Shown: piece after piece, positions 1 through 64,000 of the stretch
Layout of the letters: every line of letters begins with the position of its first letter
Position numbering within the stretch: position 1 is the stretch's first letter
Assembly (NCBI GenBank): GCA_965214095.1
Contig: OZ243938.1
Span: 608,001 to 672,000, forward strand
DNA: 64,000 nucleotides
From: Candidatus Poribacteria bacterium
GTDB lineage: Bacteria > Poribacteria > WGA-4E > WGA-3G
Direction: 5' to 3'
Translations under genes and position numbers: made by a program
Notes under the pieces: generated by a model
The model's input: the letters and a program-made list of their open reading frames with translations, nothing else
Database searches by the model: none
What the model was told of the DNA's origin: nothing

Positions 1-1806
1 TTGCGTGATGTCATTTTCTTGTGCGCGCTGTTCAATGCGAGTTTGTGTAATATTCCGCATAAAACCTGCTGGCACAAGATTCAACCGCTCAATCGCATCA
101 TCTGTCCATTTCAATGAACTTACAAAGTCTTCAGATGGAGTAGAATCTTGGGTTTCGTTTTGTGTTTGTAATGCTTTGAGTTCTGGAGCATCCTCCCGAA
201 CAGCGGCTGCTTCCCCCATACTATCGTCAATGATTTCCATAGCGAAAGCATTTGTGATTGTGTTTATCTTTTGTGACCGAGCAGATTTTTCAATTCGCGC
301 TTTGACATTACGTCGCATATAGCCGCGTGGGACAGTACGTAGTGCTTTCTTTGACTGCTCAGACCATTGCAATCGGATACCGTCGAATGTCTCCACTTCA
401 TCAGCACCACCCTCGTCAATTGCAATGTTATCAAGTGAATCTTTATCAACCATCTGGAAACGTTCTGGTGGTGAACTACAGACAGGACATTTGACAGGTT
501 GTTCGTTGTGGGCAGCGTATCCGCATTCACCGCATATATATGTCTGTACTGCATCTGATTCTAAGACCTTCTGTTCCGCGATTTCCTTCGCAACTCTTGT
601 GAGTTTCTCAGATGCGCGTTGCGGCATAATCGCTTCCATCGCCTTGTCAATAACACTTTCAGTAATAACTGAATGCCCACGCTCAATGGCAAAACGGTGA
701 ACAGCGGTTTTAGCTATACCCCGCACCAAAGGAGGTGCTTTCTCCATGCGATCCATTGCTTCCTGTGTCCAAACAAGGGTTTCTTCAGCTTTTACGTCAA
801 TCTGAGGGAAATAACGTTGGCTTGAAAGCATGATATTACATGGAGCAAGACGTAGGAGATTCTCTGCGGTGCTGCCTATGTCAGAATCTTGTTCATTATG
901 GACACCGATTCTTCCAATAACAAGTAGCCAGGGATTGGTTTTACGAGTGTATTGCAATATTTTTTCGTAGGCTTTTCCATCAAGAAGGGTGATTTTTAGT
1001 TGATAGTCGTGTTCTTCCTTTGCTATTGAACGTGCAACCTCAAGGTGGGATTGGTATATTTTAGCAAGACCGGTATCTATTACCTCTTCGTGTAATTGTT
1101 CCTGCTCTTTGAATCTGAAAGTTCTTGCTGCGCGTTCAGTGAGAACATTCACAACAGAGTTGAAGACGATGTAGTGGAGATAAGGGTCGTAGACACCAAC
1201 TGCTTCCACTTGCCTGTTGAATTTCTGACCGAGTTGTATAGCAGTTTTCAATCCAGAAAAAGACTCTGGACTTCCATCAATTCCAACAAGTATATTTCCA
1301 TTTTGTTGATTAACTGAGTTAAGATCTCTAACAACAAGTGTATCCGTTGTTATCCGACGTACAACACGTTCACAGACTCCACCGATTAGGCTGTCCTTTA
1401 CTGCACCCATACCGAGTGCACCCATAATTACCAAATCGTAATCGCTTTCCTGAATATCCTCAACAAGCTTAATGTAGTGCTTACCTTCAGGCATCTTCGG
1501 TTCAAATGGTATGTTAAGTTTTTCACACTTATGTTTCATTACCTCAAGATATGAATCTGAGATAAGTTGTAGTCCCATAGTAATGAGAGTGTCGTGAATG
1601 CGACGTTGCTTTTCAAGTTCTACTTCGTCCTGATATTCTTCTGGTAAAGTATATTCCATCTGTTTGAAGCGAACATCATGCATTTTCGCTGCATAAACGT
1701 GGGAACCGACCAATTGAGATTCAAATTTCTTTGCGAATTCAACCGCTAAATCAATACTTACATCAGAATAGTCTGAATTATCAACCGGAACATATATTTT
1801 TTTCAT
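1..1806 (-). CDS. Universal stress protein fusion (2x USP + PCP_red-like + rubredoxin-like CxxC..CxxC + 2x PCP_red-like); 3' end runs off the window
   Basis: Absent from the ORF track because no stop is reached. My translation from ATG 1806 gives MKKIYVPVDNSDYS..DLVIMGALGMG (USP), ILVGIDGSPES..LLVIGRIG (USP), WTQEAMDRMEKAPPLVRG (PCP_red-like), YICGECGY..KCPVC, WSEQSKKALRTVPRGYMR and WTDDAIERLNLVPAGFMR. Confidence 0.85.
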   Translation of the reverse strand, partial: MKKIYVPVDNSDYSDVSIDLAVEFAKKFESQLVGSHVYAAKMHDVRFKQMEYTLPEEYQDEVELEKQRRIHDTLITMGLQLISDSYLEVMKHKCEKLNIPFEPKMPEGKHYIKLVEDIQESDYDLVIMGALGMGAVKDSLIGGVCERVVRRITTDTLVVRDLNSVNQQNGNILVGIDGSPESFSGLKTAIQLGQKFNRQVEAVGVYDPYLHYIVFNSVVNVLTERAARTFRFKEQEQLHEEVIDTGLAKIYQSHLEVARSIAKEEHDYQLKITLLDGKAYEKILQYTRKTNPWLLVIGRIGVHNEQDSDIGSTAENLLRLAPCNIMLSSQRYFPQIDVKAEETLVWTQEAMDRMEKAPPLVRGIAKTAVHRFAIERGHSVITESVIDKAMEAIMPQRASEKLTRVAKEIAEQKVLESDAVQTYICGECGYAAHNEQPVKCPVCSSPPERFQMVDKDSLDNIAIDEGGADEVETFDGIRLQWSEQSKKALRTVPRGYMRRNVKARIEKSARSQKINTITNAFAMEIIDDSMGEAAAVREDAPELKALQTQNETQDSTPSEDFVSSLKWTDDAIERLNLVPAGFMRNITQTRIEQRAQENDITQ

Positions 1807-1839
1807 TTCTCTTCTCTCTTCTCATACATAAAAATACGC

Positions 1840-2103
1840 TTATCGCGTCTGAACATTATCACACGGTTTGAAACGAGAACCAACATATCCTCCGACAATA
1901 TGAGCAATCAGAACTGCAGGCCATAAGTAAATCAAAGCGGTTTGCCAATCCCAGTGAAGGATAAAACGTCTGACAAGAATGTTAAGCACAATTGGTATAT
2001 ATAGACACCTGCTCCAAGGACGACTGAATTTTTTGTAACGAACCCGATAAAATCCAAATGGAAAATGAACCAGAAAGGCAATAAAGGAAACTATTAGGTT
2101 CAT
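1840..2103 (-). CDS. Small membrane protein, unknown function
   Basis: 87 aa with three hydrophobic segments; co-oriented and tightly packed in the operon. Confidence 0.6.
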   Translation of the reverse strand: MNLIVSFIAFLVHFPFGFYRVRYKKFSRPWSRCLYIPIVLNILVRRFILHWDWQTALIYLWPAVLIAHIVGGYVGSRFKPCDNVQTR

Positions 2104-2110
2104 AAGAAAT

Positions 2111-2743
2111 CTATTTATGAAGTGTTTTCATATCCTTACGAAGTTTCGTCATTGCTGCTTCACTGTGGCTATCGTAATAACCGTAAATGTCTCCATTTGG
2201 AGCAACGAGAACAAACTTTCTACTATGTGGAAACACACCTTCATGTTGTGCAGCGGCTAATTTAAATCCGTTATTTGCCAATTGATAAATCTGATCCTTC
2301 TCACCAGTCAGAAAATGCCAGGTTTTTTCATCTGCTCCATAACGTTCAGCATAATTCGCAAGCACTTCTGATGTATCACGTTCTGGGTCAACGGTAAAGG
2401 AAACGAAGTTCACATCAGAGGAACTAAACTCTGATTGCAATGTTGCCATCTCTTTTGTCATTATAGGACAAATTGTAGGACAATTGGTAAAAATAAAATC
2501 CGCTACCCAGACTTTACCAGATAAATCAGACAAACTTATTTCGTCTCTCTGTTGGTTCGTCAATGTAAATTCTGGGACACTTGCGATTAGTTTCTCAGAA
2601 TCAGATTCATCTTTATTTTCAAACATTAACCACAAATTGAATAGTGCAATACTGATGATAATTAATCCTAATACAACCCAAGGAAGTGTGGATTTATCAA
2701 GTTTACGCCGCTTGGACTCAAGATTACTTTTCTGATGTTCCAT
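2111..2743 (-). CDS. SCO1/SenC copper chaperone for CuA assembly
   Basis: N-terminal TM; FIFTNCPTICP (CxxxC); SFTVDPERD; conserved His in PHS. Confidence 0.93.
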   Translation of the reverse strand: MEHQKSNLESKRRKLDKSTLPWVVLGLIIISIALFNLWLMFENKDESDSEKLIASVPEFTLTNQQRDEISLSDLSGKVWVADFIFTNCPTICPIMTKEMATLQSEFSSSDVNFVSFTVDPERDTSEVLANYAERYGADEKTWHFLTGEKDQIYQLANNGFKLAAAQHEGVFPHSRKFVLVAPNGDIYGYYDSHSEAAMTKLRKDMKTLHK

Positions 2744-2785
2744 ACTCTTTGTGTCTACTATTGATGGATTGTATTGCTACTTACC

Positions 2786-3124
2786 CTAATTCGGTGTGGT
2801 CTCAACGACCTTTTCAACAGGTTTTTCAATTGCATTGTGACGCGCATCTGTTGTCAAGTCAGGCATTAACATAATAACAAGGAAGACGCAGATGACAAAT
2901 GGTGTAATCACAATTGCAGATAAAGTGCGTTTTTCCAGATTTAGATGCATAAAATACGCAGCGACTAAGAATGCTTTACCGCAAGCCAATCCAATGAGTA
3001 GGATCGCTTTGATAACGGTCGAATACTCAGGTATTGCAACACCAACCTCAATGGCAGTTAACACAGTAAGCCACAAAAAAATAAACCAATACCTTGTATG
3101 TTTATGTTCTCCGTTCTGAGCCAT
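2786..3124 (-). CDS. Cytochrome c oxidase subunit IV (COX4_pro family)
   Basis: LTAIEV..KAFLVAAYFMHL signature; 3 TM segments. Confidence 0.88.
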   Translation of the reverse strand: MAQNGEHKHTRYWFIFLWLTVLTAIEVGVAIPEYSTVIKAILLIGLACGKAFLVAAYFMHLNLEKRTLSAIVITPFVICVFLVIMLMPDLTTDARHNAIEKPVEKVVETTPN

Positions 3125-3134
3125 TAATCTCCTC

Positions 3135-3794
3135 CTATAATAAATAGATAAATGTGAAAACCATGATCCAGATAAGATCTACAAAGTGCCAATAGAGTCC
3201 AACAATTTCTACTTCATGGTTAAATTCAGCAGTATATCTCCCACGCAGACCATGGATCAGGATAACTATCAGATATATTACACCACCAGTTACATGCAAT
3301 CCGTGGAATCCAGTGATAGCATAGAAAGTGGGACCAAACAGAGTAGAACCACTAATTGCAGCACCTGATAGTCCATGGTCTGGAATACCTGTCAAAGTTA
3401 ATCCGTGTTTGATTAGATGTGTCCATTCATACACTTGCAATCCAAGAAAAATAACACCACCTAAAATTGTTAATCCAAGATACATACACATCCGAGAGAC
3501 GTTACCCTTCTGAATTGACTCTAATGATTTAACCATAGTAACACTGCTGCAAATCAACAGAAATGTCATACCAGCGGTCAGATTTATGCCAAGAATCTCA
3601 CTGGGTGTCACCCATCCGACTACGCCTGCTCCAGCTCTGAGTGCTGCATAAGCCGCGAGCAAAGCACCAAATGACATGGTATCGCCAATGAGGAATATCC
3701 ACATGCCGAGTTTGCCAAGACTATCTGGTGTAAGCGATGGTTCGTATACGTCTTCAGTATGTTCTAAAGTGGTAGCTTGTTCCACTATACTCAA
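3135..3794 (-). CDS. Heme-copper oxidase subunit III (paralog 1); start may be GTG 3785
   Basis: KLGMWIFL, LICSSVTM, TGFHGLHV, GLYWHFVDLIW motifs. Confidence 0.92.
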   Translation of the reverse strand: MSIVEQATTLEHTEDVYEPSLTPDSLGKLGMWIFLIGDTMSFGALLAAYAALRAGAGVVGWVTPSEILGINLTAGMTFLLICSSVTMVKSLESIQKGNVSRMCMYLGLTILGGVIFLGLQVYEWTHLIKHGLTLTGIPDHGLSGAAISGSTLFGPTFYAITGFHGLHVTGGVIYLIVILIHGLRGRYTAEFNHEVEIVGLYWHFVDLIWIMVFTFIYLL

Positions 3795-3887
3795 CTCCTT
3801 TATTATTGTTATACCTATTTTATTCTCATATAACTACATATTTCAATTGCAATTATTACCGATTTACTTCTATCAACAATTGCGTAT

Positions 3888-4757
3888 TTATTTTTTTCCT
3901 ATCTGAATTCGATTATTAGCTATGACAGACATTTCTTTGTCAATCTCAAACCCAATGAACTCTCGTCCCTCTTCAAGTGCTGCCCTGCCAGTTGAACCTG
4001 AACCAGCAAATGGATCACATACGATTGATCCTTCCGCAGAAAATATCCTAATGAGATGTCGCAGCAAAGGAACAGGTTTGGCAGCGATATGTCCGAACTT
4101 CTCACGCGGTTTGGGAACAGGAATCACTGTACCGGGAAATCTTTCGTTTTCAAGAACTGGATTAGATACATCAATGAGTCCCGTCTGATGTTGTAACCAA
4201 TTGTCAACGAATGTTCCTTCACGCGGAGATTGCGCTAATATAATCAACTCCATCTGTGGCTTAAGTTGCGGTGTCTTTCTACCACCTAATGCTTGAATAA
4301 TCCTCTCTTTTTCATCATTTGGAAGGTTGCGCTTCCGAACGAAATGGTCTTGTTTAAATGCTTTTGCTTGTCCTTCATATCGCCATGCTAACATATCACG
4401 AATTTCAAAACCGGCATCCTCTATGGCAATAGCTGCACGATGCGATAATCTTGGATGTGAAAAACAGAGAATAAACCCTCCAGGTTTGATTATCCTAAAC
4501 CATTCTTCAGCTATCGGTACCAGAAATCTGTATAGATTTTTACCTTGTTCCTTGTCAAATTTCATACCAACAGGCAGTCCACCAATAACACTTTTCTTTT
4601 GTCTGGATTTAATTTGTTGTTTGTCCCAGTTGTCATCCAATCCATCAAGGAAATAGGGTGGATCTGTTAATATCAGTGAAACAGTATGTGTGGCAATTTT
4701 GGACATCCCATTTCTACAATCAATGCATTCTATCCAAGAGTCGCCACTATTCTTCAT
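3888..4757 (-). CDS. Site-specific N4/N6 DNA methyltransferase, beta class, orphan
   Basis: LILTDPPY (motif IV) precedes H..KP..L and VCDPFAGSGSTG (motif I), then GFEID. Confidence 0.9.
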   Translation of the reverse strand: MKNSGDSWIECIDCRNGMSKIATHTVSLILTDPPYFLDGLDDNWDKQQIKSRQKKSVIGGLPVGMKFDKEQGKNLYRFLVPIAEEWFRIIKPGGFILCFSHPRLSHRAAIAIEDAGFEIRDMLAWRYEGQAKAFKQDHFVRKRNLPNDEKERIIQALGGRKTPQLKPQMELIILAQSPREGTFVDNWLQHQTGLIDVSNPVLENERFPGTVIPVPKPREKFGHIAAKPVPLLRHLIRIFSAEGSIVCDPFAGSGSTGRAALEEGREFIGFEIDKEMSVIANNRIQIGKK

Positions 4758-4983
4758 TATGTTTTATGTCTCTATTTGCGCGTCTATAAGAATAGAAAAC
4801 ACTCCCACCGATGACACCAAACACAGTGAAAGGCATCGCCATCATAAACAGTACACTCCAATTGAATCCGCGTGCAATCGGTTCATCTAAGTTTTTACAT
4901 GCAGGACATGCATCAAGAGAAAGCGGTATAATTGCAACAATGAGTACAGTTATTAGTAAACTCAAGACCATTTTCCGTAACAT
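4747..4983 (-). CDS. Small membrane protein with CPAC motif (cox-operon associated)
   Basis: Likely start is ATG 4983 behind a GAAGGAG RBS (the track extends it to 5052). Signal/TM, then ACPACK, then a second TM. Confidence 0.7.
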   Translation of the reverse strand: MLRKMVLSLLITVLIVAIIPLSLDACPACKNLDEPIARGFNWSVLFMMAMPFTVFGVIGGSVFYSYRRANRDIKHNEE

Positions 4984-4994
4984 TAAAGTCTCCT

Positions 4995-5570
4995 TCAGGC
5001 GAAATACACTAAATAGTAAAGTACAGGCCAAAGTGCAACCACATAAATCCAATAGATAGTACAGGTCTCAACACCTGTGTGATTTTCAGATGAAAACCTT
5101 CCTGTCAACGACATACCAATGACAATTGCTAACCAAATTACTGCTCCTAATACATGAATAGCATGACAACCGATAAGCACATAAAACGTAGCACCATATA
5201 CACCAGATTGAAGCGTCAATCCTTTACCAATTAGTTGAATCCACTCACTACCTTGTATTACGAGAAAAAGCAGTCCTAATGCTCCAGTGAAAAGTAAGTA
5301 ATATCGTAGATACTTCACCTTATCAAGTTGAATTGATCGTAATGCTTGAAACATCGTAAAGCCGCTAATAATCAGAAGTCCAGTATTGATACCTGTTACC
5401 AACCGTGGAAGTTGAATATCAGCATGAGACAATGGAGGCCATGTAACATTCCCCATTCGATATACCAAGAATGTTCCAATCAGTCCTGCAAACAACATCG
5501 TCTCAGCACCCAGGAGTATTAATACTCCTAATTTGGCATTACTAAATGGGCGATTTTCAGCAATTTCCAT
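4995..5570 (-). CDS. Heme-copper oxidase subunit III (paralog 2)
   Basis: LGAETMLFAGL, WPP, INTGLLIISG, GCHAIHV, YWIYV motifs. Confidence 0.9.
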   Translation of the reverse strand: MEIAENRPFSNAKLGVLILLGAETMLFAGLIGTFLVYRMGNVTWPPLSHADIQLPRLVTGINTGLLIISGFTMFQALRSIQLDKVKYLRYYLLFTGALGLLFLVIQGSEWIQLIGKGLTLQSGVYGATFYVLIGCHAIHVLGAVIWLAIVIGMSLTGRFSSENHTGVETCTIYWIYVVALWPVLYYLVYFA

Positions 5571-5584
5571 ACCACGTTATACCA

Positions 5585-5863
5585 TCATCCACGAACTCTG
5601 CGGTACCCTTTTTTTATTAAATTAACGACAAAAGCAATAAGGCCAGTCCTAATAATTATCTCAATAACGGCTGCACCTATAAGAAAAATACCGACCACGG
5701 CTGCGATAATTGTTGTAATTACTGAAACAAGTCTTTTTATGGAAGGTGATGCTTCAAAACCGACTACAAATCCTATCGTAGTAATTGCGAATAAGCCTAA
5801 GAAAATTACACCTAAAATAAGACCAATCTTCAGATTTCCTCTTCTACGTTCACGGTTGTCCAT
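5585..5863 (-). CDS. Small 2-TM membrane protein
   Basis: 92 aa, two hydrophobic helices, operonic spacing. Confidence 0.6.
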   Translation of the reverse strand: MDNRERRRGNLKIGLILGVIFLGLFAITTIGFVVGFEASPSIKRLVSVITTIIAAVVGIFLIGAAVIEIIIRTGLIAFVVNLIKKGYRRVRG

Positions 5864-5874
5864 ATTGACTCCAT

Positions 5875-6807
5875 TTAAAAATGTATCTTATCTATTGCCA
5901 TCGTTATGAATATTAGTGGCAGATACAATAAAGATGCATAAAGCACATATCGTGCGGTTTTGACTGTAGGCCTTTTATCAAAATAGATACCACTTATCAA
6001 AAACATACCACCCACGAGTAGTGCTACCAGAAAATATATTCCACCGGATATATTGAAAAGAGTAGGTAGAAGACCTATACCAAAAAGTGCTATACAGTTG
6101 ATTACAATCTGACGACGTGTGCTCATTCCATCTGGATGTATAACAGGTAATAACTTTAATCCAGCATCTGCGTAATCCTGGCGATAAATAAATGCAATCG
6201 CCAGTGAGTGTGGTAGTTGCCAAAGAAATAGAATAGCGAACAATACACATGCAGAACCTGATATTTTACCCTGTGCTGCTACCCATCCTACAACAGGTGG
6301 TAACGCACCGGGGAACGCTCCAATTAGCGTACACAATGACGTACTACGTTTTAGTGGTGTATAGATAAACAGATAACTTACAACAATTAGAGAAATAATG
6401 AATCCACTCAACGGGTTTACAAAAGTCGTTAGGTATAACATTCCTCCTGTTGTGAGTAAAACACAAAAAATCAGTGCTTCCATTCCATGTATTCTTCCAG
6501 TAGGAAGCGGTCTGTGCTGCGTTCGCGCCATCAACGCATCAATGTCACGTTCAAGGTATTGGTTTAGACCTAACACACCTGCTGCAGTTAACCCCGCACC
6601 AATAATCGTGTGTCCAAATAACATCCAGTTCATTGCCCCTTGTGTGCCGAGATAGAAACCAGCAGCAGTCGTAACAAGAATCATCAATACCAGTCGTGGT
6701 TTGGTAAGTTCAATATAAGCATCAACACGTCTCATTAACACTGAGACTCTTGATGGTTGATCTACTGTATCACTGCCGTTAGGTATGGTTACTGTTGTTG
6801 AACGCAT
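5875..6807 (-). CDS. ctaB: Protoheme IX farnesyltransferase (heme O synthase)
   Basis: ELTKPRL, NQYLERDIDALMARTQHRPLPTGR, YTPLKR, WQLPH motifs. Confidence 0.95.
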   Translation of the reverse strand: MRSTTVTIPNGSDTVDQPSRVSVLMRRVDAYIELTKPRLVLMILVTTAAGFYLGTQGAMNWMLFGHTIIGAGLTAAGVLGLNQYLERDIDALMARTQHRPLPTGRIHGMEALIFCVLLTTGGMLYLTTFVNPLSGFIISLIVVSYLFIYTPLKRSTSLCTLIGAFPGALPPVVGWVAAQGKISGSACVLFAILFLWQLPHSLAIAFIYRQDYADAGLKLLPVIHPDGMSTRRQIVINCIALFGIGLLPTLFNISGGIYFLVALLVGGMFLISGIYFDKRPTVKTARYVLYASLLYLPLIFITMAIDKIHF

Positions 6808-6811
6808 AATG

Positions 6812-7756
6812 TTAATCTCTATCTATGACCGGTGTATTTGTATCAGGAATTTTTATCATCCTTGAAGTGTCTGTCAAACGGAAGATTTTCAATGTAATAA
6901 CAAAACTAATCGCTAACATAAGAGCACCGATAGCAACATGGCCTGTTGTCACAAGGTCCGTAAGTAGTGCTGATACCGTTTCTCCGAAGGCAGTTAGTCT
7001 TGTAATGTAAGCACCAGTTCCCAGCATCAACTGAATTGCAAGTAGACCAAGCAATAGCAGTGGGAATGTTTGTCCAATTTCTTGTGTTTGTACATCTGTA
7101 CTAAAGACGCGTCTGACCAATAAGATGATATGTAGTGTTACCAAGAATGCCAATAACAGATGGGCATCAAGACGGTTTCCAGTATGCCGTAATACTGCGC
7201 CAAAGATAAGCTGAACATATATCAGACACGTTGTTATCAGACTTAACCTTCGTAATTTCTTTGAGAGTATCTCATCAGTCTGTACTTCTGGTTCAATGCT
7301 ATGCCATGCTTGTGAGGTAAATAAACAAATGCCACACAATAATGATAAAAATGCTTGTGCCAGACACGCATGTATTATTGCAAAGTTCAGATTAAGTTCA
7401 GTTACTCTAAGTCCTCCGAGAACACCCTGCACACTGACACCAATGAGAGCAGCAAATCCAAGCCATTTTAACCACTTTCTGGAGTCTTTTATCAATATCA
7501 TAATGAACAAGGCAATCGTTAACAGACCTACAAGAGATCCCATCAAACGATGACTGTGTTCATATAGGATTCCACCTACCATCTCAGAAATCGGATACAG
7601 AAACATGTTGTAACCGAAAGTTGTGGGCCAATCTGGTACAGCTAATCCAGATTCAGTGCTTGTTACTATGCCTCCAATAACAATCAGTAAGAAAGTTGCT
7701 CCTGCCGTAATTATGGCAATTCTATATAACCAGGGACTATATATGGTTTGCTTCAT
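6812..7756 (-). CDS. ctaA: Heme A synthase (COX15/CtaA)
   Basis: SGLAVPDWPTT, YEHSHRL, QGVLGGLRV, HACLAQ motifs. Confidence 0.9.
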   Translation of the reverse strand: MKQTIYSPWLYRIAIITAGATFLLIVIGGIVTSTESGLAVPDWPTTFGYNMFLYPISEMVGGILYEHSHRLMGSLVGLLTIALFIMILIKDSRKWLKWLGFAALIGVSVQGVLGGLRVTELNLNFAIIHACLAQAFLSLLCGICLFTSQAWHSIEPEVQTDEILSKKLRRLSLITTCLIYVQLIFGAVLRHTGNRLDAHLLLAFLVTLHIILLVRRVFSTDVQTQEIGQTFPLLLLGLLAIQLMLGTGAYITRLTAFGETVSALLTDLVTTGHVAIGALMLAISFVITLKIFRLTDTSRMIKIPDTNTPVIDRD

Positions 7757-7807
7757 TTTTTATTTAGCATAACTATCTCATATAACTAATTTTTGTTGCT
7801 TCGTCTA

Positions 7808-7933
7808 TATAGTAAAAACCATAATTATTTACACGCTACGGTAGGTTCGGTTTCCGAACCGGTGTCCCACGGTAGGCGAGGTTTCCTAACCTCGCCGATG
7901 CAGAGTGTTCAAGTAATTTCAAAATCTACTATA
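7808..7933. mobile_element. MITE-like element (TATAGTA..TACTATA ends) carrying GTAG-REP hairpins; chimeric arms
   Basis: Left arm matches the 24560/58591 elements; right arm matches the 11759/54283 elements. Confidence 0.7.
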
Positions 7934-7937
7934 CCAG

Positions 7938-9899
7938 TTAATCTCCTGTACTTGCAGGTGCATGTTCAGGTTGTGCCTGTGGTATCCAATCAGATTCTTC
8001 ACCGGGTACGCTGTATTCATAAGGACCACGATAGACAGTTGGGATCTGTACAAAGTTGCCGTGTGGAACTGGTGTCGGTGCTTCCCATTCCAATGTCGTA
8101 ACATGCCATGGATTCTTTTCAGCGACTTTACCTTTATAGATACTCCAGAAAAAGTTGAAAGCCAATATCAGTTGAACAGCGCCAAGTGTGAAAGCACTCA
8201 TCGTGATGAATATATTCATACCTTCAAATCCGCGTAGATGTTCAGTTAACATTGGATTATCAATACGCCGTCTGTGTAAGCCTACGCCGAGAATGTGCAT
8301 TGGGAAGAAGGTGCAATTAAATGCTATAAAGGTCAACCAAAAGTGAATTTTGCACAACGTGTCATTCATATAACGTCCATACATTTTGGGGAACCAGAAG
8401 ATAATTCCACCGAAGATTGCAAACAGACTACCACCAAATACTACATAATGAATATGTGCCACAATAAAGTATGTATCGTGTATAGCAATATCAACGGGTG
8501 TGTTTGCCATATAAATCCCACTAAGTCCACCAATTACAAACATAGATACGAATGCAATCGCATGGAGCATCGGTGTTGTAAATCGTATTGATCCACGGAA
8601 CATAGTACCAAGCCAATTAAATGTTTTTATAGCAGACGGCACAGCAATCAACATTGTAGTCGTCATGAAGAATGCACCCATTCCCGGACGCATTCCACTT
8701 TGGAACATGTGATGTCCCCAGACAATCCATCCCAAGAACGCAATTGCGATCATAGCATAGACCATTGAACGATATCCGAATACCGGTTTACGTGAAAAAA
8801 CAGGAATTAATTCAGAAGCAATACCCATTCCCGGTAATATAAGGACATAGACTTCGGGGTGTCCAAAGAACCAGAACAAGTGCTGCCATAGTAACGGGTC
8901 GCCACCACCTTCAGGTGTTGCCGAGAAGAATGTTGTTCCAGCGAGTCGATCAAAAATGAGAAGTGCTAAAGCAGAGGATAGGACTGGGAAAGCGAGAAGT
9001 AGGAGGATAGCAACGATGAAAAGTGCCCAGATAACGAGCGGAAGTCTGAAGAAAGTCATTCCTGGCGCACGCATGTTGATGATGGTTGTAATATAGTTAA
9101 TTGAACCAACAAGTGATGAAAAACCTTGTATTAATAGACTAATCGCCCATAAGTTCATTCCCCAACCCACACCTGTCCAAGCAGGATCAACCGATAACGG
9201 CGCGTATCCTGTCCATCCAGCAGAAGCATGACCTCCCGGCACGAAAAATCCGGAGACCATTACAACAGCTGCAAGAACTGCTAGCCAGAAAGAGAGCATG
9301 TTAAGAACTGGGAATGCCATGTCCCGCGTACCGATCATGAGTGGAATCAGGAAATTACCGAATGCCCCCACTAAAATTGGTACAACTACGAAAAACACCA
9401 TGACAGTCGCATGCATGGTGAATAGCATGTTATAGAATTCACCAGTCATGACCCCGCCCGGAATATATTGTTCAACCCATTCAGTTTCTTCGGATTCAAA
9501 GATACTCAACCACCAATTATCTGCCCAGGTCTTTGGTTCACCTGTTTCCTGAAATTCATCAGATACACCGATAATTGGGAACGGTTTCGCACCACGTCCT
9601 GGTTGTCCTTCAAGTTCCGGTATTTCAGGATATGCCAGTTGCCACCTAAATAGCATCGCAAGACCACCACCAAGAAATAGCATTATTAACCCGTAAACCA
9701 GGAACTGTTTGCCAATCATCTTGTGGTCAAGTGAAAAGATATATTTTCTTAGAAAACCTTCTTCATGATGATGTGCATGTGCATCGTCGTGGTCACCATT
9801 ATGCTCAGGTGCGTGTTCAACTGCATCATGATCTTCATGTGCAGCATCATGACCTTCATCATTGTCGTGTTCATGTGATTTATTATCGTTTTCCTGCAT
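7938..9899 (-). CDS. ctaD: Cytochrome c oxidase subunit I, A1 type, with His/acidic-rich N-terminal tail
   Basis: DHKMIG, TMHATVM, WFFGHPEVY (A1 motif), WGHHMF, HDTYFIVAHIHY. Confidence 0.97.
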   Translation of the reverse strand: MQENDNKSHEHDNDEGHDAAHEDHDAVEHAPEHNGDHDDAHAHHHEEGFLRKYIFSLDHKMIGKQFLVYGLIMLFLGGGLAMLFRWQLAYPEIPELEGQPGRGAKPFPIIGVSDEFQETGEPKTWADNWWLSIFESEETEWVEQYIPGGVMTGEFYNMLFTMHATVMVFFVVVPILVGAFGNFLIPLMIGTRDMAFPVLNMLSFWLAVLAAVVMVSGFFVPGGHASAGWTGYAPLSVDPAWTGVGWGMNLWAISLLIQGFSSLVGSINYITTIINMRAPGMTFFRLPLVIWALFIVAILLLLAFPVLSSALALLIFDRLAGTTFFSATPEGGGDPLLWQHLFWFFGHPEVYVLILPGMGIASELIPVFSRKPVFGYRSMVYAMIAIAFLGWIVWGHHMFQSGMRPGMGAFFMTTTMLIAVPSAIKTFNWLGTMFRGSIRFTTPMLHAIAFVSMFVIGGLSGIYMANTPVDIAIHDTYFIVAHIHYVVFGGSLFAIFGGIIFWFPKMYGRYMNDTLCKIHFWLTFIAFNCTFFPMHILGVGLHRRRIDNPMLTEHLRGFEGMNIFITMSAFTLGAVQLILAFNFFWSIYKGKVAEKNPWHVTTLEWEAPTPVPHGNFVQIPTVYRGPYEYSVPGEESDWIPQAQPEHAPASTGD

Positions 9900-9974
9900 T
9901 GTTTTATTTGCTCCTTTTGAGATCGTAAACGAGGTGTGTAAGTCGTTGAATAAGGATATATATCTATTCTAAGC

Positions 9975-10883
9975 TTAGTTGGCCATCGCTTCTGCTACCC
10001 ATGCATCGTAACTCTCTTGTGTATGTACATATAGTTGACCAACCATTCCACCGTGACCAAACCCACATAGTTCTGCACACGGCATTTCAAAACGCCAGAC
10101 CGTTACATCAAGTTGATTTACATCTGATTTGTTGTATGTACTCAGTTCCCCATCAATACTAAGAGTCAATGTATCATCAGTTTCAACGACAATATTACCG
10201 GTTACTGCGGGTGTATTTACATCAGAAAATGTAAGTGTACCAGTATAACATCCTTTCCACCTGACGTTTTCAAGCTCAGTTATTGGACTCACATCTAACT
10301 CTTTGGTATCAAACCATACATCAATAAATCTGTTGGGTAGTGCGTCTTGTTTTAAACGTAATTGCGGAACGAAAAAACTATGAATAACATCTTCAGATAT
10401 TAATCTGACATGAACAACCTTGTGAACAGGCACATGCAATTCATCAAGATACTTGAGATCATCACCAGGATCATCAACAGTACCTAATTCGCCGTCACGA
10501 CCAACTTCTGTGTTGAATTCATTGTCAGGACCGGGATAGATCACTTTCCAATTAAACTGTTTCGCTCTAACTTGAACCACAATATCCGGATTTGTTGGAA
10601 ACTCTGAAGGAGATTTTATATTGTTCCATTGTGGAAAACTCAACATCGCCAACCCGAATACAATCACGGTAGTCGCCGTTGTCCAGATAATTTCAAGCTT
10701 CGTACTTCCTTCTATATACTCAGCACGGACTCCTTCACGATGGCGATATTTAATAAGAAATACTATGAGTGTTGCCATTACAAGTACAAATACAACAAAC
10801 GTAATCCAATATATAAGCGTAAACAGATTGTCAACGCCTACTCCGAACGATGATATATTTACTGGGAGCCATCGTAACATCAA
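9975..10883 (-). CDS. ctaC: Cytochrome c oxidase subunit II (CuA) with an internal beta-module insertion
   Basis: LEIIWT, DVIHSFF, KQDALP, CAELCGFGHGGM CuA motif. Confidence 0.95.
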   Translation of the reverse strand: MMLRWLPVNISSFGVGVDNLFTLIYWITFVVFVLVMATLIVFLIKYRHREGVRAEYIEGSTKLEIIWTTATTVIVFGLAMLSFPQWNNIKSPSEFPTNPDIVVQVRAKQFNWKVIYPGPDNEFNTEVGRDGELGTVDDPGDDLKYLDELHVPVHKVVHVRLISEDVIHSFFVPQLRLKQDALPNRFIDVWFDTKELDVSPITELENVRWKGCYTGTLTFSDVNTPAVTGNIVVETDDTLTLSIDGELSTYNKSDVNQLDVTVWRFEMPCAELCGFGHGGMVGQLYVHTQESYDAWVAEAMAN

Positions 10884-10961
10884 ATTCTCCTTAACATAAA
10901 GTTGTGCACAATATGGTGGGATACACCAATAAACAGAAAATGCACATTAAATTCTAATGAT

Positions 10962-11744
10962 TCAGTTCGTTTGGGAGTACGCTGTAAACGTTGCCCCCAA
11001 GTAAGTCAATACACAAAACACGCTTGTTATCAGTATAGAGAAAGTCCATTGAGGTATTTCTATACCTGTCGGTATAGTATTGAAATATAGACTGTGTCGA
11101 AATGCAGCGAGACCATAAGACAAAGGGTTAATTTTCATTATCCATCCTAACCAAACTGGAACGCCAGATATTGGAAAAAAAGCACCTGACAACAACCATA
11201 TTGGTATGAGAATTAGGTTCATGATAGCATGAAAGCCTTGTGTTGATTCCATTCTCCAGGCGATCATCAAACCAAGATTTGTCAATCCAAATGCGATAAG
11301 GAACATCACAACTAAAGTCAACAACAGTGAGGTAAAGCCAAATCTTATTCCTATGAATGGGGCGATGACCAACAATAGTATCCCTTGGATGAGTGCTAAA
11401 GTCGTTCCTCCTAATGCTTGACCGAGAACTATGCTCCATCTTGAAACAGGTGCGACGAGTATCCCTTGTAGAAACCCCTCTCTCCGTTCATTTACAACCG
11501 AGATTGTAGCAAATATAGCAGTAAATAGCAATACCAAAACAACAATACCCGGATAGAAATACTCAATATAACCTTGATTCTCAGGTGTTCCTGCAGGTTG
11601 AAATGATGCACTTAATCCACTTCCTATCAAGACCCAGAAAATCAAAGGTTGAGCAATGGCACTAAATAGTCTGCTCCGTTGGCGAATAAACCTTATTATT
11701 TCACGCCACCAAATAGTTGAAACAGGAAGCAGAACGCTCATCAT
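10962..11744 (-). CDS. ABC-2 type transporter permease
   Basis: ERREGFLQGILVAPVSR, LLSGAFFP, NPLSY motifs. Confidence 0.9.
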   Translation of the reverse strand: MMSVLLPVSTIWWREIIRFIRQRSRLFSAIAQPLIFWVLIGSGLSASFQPAGTPENQGYIEYFYPGIVVLVLLFTAIFATISVVNERREGFLQGILVAPVSRWSIVLGQALGGTTLALIQGILLLVIAPFIGIRFGFTSLLLTLVVMFLIAFGLTNLGLMIAWRMESTQGFHAIMNLILIPIWLLSGAFFPISGVPVWLGWIMKINPLSYGLAAFRHSLYFNTIPTGIEIPQWTFSILITSVFCVLTYLGATFTAYSQTN

Positions 11745-11758
11745 TCAATTGTGCCTTA

Positions 11759-11860
11759 TATAGTGAATTATAAATATAAGTTGACACTTTCGACCCACGG
11801 TAGGCGAGGTTTCCTAACCTCGCCGATGCAGAGTGTTCAAGCAATTTCAAATCTACTATA
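11759..11860. mobile_element. MITE-like element with REP GGTAGGCGAGGTTTCCTAACCTCGCC
   Basis: TATAGTG..CTACTATA ends; right arm nearly identical to that of the 7808 element. Confidence 0.7.
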
Positions 11861-12773
11861 CAAATGGGTTTCCTGTAAACTTGATGAAAACATCCTCTAA
11901 TGTTGGCTTACCAATCTGCACGTTTCCTATCTCTTTAGGGAATGCAGTAACGACTTCTTTCACAAACTCATGTCCCTGCTCACATACAATATACAATCTG
12001 TTGTTAATTGTTGTTGATGTAATACCAAATCTTTCAGAAATTGCCTGATTGAGAATGTCTGGGTCTGTAGTTTCTATTCTAACCACATCACCCACAATTT
12101 GGGATTTGAGTATCTCAGCCGTTCCAAGTGTAACCAATTTTCCTTTGTCTAATATACCAATTCGGTCACACGACTCAGCTTCATCTAATATATGTGATGT
12201 CAATAGAATGAGTATATTTTCAGATTTTGCAAGTAGATTTAGGTATTCACTCAGTTGTCTTCTAATGCCAACATCTAAACCGCTACTTGGTTCATCAAGG
12301 AGCAAAACCCTTGGTGAATGTAACAACGCTTTAGCAATTTCAACCCGTCTTTGTAATCCTCCAGATAACTCTTCTACAAGGTCATTTTCTCTATCAATTA
12401 TATCTAACTTTTCAAGAAGTTCTGATATCCTATTATTTAGGTTCTTTCCTTGGCATCCGTAGAGATGACCTTGATGTCTTAGATTTTCCTTAACTTTGAG
12501 CTTTCCATCAAGTCCTGGATGTTGAAAAACAACCCCCAATAACTTCCGTATTGCTTTTACATCCATCCTCAGATCATATCCAAGAATGTTTACATTTCCC
12601 GATATATGAGAGAGTAACGTTGAAAGTATCTTAAAAAGGGTTGTTTTTCCACTTCCGTTTGGACCGAGAAAACATAAAATCTCACCACATGATACGGTAA
12701 AACTCACATCGTCTAATGCACATCTTGAACCGTATGAATGTGAAAGGTTTTCAACCGTAATTCTATTTTCCAC
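11856..12773 (-). CDS. ABC transporter ATP-binding protein
   Basis: GPNGSGKT Walker A, LSGG signature, LLLDEP Walker B, PTLEDVF C-terminus. Confidence 0.95.
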   Translation of the reverse strand: MENRITVENLSHSYGSRCALDDVSFTVSCGEILCFLGPNGSGKTTLFKILSTLLSHISGNVNILGYDLRMDVKAIRKLLGVVFQHPGLDGKLKVKENLRHQGHLYGCQGKNLNNRISELLEKLDIIDRENDLVEELSGGLQRRVEIAKALLHSPRVLLLDEPSSGLDVGIRRQLSEYLNLLAKSENILILLTSHILDEAESCDRIGILDKGKLVTLGTAEILKSQIVGDVVRIETTDPDILNQAISERFGITSTTINNRLYIVCEQGHEFVKEVVTAFPKEIGNVQIGKPTLEDVFIKFTGNPFV

Positions 12774-12798
12774 ACTATACTATTGGAGTGTCCATTCT

Positions 12799-12890
12799 TA
12801 TACCATTTCTGAAAAATAACTTCTCATTAAGAAAGGAACCGTTCGTAGTCGCGCAATTCATTGCGCCTCTTACATTTAGAAATGGTATTA
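12799..12890. mobile_element. MITE-like element (TACCATTTCT/AGAAATGGTA ends) with REP GTAGTCGCGCAATTCATTGCGC
   Basis: Terminal inverted repeats; left part identical to 55713-55791. Confidence 0.7.
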
Positions 12891-12894
12891 CATT

Positions 12895-12976
12895 GTAGGT
12901 CGGGTAGAGGCACGAAACCCGACTTTATTGATGATAAATGGATGCATGTCGGGTTTCGTGCCTCTACCCGACCTAC
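12895..12976. repeat. REPIN-like inverted doublet (GTAGGTCGGGTAGAGGCACGAAACCCGAC)
   Basis: 29-bp perfect inverted pair; near-identical copy at 42785-42866. Confidence 0.8.
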
Positions 12977-12997
12977 AAGATTAGTGTAGACAGAACA

Positions 12998-13816
12998 CTA
13001 TTCTGCAAGTTTCAGTGTAAAATCTTGCTTTACCTCTCCACCAGCGGTGACAGTGACAGTTTGCGGTTCTTTGTTATTTGTACCGCATGCTTCATGCCAA
13101 TAACCCAATTTATATGTTCCCGGTGGTACATTTTCAAGTGTGAATTCACCCTTTTCATTAGTCACGGCAAAATATGGGTGTGGCACATAGGCTATATATG
13201 CTTTCATCCAACTATGAATGTCACACTTAACTTCAACTGGACCACCTGCTTCAGCGATTCCCTTGATCCTTAACCTCTTGAGCATCCTGTTCTGCTGTTT
13301 GTTAATGTCCTGTCCCATATCATTGTCATTGAGCATAATATGTACATTATGGGTAACCGGTGCATTGTTTAGCATTGTTAGACGTACCCCAACAGGGACT
13401 ATTTGGACGTGCGGGGTGAATTTACAATTTTCTTGATCGATTTCAGGTTTTTTTGCTGCAGCGTCAAAATCTTTCCCTTTGGTGATATCCATTAGATAGA
13501 CAATCGTATTTTTCAGTTCCATGGCTTCGCCTACAACAACAGATTCATCATACTTATCGGTTTTACCACAAACTGCGACATCTTTGTTAATCGGCAGTTT
13601 CTTCATTTTAGGTGTTTCGCCATCAAACTTGACGACACCAATGATTTTACCGCCGTCATTTACCTTCATGGATGTATACGCTTCTGGAAAAACAAGTTTA
13701 TTATTTTCTTCTTCTTCTTCATGGTTGTCTGCAAATACAATCAGACCAAAACAGCACGCAAGAAGTACCATAAAAGACGCGAACACTTTAGTTTTCATTT
13801 TATTCTCCTTTTTCAA
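12998..13816 (-). CDS. Secreted cupredoxin-like / carboxypeptidase-regulatory-like domain protein (paralog 1)
   Basis: Signal peptide; DQENCKFTPHV, HNVH and CDIHSWM (type-1 Cu-like ligand set); VPPGTY..WHE. Confidence 0.75.
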   Translation of the reverse strand: MKKENKMKTKVFASFMVLLACCFGLIVFADNHEEEEENNKLVFPEAYTSMKVNDGGKIIGVVKFDGETPKMKKLPINKDVAVCGKTDKYDESVVVGEAMELKNTIVYLMDITKGKDFDAAAKKPEIDQENCKFTPHVQIVPVGVRLTMLNNAPVTHNVHIMLNDNDMGQDINKQQNRMLKRLRIKGIAEAGGPVEVKCDIHSWMKAYIAYVPHPYFAVTNEKGEFTLENVPPGTYKLGYWHEACGTNNKEPQTVTVTAGGEVKQDFTLKLAE

Positions 13817-13933
13817 CGCACAATGATTTATCCATCGCTCAAATACATGCGATTCTCAACAACCAAAGTAGCGTATCGTTTAATAAATTATAGGATGAGG
13901 AACATTGTCGTTCCTACACACCATTCCATAAAA

Positions 13934-15664
13934 TTAAGTATTTCTTCTCAGTACAAACTGTCGCAAACCGACTAACAAACCTAACGAGAGTAATGCGACT
14001 AAAGGTGGGTATATAAACCTTCTTGAAGAAGGTACTGGCTCCAGAACAAAGGTATACCAACTTGAAATGACACGTTTTGTGTCTACATCGCCATTAGCAC
14101 CATCCCATGCTGAGAATGCAATCGGTACAAATACAGCAGGTTCAATCTGCAAATCCTTTTTATCTTCAGTTTTTAATGCGCGTTTAACCCATAGTCTGTA
14201 TTGTCCCTCTTTGTATTCACTCTCTGCTTGAACATTCCCTTGATCTTCTTGTAACTCTGCATTGGACATGCCCTTTGCAGTAAGTTCCTTGAGTGTTTCT
14301 GGTTCTGAAGCCATCCACTGCCACAGATAGACAGGTTTTCTGCCACCCCATAGAAAATAGGGTTTTTCATCTGTTGGCCCCTTGGGCACTTTAACCGGAA
14401 ACTGAATTGCCAAACCATCTATAAAGGATTGACCAAAATCTTCAGTTTCTTCCACAGAAGTATTGTTCGTTCTGTCGTCCCAAGTGAATAAGAACGCTAC
14501 TTCAGTATCGTTGTAGAATGACTTGACATTCACGGAGTCTATTGTTGGATTAAACTGTCTCGGTTCAACTATGACTTGTCCAACAAGTGGGTAATAACTT
14601 GATTCAAGTGTATCCCATTCAGCATCGTCAAATGTTGGTAAATCTCCTTCTTTATACTGCGATCTCAAGACATTGTTTCCTATGGCAGATTCAGGTCGTT
14701 TTTCTGGTGAAAGAGATTTGACATAGTTTGCAAGATGCCAACTCTTTTCATAAACAACCTTCATTGCATCATCATAGATTTTTTGTGCTTCTGGGGTAAG
14801 TTCAGTTCCTTCCGCACGATCAAGCGCAGCAATAACAGTTGTATCCCATTTTTCAAAAAGCAGATCAAATTCCGCTTGTTCTTCTTCAGATAACTCCTGG
14901 CCATCATCAACCTTTTTTTCTAACGGGGCAAATCGTTTAGATTCTTCTGGTGTCAAACCGAAGTGATAGAAAGTGTCACCTTCAAATGCAGGCATAGGTG
15001 AACCAGCAATTCCACCTATAAATCGCCTAAAAATATCTTCCGTGGTTGAGCCACCTCTGTAGTTCCATCCCTGAGCAAGATTAGCTGGCCATGTCCTGTA
15101 ATCCCAACCATCAACTAATGTTGGTGCGGAAGTTCCATCACCTCTGCCTACATTGCCGTGACATTCAATACAACCGAGTTCTGTATAAAGCTCTTTCCCA
15201 ATTTCTACACTCTCTTGTGAGTATTTTACTTTTCCAGTTAGATCAATTTGTCTTGGTGTCGTTTCACTATCTTCTAATTCTTGAAACCCACTATAAAAAG
15301 TTTTTATATACGCAACAAGTTCCCAACGGTCATTAGCACTGAGTGCGCTCTCCCACTCTGGCATGGATGAACCTGGCATTCCATTCGTAATTATATCAAA
15401 TAAGTCTTGATCTGTAGGTAATTCGCCACTTTCTGTAGATCTGATTTTATACACGCCACCCGTGAAGTCTCTTGGTCTCGGAAGCAGATTCTCGGCAGCA
15501 CTACCATCACCACGACCTTCAATACCGTGACAGTGCGCGCAGCTTTCCTCATATACCTCTTTCCCACGTTCAGAAACTTCTGGAACTTCTTGGGTATAAG
15601 AGATATAAGTAACTGCAAACAAACTAAATATAAGGATAAATAGGACAAAAAATGTTGTTCTCAT
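13934..15664 (-). CDS. Diheme cytochrome c + ethylbenzene-dehydrogenase-gamma-like (EB_dh/DOMON) domain, C-terminal membrane anchor
   Basis: CAHCH and CIECH; FTWDDRT..DGLAIQFP..KPYFLWG..VYLWQW..IAFSAWDG; C-terminal TM. Confidence 0.8.
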   Translation of the reverse strand: MRTTFFVLFILIFSLFAVTYISYTQEVPEVSERGKEVYEESCAHCHGIEGRGDGSAAENLLPRPRDFTGGVYKIRSTESGELPTDQDLFDIITNGMPGSSMPEWESALSANDRWELVAYIKTFYSGFQELEDSETTPRQIDLTGKVKYSQESVEIGKELYTELGCIECHGNVGRGDGTSAPTLVDGWDYRTWPANLAQGWNYRGGSTTEDIFRRFIGGIAGSPMPAFEGDTFYHFGLTPEESKRFAPLEKKVDDGQELSEEEQAEFDLLFEKWDTTVIAALDRAEGTELTPEAQKIYDDAMKVVYEKSWHLANYVKSLSPEKRPESAIGNNVLRSQYKEGDLPTFDDAEWDTLESSYYPLVGQVIVEPRQFNPTIDSVNVKSFYNDTEVAFLFTWDDRTNNTSVEETEDFGQSFIDGLAIQFPVKVPKGPTDEKPYFLWGGRKPVYLWQWMASEPETLKELTAKGMSNAELQEDQGNVQAESEYKEGQYRLWVKRALKTEDKKDLQIEPAVFVPIAFSAWDGANGDVDTKRVISSWYTFVLEPVPSSRRFIYPPLVALLSLGLLVGLRQFVLRRNT

Positions 15665-15666
15665 GA

Positions 15667-16443
15667 TTAGTGTCCCTCACCAAATGTCCGATATGAATAA
15701 CCAGTATAATGAGACAAAAAGAGAATTACATCCCAGATCTCTTCTTCAGTTAACATTTCTTCCCATACAGGCATGGCGGAGTTCCAAGGGGTTCCAGCAT
15801 TAGGTAAACCTGGGCCACCTTTGCTTATCCTCCAAAAGAAAAAAGATTCTTGGAAATTTGGAATGATACCTGGGTCTTGAAAATTTGCTGGTAGAGGTTG
15901 AAACCCATGTGCAAGATGTCCTTGTCCATCAAGATGATCTCCATGACAGACGAAGCAGTTATCATAATATACACGTCGTCCATTTTCTACATGAGACTTA
16001 AATTCTTCAGGATCATCCTTTTCATAATGACGATATGGATTCTCTGCCTCCTGCATTGAACCGATGACTTTGTCCTTATACGTCAATTCAAGCGGAGGTG
16101 AAGGATGTGCATCCCGCGGGTCTCCTGGAGGATTAGCCTTTTGGGCAATATTTGTATACGTATACCCTAACATGAGAACTGGTATCAGAACTGCAAGAAC
16201 TATACGACGGCTACTGTGTCTCTCATCAACAAGTGTCTCGTGTATAGGTCTGATGAATTCTTCAAATCTTGTATCTTCTACGGAGACATGTACCAGAATA
16301 GCAATAAGGATCAACGCCATATACATAGCGATTACACTATTAGGAATTGGAACTGAGATAAGACCTCCTACGACGAATCGCAGAAATACCCAACAGGCAA
16401 TGAATATAACAAAACATATTGTGAAGAGTGAAATCCTTTTCAT
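15667..16443 (-). CDS. Membrane-bound monoheme cytochrome c
   Basis: 3 N-terminal TM segments; CFVCHG; SAMPVWE axial Met. Confidence 0.85.
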   Translation of the reverse strand: MKRISLFTICFVIFIACWVFLRFVVGGLISVPIPNSVIAMYMALILIAILVHVSVEDTRFEEFIRPIHETLVDERHSSRRIVLAVLIPVLMLGYTYTNIAQKANPPGDPRDAHPSPPLELTYKDKVIGSMQEAENPYRHYEKDDPEEFKSHVENGRRVYYDNCFVCHGDHLDGQGHLAHGFQPLPANFQDPGIIPNFQESFFFWRISKGGPGLPNAGTPWNSAMPVWEEMLTEEEIWDVILFLSHYTGYSYRTFGEGH

Positions 16444-16472
16444 TGCTTTTCTCCTCTTAAGTTCTTCCCAAT

Positions 16473-18014
16473 CTATTCTGGTGCTTCTCCAGATGAATCA
16501 GTGGTTTCAGATTGTTCAATATCGTCAGAGGCAGTTTCATCCGTAGTGGTTCCAGTCAAAGTACTCAAAAATGCAATTAAATCCGCTAACTGTGTCACAG
16601 TTAATGTATCGGGAAAGTTATCAGGCATTGGAGATTTTATAAGTAACTTTTTACCTGAACCGACTGCTAAGACATCTCCTGCTACATCAAAGGTATCAAA
16701 TATTTCTTCGCTTCCATCAACCATCAAAACGATTTCGTCATCTTCCATTGTACCGGACACATGTTCTCCAACAACCTCTCCCACATCAAAGATTGTAAGT
16801 GTCATCATCATTTTCAAATCAGTTTTTGAGAAGCTTCTTGTTTCTTCACCGATTTTCAGCGTAACCGTATCGGTAGTTTCCTCAACGATCTCTCCACTGA
16901 CAGGCGTATCGGAATCTTTAGGTGTAATTGTCAATGTGAAAAACCCATTGTCCTTAAGATTTACAATATCCTCTTCATCAACTGGTTCTTCATCAAATTC
17001 ACTAAATAATACGGTATGTTCTGTTTCTGTTCCATCGGCTGCTTTCGTCCTAATTACAACTTTTTCTTCATCTTGGGAAACTATAGTGCCTTCGTAGGTA
17101 GTACCATTCGCTTTGATTTTTGCTGTTCCATATCCGCTGACAATTTGTGCATGTGGTTTTAAAACAGATTCTTCAAGGTAACGCGCTTCATTGAAAGCAG
17201 CAATTTCAGTAAGTTCTGGTGCAGTGACAACTTCAAAGTCTTCACTTGCTTCACCCGCTTTTGGATTTTCAACACCTTCAACAACATGACAGGAAATACA
17301 TGCTTGATCTATAAAAACTTTTCTTCCTGCATCAGGGTTACCCGTAAGCAGTGGTGGTAAAGCAGCACCCGCTGTTTCAATATTTGCTCTATCAATAGGT
17401 TCATCAAACGGTTCCGGGTCAATTTCACCACCTTGACTCTGTAGAAAGGCGATAACCGCTGCAATCTCTAACTTAGTGAGTTCAATCGGTTTTTTCCATA
17501 CCTCTGGCATAATCTTACCATAACCAGGCACCAAATATTTTCCCGGATCATAGAGCGATTCAATTAGATAAGACTTCGCATCCATTCCTGCCACACGGTT
17601 AGCTGCATTGACACCAATATCTGTTAGGTCGGGACACCGTCCTGGCAGTGCAGAAGTATCCACTGTATGACATGTCTTACACTGTCCTTTTGTATTGAAA
17701 ATAGCAGCACCTATTTCTACCACTGCATCAGGATCAGACCAATCCAGTTCCGTTACAGGACCTGTTGCTGTTGAGGTATCTGGGACAAGTGCGGCAACAA
17801 ATGCGTAAAACCAAATCACCCCTAATGAAAATGTTACCAATTTCATCACAGGAAACCACAATACCATGTTCAACAAGACTGAAACTGTGAACCAGACTGA
17901 CCATGGCAATAGGTTTTCTGATGCAATTGGAAAAGCAGGTGCCTTTGCAATAAATGCAATGAAACTCACAACCATTAGGAGCAGACATCCTGTCCTGATA
18001 AGCGTTTTTTTCAT
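16473..18014 (-). CDS. Membrane-bound diheme cytochrome c with triplicated beta-module insertion
   Basis: CKTCH and CISCH; IMP and SPMP axial Met motifs; acidic beta repeats. Confidence 0.85.
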   Translation of the reverse strand: MKKTLIRTGCLLLMVVSFIAFIAKAPAFPIASENLLPWSVWFTVSVLLNMVLWFPVMKLVTFSLGVIWFYAFVAALVPDTSTATGPVTELDWSDPDAVVEIGAAIFNTKGQCKTCHTVDTSALPGRCPDLTDIGVNAANRVAGMDAKSYLIESLYDPGKYLVPGYGKIMPEVWKKPIELTKLEIAAVIAFLQSQGGEIDPEPFDEPIDRANIETAGAALPPLLTGNPDAGRKVFIDQACISCHVVEGVENPKAGEASEDFEVVTAPELTEIAAFNEARYLEESVLKPHAQIVSGYGTAKIKANGTTYEGTIVSQDEEKVVIRTKAADGTETEHTVLFSEFDEEPVDEEDIVNLKDNGFFTLTITPKDSDTPVSGEIVEETTDTVTLKIGEETRSFSKTDLKMMMTLTIFDVGEVVGEHVSGTMEDDEIVLMVDGSEEIFDTFDVAGDVLAVGSGKKLLIKSPMPDNFPDTLTVTQLADLIAFLSTLTGTTTDETASDDIEQSETTDSSGEAPE

Positions 18015-18029
18015 GGTTCTAATCTCCTA

Positions 18030-19976
18030 TTAATCGTTACTCTCTGTCACTGCTTCCATTGGAACTTCAGGTTGCTTCTTTTTCTCTCCCCAAAGACCAA
18101 GCCAGAAAATAAATCCGACAAGTGCGAAAAAGAGAACCATTATGATAGATACCATATTCACAGCCTCGCTAAGCGAAGGTGTGAATGCGTCAACAGAGGT
18201 GTCTCTATGAACACCGAAAATATGCCACCCTTCACGTAGACCTGAACGCGCATATCCCATCAAACCCATCAGGGAGGTAAAGGTGATAGCAAGTAATATC
18301 AGAACGTATTGTGAACGTTCTGTCATCCCACCCCAATCTATAGTGCCAGATGTTGTTGCTCTTCTATACATGAATATATCAATGATTGTTACAATCACCA
18401 TGACACCAAGCGCAACCATAACTTGCCAAGGGGTTAGGACATTCACACGGGTGTCAGTAGCAACAGAAAAACCAACGATTCCGATAACAACAATAGAAAC
18501 AACTCCTAAAAAGAATATAGAAGAAATTAATATATTACCAAGACCTTTCCAGCTTGTTGTTGGTGTCTTACCAGAACGTCTATAGAATAGAAAACTCAAG
18601 AAAGTTGTTAGGATAACGATGTTAACAGCGGTATTTTTCGCAGTCATCAATCCAAAGAAACCAAGGTGCGGGTGGTTTGAACCTCCCATTGCACTTAACT
18701 CAGATGCTGAGGAGATTTTTGATAAAGTACGCGGGGTCATCCATACAGCTACACAGATGACAATAATGGCAATCATATAAGGACGATAGCGAGCATATAT
18801 CTCACCACCCTTAATACGACCCATTCCTGACCATAGATAGTAGTTTGCACCGATGAATAGCACACCGATCATCACTGCCTGAAGAATAAATAGCCAAGAA
18901 AATAGGCTACCCATCATATTGATACCCATGGTGTTATTGAACATGTAGATTTCTCTACCTAACCAATAACCCGCGAAGGGAAGTGGTATTAGACCACACA
19001 ATGCAATGAAATTGCCGTTATATCCCATCCAATCGTAATGTGCTTTGTCTTCCTTCGTTTTGGCAACGAGGAACCGGAATGCAGCATAAGCTGCAACAAT
19101 AGAACCACCAAAGGCAATGTTACCAATTAATCTGTGAATATTGACTGGCATCCATGTAAAGTTGTTGACTGCTTCCCATACATTCGCTAAGAAGTCTCCT
19201 GACTCATTGTGAAGCGGAATAACAGAGTTGCCAGTTATCCCATCAAGAACTTCAGCACGTGTCATCTCAGGATCTTGAGTTAACATGCTTTCAATCCATG
19301 CTTCCTTTGTTTCATCGGACAATTTCTTAAATTGTGTTGCAGGACTCGTTTGATAGGTGAGCCATGTATTTGATACAAACATGATGGCTGTTCCCCACAA
19401 GTTTAACAGAACACCAAGCACAAGGTGTATCCATTTAAACCGTCCCCGCATCTTATCCCAACCATAATAATAGATGTATAACGTAAAAGTTTCTCCAAAG
19501 AACAGTACAACGTAGAATATCATTGTCGGACCAAAGATTCCGCTCAACTTACTCAAAACCTTTGGATAACACCATACAAGGATAAAGACAAGAACGCCAC
19601 CCAACAGTGCTGTTGTAGAGAATGCACCCATACAGAGTTTGATGAACTCATGTGCCATTCTGTCATATCGTTCATCTTTGGTCTTCCAACCGATGAACTC
19701 AATAATAACAGCAAACATCGGAACACCAAGGATGAAGGATCCGAAGAGCAGATGTAGCTGCGCGGCGATCCAAGCTGCGTTTCGGCTACCGATCATTGGG
19801 AACGGTCGATATTCTTCATCTGTCACGTCTTGCGCAAAGGCAGGAAGAACAGCAAATAGCACAAAACCGATTAGCATCACTGCAAGTATGAAATATATTC
19901 TCTTCAGAGTTTTTGGAGAGCAACAACGCATCTTTCGTTTCTCACCTACATTGTGTTGTCTTTCGATTGGCAACAC
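18030..19976 (-). CDS. Divergent cytochrome bd oxidase subunit I-like protein (no CydB nearby)
   Basis: QLHLLF..LGVPMF, ERYDRMA, GETFTLYIYYYGWD, NIHRLIGN; many TM segments; no canonical GRQPW motif. Confidence 0.8.
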   Translation of the reverse strand: MLPIERQHNVGEKRKMRCCSPKTLKRIYFILAVMLIGFVLFAVLPAFAQDVTDEEYRPFPMIGSRNAAWIAAQLHLLFGSFILGVPMFAVIIEFIGWKTKDERYDRMAHEFIKLCMGAFSTTALLGGVLVFILVWCYPKVLSKLSGIFGPTMIFYVVLFFGETFTLYIYYYGWDKMRGRFKWIHLVLGVLLNLWGTAIMFVSNTWLTYQTSPATQFKKLSDETKEAWIESMLTQDPEMTRAEVLDGITGNSVIPLHNESGDFLANVWEAVNNFTWMPVNIHRLIGNIAFGGSIVAAYAAFRFLVAKTKEDKAHYDWMGYNGNFIALCGLIPLPFAGYWLGREIYMFNNTMGINMMGSLFSWLFILQAVMIGVLFIGANYYLWSGMGRIKGGEIYARYRPYMIAIIVICVAVWMTPRTLSKISSASELSAMGGSNHPHLGFFGLMTAKNTAVNIVILTTFLSFLFYRRSGKTPTTSWKGLGNILISSIFFLGVVSIVVIGIVGFSVATDTRVNVLTPWQVMVALGVMVIVTIIDIFMYRRATTSGTIDWGGMTERSQYVLILLAITFTSLMGLMGYARSGLREGWHIFGVHRDTSVDAFTPSLSEAVNMVSIIMVLFFALVGFIFWLGLWGEKKKQPEVPMEAVTESND

Positions 19977-20012
19977 GAGATTTAAAATCTAATTTATGTC
20001 AAGAAGTCAGGT

Positions 20013-20128
20013 AATGCCATTTCTAATAGAAAATGCCGCATTTTTGTAGCATAAACTGCCAGTTTGTGCCGTCGTTCAAGGCATTCATAACAAATGTTAA
20101 TGAGATAAACATTTATAGAAATGGTATA
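20013..20128. mobile_element. ~116-bp MITE-like element (copy 1 of 3)
   Basis: CCATTTCTA..TAGAAATGG ends; internal GTAGCA(T/C)AAACTGCCAGTTTGTGC hairpin; copies at 52714 and 55805. Confidence 0.8.
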
Positions 20129-20130
20129 AC

Positions 20131-20910
20131 TTATTTTTTCTTAGGTTTTTTGAAATCTGTACTCTTAAATTCAACTGTGACATCACCATCTGCAGGAACT
20201 TCTACGGTTTTGTTAGCAGATCCGAGATCTTCATGCCACGCAATTACTCTCGTTCTACCTGCTGGAACTTCTTTCAATGTAAATTTACCTGTATCAGTCG
20301 ATTTTTCATAGGTATCAGGATCAATGAATTTATCTTTATCGTCTTTCTGTCCAGTTACAGTATAATAGTTACTATCTACCGCAACAATGTAACCTGACAT
20401 CCATGCATGAATATCACATGTCAACTTAATCGCTTCTGCTTTAGTGATTTTATAAGGTACTTTTGTGCCTTTTTGTGCAATCTGCACGTTCGGTGCCTCA
20501 TTCTTTTCAGCATGTGAATGAACATTGTGTGCTACTGGATCACTTGACGTAAGTTCTACCGTCGAACCTGTCGGAACAACGAGAACATGCGGCAAATAAC
20601 GACAGTTCTTTTGGTCAACAACTACATTCTCCTTGAGTGGCGTAACTGTATAACCCCTACCCCGTGCATAAATCACAACATTCTGGATACCTTTACCTTT
20701 AGATACAACAAGATTCTCAGATTTCGCACCCGCAGTTGAATCAATACAATGTTGTTCAGTCGTGTTAATTGTCAGGGCAGTACGCGCTGGGGCATCTCCT
20801 TCATAAATTACTGTTCCAGTTATATTGCCGGCAAATGCAAGACTAGTCATTGTCCCGATAATAAGTAATGTGAATATGATTTTTAAGTTTTTCATCGTTC
20901 TACTCCTCAA
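20131..20910 (-). CDS. Secreted cupredoxin-like / carboxypeptidase-regulatory-like domain protein (paralog 2)
   Basis: Signal peptide; DQKNCRYLPHV, HNVH, CDIHAWM, VIAWHE. Confidence 0.75.
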   Translation of the reverse strand: MRSRTMKNLKIIFTLLIIGTMTSLAFAGNITGTVIYEGDAPARTALTINTTEQHCIDSTAGAKSENLVVSKGKGIQNVVIYARGRGYTVTPLKENVVVDQKNCRYLPHVLVVPTGSTVELTSSDPVAHNVHSHAEKNEAPNVQIAQKGTKVPYKITKAEAIKLTCDIHAWMSGYIVAVDSNYYTVTGQKDDKDKFIDPDTYEKSTDTGKFTLKEVPAGRTRVIAWHEDLGSANKTVEVPADGDVTVEFKSTDFKKPKKK

Positions 20911-20974
20911 TTTAATAATTAAACTTTTTATTATATTAACACCTTAAGATTTGAATTGGCAAACCCTAAAAAAC

Positions 20975-21000
20975 AACTATCACGGATATCCGTGATAGTT
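20975..21000. promoter_or_regulatory. Perfect 26-bp palindrome AACTATCACGGATATCCGTGATAGTT (candidate operator)
   Basis: Core TATCACGGATATCCGTGA recurs at 27154-27171 upstream of the Rieske gene. Confidence 0.4.
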
Positions 21001-21355
21001 AAGGTCTGAAACTTTTCTTGATATATTCAAGAAGTTCCTCTTGTTCATCAACGCTGAGATAATAGTGAAACGCTGGCATATCGTTTTTTCCATCTCGTAT
21101 ACTATTCAGTAATTGTTCATCTTCATGCATCAACCATAGAACGTTGTCTGTTAGGTCTGCCGGGTCTAATTTTTTAAACCGTCCTATTCTCCCATTGCCT
21201 TCACCACTGTGCCCGTGGCATCCGGCACAATATCTTGCATAATGATACTCAACTTCAGTCGGATACTTTGTGCTTGGGTCAATTTGTTTCCCTAACCAGA
21301 TGAAACCGTTTAACCAAACTAAGACCATGACGATAATAATCAATAGATGTTTCAA
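20999..21355 (-). CDS. Monoheme class I cytochrome c
   Basis: N-terminal anchor; YCAGCHG; DMPAF. Confidence 0.85.
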   Translation of the reverse strand: MKHLLIIIVMVLVWLNGFIWLGKQIDPSTKYPTEVEYHYARYCAGCHGHSGEGNGRIGRFKKLDPADLTDNVLWLMHEDEQLLNSIRDGKNDMPAFHYYLSVDEQEELLEYIKKSFRP

Positions 21356-21392
21356 TATGTAGGATACTCCGAAAAAGAAATCCGCACCTACA

Positions 21393-24300
21393 CTAACGTC
21401 CTAATGATATGAGATAATCCCGGACTAACCGAATCTGTTTCTCAGCATCATCGCCGGCATAACCCGGAACAGCCATGTGTTGTCCACCTGCGATTGGCCA
21501 TGCCTGTGGCATTGCAGTGCCTTTCTGGAAACTTTGTGGATCTTTCATCCAATCTATGAGCCAATCTGCTTTGAGTCGCGTTTTTGCCAAGGATAGATCG
21601 GGTCTACCAGCTTTGTCGCTACCTGCGGGAATCACCTCACCCTGTGATGGATGACAGGAATCGCATTTCAGTGCATCAAAAATCTGTTTACCGACTTGAA
21701 GTTCAGCACGGGTTGACGTTGGTTGTTCTATGGTTTCATAGGGGAAAGGTTCATTGTCTAATGTTGAGAAGTATTTCACAAGTGTCGTTGCATCTTCATC
21801 CGACATATCAAATGTTGGCATACGAACTTTGAGACCGTAACGGATGTCTGAAGGAGCTTTGAGGAAATCAAATAACCATTCAGGATAAACCCGCGCACCT
21901 TCTGCTTGAAGCGTAGGTGGGGCAAGCTGCTTCGCAGTGATCTGATCTAAACCCTCGTGTGAAACAATAATGTTTTCATAATCACCACCCTCACCCTCAA
22001 TTATGTGACATCCAGTGCAGTTGTATTTTTTCACTACTCTTCTGCCAGCGTCTATTTGATTCTGTTTTTCAACGCGTTCTGGTTCAACTGCATGCTCAAA
22101 TATATAATTCAATGGATATGGTTGTGGTTGGAAACTCTTCAATAAAACAGCGATAGCCTTGGCATCTTCTACATCGTTTTTCAGATTTTGGAACACTGGC
22201 ATACGAGAAGCAATCCGACGCGTTTCGTATCTTCTTGGGTCTGTAAGTTTACCAATTGTCCAACCGTGCCAACTATGTTCAACATCTTCTTCTAAGGTAT
22301 CACCGAAGTCAAGCTCATCATATAGTTTCGCACCAAATTCACCGAGATCAGCACCGACCTTGGATTCATTCTCAAATCCTGGGATCTCATGGCAACCGAA
22401 ACATCCGTAAGTCCGGACAAGTTTTTCACCTTCCTGTGCATCAACTTCACCGATTGAATTGGATAGAGGCGATGGTGTTGTTTCTTGGAGACTCATTAGA
22501 TATGCAACTACATTATCAAGTTCACGGTTGCTTAAACGCAGACTCGGCATTGATGTATCGGGGTCATATTCTCTCGGATTTTCTATCCATTTACGGAGGT
22601 AACTTGGTTTCACTTTGTTACCTACACTGTCAAGAGCAGGTGCAAAATCACTGCCTAATCCATCTACAGTATGACAGGACAGACATCCTACCGTCTTCAC
22701 AGTTTCTTCACCAGCACTGATCGCACTTTCAGACTTTGAATATGTTTCCTGCGATTCATCCAAAGATGGGTCTTTCATTCTCGCAAGATAGGCTGCAATT
22801 GATTTTACCTCATCAACGATACGTAAAACATCATCTTTTGCATAAGTATATGATGTACCATCATCTGCAGTTAGAACATAGTTCGCATCTGTTTCTGCAA
22901 CAACGCCTGTCCGCTGACCACCATTCTTAAAGTAGACAAGCTGGGTCATGCCTTCTACAGGAAAGAAATTCGGCATCGTAGTTTCTGGTAGGTAGGCTTC
23001 CGGTTGTTTAATCCATTCTTCAAGCCATTTGACATCGTCAACCTTACTGCCAACTTTGCTCAGTGATGGACCAACCTTGCCAAGTTTCTCAAGAGAACTG
23101 TATCCTTCAACTGCATGACACCCATGACATCCAAGTGTTTCAAATAGATCCATACCTTTTGAAAGAGTAGGTGCATAGTCCACTGGAATGTTAGTTTCTG
23201 GGTCAACATGATCTAACTTCATCACCCCATCATGACAACGTCTACAATTTGATTCCATATATCCTTTTTTCTCTGTAGATGTCATTCCAGTCTCTTTATC
23301 CATACCAAGCACAGGTGTAAGCCAAAATTCTGCATGTGTTAGTGCATGTGCGGATTTTGCTGTCAAGCCGTGTCCTTGTCCACCATGACAAGGTGTACAC
23401 CCAAATCTTTCAACGGGGTGTTTTGCAAGTAACACATCACGATCTGGATGCGTTTGCAGGACATCACGGTATCCCGTTTCATAAGATATTTCAACTTCAC
23501 CAAACACACCTGTATCAGTGAACGTGAGCAATCCATCTTCTGACAATTCATATTCATCAGGTTCTGCATCAAAACCATCAATAACTATTGTCTCACTACC
23601 AAGTTTCACCTTTGGATGTTTCAGTTGATGTGTTTCAAAGTTCTCTCCATCACCATCTACTTCAAACGTCTCCTGTGCCTCAGTATCATAACCGCTTCTA
23701 TCAACCGAGAAGTGACAAGTCGCACATCGATCAGCAGTATAATCGAACTCTTCAAGATAATACTGAACGATAGTACGCGTCTCTCTAAATGGATTTTCTA
23801 AGAGACTTCCAAGGAAGGTGCGTTTGATGCCACCGACATCTGCTAACTTCTCTTCAAGTCGTGTAACTGCATCAAATTGTTTCTTGATCGTATCAAGTGA
23901 ATCGAGTGCTTGTTGTGCTGCAGCAATCCCATCTGTAATATCTGTGTCAGTAGACTTGTTTTTTTGTGCAATGAGATATGTTGAAAGTGCTTTTGCTGGG
24001 TCATTATTGGATAGGTAAAATTCTGCAAGTGATTTATTTTCATCTGCATATTCTTTTTGTGCTTTCAGGACTGCAAAGGTGAGTTCACCTTCAATCCGTT
24101 TTTCAAATTCGTCTAATTTTTCTTTCCACTTTTGGACTTCTTCTGTCTCTTCACCATGTGCTACATGTAGACTATTCTGATATTTATAATTGATTGCATC
24201 GGATTTGCTCTGTTCAAACTTGCGTTCTTGCAATGCTTCATCCAACGCCACCTTTTTCGTCTCAACGACATTCTCTAATTTACTTAATTCTTTCGTATCA

Positions 24301-24533
24301 AACTCAGGATCGGAGGGTTTTTCAGGTAAATTATTCTTTGCATGTTCCAATTCAGTCTTTGTCTTTTCATATTCATATTGGTAAAACTGTTGTTGGATTT
24401 CTTTCCAAGGTCTTCGAGTGATCATCTCATCCCAGAAACCCCATACGGTAACCAAGCCTAACAGTGCTGACAGAATAAAGAACAAAACAGCATAAGATTT
24501 TTTTTCTGCTGGAATATCTTTGTTGTTCCTCAC
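21393..24533 (-). CDS. Membrane-anchored octaheme cytochrome c associated with the Rieske/cytochrome b complex
   Basis: Eight CxxCH motifs: CATCH, CTPCH, CRRCH, CHGCH, CLSCH, CFGCH, CTGCH, CDSCH; N-terminal TM and helical stalk. Confidence 0.9.
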   Translation of the reverse strand: MRNNKDIPAEKKSYAVLFFILSALLGLVTVWGFWDEMITRRPWKEIQQQFYQYEYEKTKTELEHAKNNLPEKPSDPEFDTKELSKLENVVETKKVALDEALQERKFEQSKSDAINYKYQNSLHVAHGEETEEVQKWKEKLDEFEKRIEGELTFAVLKAQKEYADENKSLAEFYLSNNDPAKALSTYLIAQKNKSTDTDITDGIAAAQQALDSLDTIKKQFDAVTRLEEKLADVGGIKRTFLGSLLENPFRETRTIVQYYLEEFDYTADRCATCHFSVDRSGYDTEAQETFEVDGDGENFETHQLKHPKVKLGSETIVIDGFDAEPDEYELSEDGLLTFTDTGVFGEVEISYETGYRDVLQTHPDRDVLLAKHPVERFGCTPCHGGQGHGLTAKSAHALTHAEFWLTPVLGMDKETGMTSTEKKGYMESNCRRCHDGVMKLDHVDPETNIPVDYAPTLSKGMDLFETLGCHGCHAVEGYSSLEKLGKVGPSLSKVGSKVDDVKWLEEWIKQPEAYLPETTMPNFFPVEGMTQLVYFKNGGQRTGVVAETDANYVLTADDGTSYTYAKDDVLRIVDEVKSIAAYLARMKDPSLDESQETYSKSESAISAGEETVKTVGCLSCHTVDGLGSDFAPALDSVGNKVKPSYLRKWIENPREYDPDTSMPSLRLSNRELDNVVAYLMSLQETTPSPLSNSIGEVDAQEGEKLVRTYGCFGCHEIPGFENESKVGADLGEFGAKLYDELDFGDTLEEDVEHSWHGWTIGKLTDPRRYETRRIASRMPVFQNLKNDVEDAKAIAVLLKSFQPQPYPLNYIFEHAVEPERVEKQNQIDAGRRVVKKYNCTGCHIIEGEGGDYENIIVSHEGLDQITAKQLAPPTLQAEGARVYPEWLFDFLKAPSDIRYGLKVRMPTFDMSDEDATTLVKYFSTLDNEPFPYETIEQPTSTRAELQVGKQIFDALKCDSCHPSQGEVIPAGSDKAGRPDLSLAKTRLKADWLIDWMKDPQSFQKGTAMPQAWPIAGGQHMAVPGYAGDDAEKQIRLVRDYLISLGR

Positions 24534-24559
24534 GAAATGTATTCCTCCAAATCAATCAT

Positions 24560-24769
24560 TATAGTAAAAACCATAATTATTTACACACTACGGTAGGTTC
24601 GGTTTCCTAACCGAACTTACACACTACGGTAGGTTCAGTTTCCTAACCGAACTTACACACTACGGTAGGTTCGGTTTCCTAACCGAACCAGCGTTTGTTC
24701 AGTCTCATAGATGCGGTTAGGAAACCGCATCTATGAGAGAGTGTGCACGTATTTTTACATTTCACTATA
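24560..24769. mobile_element. MITE-like element with a 3x36-bp internal tandem expansion and REP doublet
   Basis: Same element as 58591-58728 (138 bp) plus two extra 36-bp units (24581-24688). Confidence 0.8.
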
Positions 24770-24822
24770 ATACGAGTACAATGTATACAGAAAGACAATG
24801 TTATACTAACTAACATCTACAT

Positions 24823-25689
24823 TTAGATATTGAACCAAGGAGACACCCAAACGTATTTTATGTTCAATCCTAAACGTAGTATCATTTTAATCGGTAGTGC
24901 CATCATACATAAGAACAGAGATGATACGATGACATATCGAATCAATCCAAGTTCTTGTAGAAATTTGCTGCTTTTACCTTTCCAAAAATAGAAAACTGGA
25001 CCAAGTGCGAAATATCCTGCAACTACCGCAAATCCAAAGAAATTCGCCGTCATCTCATCGCGGATGCCAAAGAGATATGATAGATTTACATTTGTTAATG
25101 GGACAATTTTATGTGGATCCCAATATTCCCACGGCATAAATATATTCCAACCAGGTCCCCTTAAGAAAGTGCCAACAATCATCAGGACAATCCATAGGAT
25201 AATAAAACCAAAGCAGAATACACCCAAGGCAAACGGACGTTCCTTAATTGTATAATAGCCTTTTCCTTTGGGATTGATGTCAATATAGGGGATTGCTATT
25301 AGACCTACAATGATAAGTCCAGGTAAAACCACACCCGCAATCCAAGGATCAAAATAAACCAACATTTCTTGAAGGGCAAGGAAGTACCATGGGGCTTTAG
25401 ATGGATTAGGTGTTTTGGCCGGATCACTTATCTCTTCAAGTGGTGCATCAATCATAATTGACCACACCGCTAGGATAAGCATGATGATAATCGCACAGAC
25501 AAATTCATTACGACAGAGATAAGGCCAGACATATACTTTATCGTTAAGTGCTGCATCTGAAGGGACACCTGTTCTATCTGTTTGACGTGCTTGCCTGTAT
25601 GCTAACCACATAAAGAATGGAATTAAGAAAAGCATTGCCAAAATTGGCACATTATCGGGTTTCTCTATCAGTAATAGAATATTCTCCAT
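24823..25689 (-). CDS. Cytochrome b C-terminal / subunit IV-like protein of a b6-type complex
   Basis: VWPY, APLEE..TPNPSKAPWYFL (PEWY-equivalent), PYID.NP. Confidence 0.85.
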   Translation of the reverse strand: MENILLLIEKPDNVPILAMLFLIPFFMWLAYRQARQTDRTGVPSDAALNDKVYVWPYLCRNEFVCAIIIMLILAVWSIMIDAPLEEISDPAKTPNPSKAPWYFLALQEMLVYFDPWIAGVVLPGLIIVGLIAIPYIDINPKGKGYYTIKERPFALGVFCFGFIILWIVLMIVGTFLRGPGWNIFMPWEYWDPHKIVPLTNVNLSYLFGIRDEMTANFFGFAVVAGYFALGPVFYFWKGKSSKFLQELGLIRYVIVSSLFLCMMALPIKMILRLGLNIKYVWVSPWFNI

Positions 25690-25772
25690 ATCTATATCCT
25701 GTCTCCTTCAAATGTGTATTCGTATTTTTGTAAAATATAAGTCTGATTATGTTTATCCAGATTCCAAATGTC

Positions 25773-26561
25773 TTATAGTGGACCAGAAATACCACCATCT
25801 TTACGGACACGCCAGAAATGTAACGCCATCAATAGACTCGCAACAAGAGGAACTGCAATACAATGCAAGATATAGAACCTTAACAATGTTGATGGACCGA
25901 CAATAGTTCCTCCAAGTAATGCAAATCTCACATCATTTGATTGCGTGATAATATCTGCGGGGGCAAAAGGACCTTCATGTCCTAATACTGGTGTAGCACG
26001 AGCCATGTTCGTTCCAACGGTAACTGCCCAATATGCAAGCTGGTCCCACGGAAGTAAATATCCTGTAAAACTCAGGAAAAATGTAATAAGTAATAGAATT
26101 ACGCCGACTGCCCAATTAAACTCACGCGGCTTTTTGTATGAACCTGTCAAGAAAACCCTGAACATGTGTAGCATGACAGAAATAACCATACCATGCGCAG
26201 CCCACCTGTGCATGTTACGCAGAAGCATACCAAAAGGAATGTCAAATTCAAGTGCCTGTACATCTCGAAAAGCATATTCAGCAACAGGTCTATAATAGAA
26301 CATCAGGAGGACACCTGTAACTGCTGTCACAAGGAACATGAGAAAGGTGATACCACCCATACACCATGTAAATCTGAAATTCAAGGCATGACGCGAAATA
26401 CGGGGAGGATGTAAATGAAGCCATACATTCTGTAGGACTTGAAGTGTGAAACGACGTCCAGTATCTTCGTAACCGTGGCGAAAAATAGACTTCCAAATAT
26501 CGGAATTCGTAATCTTTTCTTTTAAACCTTTACGTTCTTCGTTCATTCTTTTCCTTTTCAA
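25773..26561 (-). CDS. Cytochrome b6-like (split cytochrome b, N-terminal part); start probably MNEERK
   Basis: WCMGG (heme ci Cys), RNMHRWAAH, LHMFRVF, GYLLPWDQ, ILHC..ALHF. Confidence 0.92.
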   Translation of the reverse strand: MKRKRMNEERKGLKEKITNSDIWKSIFRHGYEDTGRRFTLQVLQNVWLHLHPPRISRHALNFRFTWCMGGITFLMFLVTAVTGVLLMFYYRPVAEYAFRDVQALEFDIPFGMLLRNMHRWAAHGMVISVMLHMFRVFLTGSYKKPREFNWAVGVILLLITFFLSFTGYLLPWDQLAYWAVTVGTNMARATPVLGHEGPFAPADIITQSNDVRFALLGGTIVGPSTLLRFYILHCIAVPLVASLLMALHFWRVRKDGGISGPL

Positions 26562-26568
26562 TCTATTG

Positions 26569-27054
26569 TTAGACTTTCAAAGATGCACCAGAGTCACTCC
26601 ATTGACCTTTTTCACCTAAAAACTTAACAGATTTATCTATTTGAAGTTGTCCATCCTCAGCCAAGGTAATCTTCACACGCTCAAGCGGTCGTGGTGCCGG
26701 TCCTTCATAGTTTATACCATCACGATCAAAACCGCTACCGTGGCAAGGACATTTAAATTTGTTTTCTGATGAGAGCCAACGCGGAGTACATCCTAAGTGC
26801 GTGCAAGTGGTTAGTAATGCATAAAACTCTCCATCTTCGCGGCGAACAATCCACACACCAAAAGGTTCTTTCTTGAATTTTTCGCTTACACTACCCGCTG
26901 GATATTCAGCAGGAAAACCAGCTTTAAAGACAGATGAAGGTTCATACAATACACGCGGGTATAAATAACGCACTAAACCCGGACCGAAACATAAACCGAG
27001 TGCAGCCGTAAAACTACCCCATCCAAGTGTATTGAAAAATGCTCGTCTTGACAA
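26569..27054 (-). CDS. Rieske 2Fe-2S subunit
   Basis: Tat-like SRRAFF; CTHLGC and CPCHGS; GPAPRPL. Confidence 0.95.
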   Translation of the reverse strand: MSRRAFFNTLGWGSFTAALGLCFGPGLVRYLYPRVLYEPSSVFKAGFPAEYPAGSVSEKFKKEPFGVWIVRREDGEFYALLTTCTHLGCTPRWLSSENKFKCPCHGSGFDRDGINYEGPAPRPLERVKITLAEDGQLQIDKSVKFLGEKGQWSDSGASLKV

Positions 27055-27269
27055 CGTTTGTGCCCCCTATCTACGAATCACATTATTTATTTTGTAAAAG
27101 TATATCACAATACAAACTTCTTTGCATGAAATTTGACTGCTTTAAAATTACTTTATCACGGATATCCGTGAATTTTGAAGCAGGAACAACAAAGCGAATT
27201 TGATGTAACAAATAACGTGAGTTGGATAATAGGTATATGAACTTCATTTTCCTAAATATTACTCTCATA

Positions 27270-27670
27270 GACCCGGTAGGTGCGGTTTCCAAACCTCACC
27301 ATAGGTGTCAATTTAGCGGTTACCTAATCCCTCTTCCATTGTTGGAGTGGTTTCTAACCACGATAATGTGGATCTTCCATTGTTGAAGTGGTTTCTAACC
27401 ACGATTTACAGGTTTTGGCTCAAAAAATCGGGGTTACAAACCCCTCCAACAATAGCGGATATCCTTATATTGACCCCTATGGTGAGATTTCCTAACCTCA
27501 CCATAGGCATCAATATAGCAAACCACAACCCGCTCTAGGCGCGCTTTGATGAAGATTAATTTATTAAACGGGTAATTCTCATATTCTCAAACCCGGTAGG
27601 AGCGGTTTCCTAACCGCTCCGGACTTCTCATGGAAATTACCTGATTTATTTCTTAATCTTCATTAAGCGC
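27270..27670. repeat. Cluster of GGTAGG..GGTTTCCTAACC REP hairpins and inverted-repeat shells
   Basis: GGTAGGTGCGGTTTCC.. and GGTAGGAGCGGTTTCCTAACCGCTCC hairpins; shell ATGAAGATTAA..TTAATCTTCAT; duplicated CTTCCATTGTTG.AGTGGTTTCTAACCACGAT. Confidence 0.7.
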
Positions 27671-27876
27671 ACTAGACATATCATATATGAAATATAACGA
27701 TGTGTGCAATTTTAGGTTGATATCAGCAATATCTTCTCAATCTTAAATGAAACCACAGGAGCGGCACCACGAACACTGAAAACATTAGAAACTTGCTAAT
27801 GTGCAGTAATGCTCAGTTGACACCTAGGTTCACAACAAATATCAAAGTTAAATTCACGAATTCTTGAGCGGATATG

Positions 27877-27915
27877 AAAAACGGCTCAAATCAAGTTATT
27901 ACTGGATTTAAGCCG
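27877..27915 (-). terminator. Rho-independent terminator
   Basis: CGGCTTAAATC..GATTTGAGCCG followed by TTTTT on the minus strand, downstream of 27942. Confidence 0.6.
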
Positions 27916-27941
27916 ATTTAGAAAATGTCCGATATTTGCGC

Positions 27942-28619
27942 TTATCGGGTGTTTTTGATGCTTGCCCATTTTGTTGTGAGCTTGGATTTAGGGTCTACGG
28001 GAAAACTGGTATCGCCGAAGTACTCAATTTCGCCAAGTTGAAAGTTTTGAACGGTTTCAAAAGCAATAAACCGAAAGAACCGATATCCGATATCTTGATC
28101 GTCGTAATCATCTCCTGCATCAAAACGGATAACTTGCAGGCGCGCATCCCACACACTACCCCCTTCGTGAGCAAAGATGGTCGTAAAATCTTCGCCGTCG
28201 TTCGACCCCTGGACTTCCCACACTGTCGGGTCTCTATTAGGAACATCGTTCGCTGAAGATACGGTGAAGTGTGTTAATGCATATTCTTCTTGAAACTCAG
28301 CTGTCACGTGTATGCCTCCCGCCGGAAGGTTTGCCGGTCCTCAGCACCATTTCGCATTGCCGCCGCCAAGTTGGTTATCAAAGACGTTAAACGCAAATTC
28401 CCCACCACCGAATCCGGGTTCTTCGCTAGATGTGAAAATGGCGTCATAACCTTCATCTGCATCAGGCAGTCCATCGTCTTCTGGGTCGGTTAGGTCTCCA
28501 CCAAGCAGTGAATCCGTTCCTACACCCAAGATTTCCTCAGCCTGTGCTATGTCGCTTGTGCTGAAAACAAACAGAGTCATCATCAACGCAAGTGCTGCTA
28601 ATACGAACATAATTCTCAT
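27942..28619 (-). CDS. Secreted discoidin/F5-8 type C-like protein, predicted selenoprotein (C92-U93), 225 aa
   Basis: Track ORFs 28341..28619 and 27942..28307 are in the same frame, separated only by TGA 28341-28343 plus 11 sense codons (KWC-TGA-GPANLPAGGIH-VTAEF). Signal peptide; ND.P.RDP..WEVQGSNDG..F and QLGEIEYF motifs. Confidence 0.75.
28315..28340 (-). promoter_or_regulatory. Putative bacterial SECIS element
   Basis: UGA, 11 nt, then CCUUCC-GGC-GGGAGG hairpin; apical loop starts with G, 17 nt after the UGA. Confidence 0.6.
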
Positions 28620-29292
28620 TCAGTACTACCTCCTAAGAGAAATGAATCTCACTTTTACGTGAGTTTCGCGTTAAGTTACGTTAGTTTGAATAAACTGCAT
28701 CAATTTTACCATTCAAATCTTTACTAATCTGTGTTCCATCATAGCATTTTATTTGAAATTATCAATTAATTCTAGAAATTCAATATTATTTTCAATAAAT
28801 TATGAAAACAGAGCAATGAAGTAGAGTATCATAGAGAACTTTGTGCAGTTACTCACCCAAAACAAAAAACTGATTCATTAACTGTGTTCCTATTAAGACA
28901 CTTTATTTGAAAACAGCATATATTATATAGAATGCCTTAATAAGTCCCATCATATCGTAGTTTGACATAATTGTCAACTAAAAATCAATGGAAATCCACC
29001 AATTATTTCAAAAGAGTGTGTAATTACCAATATGAAATGTCATTTCATAAAAGATTCGCTGGAGGAGTAAGAAAGATTCCAAATACTGAATATGGATATA
29101 TCTTTGTAGGAGGGAACTCAGATTCCCAATTTATCTGGCGCTTCAGATTTTTGGAGAGGACACTCCACTAGATAATAAATCACTTCAAAGGAAACAAGAT
29201 TTTCCTTTGAAGCGATTTATCTACCGTAAAGATTTTGCTTCAAACCTACCAACACAGCAATACATTTTCAATAAAACTAAGAACCTTGACAG

Positions 29293-31776
29293 TTAACGTA
29301 ATATCTTTACATTGATAACCGGACTGTCTTGTTGAAAAGTCTTTCCGTTTATAATAGCAGTAGCACGAAATCTGACCTGATAGGTCTTGGCTTCCAAAGA
29401 ACTCAGTGCCTCTAAATCTACTTCAATATCATTTTCATTGATAGGTATAGTCGCATCTGGGATAGTGATACCTTCTGGCACCGTTATCGGTTTTATAGTA
29501 ACAATATCCGTAAAACTTCCCTTCCGAACAATGCTCATTGTAAGTGTTGCAGATTTGGTAATCGGTTCAACCTTCGTCTCAGGTTCTGCTTGTGAAGTTT
29601 CAGTTGGACTCGGATTTGAGACCGCGACAGTTTCACCTTCTGCTGCTGCTGCCTGTGGTGCAGTTTCGTCTGTTTGCTTTGGAAATACAATGCTAAAACG
29701 CAATGGTTCAATCGTTACAATAAATGGTGCTTCAACGACTGTCAAAGGTATAACAGGAGATGACTCGGAATAGTTTTCTCGGTTGACATTCGCGGTACCA
29801 CTCACAGAAATGTAACTTGTTCCTGGAGTGGGGACAACAGAGAACTGCTCTCGACGTTCAACTGTACCCGCTCTCAATGAAATCACTGCACTATTTTTAC
29901 CCGCAGGAATTGTTGCCTTTCCGCCTGTGATACGAGCCGGAACACCTTGCACATTTAAGGCAATTGCCCCAGTGAAGTCAGCCCTTCGATCCGCAATCAC
30001 ATGAAAGTTTGTAGCTTTATTGTGAACAACGTTCACATCAACATCAGCAAATGATAGTGTAAATGGTGGTGTGTCCAACACCGTCAAGAGAATACCTTTC
30101 GGTGATGCAGTTTCCTCTATACGTTGACCACCAACAGCACTAACGCCAACAATAGAAAATGGATGTAGTCCCAACTCAGCGTCCTTTGGTGCGGTAATCG
30201 TTAACAGTGCTTGATTTTGACCGGGAAAGAGAATAGTTGGACTAACAACAAATCCTTTGGGTAGATCAGGAGAATAAAAACGGAGTGCACCATTGAATCC
30301 ATCTATCCGTCCAACTGAAGCAGTCAACATAAGCGTGCCACCGCGGCTAATCCGAGGATTGTCAGCATTCACACTCAAACGAAAACCTTGTTTCAGAGTA
30401 CGTATTGTAAGTCTATACGGAAAATTACTACCACCTGCATTATTTAGGTCTCGTATTGAAATACCGTAATCACCGGCTTCTGGGAATGTAAATGCAATCC
30501 TTGCGTCTGTTCCACTTGCATCATCATTGACCCGTAATATCTGTTCTACTACACTTCCTTCTGCTTCACCCTTTTTATGTGAATAGATAGTTAGCACCGG
30601 GTCGAGATGTGAACGGAACTCGCGTGCTTTTACATCAAAGACTAAACTCGTTCCTTTTTCAACTTTGATGGAATACCTATCTACATCTCCTTCTTTCTCT
30701 ATTCTACCGTTGACTGTGATCGGTGTACCAATTTTGTTTTCTTGTGCCAACGCATCATTCGGTTCAGTCTCGTTAGTCTCATTAAATTCACCAATAGCAA
30801 ATGGATATGGGTTTGTCTCTAAACCGTTGGGATTGCTAACTCTGAGCTCCTGAATGCCAAGTGTTGCATCCGGTGAAATATCAAGTTGTATCGCATTCAC
30901 AGATCCCAAATTAGCACCAGCAACATTGACTGTATTTGCAGCACCGCGTTTTCCACCTAATGGAAAAACACTCTGAAGATAGGGTAACTCTCCGATATTC
31001 AACCGATATAGATAATTGCCACCACCTTGGTATCTCACATCACGTAGGTGTAGTGTATATTTCCCTGCCATTTGGGTCGTATAATCAATAAATGAATCTA
31101 ACCCATTCCCATCCAAACTTTTTACAACCTCAGTACCATTTGGGTCATACAAAACCATATACGAATCTAAAGGAGACCCAATACGTTGCGCGAATATATC
31201 AGATATGAGACGCGCTCCTTTTCTTAAATTAAAATGAAATATATCCACATCATCAATAGAAGCAACCGTACCATTAACAGTAACTGGCAACTCAAGCATA
31301 TTTGATTCTTCATTGGTAGAATTTGGCTCCTGCTCCTTCATCTCAGGGAGGTCACCGACCATGAAGTTTTGTGGGTTCGAGACACCGTTTGGTGTGATAA
31401 GACGTATCTGATGATTCCCGAGTGGTGCGTTCGGTGCAATTTCAAATGACAGAACTAACCGAGGGTCATTTGGAATGTTCGCTGAAATACCAGATCCTGT
31501 AAAGCGAACGGTCGCTACAGGTGTTTTTTGCTTTATTTCTGCTTTGATACCTTCTTTATTAAGCCAAATCTTCGCACTTTCGTCTATGTTTTTTCCGACT
31601 AATGTTACTTCGATCGTTTGTCCGCGTTGTGCTGCACGTGGGGATATACTCGACAATTGTGGCGCAACTTGGGCATGTGATATCCCTACAATCAAAAAGA
31701 AGGTTAGGACAACTTGAATTAGGAATTGTTTTTTATACTTTGTTGCTATATGTTTACAGAATAGTGGTTCAAGCAT
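29293..31776 (-). CDS. Secreted PPC-domain (pre-peptidase C-terminal) repeat protein, Planctomycete type
   Basis: Repeated E.EPN, TVNG.I...DVD.F, SPLDS, AG.Y.L.LRD..Y.GG..Y.YRL motifs. Confidence 0.8.
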   Translation of the reverse strand: MLEPLFCKHIATKYKKQFLIQVVLTFFLIVGISHAQVAPQLSSISPRAAQRGQTIEVTLVGKNIDESAKIWLNKEGIKAEIKQKTPVATVRFTGSGISANIPNDPRLVLSFEIAPNAPLGNHQIRLITPNGVSNPQNFMVGDLPEMKEQEPNSTNEESNMLELPVTVNGTVASIDDVDIFHFNLRKGARLISDIFAQRIGSPLDSYMVLYDPNGTEVVKSLDGNGLDSFIDYTTQMAGKYTLHLRDVRYQGGGNYLYRLNIGELPYLQSVFPLGGKRGAANTVNVAGANLGSVNAIQLDISPDATLGIQELRVSNPNGLETNPYPFAIGEFNETNETEPNDALAQENKIGTPITVNGRIEKEGDVDRYSIKVEKGTSLVFDVKAREFRSHLDPVLTIYSHKKGEAEGSVVEQILRVNDDASGTDARIAFTFPEAGDYGISIRDLNNAGGSNFPYRLTIRTLKQGFRLSVNADNPRISRGGTLMLTASVGRIDGFNGALRFYSPDLPKGFVVSPTILFPGQNQALLTITAPKDAELGLHPFSIVGVSAVGGQRIEETASPKGILLTVLDTPPFTLSFADVDVNVVHNKATNFHVIADRRADFTGAIALNVQGVPARITGGKATIPAGKNSAVISLRAGTVERREQFSVVPTPGTSYISVSGTANVNRENYSESSPVIPLTVVEAPFIVTIEPLRFSIVFPKQTDETAPQAAAAEGETVAVSNPSPTETSQAEPETKVEPITKSATLTMSIVRKGSFTDIVTIKPITVPEGITIPDATIPINENDIEVDLEALSSLEAKTYQVRFRATAIINGKTFQQDSPVINVKILR

Positions 31777-31879
31777 ATTATATACCTCTTAGACAAGGAC
31801 TTATACCGTTTTCAATTGATAATACTTAGTAGTTATGATGTGCTCATTTGGGTAGGAATAAAATAATTGGTTTTCCACA

Positions 31880-32797
31880 TTATATCGTTACCGAAGCTAA
31901 CCCCTCTGAAAAAAGTCCAGCTTCCTTAAATCTCGGTTCAATAACCCACTCTCCCGATTTGTCAATGTAACCGTACTTAGCATCTACATAAAGTCCAGTT
32001 CCCTTGAAACTCTCATCATATACCCACTGACCCGATTTCTCAAAGTAACCATACTTAGCATTTACAGCCACAGGTGCAAGTCCTTCAGAAAACTCCCAGG
32101 CTGTATCAAATCTCGGTTCAATGACTACGATCCCGGTTTTATCTGCATAACCGTATTTATGATCGATCTTAACACCGACCAACCCTTCAGAGAAATATGG
32201 CGGATAAAATATTAACTCGGATTCAAGAACCATCTGACCGGTTTTATCAATAAAACCCCGTTTTCCCTCCTTTGTTTTTACATAGGCATAACCTTCAGAG
32301 AAATCTGTAGTGTCTCCAAAGCGAAGTGGAATTACAACTGCCCCCGTTGTATCAATATAACCTTCATTGATCTTCTCTCCTTTCAATCCTACTCTTGCTA
32401 ATCCCTCATAAAAGGATAAAAAGCATTCATAAAGAGGGACGAGTGTCCACTCACCGCCGGTGTTAATATAACCAACGGTCATTTCGGTTCTTACAAAAGC
32501 TAAACCGTCTGAAAAGTGATCAGCAAATTTAAACGTCGGCGGTATGACCACAGTGCCAACTCTATTGATGTAGCCGTATTTACCATCTATAGAAACAGCA
32601 GCTAATCCTTCACTGAACCAAGATGCCGTTTCAAATTGGAGGGGAATGACAAAATCACCTTGTTTGTCAATGAACCCAGATTTTCCATCAACTGCCACAG
32701 ATGCTACACCTTCAGAAAATTCGTTGCAGCCATCAAACTGTGGAGGAATGACGAAACTACCCCCTTTGTCAATATAACCGTATTTTGACATACTCAA
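31880..32797 (-). CDS. WG-repeat protein
   Basis: About 7 repeats of KYGYIDK.G..VI.P.F....FSEGLA.V. Confidence 0.9.
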   Translation of the reverse strand: MSMSKYGYIDKGGSFVIPPQFDGCNEFSEGVASVAVDGKSGFIDKQGDFVIPLQFETASWFSEGLAAVSIDGKYGYINRVGTVVIPPTFKFADHFSDGLAFVRTEMTVGYINTGGEWTLVPLYECFLSFYEGLARVGLKGEKINEGYIDTTGAVVIPLRFGDTTDFSEGYAYVKTKEGKRGFIDKTGQMVLESELIFYPPYFSEGLVGVKIDHKYGYADKTGIVVIEPRFDTAWEFSEGLAPVAVNAKYGYFEKSGQWVYDESFKGTGLYVDAKYGYIDKSGEWVIEPRFKEAGLFSEGLASVTI

Positions 32798-32856
32798 GGC
32801 CTACTTGATTAGTAGTGTTGTTTTCTGTGGTGTATGTGTTCCACAGAAAACTTTCA

Positions 32857-33996
32857 CTAACGGAAGATGAATTGACACCCGGCAGTGAACTGTAATCGGT
32901 TGATGAGTTGTATCCCTGTTAGATTTTGATACACCGGTATCTGAATCTCAAACGCTAAACGGTTCCGTTGAAGAGGCCCTCTTGTAGGGGTAGGGATCAT
33001 AAAATCAGTTGAAATAGCGATGTCAAGTTGCGTGCTGCCTTGGGAATCTATTTGATGGATTGGACTTATGCTTTGATTCAACTCAGGACCGCTGCTGCTG
33101 AATGCCGCTTTGTGTGAAAATAGAAGTCTCCCTCCAAACTGGAACCAATTGTTTACGCGTTGTGTGCTCCAAGCAGTCACGGTAAAAGTGTTGCCATGCC
33201 GATATTTGCGTGCATTTTGATGTAAGGGTAAGGAACTTATCAATTGACTACCATAACTCCAGTCCTCTTTTGTACCGAAAACCGTGATGGCCGGACGAAC
33301 TTCATAGGAACCACTACCGAGTTGCATCGGGTAAGGCAGTACCCGTCCATCATCTCCCGTTTTCGCGATACTCCCTGCTGGCAACGAAACACCGATGTTT
33401 CCGACGAGCGTAAGGTGATCTTTTTTCAATAACGTGAGTAACGTATCAAATTTGATATCACCAAAACCTTCGCTGTCTATATTATATATCCCAACAGGTT
33501 GTTTTTGATGGTCTCTTTGCTGATATGAACCTTCCATCTGCATGTACTGTTCATGATAATTCATTATCGCCATCAAAGTAATATGATCATGCGGGGCATA
33601 GGTAGTGCTGAATATCTGTGTTGATGTAATTATATAGTTTGGAGCAAACATATAATCTTTTAGCACATCTGCCGTTTCAATCGTTTCTGTGCCAGACTGC
33701 AATGCATGCAAACCTATCACCACACCTCGTTGGCTGAACACTACATCACCTGCTTTGTATCCGTGATCGGTTATTAAACCAATAGGTGCGTTTCCACCAA
33801 GACGAAGTGTTGAATTATCCGCGAAAGTGACAGACAACGTGAGTAGAAGAAGAGTAATACCGAGTGTTATTCCCAGAACTTTTGATTGCCAATTATACTT
33901 TTTGAATAACATTATAATCTCCACATTTATAGTAGAATTTACAATTGATGTAAGACATTGGTAGGCGCGCTTACTAAGCAAACCTGTGGATATCAA
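32857..33996 (-). CDS. Putative outer-membrane beta-barrel transporter (MetA/phenol-degradation-like family); start probably ATG 33912
   Basis: APIG, EGFGDI, GVSLPAGSI, LPYPMQLGSGSY, YRHGN, terminal aromatic beta-strand. Confidence 0.6.
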   Translation of the reverse strand: MISTGLLSKRAYQCLTSIVNSTINVEIIMLFKKYNWQSKVLGITLGITLLLLTLSVTFADNSTLRLGGNAPIGLITDHGYKAGDVVFSQRGVVIGLHALQSGTETIETADVLKDYMFAPNYIITSTQIFSTTYAPHDHITLMAIMNYHEQYMQMEGSYQQRDHQKQPVGIYNIDSEGFGDIKFDTLLTLLKKDHLTLVGNIGVSLPAGSIAKTGDDGRVLPYPMQLGSGSYEVRPAITVFGTKEDWSYGSQLISSLPLHQNARKYRHGNTFTVTAWSTQRVNNWFQFGGRLLFSHKAAFSSSGPELNQSISPIHQIDSQGSTQLDIAISTDFMIPTPTRGPLQRNRLAFEIQIPVYQNLTGIQLINRLQFTAGCQFIFR

Positions 33997-34053
33997 AATT
34001 TTCTTATATTCTATTACTACTATTTAAGACTTCAGTTACTCTATTTGTATGAG

Positions 34054-34093
34054 AAAACCAGTGCTTAAACTCTAATTGTCCAAGCACTGGTTT
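34054..34093 (-). terminator. Hairpin / terminator downstream of the DUF1501 gene
   Basis: AAACCAGTGCTT...AAGCACTGGTTT 12-bp inverted repeat. Confidence 0.5.
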
Positions 34094-34109
34094 CAGTATT
34101 AGAACTAAT

Positions 34110-35558
34110 TTAGAATATGCCTGTAATCACTTCGCCTTTCACCAATTCCCGTGGTTGGTCTAAGTGATTCATCACAATAGTGTGCGGATCAATACCAAGT
34201 GTATGATAAATCGTAGCGAGGATATCGCGCGGATGCACAGGTTTTTCAAGTGGTGTTGAACCTGTTGCATCAGACTTACCATAAACCTGACCACCTTTGA
34301 CACCAGCACCTGCGATCAAACCGGTATAGCAATAGGGCCAATGGTCACGTCCATCAGGCGCGTTTCCATTACCAGATGTACTAATACCCATCCGTGGTGA
34401 TCGTCCAAATTCACCAATAGCGAGCACAAGCGTCTCTTCTAACATACCCTTCTGATCTAAATCTTCGAGCAGAGAAGAAACCGCACTATCTAACTTGGGA
34501 CAGTGTAGGTTTTTCAACGGACCAAAGTTGGCAGCATGCGTATCCCATGCAGTAGTATTTGGATTGCCGTTCGCTACTGAAGGCCAGTTCACCTGAACGA
34601 ATCGCGTACCTGCTTCTACCAAACGGCGTGCAAGCAGTGCACTCTGACCAAATGTATGTCGACCATACTTGTCACGTAGTACATCCGTTTCTTGAGACAA
34701 ATCAAACGCATTTCGTGCCTTCTGTGAAAGGATGAGATCATACGCCTTTTCATAATATTCGTTCAATGCATAAGAATCGGCGACCTTGTCAATCTCTGGC
34801 ATATTTGCGTTGATCGTTTCGAGTAGAGTTTTTCGACGCTGCAATCGCGCAGGTGGTATTTCGGGTCGGAGTGACAGATCATCCAACTTGATTTCTTGGT
34901 TCGGATCTTGGAAGAGAAAATACGGGTCATACGCTCTACCGAGGAACCCAGCATTTCCACCTTTACCAATGATACCACTCTCCTGCATCGGTCGTGGGAG
35001 TTGCACAGCTGCCAACATCGGTTCATCTGGTGGTTTGAACTTCGCAATATGTGCAGCAGCATTTGGATGGTCAGCAGGTGAGGGTGGGTCAAGCTGCCCC
35101 GAAGGCGCGACCTTGTCCGGTGTCTCTCCTGTAACCATCTGATACATCGCAGCAGTATGATTGAAAAGTCCCGCTGGCGTATAACTCACTGAACGAATCA
35201 GACATGCTTTATCCATCTGTTGCGCTAATTTCGGCATCGTTTCTGATAACTGAATGCCAGGTACATTTGTCGGAATAGGATTAAATTCACCCCGTATATT
35301 TGACGGAGCATCAGGTTTTGGATCCCAGATATCAATGTGACTCGGTCCACCTTGTAAGAATAGCAAAATGACAGAATTTGCTTTACCCCAACCGTTGAGA
35401 GGCGTCACGGGGGCAACTGTCGTGTTTGCCTTGGCTTGGAGTGACAATACTTGTGGTAGACTTATACCGAGCATCGCCGCGCCACCCACGCGGAGAAACT
35501 CTCTACGTGAGAACCCATCACATAATCTTCCGGGTGTTTGTGGTAACGATATCATCAA
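34110..35558 (-). CDS. DUF1501 domain protein (Tat-exported)
   Basis: SRREFLRVG; LQGGPSHIDIWDPKP; LLARRLVEAGTRFV; WDTH; GEFGRSP; GRDHWP. Confidence 0.93.
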   Translation of the reverse strand: MMISLPQTPGRLCDGFSRREFLRVGGAAMLGISLPQVLSLQAKANTTVAPVTPLNGWGKANSVILLFLQGGPSHIDIWDPKPDAPSNIRGEFNPIPTNVPGIQLSETMPKLAQQMDKACLIRSVSYTPAGLFNHTAAMYQMVTGETPDKVAPSGQLDPPSPADHPNAAAHIAKFKPPDEPMLAAVQLPRPMQESGIIGKGGNAGFLGRAYDPYFLFQDPNQEIKLDDLSLRPEIPPARLQRRKTLLETINANMPEIDKVADSYALNEYYEKAYDLILSQKARNAFDLSQETDVLRDKYGRHTFGQSALLARRLVEAGTRFVQVNWPSVANGNPNTTAWDTHAANFGPLKNLHCPKLDSAVSSLLEDLDQKGMLEETLVLAIGEFGRSPRMGISTSGNGNAPDGRDHWPYCYTGLIAGAGVKGGQVYGKSDATGSTPLEKPVHPRDILATIYHTLGIDPHTIVMNHLDQPRELVKGEVITGIF

Positions 35559-35621
35559 TTATTTCCTCCATTGTGTCGTGTGAGAACTATCTCTATTATA
35601 ACACACAAATCGGTTTAGGCA

Positions 35622-38111
35622 TTAACGATTGAATAAGAATGCAGGACTATTAATTAATGCCCACATCAAATCTTGTACGCCTTCCTCCTTAGATTTGGCA
35701 CTGGCAAGATGATCAATCGCAATCGTATATTCGTTCTCCATTGGTAACCGTGCAAATGTTGCAAGATACATCTCTTCAATGATGACACGATCATCATTGT
35801 TTTCTTTGAGGAGTTTTGCAATTCGTCCGTTAGGATCAATAATAGCATTCGCAACGGTTGGTCCGTTGATTAGGTTCATCGCATGAGCGAGGCTTACTTC
35901 AGTTGTTCTTTCACATTCACAAGAACTCTCACGTTCCGGACGACCAAACAATTTCAAAAATCCATCGTCCTTTACTTTACTATCGGGTAATTGAACAGCA
36001 CGGAACTCTTTTGGAACACCTTGAAACTTCGGTTGACTGCCAGTAGCAACACCTATGGCATCTAACAACTGTTCTGCTGTCAACCTTCTGGCAATTCCGT
36101 GTGAAAAATTAATCGTGTCTTCTTTATTCCATTCGTTCGTCTTGATACTCTGTTGATATGTTCGAGAACGGACAATCGTTTTCATGATATGCTTAATATC
36201 AAATCCGCTTTCAACAAAATCCTTCGTTAGGGCATCAAGAAGTTCAGGATTGCTGGGTGGGTTACTTGTCCGAATATCATCAACAGGTTCAATGATACCA
36301 CGTCCCATAAAGTAACTCCATATACGGTTTACACCAGCTCTCGCAAACATCGGATTTTCAGTTGAGGTTAACCATTCTGCTAAAGATTCACGTTTATTAG
36401 TGATTTCTTTCTTTGTTTCACCAAATGGAACAGACGGTGGCACAACCGCTAAGGTTCTCGGATGTTGAACCGGCGTAGGATTGAAACTGGCATAGACAAC
36501 TTCTTCACCCGGTAATCGTCCATTTTTGACCTTAACATCTGAGAAAAATGCACCGAATTCATAGTATTGATTCTGTGTCCATACCTCAAATGGATGGTCA
36601 TGGCATTTATTACAGGAGAACCGAACCCCAAGAAATAGCTGCGTTGTATTCTCAACTGCTGCAGTATATTCACGTGAAACACGGAAATAATTCGCCGCCG
36701 GGTTCTGATAAGCACTACCAGTAGCAGTAATCAAATCATGAACAAATTTGTCGTAAGGACGGTTTTCTGCAATTGACTCATGTATCCACTGTTGGAAAAG
36801 CCACATACCGCGTTCACCAAGGAATTTTCGGTTTGATTGCAGCAAATCACCCCATTTATGTGTCCAATGATCAACATATTCTGAGGTATCTACCAACTCA
36901 TCAATCAGTTTTTCACGTTTCTCCTTAGTGGGTGTTTTATCGGCAAGGAAACTTCGCACCTTATCAGGTGAAGGTGGCAGTCCGGTCATATCAAAATAAA
37001 TCCTACGTACAAACTCTTCATCTGTACAAAGTTCAGACGGTAGGATTTTCAACCTTTTCAGTTTGTTGTGGACATGTGTATCTATATAGTTGTAAACAGG
37101 TGTCTCAACCCATTCGTATCCACTCCGATCCCCCATCACGATGATGCCATTCGTACTATACGCACCTTCATAACGAGTAAGGATTGCAGTCTCTCCACGA
37201 CGTTCTGCTGTAACAACTCCATCGTCAGTTACCTTAGCAACGTCATTCATGCTGCTGGTGAATTTCGCTTCACGAGTGACATCACGTGTTGTGCCATCTG
37301 GATAGTGAGCAATAACTATTAATTGCTGCTTTGTCCCTGGCATAGACAACTCTGCTGAATCCGGAAATACCTCTAAACGTTCAACACGTTGGGTTTTTTC
37401 AACATCCGATACGACACCTTCACTAATCCATTGATGAATCAGATTGTAGTCACGCGATTCTGGAACGATGACCTGTCCACCCTTGTGTGGAACTTCCGAT
37501 GTCGGTTTCAGCAACATCAAACTCTGCTCTGGAAACGCACGATTGAAACGTCTACCTGATATATCCTCAATCAACAATTCGTAGTCGAAATCAGGATCGT
37601 AACCACGTAGAGAGAGTTTGAAGCCGTTTTTCCCTTTTGCACCACCATGACACGTGCCGTTATTACAACCCGCATGACTCAAGATCGGCATGACATCTCT
37701 AACAAAACTTACAGGTGGGGCATCAACACTTTTCACAGTCACAGGTAATTCGGTTGTCATACCATTAACTGTTACAACTATCTTTGTATTGCCAACTGCT
37801 GCAGGAAAGATATATCCATCTTCATGTAATTTTACACCATCTGAGGCAGGTTTTAGTACTGCCCACGTTGTTACATCAACCCATTTTCCATCTTTCGTTT
37901 GTCCCGAAACAAGCACACGACGACCATCTCGCGCATGCTCAAGCATCAGAGACTCTGGGTGAGTTTTCAACGCTTTTATATCAGGAACTTCTACACTCGG
38001 TGTTGTCTCCTCCATCTGACCCCATGTTGATTGTTGTAAAATCATACAACACGAGAGAACAACAAGAAGGGCAACAACCAAGTTTAAATTGAGTTTCACA
38101 TTAACCTCCAA
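35622..38111 (-). CDS. DUF1549/DUF1553 (PSCyt2/PSD1) protein with Ig-like domains
   Basis: SFVRDVMPIL..GCNNGTCHG; FVRRIYFDMTG; CNKCHDHPF; GRGIIEPVDD; CECER; DLMWALINS. Confidence 0.92.
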   Translation of the reverse strand: MEVNVKLNLNLVVALLVVLSCCMILQQSTWGQMEETTPSVEVPDIKALKTHPESLMLEHARDGRRVLVSGQTKDGKWVDVTTWAVLKPASDGVKLHEDGYIFPAAVGNTKIVVTVNGMTTELPVTVKSVDAPPVSFVRDVMPILSHAGCNNGTCHGGAKGKNGFKLSLRGYDPDFDYELLIEDISGRRFNRAFPEQSLMLLKPTSEVPHKGGQVIVPESRDYNLIHQWISEGVVSDVEKTQRVERLEVFPDSAELSMPGTKQQLIVIAHYPDGTTRDVTREAKFTSSMNDVAKVTDDGVVTAERRGETAILTRYEGAYSTNGIIVMGDRSGYEWVETPVYNYIDTHVHNKLKRLKILPSELCTDEEFVRRIYFDMTGLPPSPDKVRSFLADKTPTKEKREKLIDELVDTSEYVDHWTHKWGDLLQSNRKFLGERGMWLFQQWIHESIAENRPYDKFVHDLITATGSAYQNPAANYFRVSREYTAAVENTTQLFLGVRFSCNKCHDHPFEVWTQNQYYEFGAFFSDVKVKNGRLPGEEVVYASFNPTPVQHPRTLAVVPPSVPFGETKKEITNKRESLAEWLTSTENPMFARAGVNRIWSYFMGRGIIEPVDDIRTSNPPSNPELLDALTKDFVESGFDIKHIMKTIVRSRTYQQSIKTNEWNKEDTINFSHGIARRLTAEQLLDAIGVATGSQPKFQGVPKEFRAVQLPDSKVKDDGFLKLFGRPERESSCECERTTEVSLAHAMNLINGPTVANAIIDPNGRIAKLLKENNDDRVIIEEMYLATFARLPMENEYTIAIDHLASAKSKEEGVQDLMWALINSPAFLFNR

Positions 38112-38180
38112 AGTGTGACATGAAACTGATTCTCACGGTAGAACCGTCTTTTTTACTATTATACCAATTTTTTTGACTTT

Positions 38181-38999
38181 TTACCTCTGATTCTTCAAAT
38201 CTCCCCAAACTACGGGCAATTTCCCGCGAGAGGATACATCTAAATATGCTGATTCACTTGCTAACCAATTAATTATATTTTCTGTGACTTGTTCTAAGTT
38301 ATCAATACTCTGATTATTCTTATGATAGTTTGGTAGTCGCCAATTCAAGTTAAAGACTTTACCGTCTCCTGCTTCCCAATACCCAAAGGCAGCAATTCTG
38401 TCAGCATAATCAGTTCCACCTTCCCAAGCATGAGCAAGGGTGGTAAAATTCTTAGCAAGACTGTCAAAATAATCCCCGCTCAGTGGATAACCCGTAGAAT
38501 TTAATTGAATCCAATCATTAAGTTTTGGAGCATCCCCATCAACGTTTTCCAGACCATCGATTAGACCAAGGTCTATTGTCTCTTGCAAAACAATTATTCC
38601 AACTTTACTGCCGTCGTCAACAACGGGGTCAAATAAGCGCGGTTGTGCAGCCTCAAGTCCCATGGGTGTGACATAACTAAATGCCCTACCCGTAAAGAGC
38701 AAAGCACCACCACTTTCGGCATAATCTAAAAGCGCATCAATTTCTGCATTGGACAACTCACCAGGATCGGTATCACCTTCATGCCACCACACAACGCCAT
38801 AATTCTTCAAAGTTGCACTCTTAATGTCGTTTTTTCCTAATTCTGTTGTGCTAAATGAATCTTTAGCAAATTCCAACGCAGGTTTCGTAAAATCTCCATT
38901 ATCTCCAAGATAAAGAAATCCTACCTCTAATGCTGCGTTTACCACATTTAAACCACATATTAGCATTAATGTCAAGTAAATGATAATTTTTTTATGCAT
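38181..38999 (-). CDS. Secreted protein with a class-I glutamine-amidotransferase-like fold and a C-terminal 'GKLPVVWGDLK' tail
   Basis: Signal peptide; YGVVWWH, LLDYAESGGALLF, GDGKVF, ENIINWL. Confidence 0.6.
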   Translation of the reverse strand: MHKKIIIYLTLMLICGLNVVNAALEVGFLYLGDNGDFTKPALEFAKDSFSTTELGKNDIKSATLKNYGVVWWHEGDTDPGELSNAEIDALLDYAESGGALLFTGRAFSYVTPMGLEAAQPRLFDPVVDDGSKVGIIVLQETIDLGLIDGLENVDGDAPKLNDWIQLNSTGYPLSGDYFDSLAKNFTTLAHAWEGGTDYADRIAAFGYWEAGDGKVFNLNWRLPNYHKNNQSIDNLEQVTENIINWLASESAYLDVSSRGKLPVVWGDLKNQR

Positions 39000-39087
39000 T
39001 CTTTCCTCCGATTTTAAGGGTAAAGTAAATCTATCAACATTATAACGCTTTACAAAATATGTGCAACTAAATTATGAATATAACAAA

Positions 39088-40539
39088 TCACATAGGACCA
39101 ACGCGTTCAGGCCCCCTATCCATAGCAAACATTGAGGCATCAAAACTTCTTTTCAATAAATCATATTTTATATCTTGTTTCTCTTGCAATTCCCAGAGAT
39201 TATTGAACTCATCCGCATCCTCAACTAAATCGTAGAGTTCACCCGCTTCATGTCCGTGGTATACTACTAACTTATAACGTTTATCTCGGTACATTGTTGC
39301 GTAGGAATGATCCCGGCTATCCAATGCATCATAGTATTCACAACGTACAAAGTCACGATGATGATTAGCATCCGATTCACCTTTGAGAACTGATAACAAT
39401 GATCGTCCATGCATCTCATCTGGAACAGACAATCCTGCCAATTCCAACAGTGTTGGCACTTTGTCAACAAGTTCAACAAGGGCATCACTTTTCAAACCAC
39501 TCTCAAAATTATCTGGATAGGAGAAAATCAATGGTACTCTGACCAAACCTTCATAAAAACGACATCCTTTTTGAATAAGACCGTGATCCCCTAACATCTC
39601 ACCATGATCACTTGTGAATATGATTACAGTGTTTTCTCGTTGTCCTGTTTCGTCAAGTACATCCAACATTCGTCCTAACTGATCATCAATCAGTTTAATC
39701 ATCGCATAATATGCTGCAATAAACGTCTTGGCATCTCTTTTACCAACTGTGCCGTCACGTTTCGTCCCTGGTGATCGAGGTAGTATTGGATTACGAATGT
39801 CAAGTTCATCTGGTGTTCTGACTTTTGATTGGAAATCTATTTTTTCCAATCTTTGCTGTTGTTCTAAATCACTCTCTTTGAATAGCGGTTCAGGCATCTC
39901 ATCAGAATTAAACTGTTCGCGGTATGTCTGTGGTGGATTGAATGGTGGATGTGGGTCATATATGTTAACACTCGCAAGCCAAGGACCATCACGTTCCTCC
40001 CGGATAAAATCTATCGTTTTTTCCGCACACCAAGTTGTTTGGTGTAATTCTGCAGGAACACCTTCAGGGTTCTTGGTTAACTCCCCAAGAATATACCCTT
40101 TTGAACGAACCCAATCGGCATAATCGTGACCTTCTTTCCAATCATCTCGTGGGGCATGACTGTATTGCCAATAACGGTAACCATCGTTCGCCCGCGGTTC
40201 TATTCTACCATAAGCACTCGCAAGATGTAATTTTCCTATCAGTCCACAATCGTAACCTATGTCTGCAAGTGTACGCGTAATCAGAGGATATGTCTCAGGA
40301 TAATAAGCGTTCCCATTGCCATTAACATGCGTTGCACTCGGATACATCCCTGTCAAGAAACTGGAACGACTCGGTGTACATATCGGACTTTGACAATAGG
40401 CATGTGTAAAGGCTACACCCTCTGCAACTAAACTATCTATATTCGGTGTTGAGACATAAGGATTGCCTAATGCACCTATAGTATCGTAACGTTGTTGGTC
40501 TGTGCAAATCCAAAGGATATTTGGCTTTTCAATAGGCAT
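39088..40539 (-). CDS. Formylglycine-dependent sulfatase (choline-sulfatase-like)
   Basis: KPNILWICTDQQR, CTPSRSSFLTG, GKLH, TSDHGEMLGDHG. Confidence 0.93.
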   Translation of the reverse strand: MPIEKPNILWICTDQQRYDTIGALGNPYVSTPNIDSLVAEGVAFTHAYCQSPICTPSRSSFLTGMYPSATHVNGNGNAYYPETYPLITRTLADIGYDCGLIGKLHLASAYGRIEPRANDGYRYWQYSHAPRDDWKEGHDYADWVRSKGYILGELTKNPEGVPAELHQTTWCAEKTIDFIREERDGPWLASVNIYDPHPPFNPPQTYREQFNSDEMPEPLFKESDLEQQQRLEKIDFQSKVRTPDELDIRNPILPRSPGTKRDGTVGKRDAKTFIAAYYAMIKLIDDQLGRMLDVLDETGQRENTVIIFTSDHGEMLGDHGLIQKGCRFYEGLVRVPLIFSYPDNFESGLKSDALVELVDKVPTLLELAGLSVPDEMHGRSLLSVLKGESDANHHRDFVRCEYYDALDSRDHSYATMYRDKRYKLVVYHGHEAGELYDLVEDADEFNNLWELQEKQDIKYDLLKRSFDASMFAMDRGPERVGPM

Positions 40540-40549
40540 CTATGTACGT

Positions 40550-42241
40550 CTACTTTGCGGTAGCAGTAAAACCCACTGTTTTAACGACATCTGTGAGTTC
40601 GTCAACTTTTGTTGTGTTCTTACGAACCTTAATAACTGCTTGATCAGGGAGAGAAACTTCGGCACTAATAACGTTCTGATGTTTTGTAAGTGCATCCTGC
40701 ACTTTTGCTACACACGCACTTCATGTCATACCCGATACTGTCAATACCACCTCTTCGCTGGCAGTTGTTTCTATTGGCACGGACATAAACATTTTCAGTT
40801 GACTACCTGAGTTTGCATCAAAGATACGAATTTTGCCATCAAAACCGCCTGCAGCAAGTTGTGTGCCATCTGGATGAAAAGCAAGTGCAAAAACTGATAC
40901 GGTATCACCTTGCATTGATGCCAACCGTTTCCCATCTGCTACATTGTATATACGTGCTTCTCCAGAAGAACTACCCGTAGCAAATTTGCTTCCATCTGCA
41001 GAAAAGGCAACAGACTTAATTGCCCCAGACTGCGCTTCGTAAGCACGAATGAGATTGAAGTCTGTGTTACCAACATCTCTACGAGTTTGACGGAACATTC
41101 TATAAAGTCTTGGAATTCGGTCTTCTCCTACACTTAACACCTGGTCTTCATTAGGATGCCGTGCAATTGCGTTGATTTCTCCGTAACCTTTGTTACTTGA
41201 ATTTACATCGTCTACAAAAGAACCTGTATCAACTTCAACCAATTTCAGGGCAGTATCACGACTACAACTTACAAAATGCGATCCATCAGTAGAAAATACA
41301 GTACCGAACACCCAATCACCATGATTGTCAAATTTAACAAGTTCCTTCTCGTCCGCTACAGAGATTACACGCACAGTCTTATCAGAAGAACCTATAGCAA
41401 CACGGGACACATCTGGTGAAAATGAGAGTCCATAAATTGTGTCATAAGTTGAACGGATTGCTTTGTTAAGTGTGTTCGTTGCAGTATCCCAAAGCTGTAT
41501 TTCTCCAAATTGTGCAGGAGAACCGCCAGCAACCCCAAGTGTTTTACCGCCATCCGCATAGACAATTGATGTTATGCGACGGGCTTTTCCAACATATCGC
41601 GCTTTGATCTCAAAGGTCTTGGAATCATACAATAAGACTTCATTAACACCTGACACAGCGAGTGTCGTTCCATCAGGTGAAAAAGCAAGTGCTGAAACAA
41701 CTGGTGGCACTGTGTATACAGGAAGTTCGCCATCCATTGCATCTGCATTCTCTGGAGTATCATCCTTCGCTCCCTCAAGAATCCATCGTCTGAATAAATC
41801 TATCTCTTCTTTGGTGAGTGGGTCTTGATTCTGTGGCATAGCAGGTGGATCCCCAGAAATAAGTTCAATGAGTAAACTTTCATCCGGTTTGCCTACAATG
41901 ATGGCTTCTCCTGCCATTCCACCCCGTTTGAGCTCAGCATAAGTCGTTACTATCAAATCTGCATTTGGATCACCAGGGTGATGACAACCTTGGCAGCTAC
42001 GTTTTAGGATCGGTACAATCTGTGTATGGTAACTAACCGGTTTCTCTTTATCGTGACCGTCTGCCATAACGGAAGGATTCCAAAGTAAAAAACTGATTAA
42101 AATTAGACCAAAATAAGATATAAACTTCATACTTGATATACTCATTTTTGTATCACTCCCTAAGATCACACAATCTGCAACATTTGAGATTATTAACACA
42201 ACTTTGCGGTAATTATACAACAATTCCAACTTATAATTCAA
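40550..42241 (-). CDS. Planctomycete cytochrome c (PSCyt1) + WD40 propeller + C-terminal HMA domain with U-x-x-C; predicted selenoprotein
   Basis: CQGCH and WD repeats. The track stops at TGA 40721-40723 inside VVLTVSGMT*, but the frame continues SACVAKVQDALTKHQNVISAEVSLPDQAVIKVRKNTTKVDELTDVVKTVGFTATAK to TAG 40550. Real start is probably MSISSMK or MKFISYF. Confidence 0.88.
40685..40720 (-). promoter_or_regulatory. Putative bacterial SECIS element
   Basis: After the UGA: UGUA..AAGUGCA-GGA-UGCACUU-ACA, a perfect 7-bp upper stem with a G-first loop 23 nt from the UGA. Confidence 0.7.
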
Positions 42242-42258
42242 GAAAAAGTGATTCAGGG

Positions 42259-42478
42259 CAGGGTTATTTAGTTATAGGTTTATCTTGTGTTTTTTTCACA
42301 AATGCTAAATGCCTCAAGCTGGTAGGTGCGGTTTCCTAACCGCACCGAATTTGTGCGAAAACCTTTCATAGTCATTATTCTTGTAGGTTCCAGTGCGGTT
42401 AGGAAACCGCACCTACCGGCCTGGGATTAACTTTCAGTAATCTCTATTTTGGAAAATACCGAAAACTAAATAACCCTG
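42259..42478. mobile_element. MITE with CAGGGTTATTTAGTT terminal inverted repeats and 9-bp TSD, carrying a REP doublet
   Basis: 15-bp TIRs; GATTCAGGG direct repeat on both flanks. Confidence 0.85.
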
Positions 42479-42486
42479 GATTCAGG

Positions 42487-42551
42487 GGGTGTGTAAAGTT
42501 CTTGGCACTACAATGGTGACTGGGATATTTTGCCAAAAACTTTACACACCC
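42487..42551. mobile_element. 65-bp MITE with GGGTGTGTAAAGTT TIRs
   Basis: Inverted ends; flanks GATTCAGG and GATTCAGA (8-bp TSD, one mismatch). Confidence 0.7.
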
Positions 42552-42590
42552 GATTCAGATCAAATAACAAATATTTGGAAGATAATAATT

Positions 42591-42923
42591 TAGGGTTATT
42601 TATAGTAAAATCTGAAATTAACAATACACTTTACATTTAGAAAAACGCGTTTGTAGTCGCGCAATTCATTGCGCCTCTTACATTGTATGAATATGCAATT
42701 GGGACAATATGTTTCATTAATTGTCCGTTTTACTATAGTTTTCGGTTTTTCTGCTATATTTTTCACATTTCAATATAACAGCCTGTAGGTCGGGTAGAGG
42801 CACGAAACCCGACTTTATTGATGATAAATGGTTACATGTCGGGTTTCGTGCCTCTACCCGACCTACGATATAAACTCTTAGTAACATTCATCAATTGAAA
42901 ATTATTAAAACTAAATAACCCTG
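42591..42923. mobile_element. Second (C/T)AGGGTTATTTAG MITE with 9-bp TSD, containing a nested TA-inserted MITE (42603-42735) and a REPIN
   Basis: ATAATAATT on both flanks; left TIR interrupted at TA by a TAGTAAAA..TTTTACTA element with TA duplicated. Confidence 0.85.
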
Positions 42924-42940
42924 ATAATAATTTGTGTAAC

Positions 42941-42969
42941 TTGACATTTCATATTTAACGTATTACTAT
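42941..42969 (+). promoter_or_regulatory. sigma70-like promoter upstream of the metal-binding protein gene
   Basis: TTGACA-17 nt-TACTAT. Confidence 0.55.
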
Positions 42970-42974
42970 ATACA

Positions 42975-43100
42975 TAAGCAATATTAAATAATAATCTTCC
43001 GATTTTTTTTCGGCAGATGACGACACCGAGTTCGTAGGGGCGGGGTTTCCCCGCCCGATATCAATGGACAATGTGCATATTTAATATTGAAACTTGCTTA
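42975..43100. mobile_element. MITE-like shell with REP GTAGGGGCGGGGTTTCCCCGCCC
   Basis: TAAGCAA..TTGCTTA ends; GTAG hairpin at 43034. Confidence 0.55.
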
Positions 43101-43196
43101 ATCATTGCTCATGCGAAAACTTGTTTCCACAACATTAGAAATCCAAAATTTACAAATTTATTGTCCAAATACAAAAATTAAGAAGGAGTTAAGTAT

Positions 43197-44162
43197 TTGA
43201 GATCACGTAATTTAAGAAAGCACCTAAGTTTGTTAATGTTGTTCATACTAATTATTGTAACTGGATGCCATGATAAAGTAGATGTTGATCATAAATCCGA
43301 TAGGAAATTGAACGTCGTCTCTACAATTGGTATGATTACTGATATAGTTGAAAATGTAGGACGAGATAGAATAGACATTACAGGTATTATCGGGGAAGGT
43401 GTTGACCCACACCACTACAAACCAACGGCAAGAGACACTGAAATTATGAAGGACGCAGATATTATCTTCTATAATGGATTACATCTTGAAGTTAGAATAA
43501 CCGGATCAGTCTTTAAAAAAATGGATGATAAAACGAAAGCAATCGCTGTAACAGATGGAATAAATCGTTCACAACTTCGGAAAACATCGGAGTTTATAGG
43601 TGGATATGACCCACATGTATGGCATGATGTCTCTTTGTGGATGAAGGCAACAGAAAAAATTCAAGACACATTAATAAAGAGAGATCCACAAAATGCTGAA
43701 TATTATCGTGCCAATGCAAAATATTACTTGACGCAGTTAGATTCTTTGCACTATGAGATGCAAAGACTTTCAGCACTGATACCAATAAAGCGACGGGTGC
43801 TTATAACAACTCATGATGCATTTGGTTATCTTGGAAAAGCCTACGGTTTTGAAGTGCGCGGTTTACTAGGTATAAATACGGAAGATGAAGTAAGCATTGC
43901 TGATGTTAGAGATCTCGCAGAATACATTATTGAAAATAGAATCTCAACTATGTTTGTTGAGACTTCCTCCCCGCCACGTGGTATCTTTGCTGTTCAAGCA
44001 GCTGTGAAGGCAAGAGGTTTCAACGTTAAAATTGGTGGTGGATTGTTTTCGGATGCAATGGGTACGCCCGGCACAACTGAAGGTACTTATATCGGGATGA
44101 TGCGACACAACATAAACATCATAGTAAGCATGCTTCAAACAGAGTTAGCATATCATGAGTAA
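43197..44162 (+). CDS. Zn/Mn ABC transporter substrate-binding lipoprotein (TroA/MntA-like)
   Basis: Lipobox VTGC; GVDPHHYKP, YNGLHLE, DPHVW, HDAFGY, LFSDAMG. Confidence 0.92.
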   Translation: MRSRNLRKHLSLLMLFILIIVTGCHDKVDVDHKSDRKLNVVSTIGMITDIVENVGRDRIDITGIIGEGVDPHHYKPTARDTEIMKDADIIFYNGLHLEVRITGSVFKKMDDKTKAIAVTDGINRSQLRKTSEFIGGYDPHVWHDVSLWMKATEKIQDTLIKRDPQNAEYYRANAKYYLTQLDSLHYEMQRLSALIPIKRRVLITTHDAFGYLGKAYGFEVRGLLGINTEDEVSIADVRDLAEYIIENRISTMFVETSSPPRGIFAVQAAVKARGFNVKIGGGLFSDAMGTPGTTEGTYIGMMRHNINIIVSMLQTELAYHE

Positions 44163-44208
44163 TTGGTTGTTATAGTTCATAGAATTTCGTATCAAATTTA
44201 CTACTTTG

Positions 44209-44236
44209 AAAGACGGGTTACTATGCCCGTCTTTTT
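44209..44236 (+). terminator. Rho-independent terminator
   Basis: AAAGACGGGT-loop-GCCCGTCTTTTT. Confidence 0.7.
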
Positions 44237-44305
44237 GATTCCTATTCAAACAAATTTAGATTGTACAATTGACATTTGCTGAATAGACCTGAAATGTCTT
44301 TTTCG

Positions 44306-44334
44306 TTGACTTCTTTCGAAATATCAGTTATACT
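44306..44334 (+). promoter_or_regulatory. sigma70-like promoter of the yceI-like gene
   Basis: TTGACT-17 nt-TATACT. Confidence 0.55.
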
Positions 44335-44394
44335 GAAATTATATTTAATCCTATTTGAAAACAAGACTATAACTATTTATAAAGAGGTATCCTG

Positions 44395-45012
44395 ATGATT
44401 ATCTGGTTTAGACGACACTGGCATGTTTCATTTATTGGACTTTTGGTATTAGGAATATTTATCATATCTTTTAATCAACAGTCAGAATCCCAAAATACTG
44501 AGAAAACATATAATATTGACTCTGTCCATTCATCCGTACTTTTCCGAGCGAAACACATGGGAGTTGCTTACAATTACGGCAGATTCAACGAATTCTCAGG
44601 TAATATCGTATTGGATGATACTGATATATCCAAAAGTAAAGTTGAATTTGAAGTGAAAAGTGCAAGTGTTGACACTGCAAATGCCAAACGTGACCAACAT
44701 CTAAGAAGTTCAGACTTCTTTAGTGTAAAACAGTTCCCAGTTATTACTTTCAAAAGCACAAATGTCAGTACCAAGGCTGAACAAGAAAATATGTTGGAAG
44801 TTACAGGAGAACTCAATCTGCACGGTGTGAAGAAATCAATAACCATTGATGTTGAAATAACGGGTAAGAAGTCTATCCCACAAACTGGTGAAGTAATCGG
44901 TTTTCATACAATCTTTGACATAAAACGGAGTGAATACGGAATTAATTTTGCAATGGACGGTGTCAATGATGACATCCAAATAATTATCAGTGTTGAAGCA
45001 GCAAATAAATAG
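44395..45012 (+). CDS. YceI family protein
   Basis: IDSVHSSVLF..KHMG..GRF, SVDT..KRDQHLRSSDFF, GELNLHGV. Confidence 0.93.
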   Translation: MIIWFRRHWHVSFIGLLVLGIFIISFNQQSESQNTEKTYNIDSVHSSVLFRAKHMGVAYNYGRFNEFSGNIVLDDTDISKSKVEFEVKSASVDTANAKRDQHLRSSDFFSVKQFPVITFKSTNVSTKAEQENMLEVTGELNLHGVKKSITIDVEITGKKSIPQTGEVIGFHTIFDIKRSEYGINFAMDGVNDDIQIIISVEAANK

Positions 45013-45059
45013 AAATGCATAATGTGTATTGAGTATTTCGTTAAAGAGGAATAATATGC

Positions 45060-45962
45060 GTGCCAACTCTTAATCAGTTGTTTTTCAGATTGATAATTCC
45101 TGCTATCGTTTGTGGTGGAATATACATTGCAGCCATATTCATACGGACGCGTTCAGAAAACAAAAAACATCTATTATGGTCAACTGCTGTTGCAATTGCA
45201 ATAGCATACATTATTGGTTACATCAGCATAGAACGTACAATTACATTTCTTCCAAGAGAAGGTATACATTGGTTATTCTATCTCACTTTATTTGCACTTT
45301 TCAGTAGTACTTATTGGGATTCTGAAGGATTACGACGAACAATTTCACAGGGACTCTATTCTATTATAATACCACGGATTTTGTTAGACGCACTTTTTAG
45401 ACATACATGGGGTACTTTTCAAGAAATAATCTGGTGGATATCCTTGTCTGTGGGAATATTTGTTTTTTGGAATATAGTAAAACAGAGTTTTTCGGATAGT
45501 CCATCAGTTAGTTCTGTTCCGTTAGTATATTTTGTTCTATCTGGTGGAACTGCATTGATATTAGCGTTAACAGGAAGTCTTAGGTTAGCACAACATGCAG
45601 GTATATTAACAGCAAGTCTCGCAGCAGTATGGATCATTACGCTTACCTTACAATATAGGATGCAAGTAGATAGCGAAATAAATCTCTTTGAATTCCCACA
45701 GAGTCTATCTCCATTGCTTGTTTTCTTATTCGTTGCTATCTGGATGAACGGATATTTTTACGGTGAAACGCCATTCATTTGTGTCCTACTGTTGGCGATT
45801 TCACCCACTTTCACACTGATGGGAAAATTAAATATATTTAGCGGATTAATGAGCAAAAAACCGGTATTGATACAAGTTGGACTTATAGTGCTGTGTATTG
45901 GTATAGCAGTCGCAATAGCAGTTGTTCGTTCCGGACTATTCGGTGAAGACACATACTACTAA
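45060..45962 (+). CDS. Integral membrane protein, unknown function
   Basis: 300 aa with about 9-10 hydrophobic segments. Confidence 0.7.
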   Translation: MPTLNQLFFRLIIPAIVCGGIYIAAIFIRTRSENKKHLLWSTAVAIAIAYIIGYISIERTITFLPREGIHWLFYLTLFALFSSTYWDSEGLRRTISQGLYSIIIPRILLDALFRHTWGTFQEIIWWISLSVGIFVFWNIVKQSFSDSPSVSSVPLVYFVLSGGTALILALTGSLRLAQHAGILTASLAAVWIITLTLQYRMQVDSEINLFEFPQSLSPLLVFLFVAIWMNGYFYGETPFICVLLLAISPTFTLMGKLNIFSGLMSKKPVLIQVGLIVLCIGIAVAIAVVRSGLFGEDTYY

Positions 45963-45965
45963 CTT

Positions 45966-48900
45966 ATGGAGGAGAAAAGAATGCAATTTAAGTATAACAA
46001 GAACTCATATAGAAACTGGATAAAACGAACTGCTTTATTTCCCTATGTATTTATTCTCAGCATAATGCTTCTCATCAATGGTTGTGTTAAGATGGAAGCG
46101 ACGCGTAAAGCAGATTGGGAGACAAACTTCACGGATCTTCACTTTGTGAACGTTAATAAAGGATGGATCGTTGGTCTTGGCGGCACAATAGTACATACAG
46201 CTGACGGTGGAAAAACTTGGGCAAAACAGGAAGTAAATACAACAGGTGATTTTAAAGCGGTCTATTTTGCTAATGAAAATGATGGGTGGGCGGTAGGAAC
46301 AGATGGATTGATTGCTACTACCGATGATGGCGGAAGATTCTGGAGCCTACAAAAGAGTGGAACTTCTGCTATGCTTCGCGATGTATTCTTTGCTAACGGT
46401 AAGGAAGGATGGGTTGTTGGTGAGGATTCTGATGTATTATACACCTACAACGCTGGAAAATCTTGGGGTAGACTTGAAGCTGTCAGTGAATTTCCTCTCA
46501 ACGGTGTCTGGTTCGTGGACAATGATAGAGGTTGGGTTGTGGGAACGTATGATAGAATTTTCCATACAAAAACCGGTGGAGAATCTTGGAACGAACAGAG
46601 CAATCGCTTTGAAGGTGAACGCGACAGACTAATAAATGATAACAAAAAAGTATTCTTTATAAGTAACAATGAAGGTTGGATTGCCGGGAGTGACGGTTCC
46701 ATTTTCCATACTACATCTGGCGGAGTCAGTTGGGAGAAACAAGATAGTCGTATACCACTGATTAATGGACACGTCAGAGAAACTATTAACAGTATCCATT
46801 TCGTAGACAAAAACTACGGTATCGCAGTTGCTGATATAGGTTTCATCACACGCACTGAGGATGGTGGAGACAACTGGCAGTTGATGGAGAGCAGCATTGA
46901 GAATAACCTTACGGGTGTGCAGTTCACTTCAAGAAATGAAGCATGGGCTGTCGGATGGTCAGGGACTATCATGCACTCAGAAGATTCAGGTAAGACTTGG
47001 GAAATGGTCAGTGGAACCACAGCAAATGACCTACAAAACGTTCAGTTTACAGATGCAAATCGGGCAATCGCTATCGGTGAACGCGGCACAATGGCAGTAA
47101 CAAATGATGGTGGAGAAACGTGGAAGGAATTGGACAACGAAATATGGGATGGAATCTGGAATATCTATTTTGCAACCGACAAACACGGCTGGGCAGTAGG
47201 GGAACGCGGACTCATAATTCATTCCAATGACGGTGGTACAAACTGGGAACCGCAACGCGCACCAGCACCTTTTGCTCTTCGCGCAGTCCATTTCATCAGC
47301 GAGAATGTCGGTTGGATCGTCGGAGATATGGGAACCATCATTCATACTATTGACGGAGGAAACATCTGGCTACCGCAAATACCTATTGGTGATTTTCTCT
47401 CTGTCATGCTAAAGGGAGTCTTCTTCCTTGATGAGAAAACTGGTTGGGCAATCGGGTGGCCGGGTGTATGCATTGCAACAAAAGATGGTGGTTTGTCATG
47501 GCAACAACAATCTACTGATACATTCAATGAACTCTACGGTGTCTATTTCATTGATGAAAATACAGGCTGGATTGTTGGACAATTTGGTGAGATTTTACAT
47601 ACGAAAAATGGTGGGAAGGATTGGAATATCCAACATAGTGGCACACAAGAAAACTTAAACAAACTCTATTTTGCCGATGCACAACACGGTTTGATCGTCG
47701 GAGATAACGGAATTATGCTCACCACTGTGAACGGTGGAAAAAAATGGGAACTTCAAGATAGTGGCACGGAAAATGACCTTTATGGATTGGCTCTTTCACC
47801 GGATGGAGTAGTCGCAGTTGGTAAAGGTGGAATCGCAATGCGATACTCCGTTGACAATATGAAAATACCAGCGAAACTGCCTCCTACCGCTACAGAACCA
47901 GAGGTCGTCGTTGTGGATGAGGAAAAACCTGTTGTGCCAGTAGTTTATCATTGGGATATAATTCGTCAAGCAACTTGGCGGACAGATTTTTCTGATACTC
48001 ATTTTGTAGACGCAAATACTGGATGGGCAGTAGGTTCTGCAGGAGCTATCGCACACACCAAAGATGGTGGTAAAACTTGGTTACCACAACATAGTGGAGT
48101 TAGCGTGAATTTACGAGATGTAGAATTTACTGACCATCAAAATGGACGTATTCTTGCATCTAATATGATACTCCAGACAGACAACGGTGGAGAAACATGG
48201 AAACCGATGGTTAAGACAACACAACAGAACTTGCCACGTATCAGCATGATGAAATTCATCAATAAAGATGTTGGTTGGCTTGGTGCGTCAATAGGACAAG
48301 TCTTACATACAACAGACGGTGGAAAAACGTGGCAAGTCCAGAAGACAGGCACGACAAACGCAAATATCACAGACCTTCACTTCATCAATGCATTGGAAGG
48401 ATGGGCAATTGCACCACAACGACGTGATGGCGGATTTGTTCTACAGACAGTAGATGGTGGAAAATATTGGAAAATACAGTCAAAAACCAACCAGTCTGGA
48501 ACTGCAATCCATTTTTCAGATGCAAAAAATGGCTGGGTCATTCTGGGCAATGGCAACTCTTTGCTCTCAAATGATGGCGGAGAAACTTGGAAACTGCAAA
48601 TTACAAAACAGAGTCCAGGTAGATTACGTCGTATTACATTCCGTTCCCATACAAGTGCATGGGGAATTGGTGGTGGAGGCGCGTTTATCACCGAAGATCA
48701 GGGATTGAATTGGCAACAAATTCCTGTTTCAACAGGAAACCAAATGATAGCGATGCGTCAACCACCTCCTGAAACTCCAGAACAATCAGACACCGATGAA
48801 GAAAACAAAGATCAAGAAACAGCTGCAACAGAAGAATTTAACCCGTTTGATTCACTACAAAGACAATTAAGTCAGCAAAGACAACAACCAGGAAACCTTG

Positions 48901-50021
48901 CGCCTGAAGGCACAGTACCATCAAATCCTGAACAGGCAAATACCGCGCCAGCACAACAGCCAACACCGCAACCTGAACCGAGAAGAAGGTTTAGACGTGG
49001 TGGAAGCGGAATTGCACACGTTTATTTTCTTGATGACAAAAATGCATGGGCAGTAGGAAGTGCCGGGAGCATCTATCACACAGCAGATAGCGGAAAAACT
49101 TGGGAACGTCAACTCGGTGAACAGCAACGGAATAACTTCAGAGAAGTTCTCTTTTACAACGATATGACCGGTTGGATTGCAAGTAGTGATGGCACCCTGA
49201 TAGAAACACAAGATGGTGGTAAAACATGGGAAAAACTTGCTATCAGAACAAACCAACGTCTTATAGGAATTCACTTCGCAAGTCTTGACCCAAAATGGGG
49301 TTGGACAATGCGAAGTGATGGAACAGTCCTTTACACCACTGATGGAAAGACTTGGACAGCAGGGGACACACCTGAAAGACCGCCATTTATTGAAGGTGAC
49401 CCACCGGGGCGATACTCAATCAACGATGTTGATTTTGGCAAATTTTCCGAAGGATGGGGTGTTGGTAGATTTGGTGACATCATACATAACAAAGATGGCG
49501 GGCCTACCTGGACATTGCAACGCACAACTGCCAATGACACCCTCACAAGTGTTGACATGAAATTTGCGCCACTCGGTTGGGCAGTTGGTCAAAGTGGCGT
49601 AATACAAAGGACTATCAACGGTGGAGAATACTGGCGAATGCACGAATCTAACACAATATATGACCTAACTTCTGTATCATTTATTACAAAACGGAAGGGA
49701 TGGGCAGTTGGAGAAGGTGGTATTGTCCTCAAAACTGTGGATGGTGGATTTACATGGCAACCCAAAATGTCTGGCAATACAAACACTTTGAATAGTATAA
49801 TCGCACTATCAGAAAAGGTTATATACGCTTGTGGTGATGCAGGAACAATTATACGTTCATCCGATGGTGGTGAAACTTGGCAACAAGAGCATACCGATAT
49901 AGATAACGACCTCTATGTCATCACCCGTGCAAAAGAAGGTAATTCACTTTGGGTTGTTGGTCAATGGGGAGTTATTCTACGGAGAAAAGTAGAAAATCCA
50001 CTACACGCGTCAACGCGGTAA
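45966..50021 (+). CDS. YCF48/BNR (Asp-box) multi-propeller lipoprotein
   Basis: Lipobox-like LINGC; more than 25 repeats of F.D...GWAVG..G.I.HT.DGG.TW. Confidence 0.9.
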   Translation: MEEKRMQFKYNKNSYRNWIKRTALFPYVFILSIMLLINGCVKMEATRKADWETNFTDLHFVNVNKGWIVGLGGTIVHTADGGKTWAKQEVNTTGDFKAVYFANENDGWAVGTDGLIATTDDGGRFWSLQKSGTSAMLRDVFFANGKEGWVVGEDSDVLYTYNAGKSWGRLEAVSEFPLNGVWFVDNDRGWVVGTYDRIFHTKTGGESWNEQSNRFEGERDRLINDNKKVFFISNNEGWIAGSDGSIFHTTSGGVSWEKQDSRIPLINGHVRETINSIHFVDKNYGIAVADIGFITRTEDGGDNWQLMESSIENNLTGVQFTSRNEAWAVGWSGTIMHSEDSGKTWEMVSGTTANDLQNVQFTDANRAIAIGERGTMAVTNDGGETWKELDNEIWDGIWNIYFATDKHGWAVGERGLIIHSNDGGTNWEPQRAPAPFALRAVHFISENVGWIVGDMGTIIHTIDGGNIWLPQIPIGDFLSVMLKGVFFLDEKTGWAIGWPGVCIATKDGGLSWQQQSTDTFNELYGVYFIDENTGWIVGQFGEILHTKNGGKDWNIQHSGTQENLNKLYFADAQHGLIVGDNGIMLTTVNGGKKWELQDSGTENDLYGLALSPDGVVAVGKGGIAMRYSVDNMKIPAKLPPTATEPEVVVVDEEKPVVPVVYHWDIIRQATWRTDFSDTHFVDANTGWAVGSAGAIAHTKDGGKTWLPQHSGVSVNLRDVEFTDHQNGRILASNMILQTDNGGETWKPMVKTTQQNLPRISMMKFINKDVGWLGASIGQVLHTTDGGKTWQVQKTGTTNANITDLHFINALEGWAIAPQRRDGGFVLQTVDGGKYWKIQSKTNQSGTAIHFSDAKNGWVILGNGNSLLSNDGGETWKLQITKQSPGRLRRITFRSHTSAWGIGGGGAFITEDQGLNWQQIPVSTGNQMIAMRQPPPETPEQSDTDEENKDQETAATEEFNPFDSLQRQLSQQRQQPGNLAPEGTVPSNPEQANTAPAQQPTPQPEPRRRFRRGGSGIAHVYFLDDKNAWAVGSAGSIYHTADSGKTWERQLGEQQRNNFREVLFYNDMTGWIASSDGTLIETQDGGKTWEKLAIRTNQRLIGIHFASLDPKWGWTMRSDGTVLYTTDGKTWTAGDTPERPPFIEGDPPGRYSINDVDFGKFSEGWGVGRFGDIIHNKDGGPTWTLQRTTANDTLTSVDMKFAPLGWAVGQSGVIQRTINGGEYWRMHESNTIYDLTSVSFITKRKGWAVGEGGIVLKTVDGGFTWQPKMSGNTNTLNSIIALSEKVIYACGDAGTIIRSSDGGETWQQEHTDIDNDLYVITRAKEGNSLWVVGQWGVILRRKVENPLHASTR

Positions 50022-50034
50022 TACGAGTTTTCGT

Positions 50035-50165
50035 TATACCATTTCTAAATGATGATTTACCATTATAGAGACACGCGTTCGTAGTCGCGCAATTCATTGC
50101 GCCTCTTACATTCACAAAACCTCGCAACTCTTCTAATGCGACTTTATTTCTTAGAATTGGTATTA
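50035..50165. mobile_element. TACCATTTCTAA..TTAGAATTGGTA shell with GTAGTCGCGC REP
   Basis: Terminal inverted repeats plus an identical REP at 50081. Confidence 0.7.
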
Positions 50166-50283
50166 TATTCCAGACGTTGCTTTATTTTGTGTAACCCTTA
50201 TGAAAGAAAAAATCGTTACGTTCTGTAACAACTTACTCAATCATAGATTGATATCTATAAGCAGATTTTGAGAGCAAATCTAA

Positions 50284-52071
50284 ATGCAAGAAACCAATCA
50301 ACCTGAAGACTATTTAGAACGACTTCGCCATTCAACCGCGCATATTATGGCGTATGCAGTACAACAACTGTTTCCTGACGGTGAAAACACTGTCAAACTC
50401 GCAATCGGTCCCCCAATAGAAAATGAATTCTATTATGATATGGAGGTACCACGTCCAATAACACCCGATGATTTTCCTGAAATTGAAAAACACATGAAGG
50501 CAATGATTAAATCCAATGTGCCTTTTGTACAGGAAACATGGAGCTATGATGAAGCACGTGAATGGTTTGGTGAACGCAACCAAAAGTTCAAACTTGAACT
50601 GATTGAAGGTATTTCTGACCAAGAAGTCAATGCTTCAGATGAAGGTGTTGCTGACGAAGGTGTATCTATATATCACAATGGTGACTTTACAGATCTTTGT
50701 AAAGGTCCGCACGTAGAAAAAACAGGAGAATGTTGGCATTTTAAGTTACTACGTGTTTCGGGAGCATATTGGCGTGGCGATAGCAACCGTGAGCAGCTAC
50801 AACGAATATACGGCACGGCATGGAAAACAAAAAAAGACCTACAAGCATTTATAAAACAACGCGAAGAAGCGGCAAAACGAGATCATCGGAAATTGGGACG
50901 TGAACTGGAACTTTTTCAAATGCATCCAGAGTCACCAGGAAGTGTCTTTTGGCTACCGAAAGGCGCATTTATATATAATCATCTATCTGAAAAGGTCAGA
51001 AAACTCAATCTCAGCGAAGGTTACCAAGAGGTACGGACTCCACTTATCTACGACAGCAGTCTATGGCAAACATCAGGGCATTGGGAACACTTTAAGGATG
51101 ATATGTTCCTCATTGAGAATGAGGATGGTGAGCCAACAAGTGCACTCAAACCGATGAACTGTCCAGCACACATGCTAATTTACAAGAGCGTCCGGCACAG
51201 TTACCGTGATTTGCCATACAGACTCCATGATCAAGGCGTACTACATCGAAATGAAGCAACTGGAACATTGAGCGGTTTATCTCGCGTCCGTCAATTGTGT
51301 CAAGATGACGCACACAACTTCGTCACTGAAGACCAGATTGCTGATGAATATGAACGAATTCTTGAACTTTTCCAACGTATTTACGGTAGTTTTGACCTTC
51401 CCTTCCGATGTGACTTCAGCACACGAAATCCTGAAAAATTTATGGGAGATGTAGATGTTTGGAATCGTGCTGAGGATATACTTGAATCTGTCTTGAAAAA
51501 CAACGAGATTGAGTATTCAGTTGAACCGGGTGAAGCGGCATTTTATGGTCCAAAACTTGATTTCCAAGTGCGTGATTCATTAAATAGAGATGTACAATGT
51601 GCAACCGTCCAACTCGATTTTCAACTGCCAGAACGGTTCGAATTGATATATATTGCACCGGATGGATCTGAAAAGAGACCTGTTGTAATTCACCGTGCTA
51701 TATGTGGTAGTTTTGAAAGATTCATTGCAATGCTCATTGAACACTATGCGGGCGCGTTCCCAACCTGGCTTTCACCTGTTCAATGCGTTGTCATGACAAT
51801 CAGTCAGAAATTTGTTGATTATGCAACAGAAGTTCAAAGCCTACTTCTACAGAAAAACTGTCGTGTTGCATTGGATAACAGTGATGACAAAATAGGCGCG
51901 AAAATTCGTCAAGCACGTTTACAACGAGTACCATATATGTTAATCATCGGAGAACGTGAACAGGAAAACAGAACTGTCAGTGTCCGAAGTCGTGATGAAG
52001 GGGATATCGGTGCGATGAACCTTGAGACTTTCGTTGACAAAATCATTAAAGAAGCCGATTTAGATTTCTAA
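50284..52071 (+). CDS. thrS: Threonine--tRNA ligase (short form, no N-terminal TGS domain)
   Basis: RHSTAHIMA, DLCKGPHV, KRDHRKLG, KPMNCP, AFYGPKLD, IHRAICGSFERF. Confidence 0.97.
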   Translation: MQETNQPEDYLERLRHSTAHIMAYAVQQLFPDGENTVKLAIGPPIENEFYYDMEVPRPITPDDFPEIEKHMKAMIKSNVPFVQETWSYDEAREWFGERNQKFKLELIEGISDQEVNASDEGVADEGVSIYHNGDFTDLCKGPHVEKTGECWHFKLLRVSGAYWRGDSNREQLQRIYGTAWKTKKDLQAFIKQREEAAKRDHRKLGRELELFQMHPESPGSVFWLPKGAFIYNHLSEKVRKLNLSEGYQEVRTPLIYDSSLWQTSGHWEHFKDDMFLIENEDGEPTSALKPMNCPAHMLIYKSVRHSYRDLPYRLHDQGVLHRNEATGTLSGLSRVRQLCQDDAHNFVTEDQIADEYERILELFQRIYGSFDLPFRCDFSTRNPEKFMGDVDVWNRAEDILESVLKNNEIEYSVEPGEAAFYGPKLDFQVRDSLNRDVQCATVQLDFQLPERFELIYIAPDGSEKRPVVIHRAICGSFERFIAMLIEHYAGAFPTWLSPVQCVVMTISQKFVDYATEVQSLLLQKNCRVALDNSDDKIGAKIRQARLQRVPYMLIIGEREQENRTVSVRSRDEGDIGAMNLETFVDKIIKEADLDF

Positions 52072-52112
52072 TTTCACTTCCTACACATAAAAATATCTAA
52101 GGAGCAAATCAA

Positions 52113-52715
52113 ATGAAAAAATTATTGTCATGTCTATTGTTTGTAGGCATCATCGTTTCTGTTGGATGTGGACCAACCAAACAGGTCACTCGAATTGATA
52201 GCGATACCACCGTTGACTTATCTGGTCGTTGGAACGATACTGATTCCCGTTTAGTAGCGGACCAAATTATTGATGACTGTTTGAACCACACCTGGATTAA
52301 CGACCACGGTATTCAGACCAGTAGTAAACCTATTGTAATTGTCGGAGCTATTCGTAATAAGAGCAACGAACACATTGCAACACAAACATTCGTTGTTGAC
52401 ATTGAACAGGCATTTATCAATTCTGGAAAAGTTCGGACGGTCTCAAGTAAAAGTGAACGTGATGAGATACGAGAGGAACGCGCAGACCAGAGTGAAAACG
52501 CAGCTATTGAAACCATCAAACGGATGGGACGCGAATTAGGGGCAGATTATATGATGACTGGTCAAATAAATACTATTGAAGACCGCGAAGGTGGGAAACA
52601 AATTGTATTCTATAAGACTAATCTCACATTGACACACATTGAAAGCAATGAGAAAGTATGGATCGGGACAAAAGAGATTAAAAAGTTTATCGGGCGTAAA
52701 AAGTTTAAGATGTAA
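52113..52715 (+). CDS. Penicillin-binding protein activator LpoB family lipoprotein
   Basis: Lipobox VGC; DLSGRWNDTD, NKSNEHI, GADYMMTGQI. Confidence 0.8.
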   Translation: MKKLLSCLLFVGIIVSVGCGPTKQVTRIDSDTTVDLSGRWNDTDSRLVADQIIDDCLNHTWINDHGIQTSSKPIVIVGAIRNKSNEHIATQTFVVDIEQAFINSGKVRTVSSKSERDEIREERADQSENAAIETIKRMGRELGADYMMTGQINTIEDREGGKQIVFYKTNLTLTHIESNEKVWIGTKEIKKFIGRKKFKM

Positions 52716-52829
52716 TACCATTTCTAATAGAAAACATCGCATTTTTGTAGCACAAACTGCCAGTTTGTGCCCTCCTTCAAGACATTCTTAACAGATGTTA
52801 ATGGGATAAACATCTATAGAAATGGTATA
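52714..52829. mobile_element. ~116-bp MITE-like element (copy 2 of 3)
   Basis: Near-identical to the 20013 and 55805 copies; begins at the TAA stop of the lpoB-like gene. Confidence 0.8.
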
Positions 52830-52914
52830 AGATGAACTACAACTAATTTGTTGAAGAGGTGGTTGGGCGGGTAATGATTCCCGCCCTCTCTTATTATTTA
52901 ATAGCAGTGATTTT

Positions 52915-54267
52915 ATGACGAAATTATTTCCATTACTACTAATTGTTCTAATAACAGTTGGTTGTGCCGGTTACAAATTTGAAAAAGTTGAAAATGGTTT
53001 AGAATCTGGCAAACCATCCGTTGCTTATAATTACCTTAAGAAAAATTCTCCCAAAAAACCTGATATACCCCATCAATTTGAATTAGGGTTGACCGGACAT
53101 TATGCTAATCTATTCACAGAAAGCAGCAAAGTGTTTGACTTGGCACAAGACATTGCAGAAGAACGATTTACAAAAAGTGTGTCGGTAGAAGCTTTATCAC
53201 TTGTTACTTCTGATCAACTACGACCATACCCTAGCACAAAATATGAGAGGCTACTGAGTCACTATTACAGTATCCTAAATTATATCTATGATGGAAGTCT
53301 TGAGGGAGCAGTCGTTGAATGCAAGCAGGCTACAAATCTAATTCAATATTTCAAAGGAGAAGAGAAAGACTACAACTATTTTGCAACAGGATTTCTCGCA
53401 CACTTATGTGCAATGGTCTTTGAAGCAGCCGGAGAACTGAATGATGCATTTATTTCATATAAACAAGCTGCAGAATACTATAAACACGCCTCCAGATACA
53501 CAAGTGTTGCGCCGCCTGTAGATGTTGGCCACTCATTAGTTCGTGTATCTCAAAAACTCGGATTTACAGACGAATATGAACGTTTTCGCAAACAGTACGG
53601 TGATACGCCTCAGCAACCTGAAAACTACGGTGAGTTGATACTCTTTTATGAAACTGGGTTTGTCCCTCGCAAGATAGAAGAGTCATTGACTTTTCCAATT
53701 TTAACTACAGATAGATTTGGTGAAAAAGATAACAAAGATAGCATGAAGTTTGCACGAACATTGAGAACACGAGAAGGTATGGTAGTGGAAGAGATAAAAT
53801 TAGAATATCTTCTACGGGTTGCCATGCCAACAATTCGATCAAAACGTCCGAAATTTGCTGGAATACAAGTATCGGTTGGTGATCATACCGCACAAGGCGT
53901 GTTGATAGAAGATGTTGAGAATATGGCGATTGAAACCCTCAATGCACAACGCACCATTATACTTATTCGTACATTAGCACGCGCTTTAGGTAAATATCTT
54001 TTATTTCGTGAAGCAAAAAAGAAAAGTACAGCATTAGGAATTGTCGCAAACCTCGCAGGTGTTCTCACCGAAAGTGCAGATACGCGATCTTGGCAAACAC
54101 TACCAAATCAGATATACATGGTACGGATGCCACTTCCTGCAGGAAATCATAGGCTAAAACTATCGTTTTTGAATGCTGCTGGAAATGTTAGAAGAAGCAA
54201 TCCTAACATTGAAGTGCAGATAAACCCAAATCAGATTTCCTTTCTAAATTACCGAACTTATGACTAA
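52915..54267 (+). CDS. COG3014-like lipoprotein (TPR-like), usually found next to LpoB
   Basis: Lipobox VGC; PY...YE; ESADTRSWQTLP motif. Confidence 0.75.
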   Translation: MTKLFPLLLIVLITVGCAGYKFEKVENGLESGKPSVAYNYLKKNSPKKPDIPHQFELGLTGHYANLFTESSKVFDLAQDIAEERFTKSVSVEALSLVTSDQLRPYPSTKYERLLSHYYSILNYIYDGSLEGAVVECKQATNLIQYFKGEEKDYNYFATGFLAHLCAMVFEAAGELNDAFISYKQAAEYYKHASRYTSVAPPVDVGHSLVRVSQKLGFTDEYERFRKQYGDTPQQPENYGELILFYETGFVPRKIEESLTFPILTTDRFGEKDNKDSMKFARTLRTREGMVVEEIKLEYLLRVAMPTIRSKRPKFAGIQVSVGDHTAQGVLIEDVENMAIETLNAQRTIILIRTLARALGKYLLFREAKKKSTALGIVANLAGVLTESADTRSWQTLPNQIYMVRMPLPAGNHRLKLSFLNAAGNVRRSNPNIEVQINPNQISFLNYRTYD

Positions 54268-54282
54268 GTCACTTGACCACAT

Positions 54283-54501
54283 AATAGTGAATTATAAAAT
54301 TAGTAGTCGCGCAATTCATTGCGCCTCTTACATTCACAGGTATGTGAGGTTACTAATACCAATCAAAAAAAAAATGAATGTGCATAAAGAAAAAGATTGT
54401 TCGTAGTCGCGCAATTCATTGCGCCTCTTACATTCACAGGTATGCAAGGTTTACTAACATCGCCTAAGCAGAGTGTTCAAATAATTTCAAAATCTACTAT
54501 A
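54283..54501. mobile_element. TAGTGAATTATAAA..CAAAATCTACTATA shell with two GTAGTCGCGC REPs
   Basis: Same outer arms as 11759-11860 but different internal REPs (54303, 54403). Confidence 0.7.
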
Positions 54502-54525
54502 TTATAGATTTCGTGGACAAAAAAA

Positions 54526-55686
54526 ATGCAACGTATTTACCTTGATTACAACGCCACTACACCTCTCCGGCCTGAAGTCCGTGATGCAATGATGCCATAT
54601 CTTACCGAGGCATTTGGAAACGGTTCAAGCATACATGCTTATGGACGTGAAGCACGCAATGCTATTGACACCGCAAGGGAGCAAGTTGCTGAACTCATCG
54701 GTGCTAAGAGTCCAAGTGAAATTATCTTCACAGGGAGTGGCACAGAAGCAGACAACCACGCCATCAAAGGACTTACGGAACTACAAAAAAGTCGTGGAGA
54801 AGGCAACCACATCATCACCTCTTCCGTTGAACATCATGCAGTTTTACATACATGTCAATATCTGGAACAACGCGGTTATGAAATAACTTACCTTCCTGTA
54901 GACCGATATGGTCGAATCAATCCTGATCAATTACGTACCGCTATACGAGATACTACAATTCTGTTCTCGATTATGCATGTCAACAATGAAAATGGTACAG
55001 TCCAACCGTTGGAAACGATCTGCCAAATAGCACAAGAACACGAGATCCCAGTTCATACTGATGCGGTTCAATCAATTGGGAAATTGGAAATTGATGTACA
55101 GGAAATGGGTGTTAATCTCTTATCTCTATCAGGACACAAAATCTATGCTCCCAAAGGTATCGGTGTCCTCTACATCCGTCGTGGTACCAGATTAGCAAAT
55201 CTCGTCCATGGTGGATCACACGAAAGGAATAGACGTGCCGGTTCAGAGAACGTTCCTGCTATTGTTGGTCTTGGTGTCGCTGCTGAACTTGCGAAACTGG
55301 AGCGCGACAATTATAATCAGCATCTCAATAAACTAACGCTTAGGTTACGTGATGGACTTGACGCACACATTGATCGTTTACACTATAACGGACATCCTGA
55401 ACACTGTGTCCCAGGAACACTGAATGTCTCTTTTGAAGCCGTTGAGGGTGAAAGTCTTATCTTGCGTTTAGATATGGAAGGCGTTTGTGTCTCAACAGGA
55501 TCAGCATGCACTTCAGGTTCTATGGAACCTTCACATGTGCTCGCAGCACTTGGATTACCACCCAGATTAGCGCAGGGTACTGTTCGGTTTTCTCTCGGTA
55601 GAAACACTACAGAACAGGAAATTGACACCGTGATAGCAAAATTACCAAAGGTCATTAAACAGATGCGAACCTTGTATCGTGGTTAG
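54526..55686 (+). CDS. iscS: Cysteine desulfurase (IscS/NifS type)
   Basis: YLDYNATTP, HTDAVQ, SGHKIYAPKG, STGSACTSG. Confidence 0.92.
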   Translation: MQRIYLDYNATTPLRPEVRDAMMPYLTEAFGNGSSIHAYGREARNAIDTAREQVAELIGAKSPSEIIFTGSGTEADNHAIKGLTELQKSRGEGNHIITSSVEHHAVLHTCQYLEQRGYEITYLPVDRYGRINPDQLRTAIRDTTILFSIMHVNNENGTVQPLETICQIAQEHEIPVHTDAVQSIGKLEIDVQEMGVNLLSLSGHKIYAPKGIGVLYIRRGTRLANLVHGGSHERNRRAGSENVPAIVGLGVAAELAKLERDNYNQHLNKLTLRLRDGLDAHIDRLHYNGHPEHCVPGTLNVSFEAVEGESLILRLDMEGVCVSTGSACTSGSMEPSHVLAALGLPPRLAQGTVRFSLGRNTTEQEIDTVIAKLPKVIKQMRTLYRG

Positions 55687-55712
55687 TATTCTGTCTACCT
55701 TTATTTTAAAGG

Positions 55713-55920
55713 TAATACCATTTCTGAAAAATAACTTCTCATTAAGAAAGGAACCGTTCGTAGTCGCGCAATTCATTGCGCCTCTTACATTCTCTATTTT
55801 AAGTTATACCATTTCTAATAGAAAACGCCGCATTTTTGTAGCACAAACTGCCAGTTTGTGCAGTCCTTCAAGACATTCTTAACAAATGTTAATGGGATAA
55901 ACATTTATAGAAATGGTATT
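55713..55920. mobile_element. Two adjacent or nested TACCATTTCT-type MITEs between convergent genes (includes copy 3 of the ~116-bp element at 55805)
   Basis: Matches the 12799 element, then the 20013/52714 element. Confidence 0.75.
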
Positions 55921-55935
55921 ACATTCATCAAAAAT

Positions 55936-58563
55936 CTAATACTTTGCTTTCCTCGGATTCCAAAATGCACAGATAATCGCAGTAATCGGTATTGCTAATA
56001 CCAAACCAAGTGTCCCCGCAAGTAACCTCACAATCTCTGCTGATACAACACCTAAGCTTAACATCTGTACCGTAGGTGCTAAAAATAATTCATGACTTTC
56101 AGTCGTAATCGTCATTATCAGTAACAATTCAACGCCAAGATATGCGAATACAAGCGTATTGATCATTGTTCCAAGAATATCAGTCCCTACATTGAGACCA
56201 GAAGTAATCAATCGCCAGGTAGGCATGTTCGGATTTGCTCGGCGTATTTCCTCCATACTTGATGCTACCTCAATTGCCCCATCTACAGCAACTCCTAACA
56301 CACCCATTAACATACCTGCTATCAATAGTTGGACAAATACAAACGGTGGATTACGCGTTGCTTCAACAATATCTGCAGCAATCGCAGTTTCTAAGCCAGT
56401 AAAATGCAATTGGTTTTGTGCAAAGAGCAGGATGAGACCTGCAACGAGAATGCCACCCATTGTGCCAAGTACTGCTGAAAAAGTCTTACGGCTTGGGCCA
56501 ATAACAAAAACCAAAGAAACAAATGCTACTACGCCAGATGTCAATGTAACTACAAGCACTGCATTCATTCCTTGTGAAATCAGCGGAAGCATAAAGTAAT
56601 AGATCACTGCACCTGAGATTATCATGGCACATACGGTACGGATACCTTCCATTCTACCGACAAGGATGATAAGCAGAAACATTCCGCCAACAAACCAAAT
56701 CAGAAACCTATCCCGACCGTATTCCTGTACAATGTTTACCAGACCAATCTGTTCTGGATCGCCACTGACCTTACACACAACTATATCCCCCGGTTCTGCT
56801 GGAATACTCAACAATGGCATACCGTGATTGACAACGTTACGTAATATCAGATGCTTTCCTTTATACATTCCACCCAGTATCTCTACTTCAACCACATGAT
56901 TCTCTGATTCTGAGTCATATACATTCAATGTATTAGTCCCGTCTTGACTCATACGAATACTAAATGTCTGTTCATATTCTGGATCGGAGATCAGCCACCG
57001 ACTGTCTTTCCAAGGTTTAATTGAAACTGTTGACTTTTCTGACAAAGAAAATTGGTTATCTACGAATGCTTGTTCTAATTCTGATGGCACAATTTTTCTG
57101 TCCAAGATATCTGCATTTGATACGTCAATGGAGAACAGGAATAACCCCGTAGATTCAACTAATCGTAATACTCTTCCCTTTACATATTCCTGTTTTGATG
57201 CCAGTTGTCCTTGTTCGTCGTGCACTTCTGATATCGTAGCAGACATGCCTTGAATTCGAAAATAGAGCACAGTTGTAACAATTAGAACGAGTATCATCGC
57301 CAATGGCACTGCGGTGCGTTTAGAAAAGATAGATCGACCACCATGCGCGCTTTCGTCTCCAAATAACTCTTCCAATTCTTCTTCTGTTGGTATGTTCTCA
57401 TGGATTTCTGATCTTTGGACTTTAGTATATTTCGTGAGGAAACCAGCAACAGTCGCTGCAATTGGCACAGTCAGGACTAAGCCGATAGTTCCAACTACTG
57501 CTTGGATAATCGCAACTGTTGTTGTTTCTTCGTTGACTAAACGTAAAAATGGATACAATATACCTGCCTCTGGAAAATCAATACGCGGCAGTAACATCGT
57601 AATCATGTGTGCACCCAAATACGCAAAGATAAGCGTATCTGCCATCGTTCCCATAATATCCCGACCAACATTCAAACCCGCACGTATTGATTGACGCACC
57701 GTGATATTCGGATTTACTTGTTTTACCTCATGCACACTTGAGGAGATAGACATACTGACATCCATCATCGCCCCAACCGCACCTAAAATGATACCAGCAG
57801 AGAGTATTCCTGTGAAATTCCAATGATGTGAGCCTGCTGTCCTCCACAAAGCCAATCCAAGTTCCAAATAACCAAACTCTTGTGCTAATCCTGTTAATGC
57901 CATCACATGTTGACTGATAATTGAAAGCACGCCAACAGCAGTTAAACCACCCAGAGTACCAAGCACGCCGGAGATAACTTTATAACTAAATCCTGTAATG
58001 AAGAGAAATGTTACGAATGTAAGGAACGATGCAATGAGTAGTGCCACCATAATCGGGTTGTATCCACGCATCATTAATGGTACAAGAAGGTAAATGACTG
58101 ATAGTGCCGTAACAAACAGTGTCAATATAGCTCGCACACCTTTCATGCCAGCCACAAGTATCATCATGATACATAATGCACCAGCAAGATACAGTAGAAA
58201 AGGTGTTCGAAAGTAATCCCCAATGGAGACAGAATAAATTGTAGGATTATTAGGATCTCTGATCTGAATATCAAGGTAAACGATATCGTCTTTGCTAAAC
58301 ACACGATCACTATATTGACGACCATACCAGATATTATTTACCTTAACAGTTTCACCGCGAAATTCCCCAGAGAGAACACGTAATGTAAGTATTTGATCGA
58401 TGTCACCCCCTGTATCAATATCTGTCACCTTACCCAAACAGACCAAAATCTGCAATGCACCCTGTTCTGTCATAGCGGCAAAACTATACAGTTTGAAATG
58501 TAGGAATATAACACCAAACAGGATTAAGAGAATTCCGATGATTCTTATATATGATTCGCGCAT
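55936..58563 (-). CDS. Tandem YibE/F family membrane protein with a soluble insertion
   Basis: Two YibE/F units (LGAVGAMMDVS..GRDIMGTM..TLIFAY and LGVAVDG..GTDILGTMINTLVFAY). Confidence 0.85.
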   Translation of the reverse strand: MRESYIRIIGILLILFGVIFLHFKLYSFAAMTEQGALQILVCLGKVTDIDTGGDIDQILTLRVLSGEFRGETVKVNNIWYGRQYSDRVFSKDDIVYLDIQIRDPNNPTIYSVSIGDYFRTPFLLYLAGALCIMMILVAGMKGVRAILTLFVTALSVIYLLVPLMMRGYNPIMVALLIASFLTFVTFLFITGFSYKVISGVLGTLGGLTAVGVLSIISQHVMALTGLAQEFGYLELGLALWRTAGSHHWNFTGILSAGIILGAVGAMMDVSMSISSSVHEVKQVNPNITVRQSIRAGLNVGRDIMGTMADTLIFAYLGAHMITMLLPRIDFPEAGILYPFLRLVNEETTTVAIIQAVVGTIGLVLTVPIAATVAGFLTKYTKVQRSEIHENIPTEEELEELFGDESAHGGRSIFSKRTAVPLAMILVLIVTTVLYFRIQGMSATISEVHDEQGQLASKQEYVKGRVLRLVESTGLFLFSIDVSNADILDRKIVPSELEQAFVDNQFSLSEKSTVSIKPWKDSRWLISDPEYEQTFSIRMSQDGTNTLNVYDSESENHVVEVEILGGMYKGKHLILRNVVNHGMPLLSIPAEPGDIVVCKVSGDPEQIGLVNIVQEYGRDRFLIWFVGGMFLLIILVGRMEGIRTVCAMIISGAVIYYFMLPLISQGMNAVLVVTLTSGVVAFVSLVFVIGPSRKTFSAVLGTMGGILVAGLILLFAQNQLHFTGLETAIAADIVEATRNPPFVFVQLLIAGMLMGVLGVAVDGAIEVASSMEEIRRANPNMPTWRLITSGLNVGTDILGTMINTLVFAYLGVELLLIMTITTESHELFLAPTVQMLSLGVVSAEIVRLLAGTLGLVLAIPITAIICAFWNPRKAKY

Positions 58564-58590
58564 ATTTTATTTAAGAAGAAATATCGTATA

Positions 58591-58728
58591 TATAGTAAAA
58601 ATCATAATTATTTACACACGACGGTAGGTTCGGTTTCCTAACCGAACCGGTGTTTGTTCAGTCTCATAGATGCGGTTAGGAAACCGCATCTACCGGGGAG
58701 TGTGAACGTATTTTTACATTTCACTATA
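58591..58728. mobile_element. 138-bp MITE-like element with REP doublet
   Basis: TATAGTAAAA..TTTCACTATA ends; unexpanded form of 24560-24769. Confidence 0.8.
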
Positions 58729-58981
58729 GATAATACCATGCCTCGGACATTCATAGTAGTAGGCACACTCCGAGTGCCGTTCTTCATTGCTAATGATTTA
58801 TCAAAATTAATTCGTTAACCAATGTTGTTTTAGCAAATATTGTGCCATACAAGGAATTCAATCATATCAACAACTACCACCCTTTCATACATAATTTCAT
58901 GCACGTAAAGGTGCATACAGAAAATATAAAGCACATAATGGGGCAGGTTCCGAAACAAAGAAAGTCGGTGTGAGGTAATTT

Positions 58982-60850
58982 TCAGAGATTCTTTCGTATG
59001 TTTTCAGCAACGTTACGTGGTATGCCTTTCACTGAGAGAAGTTCGTCCAAACTCGCCTTCCGAATTGCATCTATTGAACCAAATTGTTGTAGTAATGCCT
59101 GCTTCCGTTTTGGCCCGATGTTAGGTATTTCATCAAGAACAGAGTCACTCAAGGCTTTATGCCTGAGTTTTCTGTGATATGTGATTGCAAATCGGTGTGC
59201 TTCATCCCTTAACCTTTGAATTAGATGTAACGTTGGATTGTCCTCCCGCAAAACAATTGGGTCAGGATTCCCCGGAACAAATATTTCTTCAATCCGCTTT
59301 GCTAAGGCAATCAGAGGGATTTGCGTTGGAACTGGATCAATTTTCGATTCTGAAAACGGTTTGAGTGCAGTTTGAACTGCATTCAATTGTCCTTTTCCAC
59401 CATCAATCAACATTAAATCCGGTAACTTACTAAATTTTTTATCGTCTGTCTCTGCGCGACGAAAACGACGTGTGATGACTTCCTGCATCATTGCATAGTC
59501 ATTCTGTCCAACAACATCTTTTATACGAAACTGACGATATTCACTGTTAGCAGGCTTTCCGTCTTCCAAAACAACCATTGAACCGACTGCATATCTATCA
59601 CCCAGATTAGAAATATCATAAGCCTCAATTCGTCTCAGCGGATGACTAATCTCAAGCAATTCCTGCAATTCCACCAATGCTGGATCAACATCACTACTTA
59701 ACACCACACTCTGTTCACGCTGCATAAGCAATACTTCAGCGTTTTTCATTGCCAAAGTCTGCAACCTTCTTAACCGACCTGCTTTTGCTACATGCAGTGA
59801 GACTTTATTTCCGCGCTTCTCACTGAGCCATTTTTCAATCAGTTCAACAGATTCAACCTGCCTTGGTAGCACAATCGTTTTGGGAACAAGCACAGCATTT
59901 TGATAATATTGTGAAACAAATGCACTGATGGCAGTTGGTATCTGTTCTGCATGTACATCATTTAAATAATAATGTTCCCGATCAAGCAGTTTTCCATCTC
60001 TAACATGTAAAACTTGCACACAGGCGACATCACCCAAACGGCTTTGCAGGTCATGCTGAAAAGCAGTTGCAATGCCTATCACATCCTCATCAACAGCAGA
60101 CACATTATCAAGACTTTGCTGTGATGAAACTGCTTGTTGGACATCGTTTAGCATGTCTCTATATTTCGCAGCAACTTCAAAATCAAGCGATTTTGCTGCA
60201 TCTTTCATTTGTTGCTTCAATTCTTTGACAACGGAGCCTGTGTTTCCTCCTAAGAATTGGCAAACTTTCTGAACGATCTTCTTATATTCTTGAACGTTTA
60301 TCAGATTAGCACACGGAGCTGGACACCTGCCAATATGATAGTCAAGACATGCACGATATTTGTTATTTATTTCTTCAAGAGGTAGCGTGCAGGTGCGGAT
60401 AGGAAAAAGTTTCGTCAACTGTTTGAGAACTTGTCGCGTGGAACGCACACGAACAAACGGACCAAAATATCGTGTTCCATCAGTGTCAGTTTTACGCGTT
60501 ATCATGATGCGTGGAAACGGTTCGTTTGTGGTGACACGGAGAAATGGATATCGTTTATCATCTTTCAGTTTTACATTGTATCGTGGTTGATGCGACTTAA
60601 TCAGATTGTTTTCAAGTATTAATGCTTCAATCTCATTACTCGTGACGATATAGTCTACCTCTATAACATACCGCATCATCTGGGCAGCAAGAGGGTTGTC
60701 AGTTAAGCCACTTTGCTGGAAATAGGAGCGAACACGGTTCCGTAGATTAACCGCTTTGCCAATGTAAATGGGTGAACCATCAGAGGCTTTCATCAGATAA
60801 ACCCCTGGTGCGTTAGGTAGAGATTGCCACATTTTTCCCTGATTTTCCAT
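58982..60850 (-). CDS. uvrC: Excinuclease ABC subunit C
   Basis: PGVYLM..YIGKAVNLRNRV (GIY-YIG), EAYDISN, IDGGKGQ, RDEAHRFA, HhH motifs. Confidence 0.97.
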   Translation of the reverse strand: MENQGKMWQSLPNAPGVYLMKASDGSPIYIGKAVNLRNRVRSYFQQSGLTDNPLAAQMMRYVIEVDYIVTSNEIEALILENNLIKSHQPRYNVKLKDDKRYPFLRVTTNEPFPRIMITRKTDTDGTRYFGPFVRVRSTRQVLKQLTKLFPIRTCTLPLEEINNKYRACLDYHIGRCPAPCANLINVQEYKKIVQKVCQFLGGNTGSVVKELKQQMKDAAKSLDFEVAAKYRDMLNDVQQAVSSQQSLDNVSAVDEDVIGIATAFQHDLQSRLGDVACVQVLHVRDGKLLDREHYYLNDVHAEQIPTAISAFVSQYYQNAVLVPKTIVLPRQVESVELIEKWLSEKRGNKVSLHVAKAGRLRRLQTLAMKNAEVLLMQREQSVVLSSDVDPALVELQELLEISHPLRRIEAYDISNLGDRYAVGSMVVLEDGKPANSEYRQFRIKDVVGQNDYAMMQEVITRRFRRAETDDKKFSKLPDLMLIDGGKGQLNAVQTALKPFSESKIDPVPTQIPLIALAKRIEEIFVPGNPDPIVLREDNPTLHLIQRLRDEAHRFAITYHRKLRHKALSDSVLDEIPNIGPKRKQALLQQFGSIDAIRKASLDELLSVKGIPRNVAENIRKNL

Positions 60851-60857
60851 GATTGTA

Positions 60858-61436
60858 TTATCTACCTATTAGTTTGACTTTGGCATAAATTGCTCGGAGT
60901 GCCAATTGACACTCAATAGATGCATTTATCATCACATCATTAAGAGAACGGTATTCCATTAATTTCCAATCCTCCTCTTGTCGTATATACTGTTCCACAC
61001 AGACATCGGACTGAGAAACAAGGATATATTCCTGTAAGGATTCAAGTGTTTGATAGGAATAAAATTTGCCGCGTCTATCATAATCCTCTGTTGAAGGCGA
61101 AAGCACCTCTACAACAACAGTTGGATTTAGTAAAGTATCAAAGTGTCCATCTTCAAAACGTGGTTCATCACACACAACGATTACATCTGGATAAGTGTAT
61201 AAACCACTATCACTTACTTTTACACGCATATCGTTTGTGTAAACTTCACATGTTTTATCCAAAAGTTGGATATGTAAGCCACTGGACACATTGACTGTAA
61301 TCAAATTATGATCACGACTCGCACCAGGCATCATAACAATCTGCCCGTTTCGGTATTCGCTTTTGAATTCAGCTTCCCGTTCCAAAATAATGTATTCTTC
61401 GGGTGTCAGTAGTTTTTTTTCTGGGATAGCAGACAC
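60858..61436 (-). CDS. Uma2/DUF820 family putative endonuclease; start likely GTG 61436
   Basis: EY..G, YPDVIVVC, VEVLSPST..YDR..KF..Y, LQEYILVSQ; AGGAG RBS before the GTG. Confidence 0.88.
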   Translation of the reverse strand: MSAIPEKKLLTPEEYIILEREAEFKSEYRNGQIVMMPGASRDHNLITVNVSSGLHIQLLDKTCEVYTNDMRVKVSDSGLYTYPDVIVVCDEPRFEDGHFDTLLNPTVVVEVLSPSTEDYDRRGKFYSYQTLESLQEYILVSQSDVCVEQYIRQEEDWKLMEYRSLNDVMINASIECQLALRAIYAKVKLIGR

Positions 61437-61449
61437 TGTTTTCTCCTGA

Positions 61450-62148
61450 TCACATCTTACCGTAGACAGCACGGTAGATTTTACGACCTTCTAATTGATA
61501 CTTATTTTCAAAGTTGGTTGTAATGTGCTGGTAATCATCTGTCTCATGTGAAACAGGTTTTAAATCTATCTGTTGAGCAAGACGTCCTTGGATTTCATCA
61601 AAATACTCTGCATAATCTGTAACCACATACAATCTACCACTATCCAATGACAACGTGCTTGACATTGCATCAAGAAATTCTCTATTTCGGAAGATTCGTC
61701 TTTTCTGCTGACGTACTTTTGGCCACGGATCGGGAAAATAGACATGGTATGCTTTTATTGAATTATCTGGTACATATCGCGAAAGAAAGTAATTTGCATC
61801 AGTCCATACAAGCCGAACATTCCCAAAAACACCTGAGTTTTTATCTACTGCGTAATGTCGTATGTATTTACGAAACCTTTGCCGTGTAAGTTCAACATAC
61901 TTTTGCGCGCGTTCAACACCTATAAAGTTAACATCAGCATACTGCTTTGAAGCCTCCAGAAGAAACCTGCCTTTACCAAATCCGACCTCAACTTCTACTG
62001 GATTTGTGTTGCCAAATAGGTCCTGCAAGTCAATTGGAGAGGACACTTCATTTAAAGAGATTGCATTGTCTTGCACAACGTCTATTATCTGCGAGTGTGA
62101 AGTTGTGCGTTGATAGAATAAGTCGTTATAACGTGGTTCTGCATTCAT
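61450..62148 (-). CDS. trmB: tRNA (guanine-N7)-methyltransferase
   Basis: EVGFGKGRF, FIGVE, FPDPWPK, TD..EY, TNFENKY. Confidence 0.9.
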   Translation of the reverse strand: MNAEPRYNDLFYQRTTSHSQIIDVVQDNAISLNEVSSPIDLQDLFGNTNPVEVEVGFGKGRFLLEASKQYADVNFIGVERAQKYVELTRQRFRKYIRHYAVDKNSGVFGNVRLVWTDANYFLSRYVPDNSIKAYHVYFPDPWPKVRQQKRRIFRNREFLDAMSSTLSLDSGRLYVVTDYAEYFDEIQGRLAQQIDLKPVSHETDDYQHITTNFENKYQLEGRKIYRAVYGKM

Positions 62149-62906
62149 GACTTATTAGTGATAAATTTATGTTGATGCGTCTTAATCAAGTTATCCTGCG
62201 GTTCATATCCTAACACATCAACCGCACCGCTGATGTCTAAATAACTCTGCTGGTATCCATCCGAATTTGCTGAACGTCCGTAGGTAATCAGATATTTGAC
62301 AGGTCCGTCATAGTCAACCGCTAACCTAAACAGTTGCTCACAATCACGTGGTGTGAGAAGTGTGCTGCAGTGTCGGATTCCATTCGGTTCATAAGTGCCG
62401 TTGAAACTACCGATACGTATACTGATAAACCGCATATTATATGCGTCTACGAGATAACGTCCAGCAATCTCAGCCATACCTTTCATCGCACCATACCAGC
62501 CATCAGGTCGGAATTGGTCACCCGTTGAAAATCGAGGTGGCGAACTTAATCTTTCATTCCAACCGGATACATGATTAGTACTTGCATAGACTATTTTCTG
62601 AATTCCACCTTCTCGTGCAGCCTCAAATATGTTCATTGAAACGTCAATGTCGTTAACATCCTCCGGTGAATTAACAGGGGAACTTTGATGGAGATAAGCC
62701 AGATGCACCAATACATCTTGATCTCTACATAACCTTTTCATCTCAGAATAATCTCTGATGTCTGCCATTGCTACCTGACTATTTGAACTTTGAATCGGTT
62801 TGATATCCAATAAGGTTAATGTATAGTTATCTTGTTTTTCCCATGCTTGCCAGAGCGTTGTACCAACCGTCCCCGCTGCACCTGTGATAAGTACTCTTTG
62901 TTTCAT
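62145..62906 (-). CDS. NAD-dependent epimerase/dehydrogenase (uronate-dehydrogenase-like)
   Basis: ITGAAGTVG; YASTNHV; RPDGWYGAMK; IRIGS. Confidence 0.85.
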   Translation of the reverse strand: MKQRVLITGAAGTVGTTLWQAWEKQDNYTLTLLDIKPIQSSNSQVAMADIRDYSEMKRLCRDQDVLVHLAYLHQSSPVNSPEDVNDIDVSMNIFEAAREGGIQKIVYASTNHVSGWNERLSSPPRFSTGDQFRPDGWYGAMKGMAEIAGRYLVDAYNMRFISIRIGSFNGTYEPNGIRHCSTLLTPRDCEQLFRLAVDYDGPVKYLITYGRSANSDGYQQSYLDISGAVDVLGYEPQDNLIKTHQHKFITNKS

Positions 62907-62918
62907 CTATTTCTTCAC

Positions 62919-64000
62919 CTATTCCGATGGCAATTCTGCCAAAATCTGATCCCGCACTTTTTGTCGATCCACAACGGGTTGCACATAAAAGCGATCGATC
63001 GCTTGTCCTCCCAAACCAGAACATTTACACATCTCAACGTTCAACTCCAATTTCGTCAGTATTCCACTAAAATAGTGGAGAAAACCGACCTTCTCTTCAC
63101 CTGTTACGACGATTTCTGTGTAATTCCTTGCTGATTCTACCGCAACATCATAAACCTTCCATGTGTCACTTAGGTTGACATACCGTTTCTCAAAAATCTC
63201 CTCAAGTGTGACCTCACCAGACATCAAGCTACGTATATCAAAATCTAAATCACGTTTCAGTTCTTCGTCAAGTGGGAGTGGTTCTGAAGATTGCTGTGCT
63301 GACTGATGCACAAGCCGATATATTTCCAACTCCAAGTTTGAATCCTGTTTGGTGTAGACGCGCGCATCACGCACATCTATGTTATTCGCAAAGAATAATC
63401 CACTGACCGTATGCAGTTTTCCGATACGACTATGACCACAAAGATGTAATTCCGTAAAACCTGGTTTATCTACAAACTGCAAACTCACCGCACCAGAAGT
63501 AGAATCGTTGTTCTCTGTGGTTGTTGCTTCTGCTTGAGTCATCATTTTCATGTGGATTGATATCTCTTCAGGGGCAACACCGATACGATAGGTGACAGGC
63601 ATCTGTTGAAGGAAATGCTGGAATTCTTCTGGGGGTGAGTATGTTCCCCATTGTGATTCTTCCGGTCCTACGAATCGCACACGAACAACTTCATATAATC
63701 GTTTGAGATTGTGCTTTACAAGATTGCTAAAGTTCTGTGCACCGTTCGCCATTGAATCACAATATGTCAACAGATAGAGTGCGGTTAGTCGTTCTAACGA
63801 ATTAACCTTCTCACAAAACTCCGTAATCGTCGGTTCATCCCATTGGTGATACCGTGCTAATGTGATCATTCTGAGATGCTCTCGTATCAGAAAGCAGATA
63901 TCCTCTGTCTGTTGAGAATTAAATCCAAATTCTGGTGCAATACGTTTCGCTTTTTCCGCGCCAGTTTCTGGGTGAGCAGGATCCGGTTTATCAATATCAT
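62919..64000 (-). CDS. glnD: GlnD-like uridylyltransferase, C-terminal part (HD domain + 2 ACT domains); 5' end outside the window
   Basis: Frame is open to the edge: DIDKPDPAHPETGA..FLIREHLRM, LYLLTYCD, then two ACT-like domains ending AIDRFYV. Confidence 0.7.
   Translation of the reverse strand, partial: DIDKPDPAHPETGAEKAKRIAPEFGFNSQQTEDICFLIREHLRMITLARYHQWDEPTITEFCEKVNSLERLTALYLLTYCDSMANGAQNFSNLVKHNLKRLYEVVRVRFVGPEESQWGTYSPPEEFQHFLQQMPVTYRIGVAPEEISIHMKMMTQAEATTTENNDSTSGAVSLQFVDKPGFTELHLCGHSRIGKLHTVSGLFFANNIDVRDARVYTKQDSNLELEIYRLVHQSAQQSSEPLPLDEELKRDLDFDIRSLMSGEVTLEEIFEKRYVNLSDTWKVYDVAVESARNYTEIVVTGEEKVGFLHYFSGILTKLELNVEMCKCSGLGGQAIDRFYVQPVVDRQKVRDQILAELPSE

Follow-up and report, generated by a model that had tools for sequence, protein, structure and literature searches.

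A candidate selenocysteine codon in a secreted CBM32/discoidin-like protein family of Candidatus Poribacteria

How is an in-frame TGA to be read when it falls within what otherwise looks like one gene for a secreted, lectin-like protein? The question is raised by a locus in the window, by which we mean the whole 64,000-nt stretch of Candidatus Poribacteria DNA that was analysed, where direct reading of the minus strand from 28619 to 27942 gives a single 225-codon frame whose sole break is a TGA at 28343..28341. Under translation table 11 this frame appears as two ORFs, one of 92 aa (28619..28341) and one of 121 aa beginning at a GTG (28307..27942), and NCBI calls both halves ‘hypothetical protein’. 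The original prediction regarded the two as one gene, and this is borne out both by reading TGA as U and by a Pfam match that runs across the TGA; the resulting translation has 225 residues and includes NVFDNQLGGGNAKW-C-U-GPANLPAGGIHVTAEF, with GGGNAKW immediately preceding the C-U pair. The whole coding sequence (27942..28619, minus strand; 225 codons plus TAA via one TGA), over the full length of which Cys-containing homologs align, opens with an ATG (28619..28617) lying 9 nt 3' of a Shine-Dalgarno-like AGGAGG (28629..28634) and closes with a TAA (27944..27942). Residues 1-27 (28539..28619) make up a predicted signal peptide on the basis of sequence features, namely MR, a hydrophobic core and AQA before EE, and in the AlphaFold2 model residues 2-19 of this putative signal form a helix. 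The codon before the break, TGC for Cys92 (28344..28346), belongs to an invariant alignment column and supplies the first residue of a vicinal pair; codon 93 is the TGA itself (28341..28343), proposed from frame reading and homolog comparison to specify selenocysteine (Sec).

The surroundings of the gene offer little further guidance. A consensus scan places a terminator-like hairpin at 27929..27948 on the minus strand, overlapping the TAA, which is weak evidence; the original prediction had found no other hairpin of this kind, and it is indeed present at the gene end, but the scan returned 6 terminator-like sites between 27000 and 29400. The neighbours in the window are Rieske/cytochrome b and a PPC-domain protein. 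When 35 flanking ORFs of 14 Cys-TGA (CU) loci were compared by Pfam, none was common with the window, the neighbours being mixed (Pterin_4a and peptidase M48 in one subgroup, otherwise LNT, paralogs, WD40 and LamG), and neither the 14 CU loci nor the window gave a neighbour that served as an operon clue.

To ask what the TGA replaces, we turned to homologs. A set of 5.8 billion proteins contains 366 homologs of near-full length, nearly all of about 231 aa and bearing Candidatus Poribacteria as their source name. In an alignment of 35 of the 120 near-length homologs listed, the columns of C92 and C93 are both invariantly Cys (KWCCG, 35 of 35), and the full-length Cys homologs (226-235 aa) are collinear with the window protein from end to end. 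A profile-free scan of 1.84 billion cluster representatives extended the family to 1,170 relatives at E up to 0.001, and when 191 domain copies, taken from 148 of the 150 best-scoring distant representatives, were compared, 172 had Cys-Cys in the pair columns. It had been anticipated that homologs would read KWCC where this gene reads KWC-TGA, and that Trp, Arg or Gly in the column would instead point to a simple nonsense mutation; the column carries Cys. Judged by these alignments the vicinal KWCC/KWCU pair is the hallmark of this CBM32/discoidin subfamily, and the invariant KWCC would mark a functional site, so far unstudied, of a domain family with many members.

The TGA is not peculiar to this locus. 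Among 120 listed clusters of short homologs (<123 aa), 62 terminate exactly at KWC, of which 57 have a length of 92 aa and one is encoded by the window itself; a further 13 of the 120 are C-terminal halves that start with MTAEF (one of them again from the window), and 6 end one residue earlier, at NAKW. At the DNA level, a motif scan with the degenerate pattern FDNxxGxxNxKW-[TGH]-[TGH]-G, run over one genome per species, gave at least 122 distinct sites, comprising at least 103 Cys-Cys, at least 18 Cys-TGA and at least 1 TGA-Cys. All 19 TGA sites listed fall within the at least 97 sites from Poribacteria, the Cys-TGA form being present in at least 15 of 62 Poribacteria genomes, and Cys-Cys is the only form at the 25 sites listed from outside Poribacteria, which belong to Planctomycetota, Verrucomicrobiota and further groups. 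Such recurrence agrees with the earlier view that this is no simple nonsense mutation. As for the code itself, TGA stands at the end of 7 among the 42 long ORFs of the window (the WD40/HMA gene described below, a second in-frame case, is counted in the 7); a global reassignment of UGA was considered and rejected because TGA closes other genes of the window at their normal ends.

The family is multi-copy, with many paralogs per genome, and trees were built from 63 Poribacteria genes and then, after the addition of 39 more Cys forms, from 102 rows, in both cases excluding non-Poribacteria rows, genes shorter than 200 or longer than 290 aa, and two TGA genes (L051 and L120) that are discussed below. 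In both trees the window gene belongs to a clade composed solely of Sec forms, with 9 genes from 9 genomes and an SH-aLRT support of 99. The remaining TGA forms lie in three further places, so that at least 4 changes of state are needed in all; the strongly supported branches alone force 2 changes in the 102-row tree and 1 in the 63-row tree. Several genomes hold Sec genes of both hairpin classes defined below (A and B) next to Cys paralogs, and a 92-aa homolog suggests that the window's genome, too, carries a second Sec copy.

Among the 14 CU loci with enough flanking sequence, 13 retain an intact downstream frame (132-138 codons, the conserved tail and a TAA), the odd one out being L051, which is frameshifted. 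Altogether a frameshift is seen in 2 of 15 assessable TGA genes, L051 and L120, and therefore some copies may be decaying, or their metagenome-assembled genomes (MAGs) may be erroneous. The TGA-Cys (UC) variant, of which the DNA comes from a single locus, is frameshifted there. For the 14 intact TGA genes (91 pairs, NG86), dN/dS is 0.228 downstream of the TGA versus 0.219 in the 65 codons upstream, with dS of about 0.6, and Gly94, the residue directly after the TGA, is invariant yet encoded variously by GGA, GGG and GGC. At the level of comparative evidence, these patterns show that the half 3' of the TGA is translated and under purifying selection.

It could still be argued that this gene is a pseudogene or the product of a sequencing error, in which TGC or TGT became TGA in one copy of a multi-copy family. 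In favour of this, a single base change suffices for TGY to become TGA, there are many paralogs per genome, and two TGA copies found elsewhere are frameshifted. Against this stand the same TGA at its many sites, genomes and short clusters, the clade of 9 genomes made up of Sec forms alone, the downstream dN/dS of 0.23 and a specifically conserved hairpin; on the recurrence, the dN/dS and the Sec-only clade this explanation is effectively refuted, and we regard it as scarcely credible.

Translation of both halves might also come about if the gene were split, with termination at UGA93 and a restart at GTG104, for which GGGAGG would act as Shine-Dalgarno sequence, to give two polypeptides. It speaks for this that GGRAGG lies 7-8 nt 5' of the GTG (in the window GGGAGG, at 7 nt) and resembles a ribosome-binding site, and annotation pipelines do call two ORFs. 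Yet the supposed start is GTA, GTT or ATT in 4 of the 14 intact genes, the frame stays open through the 10 codons that separate the stop from the GTG, and the constancy of Gly94 over synonymous codons falls within precisely this interval. Moreover, the break lies inside both the Pfam domain and the predicted beta-sandwich, so that the second polypeptide would be half a sandwich lacking a signal peptide, which is hard to reconcile with a functional product, and uninterrupted homologs number in the hundreds. We consider a split gene very improbable, and return to a single polypeptide read through UGA93, and hence to the RNA that follows this codon.

The original prediction had described a hairpin, CCUUCC-GGC-GGGAGG, beginning 11 nt 3' of the UGA, and both direct reading and RNAfold agree with it. 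In E. coli the fdhF SECIS has this same spacing of 11 nt. In the window (28315..28329, minus strand) the 11 nt GGACCGGCAAA separate the TGA from the CCUUCC side of a 6-bp stem (28329..28324), which is followed by a 3-nt loop GGC (28323..28321) and by GGGAGG (28320..28315); the RNAfold centroid is exactly this hairpin, at -7.2 kcal/mol. The 72-nt stretch after the Cys codon folds at -13.7 kcal/mol with a z of +0.67, and of 200 shuffled versions 151 gave a fold of equal or greater stability. As the single sequence thus folds no better than its shuffles, the hairpin is not arguable from the window sequence alone, and whatever significance it has comes from comparison with homologs only.

When the sequences are anchored on the His codon of HVTAEF, the hairpin falls on the same 21 nt in all TGA forms. 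Two classes of hairpin emerged. Class A, to which the window belongs, has the form CCUUCC-GGN-GGRAGG with the spacing given above; class B has the form GGCAUUCC-GGN-GGAAGGCC, contains an A.G mismatch as well as two additional G-C pairs, and is preceded by one further codon. A hairpin is present in 20 of 20 TGA forms. Its energy lies between -5.0 and -11.0 kcal/mol, the median being -7.9, and its loop is GGC in 12, GGA in 7 and AGA in 1, all of which have a G in loop position 1 or 2. For the Cys forms of Poribacteria (78, of which one was dropped for an N to leave 77; 21 non-Poribacteria rows without the anchor motif were excluded) the picture differs, in that 49 have no closing pair, 20 have a weaker hairpin, and only 1 reaches -7.9 kcal/mol, the median being -2.6. 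The difference in hairpin energy between TGA and Cys forms has a Mann-Whitney p of 1.3e-11, a value uncorrected for phylogeny. Less dependent on relatedness is a comparison of synonymous sites: in the 14 intact TGA genes, synonymous diversity is 0.085 in the 7 hairpin codons and 0.407 over the remaining codons, whereas for nonsynonymous diversity the hairpin codons have the higher value, 0.21 versus 0.114 elsewhere, and 5 of the bottom 6 of 198 sliding windows ranked by pS overlap the hairpin. Those amino-acid changes that are tolerated within the hairpin either keep the pairing (GGA/GAA, giving U.G/U-A) or fall in the loop (GCG/GAG). Such a substitution pattern matches the expectation for an RNA element that lies inside a coding sequence.

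As regards the evolutionary behaviour expected of a SECIS, conservation was found and covariation was not: the hairpin is kept throughout the TGA forms, and no compensatory double substitution occurs in the stem among the 20, where a single pair varies, on one side only, between U-A and U.G. A search of the whole window with Rfam gave nothing at gathering scores, and a local scan at E up to 10 returned only a chance snoRNA match. The bacterial SECIS (bSECIS) consensus calls for an apical loop of 3-9 nt with a G at one of its first two positions, an upper stem of 4-16 bp, a UGA-to-loop distance of 16-37 nt, and a minimum free energy of -7.5 kcal/mol or lower (PMC13188914). The window hairpin lies within these limits for its loop (GGC), its 6-bp stem, its loop G and its UGA-to-loop distance of 17 nt, and falls just short of the energy limit with a core of -7.2 kcal/mol. 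Like the E. coli fdhF-type SECIS and the bSECISearch consensus, it is a coding-region hairpin situated right after the UGA, with GG in a 3-nt loop and a 6-bp stem; it differs from them in its very small triloop, its short stem and a core energy marginally weaker than the limit, and in that the family here has two structural variants, classes A and B, which are without an Rfam match.

Translation past the stop would be explained equally well if UGA93 were read, wholly or in part, by a standard tRNA (near-cognate Cys or Trp), the outcome being an ordinary protein or a mixture of 92-aa and full-length products. It also speaks for this possibility that selA, selB, selC and selD are all absent from the 64-kb window, in which no tRNA (and hence no tRNA-Sec) and no such gene among 43 large ORFs was found. 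Leaky readthrough, however, would not call for a hairpin that all 20 of 20 genes preserve down to their synonymous sites; in loop, loop G and spacing this hairpin lies within the bSECIS limits, and the invariant Cys column is the classic signature of Cys/Sec exchange. A second conserved TGA in the window points in the same direction, located as it is at a metal-binding Cys. This TGA (40723..40721, minus strand) interrupts a WD40 protein that continues into an HMA domain (PF00403, E=2.2e-9), where it sits at the first Cys of the GMTCxxC motif, and 22 of the 22 homolog clusters found for it end exactly at GMT. An NCBIfam model from an HMA-type/metal-binding context, NF041115, also matches, below its cut-off. 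The inventory of known families already includes HMA-type and metal-binding UxxC/UxxU selenoproteins (PMC13188914).

Furthermore, the use of Sec in Poribacteria has been published. According to a 2026 report, Sec-containing group 4 hydrogenases occur in Poribacteria MAGs (PMC13582414), and a 2017 study records that the majority of bins from sponge symbionts contain the COGs of SelA and SelB (PMC5649159). With this evidence on both sides we hold readthrough by a standard tRNA to be improbable. The recoded stop is conserved across genomes and paired with Cys, and the residue inserted there is very probably Sec, to go by these comparisons. Thus the earlier proposal of a 225-aa selenoprotein with a CU motif is supported by the Cys column, the recurrence of the TGA, the hairpin and the selection downstream, and we are highly confident that the protein is a secreted, CBM32-like one with Sec encoded by UGA93.

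What kind of protein would carry this residue? The Pfam model F5_F8_type_C (PF00754; discoidin/CBM32-like) matches residues 63-167 (28119..28433, minus strand) with an E of 8.9e-8 and 32.7 bits versus a cut-off of 28.2, and the homologous module extends over approximately residues 28-205. An AlphaFold2 model computed from a 45-row alignment has a mean pLDDT of 87.7 and a pTM of 0.78, with residues 28-205 mostly above 90, and Foldseek matched it to CBM32 and discoidin structures with a probability of 1.0, TM-scores of up to 0.75 on the target and E down to 4e-9, among them GH92 7nsn, CpGH89 CBM32-5 (4a44/4a41), muskelin, CASPR2 and factor VIII. These three lines of evidence uphold the lectin-like fold that had been predicted, and modelling confirms it as one beta-sandwich of the CBM32/discoidin type, to which a short conserved tail is joined at the C-terminus. 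The tail itself, VDPKxKLTTxWxSIKxxR (residues 206-225; 27945..28004), consists of near-invariant columns of low model confidence, pLDDT being below 50 for residues 213-225. Some homologs bear the name PEP-CTERM at NCBI, an identification that we considered and rejected, there being no NCBIfam match to it and no hydrophobic segment in the tail VDPKSKLTTKWASIKNTR; even at E up to 1, the 225-residue protein gave 0 matches to NCBIfam families.

The window protein shares its beta-sandwich with the CBM32/discoidin modules of Clostridium perfringens GH89 (CBM32-5; 4a44, 4a41) and the GH92 mannosidase 7nsn, but in sequence it is no more than 12-21% identical to the solved CBM32 domains, and the KWCC/KWCU pair is a feature of its own subfamily, the solved CBM32 domains having been compared by fold and overall identity. 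In a sequence search of the PDB the sole match was 7nsn, over the C-terminal half only, and therefore no solved relative recognized by sequence shows the CC pair. In the model W91-C92 forms a short bridge, U93 opens a ten-residue loop (93-102), and a long strand (103-121) comes next.

Larger members of the family give some indication of the setting in which the module works. In 53 long distant representatives, the KWCC domain stands beside further F5/8 domains and beside bacterial TSP3, LamG, PA14, cadherin-like, PKD, FBA, RTX and dockerin modules, and no catalytic domain was found in these 53 at E up to 1e-8. By their composition, these module partners point to an extracellular binding or adhesion role for the KWCC domain. 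The small proteins of Poribacteria differ in carrying, in addition to the module, the C-terminal tail described above.

Putting these elements together, we propose that UGA93 is decoded as selenocysteine, whereby the hairpin 11 nt 3' of the UGA would serve as bacterial SECIS and bring in SelB loaded with Sec-tRNA(Sec), and the ribosome would make one 225-aa precursor. After cleavage of the signal peptide, a protein of about 198 aa would presumably be exported, in which the otherwise invariant vicinal Cys-Cys of KWCC would be Cys-Sec. Placed at the start of loop 93-102, this pair might form a redox-active, eight-membered selenenyl-sulfide ring or else a soft-ligand or metal site, and in so doing could tune an extracellular binding module. 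A redox latch is a serious possibility that stops short of being probable; a metal or metalloid site we consider unlikely.

There are precedents for Sec directly after Cys. Vicinal CU families include SaoC, SaoL, HgcA, CopZ-family form 2, KCU-star, MbdU and SaoB (PMC13188914, Table 1), and several CU-motif families have been suggested to act as metal or metalloid ligands (PMC13188914). The window protein has in common with them the Cys-Sec order and the same bacterial UGA/SECIS recoding, but it is of an unrelated family and fold, as its want of any NCBIfam match also illustrates, and its pair is internal to a secreted lectin-type domain, being neither C-terminal nor set in a metallochaperone fold as in the known CU families.

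A more distant parallel is mammalian thioredoxin reductase, whose C-terminal Gly-Cys-Sec-Gly redox centre forms an eight-membered selenenyl-sulfide ring. Here, too, a vicinal Cys-Sec is followed by Gly (W-C-U-G in the window protein), and the analogy is a chemical one only: unlike that of the reductase, the pair of the window protein lies away from the C-terminus, in a protein that lacks a flavoprotein disulfide-reductase domain and whose recoding is of the bacterial type.

The suggestion that the family is an undescribed one has also held up. A discoidin/CBM32-type family is absent from the 119 prokaryotic selenoprotein families in Table 1 of a 2026 review (PMC13188914), as it is from NCBIfam; the accessible portions of the main texts and supplements of deep-Sep and BSepDB contain no mention of discoidin, Poribacteria, a type C domain or PF00754; and among about 8.4 million open-access papers we found none on such a discoidin/CBM32 or Poribacteria selenoprotein family. 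This is probably, then, an undescribed selenoprotein family that uses standard bacterial recoding in a fold and a location that are unusual for Sec. Since public annotation splits these genes into two ‘hypothetical proteins’, dozens of records are mis-annotated and the family has been missed.

Although speculative and, in our estimation, rather unlikely, it is attractive to think that the KWCC/KWCU pair might be the working centre, redox-active or capturing soft metals and metalloids, of a widespread extracellular module (approximately 1,170 representatives) that has so far been filed as a passive lectin, and that Poribacteria upgraded this centre to Cys-Sec at least twice independently, keeping both paralogs for different conditions in the sponge host. 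If this were true, no earlier selenoprotein would have had the fold of a carbohydrate-binding module, and the family would be a natural experiment on Cys versus Sec outside the cell. More generally, an internal Cys-Sec in a secreted CBM32/discoidin protein would add to the folds and the locations in which selenium is used and would show Sec in extracellular proteins of the candidate phylum Poribacteria, which are sponge symbionts; the presence of Cys and Sec paralogs in the same genomes offers a ready comparison of what Sec adds over Cys.

The window probably encodes a second selenoprotein, a WD40-HMA gene on the minus strand (40550-42241) whose frame is interrupted by a TGA at 40721-40723. 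When this codon is read through, the WD40 beta-propeller protein gains an HMA metal-binding domain at its C-terminus (PF00403, E=2.2e-9), and the TGA itself occupies the first Cys position of that domain's motif GMT-C-SAC. All homolog clusters found for this protein (22 of 22) terminate precisely at ...GMT, and a hairpin with a G-rich loop lies approximately 19 nt past the UGA.

The KWCC discoidin-like domain of the main selenoprotein family is found far beyond the small Poribacteria proteins, being present as a module in about 1,170 representative proteins, the largest of 3,906 aa. Among the distant relatives examined (P0243-P0390, or 148 of the best 150 from this set) there are frequently 2-3 copies of the domain per protein, and the vicinal Cys-Cys pair is retained in 172 of 191 domain copies. 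Fusion partners include TSP3, LamG, PA14, cadherin-like, FBA, RTX and dockerin modules. At the DNA level the motif is also carried by Planctomycetota and Verrucomicrobiota, where it is Cys-Cys without exception among the matches listed.

Genes of the family are also arrayed in tandem, with up to four per ~4 kb at loci such as L015, L017, L092-L094 and L112-L115, and in some genomes a Cys copy adjoins a Sec copy, as in the single array holding L092 (Cys) and L093 (Sec). One class A Sec-form gene (L051:349-702) carries a frameshift about 50 codons 3' of its TGA, representing either an assembly error or a copy in decay; the same MAG has a class B Sec copy as well. There is also a reversed arrangement (UC, KW-TGA-TGC), in which the TGA is the first position of the pair. 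Six short protein clusters end in ...NAKW (P0209, P0213, P0215, P0217, P0219 and P0220). The sole DNA copy of this variant among the matches listed, on the minus strand of locus L120 (300-345), also has a +1 frameshift past GSNDG, and the UC form thus may or may not be functional.

In the window, the main selenoprotein gene is separated from Rieske/cytochrome b genes by a 0.9-kb gap (27050-27945), in which no long ORF was found. The gap is packed with related palindromic repeat units, comprising direct repeats of 51 and 33 nt and several inverted repeats of 24-37 nt, and holds a single terminator-like hairpin (27444..27430). Elsewhere, two COX3-like genes (3135-3794 and 4995-5570) with an intervening N6/N4 DNA methylase gene (3888-4757) are embedded in a long respiratory gene cluster that includes COX1/2/3, CtaA/CtaB, SCO1, numerous c-type cytochromes and Rieske/cytochrome b.

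Lastly, residues 206-225 of the main selenoprotein (27945-28004, minus strand) form a C-terminal tail, VDPKxKLTTTWGSIKxxR, which is restricted to the small Poribacteria proteins and is highly conserved, yet predicted to be disordered. Some homologs bear the NCBI name 'PEP-CTERM', a label backed by no NCBIfam match to the window protein. The tail is a candidate sorting or anchoring signal.

Follow-up and report, generated by a model that had tools for sequence, protein, structure and literature searches.

The locus and its reading frame

The window, i.e. the whole stretch of 64,000 nucleotides analysed here, belongs to the genome of a sponge-symbiont member of the Poribacteria (5.25 Mb in four contigs, 94% complete). 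On its minus strand lies a gene for a haem c and WD40 protein in which an in-frame TGA interrupts a C-terminal HMA domain, together with a group of neighbours on the same strand. The relevant features are the following.

29293-31776, minus strand: gene for a PPC-domain protein
34110-35558, minus strand: DUF1501 gene (Pfam)
35622-38111, minus strand: PSCyt2+PSD1 (DUF1549/DUF1553) gene (Pfam)
39088-40539, minus strand: sulfatase gene (Pfam Sulfatase), 10 nt downstream of the predicted selenoprotein gene and probably co-transcribed with it
40550-42145, minus strand: full coding sequence of the predicted selenoprotein, 531 residues with U475, stop TAG 40552-40550; translated with TGA as U, with orthologues aligning over 1-531
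42062-42145, minus strand: probable Sec-type signal peptide, residues 1-28, hydrophobic core 8-22, putative cleavage between VMA and D
41834-41995, minus strand: PSCyt1 domain (Planctomycete cytochrome c; Pfam PF07635 at 34.8 bits, cut-off 22), covering residues 51-104
41981-41995, minus strand: haem motif C51-Q-G-C54-H55; CQGCH invariant in 22 of 22 aligned orthologues
40766-41698, minus strand: WD40 beta-propeller with seven blades, from about residue 150 to 460 (recognised by Pfam WD40 and by several propeller families)
40553-40759, minus strand: C-terminal HMA domain (MerP/CopZ-like), residues 463-531 (Pfam PF00403 at 38.5 bits, cut-off 24.8), spanning the TGA
40721-40723, minus strand: TGA, predicted selenocysteine U475 and first ligand of GMT-U-SA-C; TGA at 55 of 70 loci, TGY (Cys) at 6, no HMA at 9
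40712-40714, minus strand: TGT encoding Cys478 (C450 when numbered on the mature protein), which supplies the second UxxC ligand and is unchanged in 22 of 22 aligned orthologues
40688-40704, minus strand: candidate SECIS AAGUGCA-GGA-UGCACUU, 7-bp stem and loop GGA, overlapping codons K-V-Q-D-A-L

Read on the minus strand, the region of the TGA runs GGT ATG ACA TGA AGT GCG TGT GTA GCA AAA GTG CAG GAT GCA CTT, and in the corresponding string, VVLTVSGMT-TGA-SACVAKVQDAL, the TGA occupies the position of the first Cys of the HMA loop GMTCxxC. After TGA 40723-40721 the frame stays open for 56 codons up to TAG 40552-40550, and a gap of 10 nt separates this TAG from the sulfatase ATG at 40539. In these points, as in the perfect hairpin AAGUGCA-GGA-UGCACUU just 3' of the TGA (40704-40688), an earlier note on this DNA proved accurate. 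Its boundary for the gene at 42241 did not hold, since this is simply the TTG that comes first when the ORF is drawn mechanically; the alignments with orthologues start at ATG 42145 (MSISSMKF...) and favour this codon. An alternative ORF of 50 codons can be drawn downstream of the TGA from GTG 40702.

Conservation of the TGA and of the C-terminal tail

Within the same genus, an orthologue was found in 23 of 24 genomes (76-94% identity), each with one TGA and aligned over residues 1-531. When the scan was extended to the phylum with a threshold of E <= 1e-80, orthologues were detected in 133 of 176 genomes. The family to which the window belongs (f1) comprises 112 genomes, of which 110 have an orthologue (the window's own genome, G000, and 109 of the other 111); every one of the 110 had exactly one TGA and an alignment reaching residue 528-531. 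Outside this family, three further genomes (G064, G027 and G088) carried the TGA, nine genomes of a sister family (f3) were stop-free with equal alignment reach, and in eleven of the 133 orthologues the match ended near residue 460.

Base-by-base reading of 70 loci revealed TGA in 55 and TGC or TGT in 6, the HMA domain being absent from the remaining 9; the 55 include two of the eleven short matches, in which a longer linker had cut the alignment. In these 55 loci the TGA column is the first-Cys column of GM[TM]-x-x-x-C, and the two positions that separate U from C accept many different residues (SA, GA, GV, PA, AL, AS, LV, TV, EA, GG, AA), as expected of a CxxC loop. The comparison of this column in relatives, which the earlier note had suggested as a check, showed TGA in more than 100 genomes and Cys in a sister clade, and conservation across so many assemblies excludes a read error. 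A quick tree of the haem and propeller part placed the Sec forms in three groups, the Cys forms in two and the tail-less forms in three, a distribution that requires at least five changes of state among Sec, Cys and no HMA. Some orthologues end with a TGA immediately past the HMA domain.

The best 120 public protein records for the orthologous group all stop at the TGA. They are 398-494 residues long, match no more than 89% of the query, or precisely 400-474 when the segment 400-531 is used, and bear the names 'hypothetical protein' or 'WD40 repeat protein'.

Selenocysteine machinery and selection past the TGA

The genome contains the four genes selA, selB, selC and selD, the search for which had also been put forward in the earlier note. 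SelA was identified with an E value of 1e-161 and SelB by a match to its wing domain; the selD gene itself contains a TGA, at the canonical CAG-U position, and the tRNA-Sec gene (selC, anticodon TCA) lies directly after selB. Since TGA terminates 446 of the 2226 stop-to-stop frames of at least 300 codons in the genome, it is an ordinary stop elsewhere, and there is no genome-wide recoding.

Selection was estimated by the Nei-Gojobori method in 276 pairs from 24 same-genus sequences. The pN/pS ratio was 0.155 in the 120 codons before the TGA and 0.208 in the 54 codons after it; the tail is therefore translated and constrained coding sequence, at divergences that leave synonymous sites over half saturated. 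The earlier note had regarded a lack of purifying selection past the TGA as evidence against its proposal; the ratio of about 0.2 is the opposite result. Silent change is suppressed ten-fold where the hairpin is encoded: pS was 0.059 over its six codons (K V Q D A L) and 0.580 over codons 12-54 (the next 43).

The hairpin downstream of the TGA

Bacterial SECIS elements are located inside the coding sequence. According to the criterion given for bacterial selenoproteins in a published account (PMC1088965), a stem-loop with a small apical loop containing G should follow right after the UGA. Here, the stem begins 17 nt after the UGA, is conserved and has 7 bp, and the GGA loop starts at the 24th nt. 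The folding energy of the 86-nt local segment was not unusual when compared with shuffles (z = 0.11); it is therefore the conservation of the hairpin, and not its ordinary stability, that exceeds chance. Of the 55 Sec forms, 51 have the core GUGCA-GGN-UGCAC without any deviation and all 55 retain the GG of the loop, while the third loop base varies among the Sec forms even though the amino acid changes with it. In contrast, the six Cys forms (six sequences from two clades only) all retained the peptide KVQxAL but had GAA, AAC or GAG as the loop and GCG instead of GCA as the Ala codon.

In an alignment of 57 rows, pairing was maintained in 97.9% of 378 cells, against 15-47% when the partners were slid. 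Covariation was thin, as three pairs never vary, two show A-U to G-U replacements and one of the seven changes on both sides. The stem overlaps the conserved peptide KVQxAL and hairpin conservation is thus partly protein-level; the sequence comparisons show that RNA-level constraint acts on the hairpin as well. An Rfam scan of 40400-40900 with E values up to 10 produced no match save a chance viral pseudoknot. The SECIS of SelD was considered as a comparison within the genome, but the UGA of this gene precedes a differently shaped structure with no evident likeness to the hairpin, and a gene of the UGSC family was used as the control instead.

A search of the 5.2 Mb for the 13-base pattern GTGCAGNNTGCAC gave 8 distinct sites, against an expectation of 1.2. 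Three of these sites lie exactly 21 nt past an in-frame TGA in an HMA loop, in the gene described here and in two tandem lipoprotein genes, and another lies 17 nt past the TGA of a gene for a UGSC-family (seleno)protein. The latter scores 155.6 bits against the NCBIfam cut-off of 125, and its gene acts as the positive control, within the same genome, for hairpins of this kind. One more GTGCAGNNTGCAC match, at about 20487 of the window (C1:628487), was discarded as a chance occurrence, the TGAs around it being set in frames of only 13 and 18 codons.

The lipoproteins with a UxxC HMA domain had gone unrecognised and are present in 61 of 61 genomes of the family. In this genome, the exported HMA domains have Sec (3 of 3) whereas the cytoplasmic one, in a P-type ATPase, has Cys (GMHCEGC; 1 of 1). 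This small sample is suggestive of a pattern in which exported HMA domains use Sec and cytoplasmic ones Cys.

Domains and predicted structure of the protein

An AF2 model was obtained from a 22-row alignment (mean pLDDT 78, pTM 0.74). The propeller was modelled with pLDDT mostly of 80-97 and the haem domain poorly (34-67), and residues 463-531 adopted the HMA fold, beta-alpha-beta-beta-alpha-beta, with pLDDT 80-92. In the model, Sec sits between beta1 and helix alpha1, and the whole of beta1 (VVLTVSGMT) is encoded ahead of the TGA, so that an HMA domain would not be expected to form from the 474-residue product or from the ORF at GTG 40702 by itself. Foldseek searches against the PDB returned generic seven-bladed propellers as best matches and no match for the whole architecture. 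From the signal peptide and the haem motif, the protein is probably secreted with haem attached, and the combination of a c-type motif with a signal peptide points to a periplasmic location.

The NCBIfam families nearest to the tail, all scoring below their cut-offs, were UxxU metal-binding, MerTP, the N-terminus of MerA, CopZ and MerP. Considering that the metal-binding signature is complete and that these nearest families are all soft-metal binders, we read the tail as a putative MerP-like site of the Cu(I)/Hg(II) class.

Gene neighbourhood

The DUF1501, PSCyt2+PSD1 and PPC genes share the strand of the selenoprotein gene and lie within 13 kb of it, and the cluster in the window additionally includes the sulfatase gene and three other genes. 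Of the 70 orthologous loci, many with short flanks, at least 41 have a sulfatase gene directly downstream and only 9 have ZnuA beside the gene. Kamneva et al. (2012) (PMC3542564) describe four-gene clusters of the PVC bacteria that encode DUF1501, PPC-domain, PSCyt1/Big_2/PSCyt2/PSD1 and PSCyt1/WD40 proteins. By its PSCyt1 and WD40 architecture and its DUF1501, PSCyt2/PSD1 and PPC neighbours, our protein corresponds to the last of these, although the PSCyt1/WD40 proteins so described lack an HMA tail.

Twelve PSCyt1/WD40 homologues from a wider protein collection (39-51% identical) were likewise devoid of the HMA tail: ten stop past the propeller, another contains an insert and the last runs into a PSCyt2 domain. 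On this basis, the HMA(U) tail looks like an addition within Poribacteria. The exhaustive search of representatives with the full protein, from which these twelve were taken, found no HMA-bearing homologue, its results being dominated by giant WD40 repeat proteins. From the gene neighbourhood, we propose for the HMA-tailed Poribacteria lineages a tie between the DUF1501/DUF1553 system and selenium-dependent metal handling.

Comparison with known systems

Selenium-containing HMA proteins have been listed before. In the GOS selenoproteome table (PMC2398784), a cation-transporting ATPase with UxxC is listed alongside a 'Mercuric transport protein MerP', and a table in a 2026 review includes NF041115 (UxxU) and a P-type ATPase (E1-E2) with UxxC (PMC13188914); in the text of this review, WD40, the Planctomycete cytochrome and Poribacteria are not mentioned. 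The MerP-like and NF041115 proteins, together with those of NF045683, likewise an NCBIfam family, resemble the one reported here in having an HMA fold with Sec at a loop Cys and genes that are usually truncated in databases. They differ in being small stand-alone or MerT-fused proteins, whereas here the domain is the C-terminal part of a haem c and WD40 protein of 531 residues. The tail, with UxxC, scores 36.9 bits against NF041115, a UxxU family with a cut-off of 95, and falls outside it. The protein is also unmatched by NF045683 (MerT/CopZ fusion-like, cut-off 375), which includes the MerT membrane part, and the small HMA paralogues of the genome score 38 and 24 bits against that family.

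The P-type ATPase selenoprotein listed in PMC13188914 and PMC2398784 shares a UxxC in a heavy-metal protein family, but there the domain is a cytoplasmic one of a membrane pump. The P-type ATPase of this genome, unlike that selenoprotein, has Cys (GMHCEGC). We take the Sec of the UxxC ATPase to lie in its HMA domain. With the Cys forms of MerP and CopZ, the tail has in common the GMTCxxC loop and the beta-alpha-beta-beta-alpha-beta fold, and MerP is also exported; here, however, the first ligand is Sec and the domain is fused instead of free. The scores were 30.3 bits against 92.55 for MerP (TIGR02052) and 32-34 against 85-95 for CopZ, i.e. outside both families.

The earlier note knew of no such architecture. 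This stands for the fusion itself, which is new with respect to the sources consulted, but not for its components, as Sec-containing HMA domains and the PSCyt1/WD40 protein were each known. Neither the fusion nor its spread in Poribacteria was found in print, although supplementary tables of selenoproteome papers might list it. Searches for selenoproteins with HMA terms retrieved no report of this protein, the Poribacteria selenoprotein literature found concerned hydrogenases only, and none was found on DUF1501 together with DUF1553.

Decoding of the UGA and possible role of the UxxC site

The Sec machinery, the conservation of the TGA, the Cys found at its column, the purifying selection and the G-loop hairpin support the hidden selenoprotein (haem c, WD40 and UxxC-HMA) put forward in the earlier note, and, judging from the sequences, UGA 40723-40721 is very probably decoded as Sec. 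Gene 42145-40550 would accordingly yield a 531-residue exported selenoprotein consisting of a signal peptide, PSCyt1, a WD40 propeller and a MerP/CopZ-like HMA domain, with SelB and tRNA-Sec of the organism recoding the UGA under the guidance of hairpin 40704-40688. Were the TGA instead a genuine stop, the product would have 474 residues and the 56 codons that follow would be a decaying remnant or a separate small gene starting at GTG 40702. All of the best 120 public protein calls do end at the TGA and the 50-codon ORF from GTG 40702 can be drawn, but the downstream frame is open and aligned in all 110 family genomes and under purifying selection where pS is about 0.58, nine genomes have an uninterrupted Cys version and, with beta1 and GMT encoded upstream, neither piece alone would make the domain according to the model; we consider a stop at this codon extremely improbable. 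A near-cognate or suppressor tRNA could also read through the UGA and insert Trp, Cys or Gly independently of the Sec pathway, and sequence comparison does not distinguish the inserted residue. Nevertheless, the genome has a complete Sec pathway, TGA-free orthologues have Cys in every case (6 of 6), the codon is followed by a conserved G-loop hairpin as in the established UGSC selenoprotein family of the same genome, and TGA often acts as a true stop, closing 446 of 2226 long frames as well as some orthologues right after the HMA domain, all of which makes such read-through highly improbable.

With Sec as the residue at this position, there are two views on what the UxxC does. The first Cys of GMTCxxC is the exposed and more reactive ligand. 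In the periplasm, the Sec-x-x-Cys would bind a soft metal such as Cu(I) or Hg(II), its exposed and fully ionised selenolate acting as a metal-capturing ligand, and the protein may cooperate with the neighbouring DUF1501 and PSCyt2-PSD1 proteins. On the sequence features of the domain, we lean slightly towards metal binding as the function of the UxxC. The main rival is that Sec is inserted but the UxxC is a redox centre that would alternate with a selenenylsulfide state and give electrons to, or take them from, the haem c of the same protein or the PSCyt2/DUF1501 partners. A c-type haem motif on the same chain and the cytochrome-like domains of the cluster partners are in line with this, as is the critical importance that the 2026 review, in its abstract, attributes to selenoproteins in antioxidant defence with Sec in the active site (PMC13188914). 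Against it, the full metal signature GMT-x-x-x-C is kept on an HMA fold and the best NCBIfam neighbours are all metal binders, and we believe a redox centre to be unlikely. To our knowledge, HMA domains do not act as oxidoreductases. An exported Sec-HMA fusion with a soft-metal site, its UGA recoded via the hairpin, is very likely the best explanation as a whole.

A broader proposition is that all periplasm-facing HMA domains of Poribacteria use Sec and the cytoplasmic ones Cys, the selenolate being an adaptation for soft-metal capture in an oxidising compartment, and that the fusion reveals a DUF1501/PSCyt/PSD1 machinery that handles a soft, redox-active metal or metalloid while electrons move between the haem and the Se-S site. 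We regard this proposition as speculative and rather improbable.

Implications for annotation and for the DUF1501 clusters

The protein represents a new domain arrangement within a known class of selenium-containing metal binders. Its orthologous group, which extends over 110 of the 112 genomes in one family and reaches into related families, is truncated in public protein sets, and these truncated orthologues, together with the unrecognised HMA(UxxC) lipoproteins, imply that the Poribacteria selenoproteome is under-counted. Clusters of the DUF1501/PSCyt/PSD1 type abound in Planctomycetes, Verrucomicrobia and Poribacteria; the tail offers a first functional handle on a protein of these clusters and points to periplasmic metal or redox chemistry. 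Moreover, the near-invariant GUGCA-GNN-UGCAC at a fixed offset constitutes a lineage-specific SECIS signature that could help to mine genomes for selenoproteins.

Probable selenocysteine genes elsewhere in the genome

The genome to which the window belongs (G000; contig C1) carries the following genes related to selenocysteine or to the HMA domain:

G000:C1:825464-825988, + strand, UGSC-family (seleno)protein, TGA at 825749 (NF041046, 155.6 bits vs a cut-off of 125)
G000:C1:1272212-1273138, + strand, SelD
G000:C1:4077497-4078400, minus strand, two tandem small lipoprotein genes, outside the window
G000:C1:4989200-4989589, selB/tRNA-SeC

The UGSC-family gene presented the hairpin of the window's selenoprotein gene, here as CGUGCA-GUA-UGCACG, 3' of its TGA. 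SelD, with a Sec codon in the context KCAG-U-ASKL, is itself a selenoprotein in this genome, and the tRNA-SeC gene was found about 150 nt 3' of selB. The tandem lipoproteins (128 and 118 residues; lipoboxes LLTGC and AFGC) each consisted of an HMA domain whose coding frame contains a TGA (GMT-U-GSC and GLA-U-GSC), and the hairpin of the window's selenoprotein gene lay 21 nt past the TGA in both genes (UAGUGCA-GUC-UGCACUA and AAGUGCA-GUC-UGCACUU). Homologues were present in all 61 of the 61 genomes of the family, with one TGA in nearly all of them.

On the minus strand of the window, at about 20475-20487 (G000:C1:628487), lies a further copy of the 13-base hairpin pattern GTGCAGNNTGCAC; TGAs precede it by 13 and 22 nt. 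Since the frames around these TGAs span only 18 and 13 codons, this copy was rejected as a Sec site and is probably due to chance.

Multi-domain and tail-less forms in relatives

Orthologue L043 (G064:C1:396086-398700) displayed two HMA domains in tandem, the true stop being a third TGA. Because each domain has a TGA and a hairpin copy of its own (AAGUGCA-GGU-CGCACUC), L043 would be a double selenoprotein. Consecutive HMA-like matches in genomes G090, G091, G092 and G136, which form arrays of four to seven and mostly have one TGA per match, suggest that some genera encode multi-domain or tandem HMA selenoproteins.

At locus L036 (genome G051), from a clade lacking the HMA domain, a TGA ends the PSCyt1/WD40 gene, and the next gene, in frame with it, is of PSCyt2/PSD1 type. 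In protein P0204 both parts make up one chain of 640 residues. These arrangements support the view that the PSCyt1/WD40 and PSCyt2/PSD1 subunits are functionally linked.

Neighbouring genes

Within the window, the selenoprotein gene is accompanied by:

38181-38999, - strand, ORF of 272 residues
43197-45012, + strand, ZnuA-type metal ABC binding protein and YceI-like protein, divergent from the selenoprotein gene
45060-45962, + strand, ORF of 300 residues

ZnuA adjoins the selenoprotein gene in only 9 of the 70 orthologous loci, all from one genus. Pfam searches with the two ORFs gave no family above threshold; at three or more loci the 272-residue ORF is conserved as a neighbour of either the selenoprotein gene or the sulfatase.
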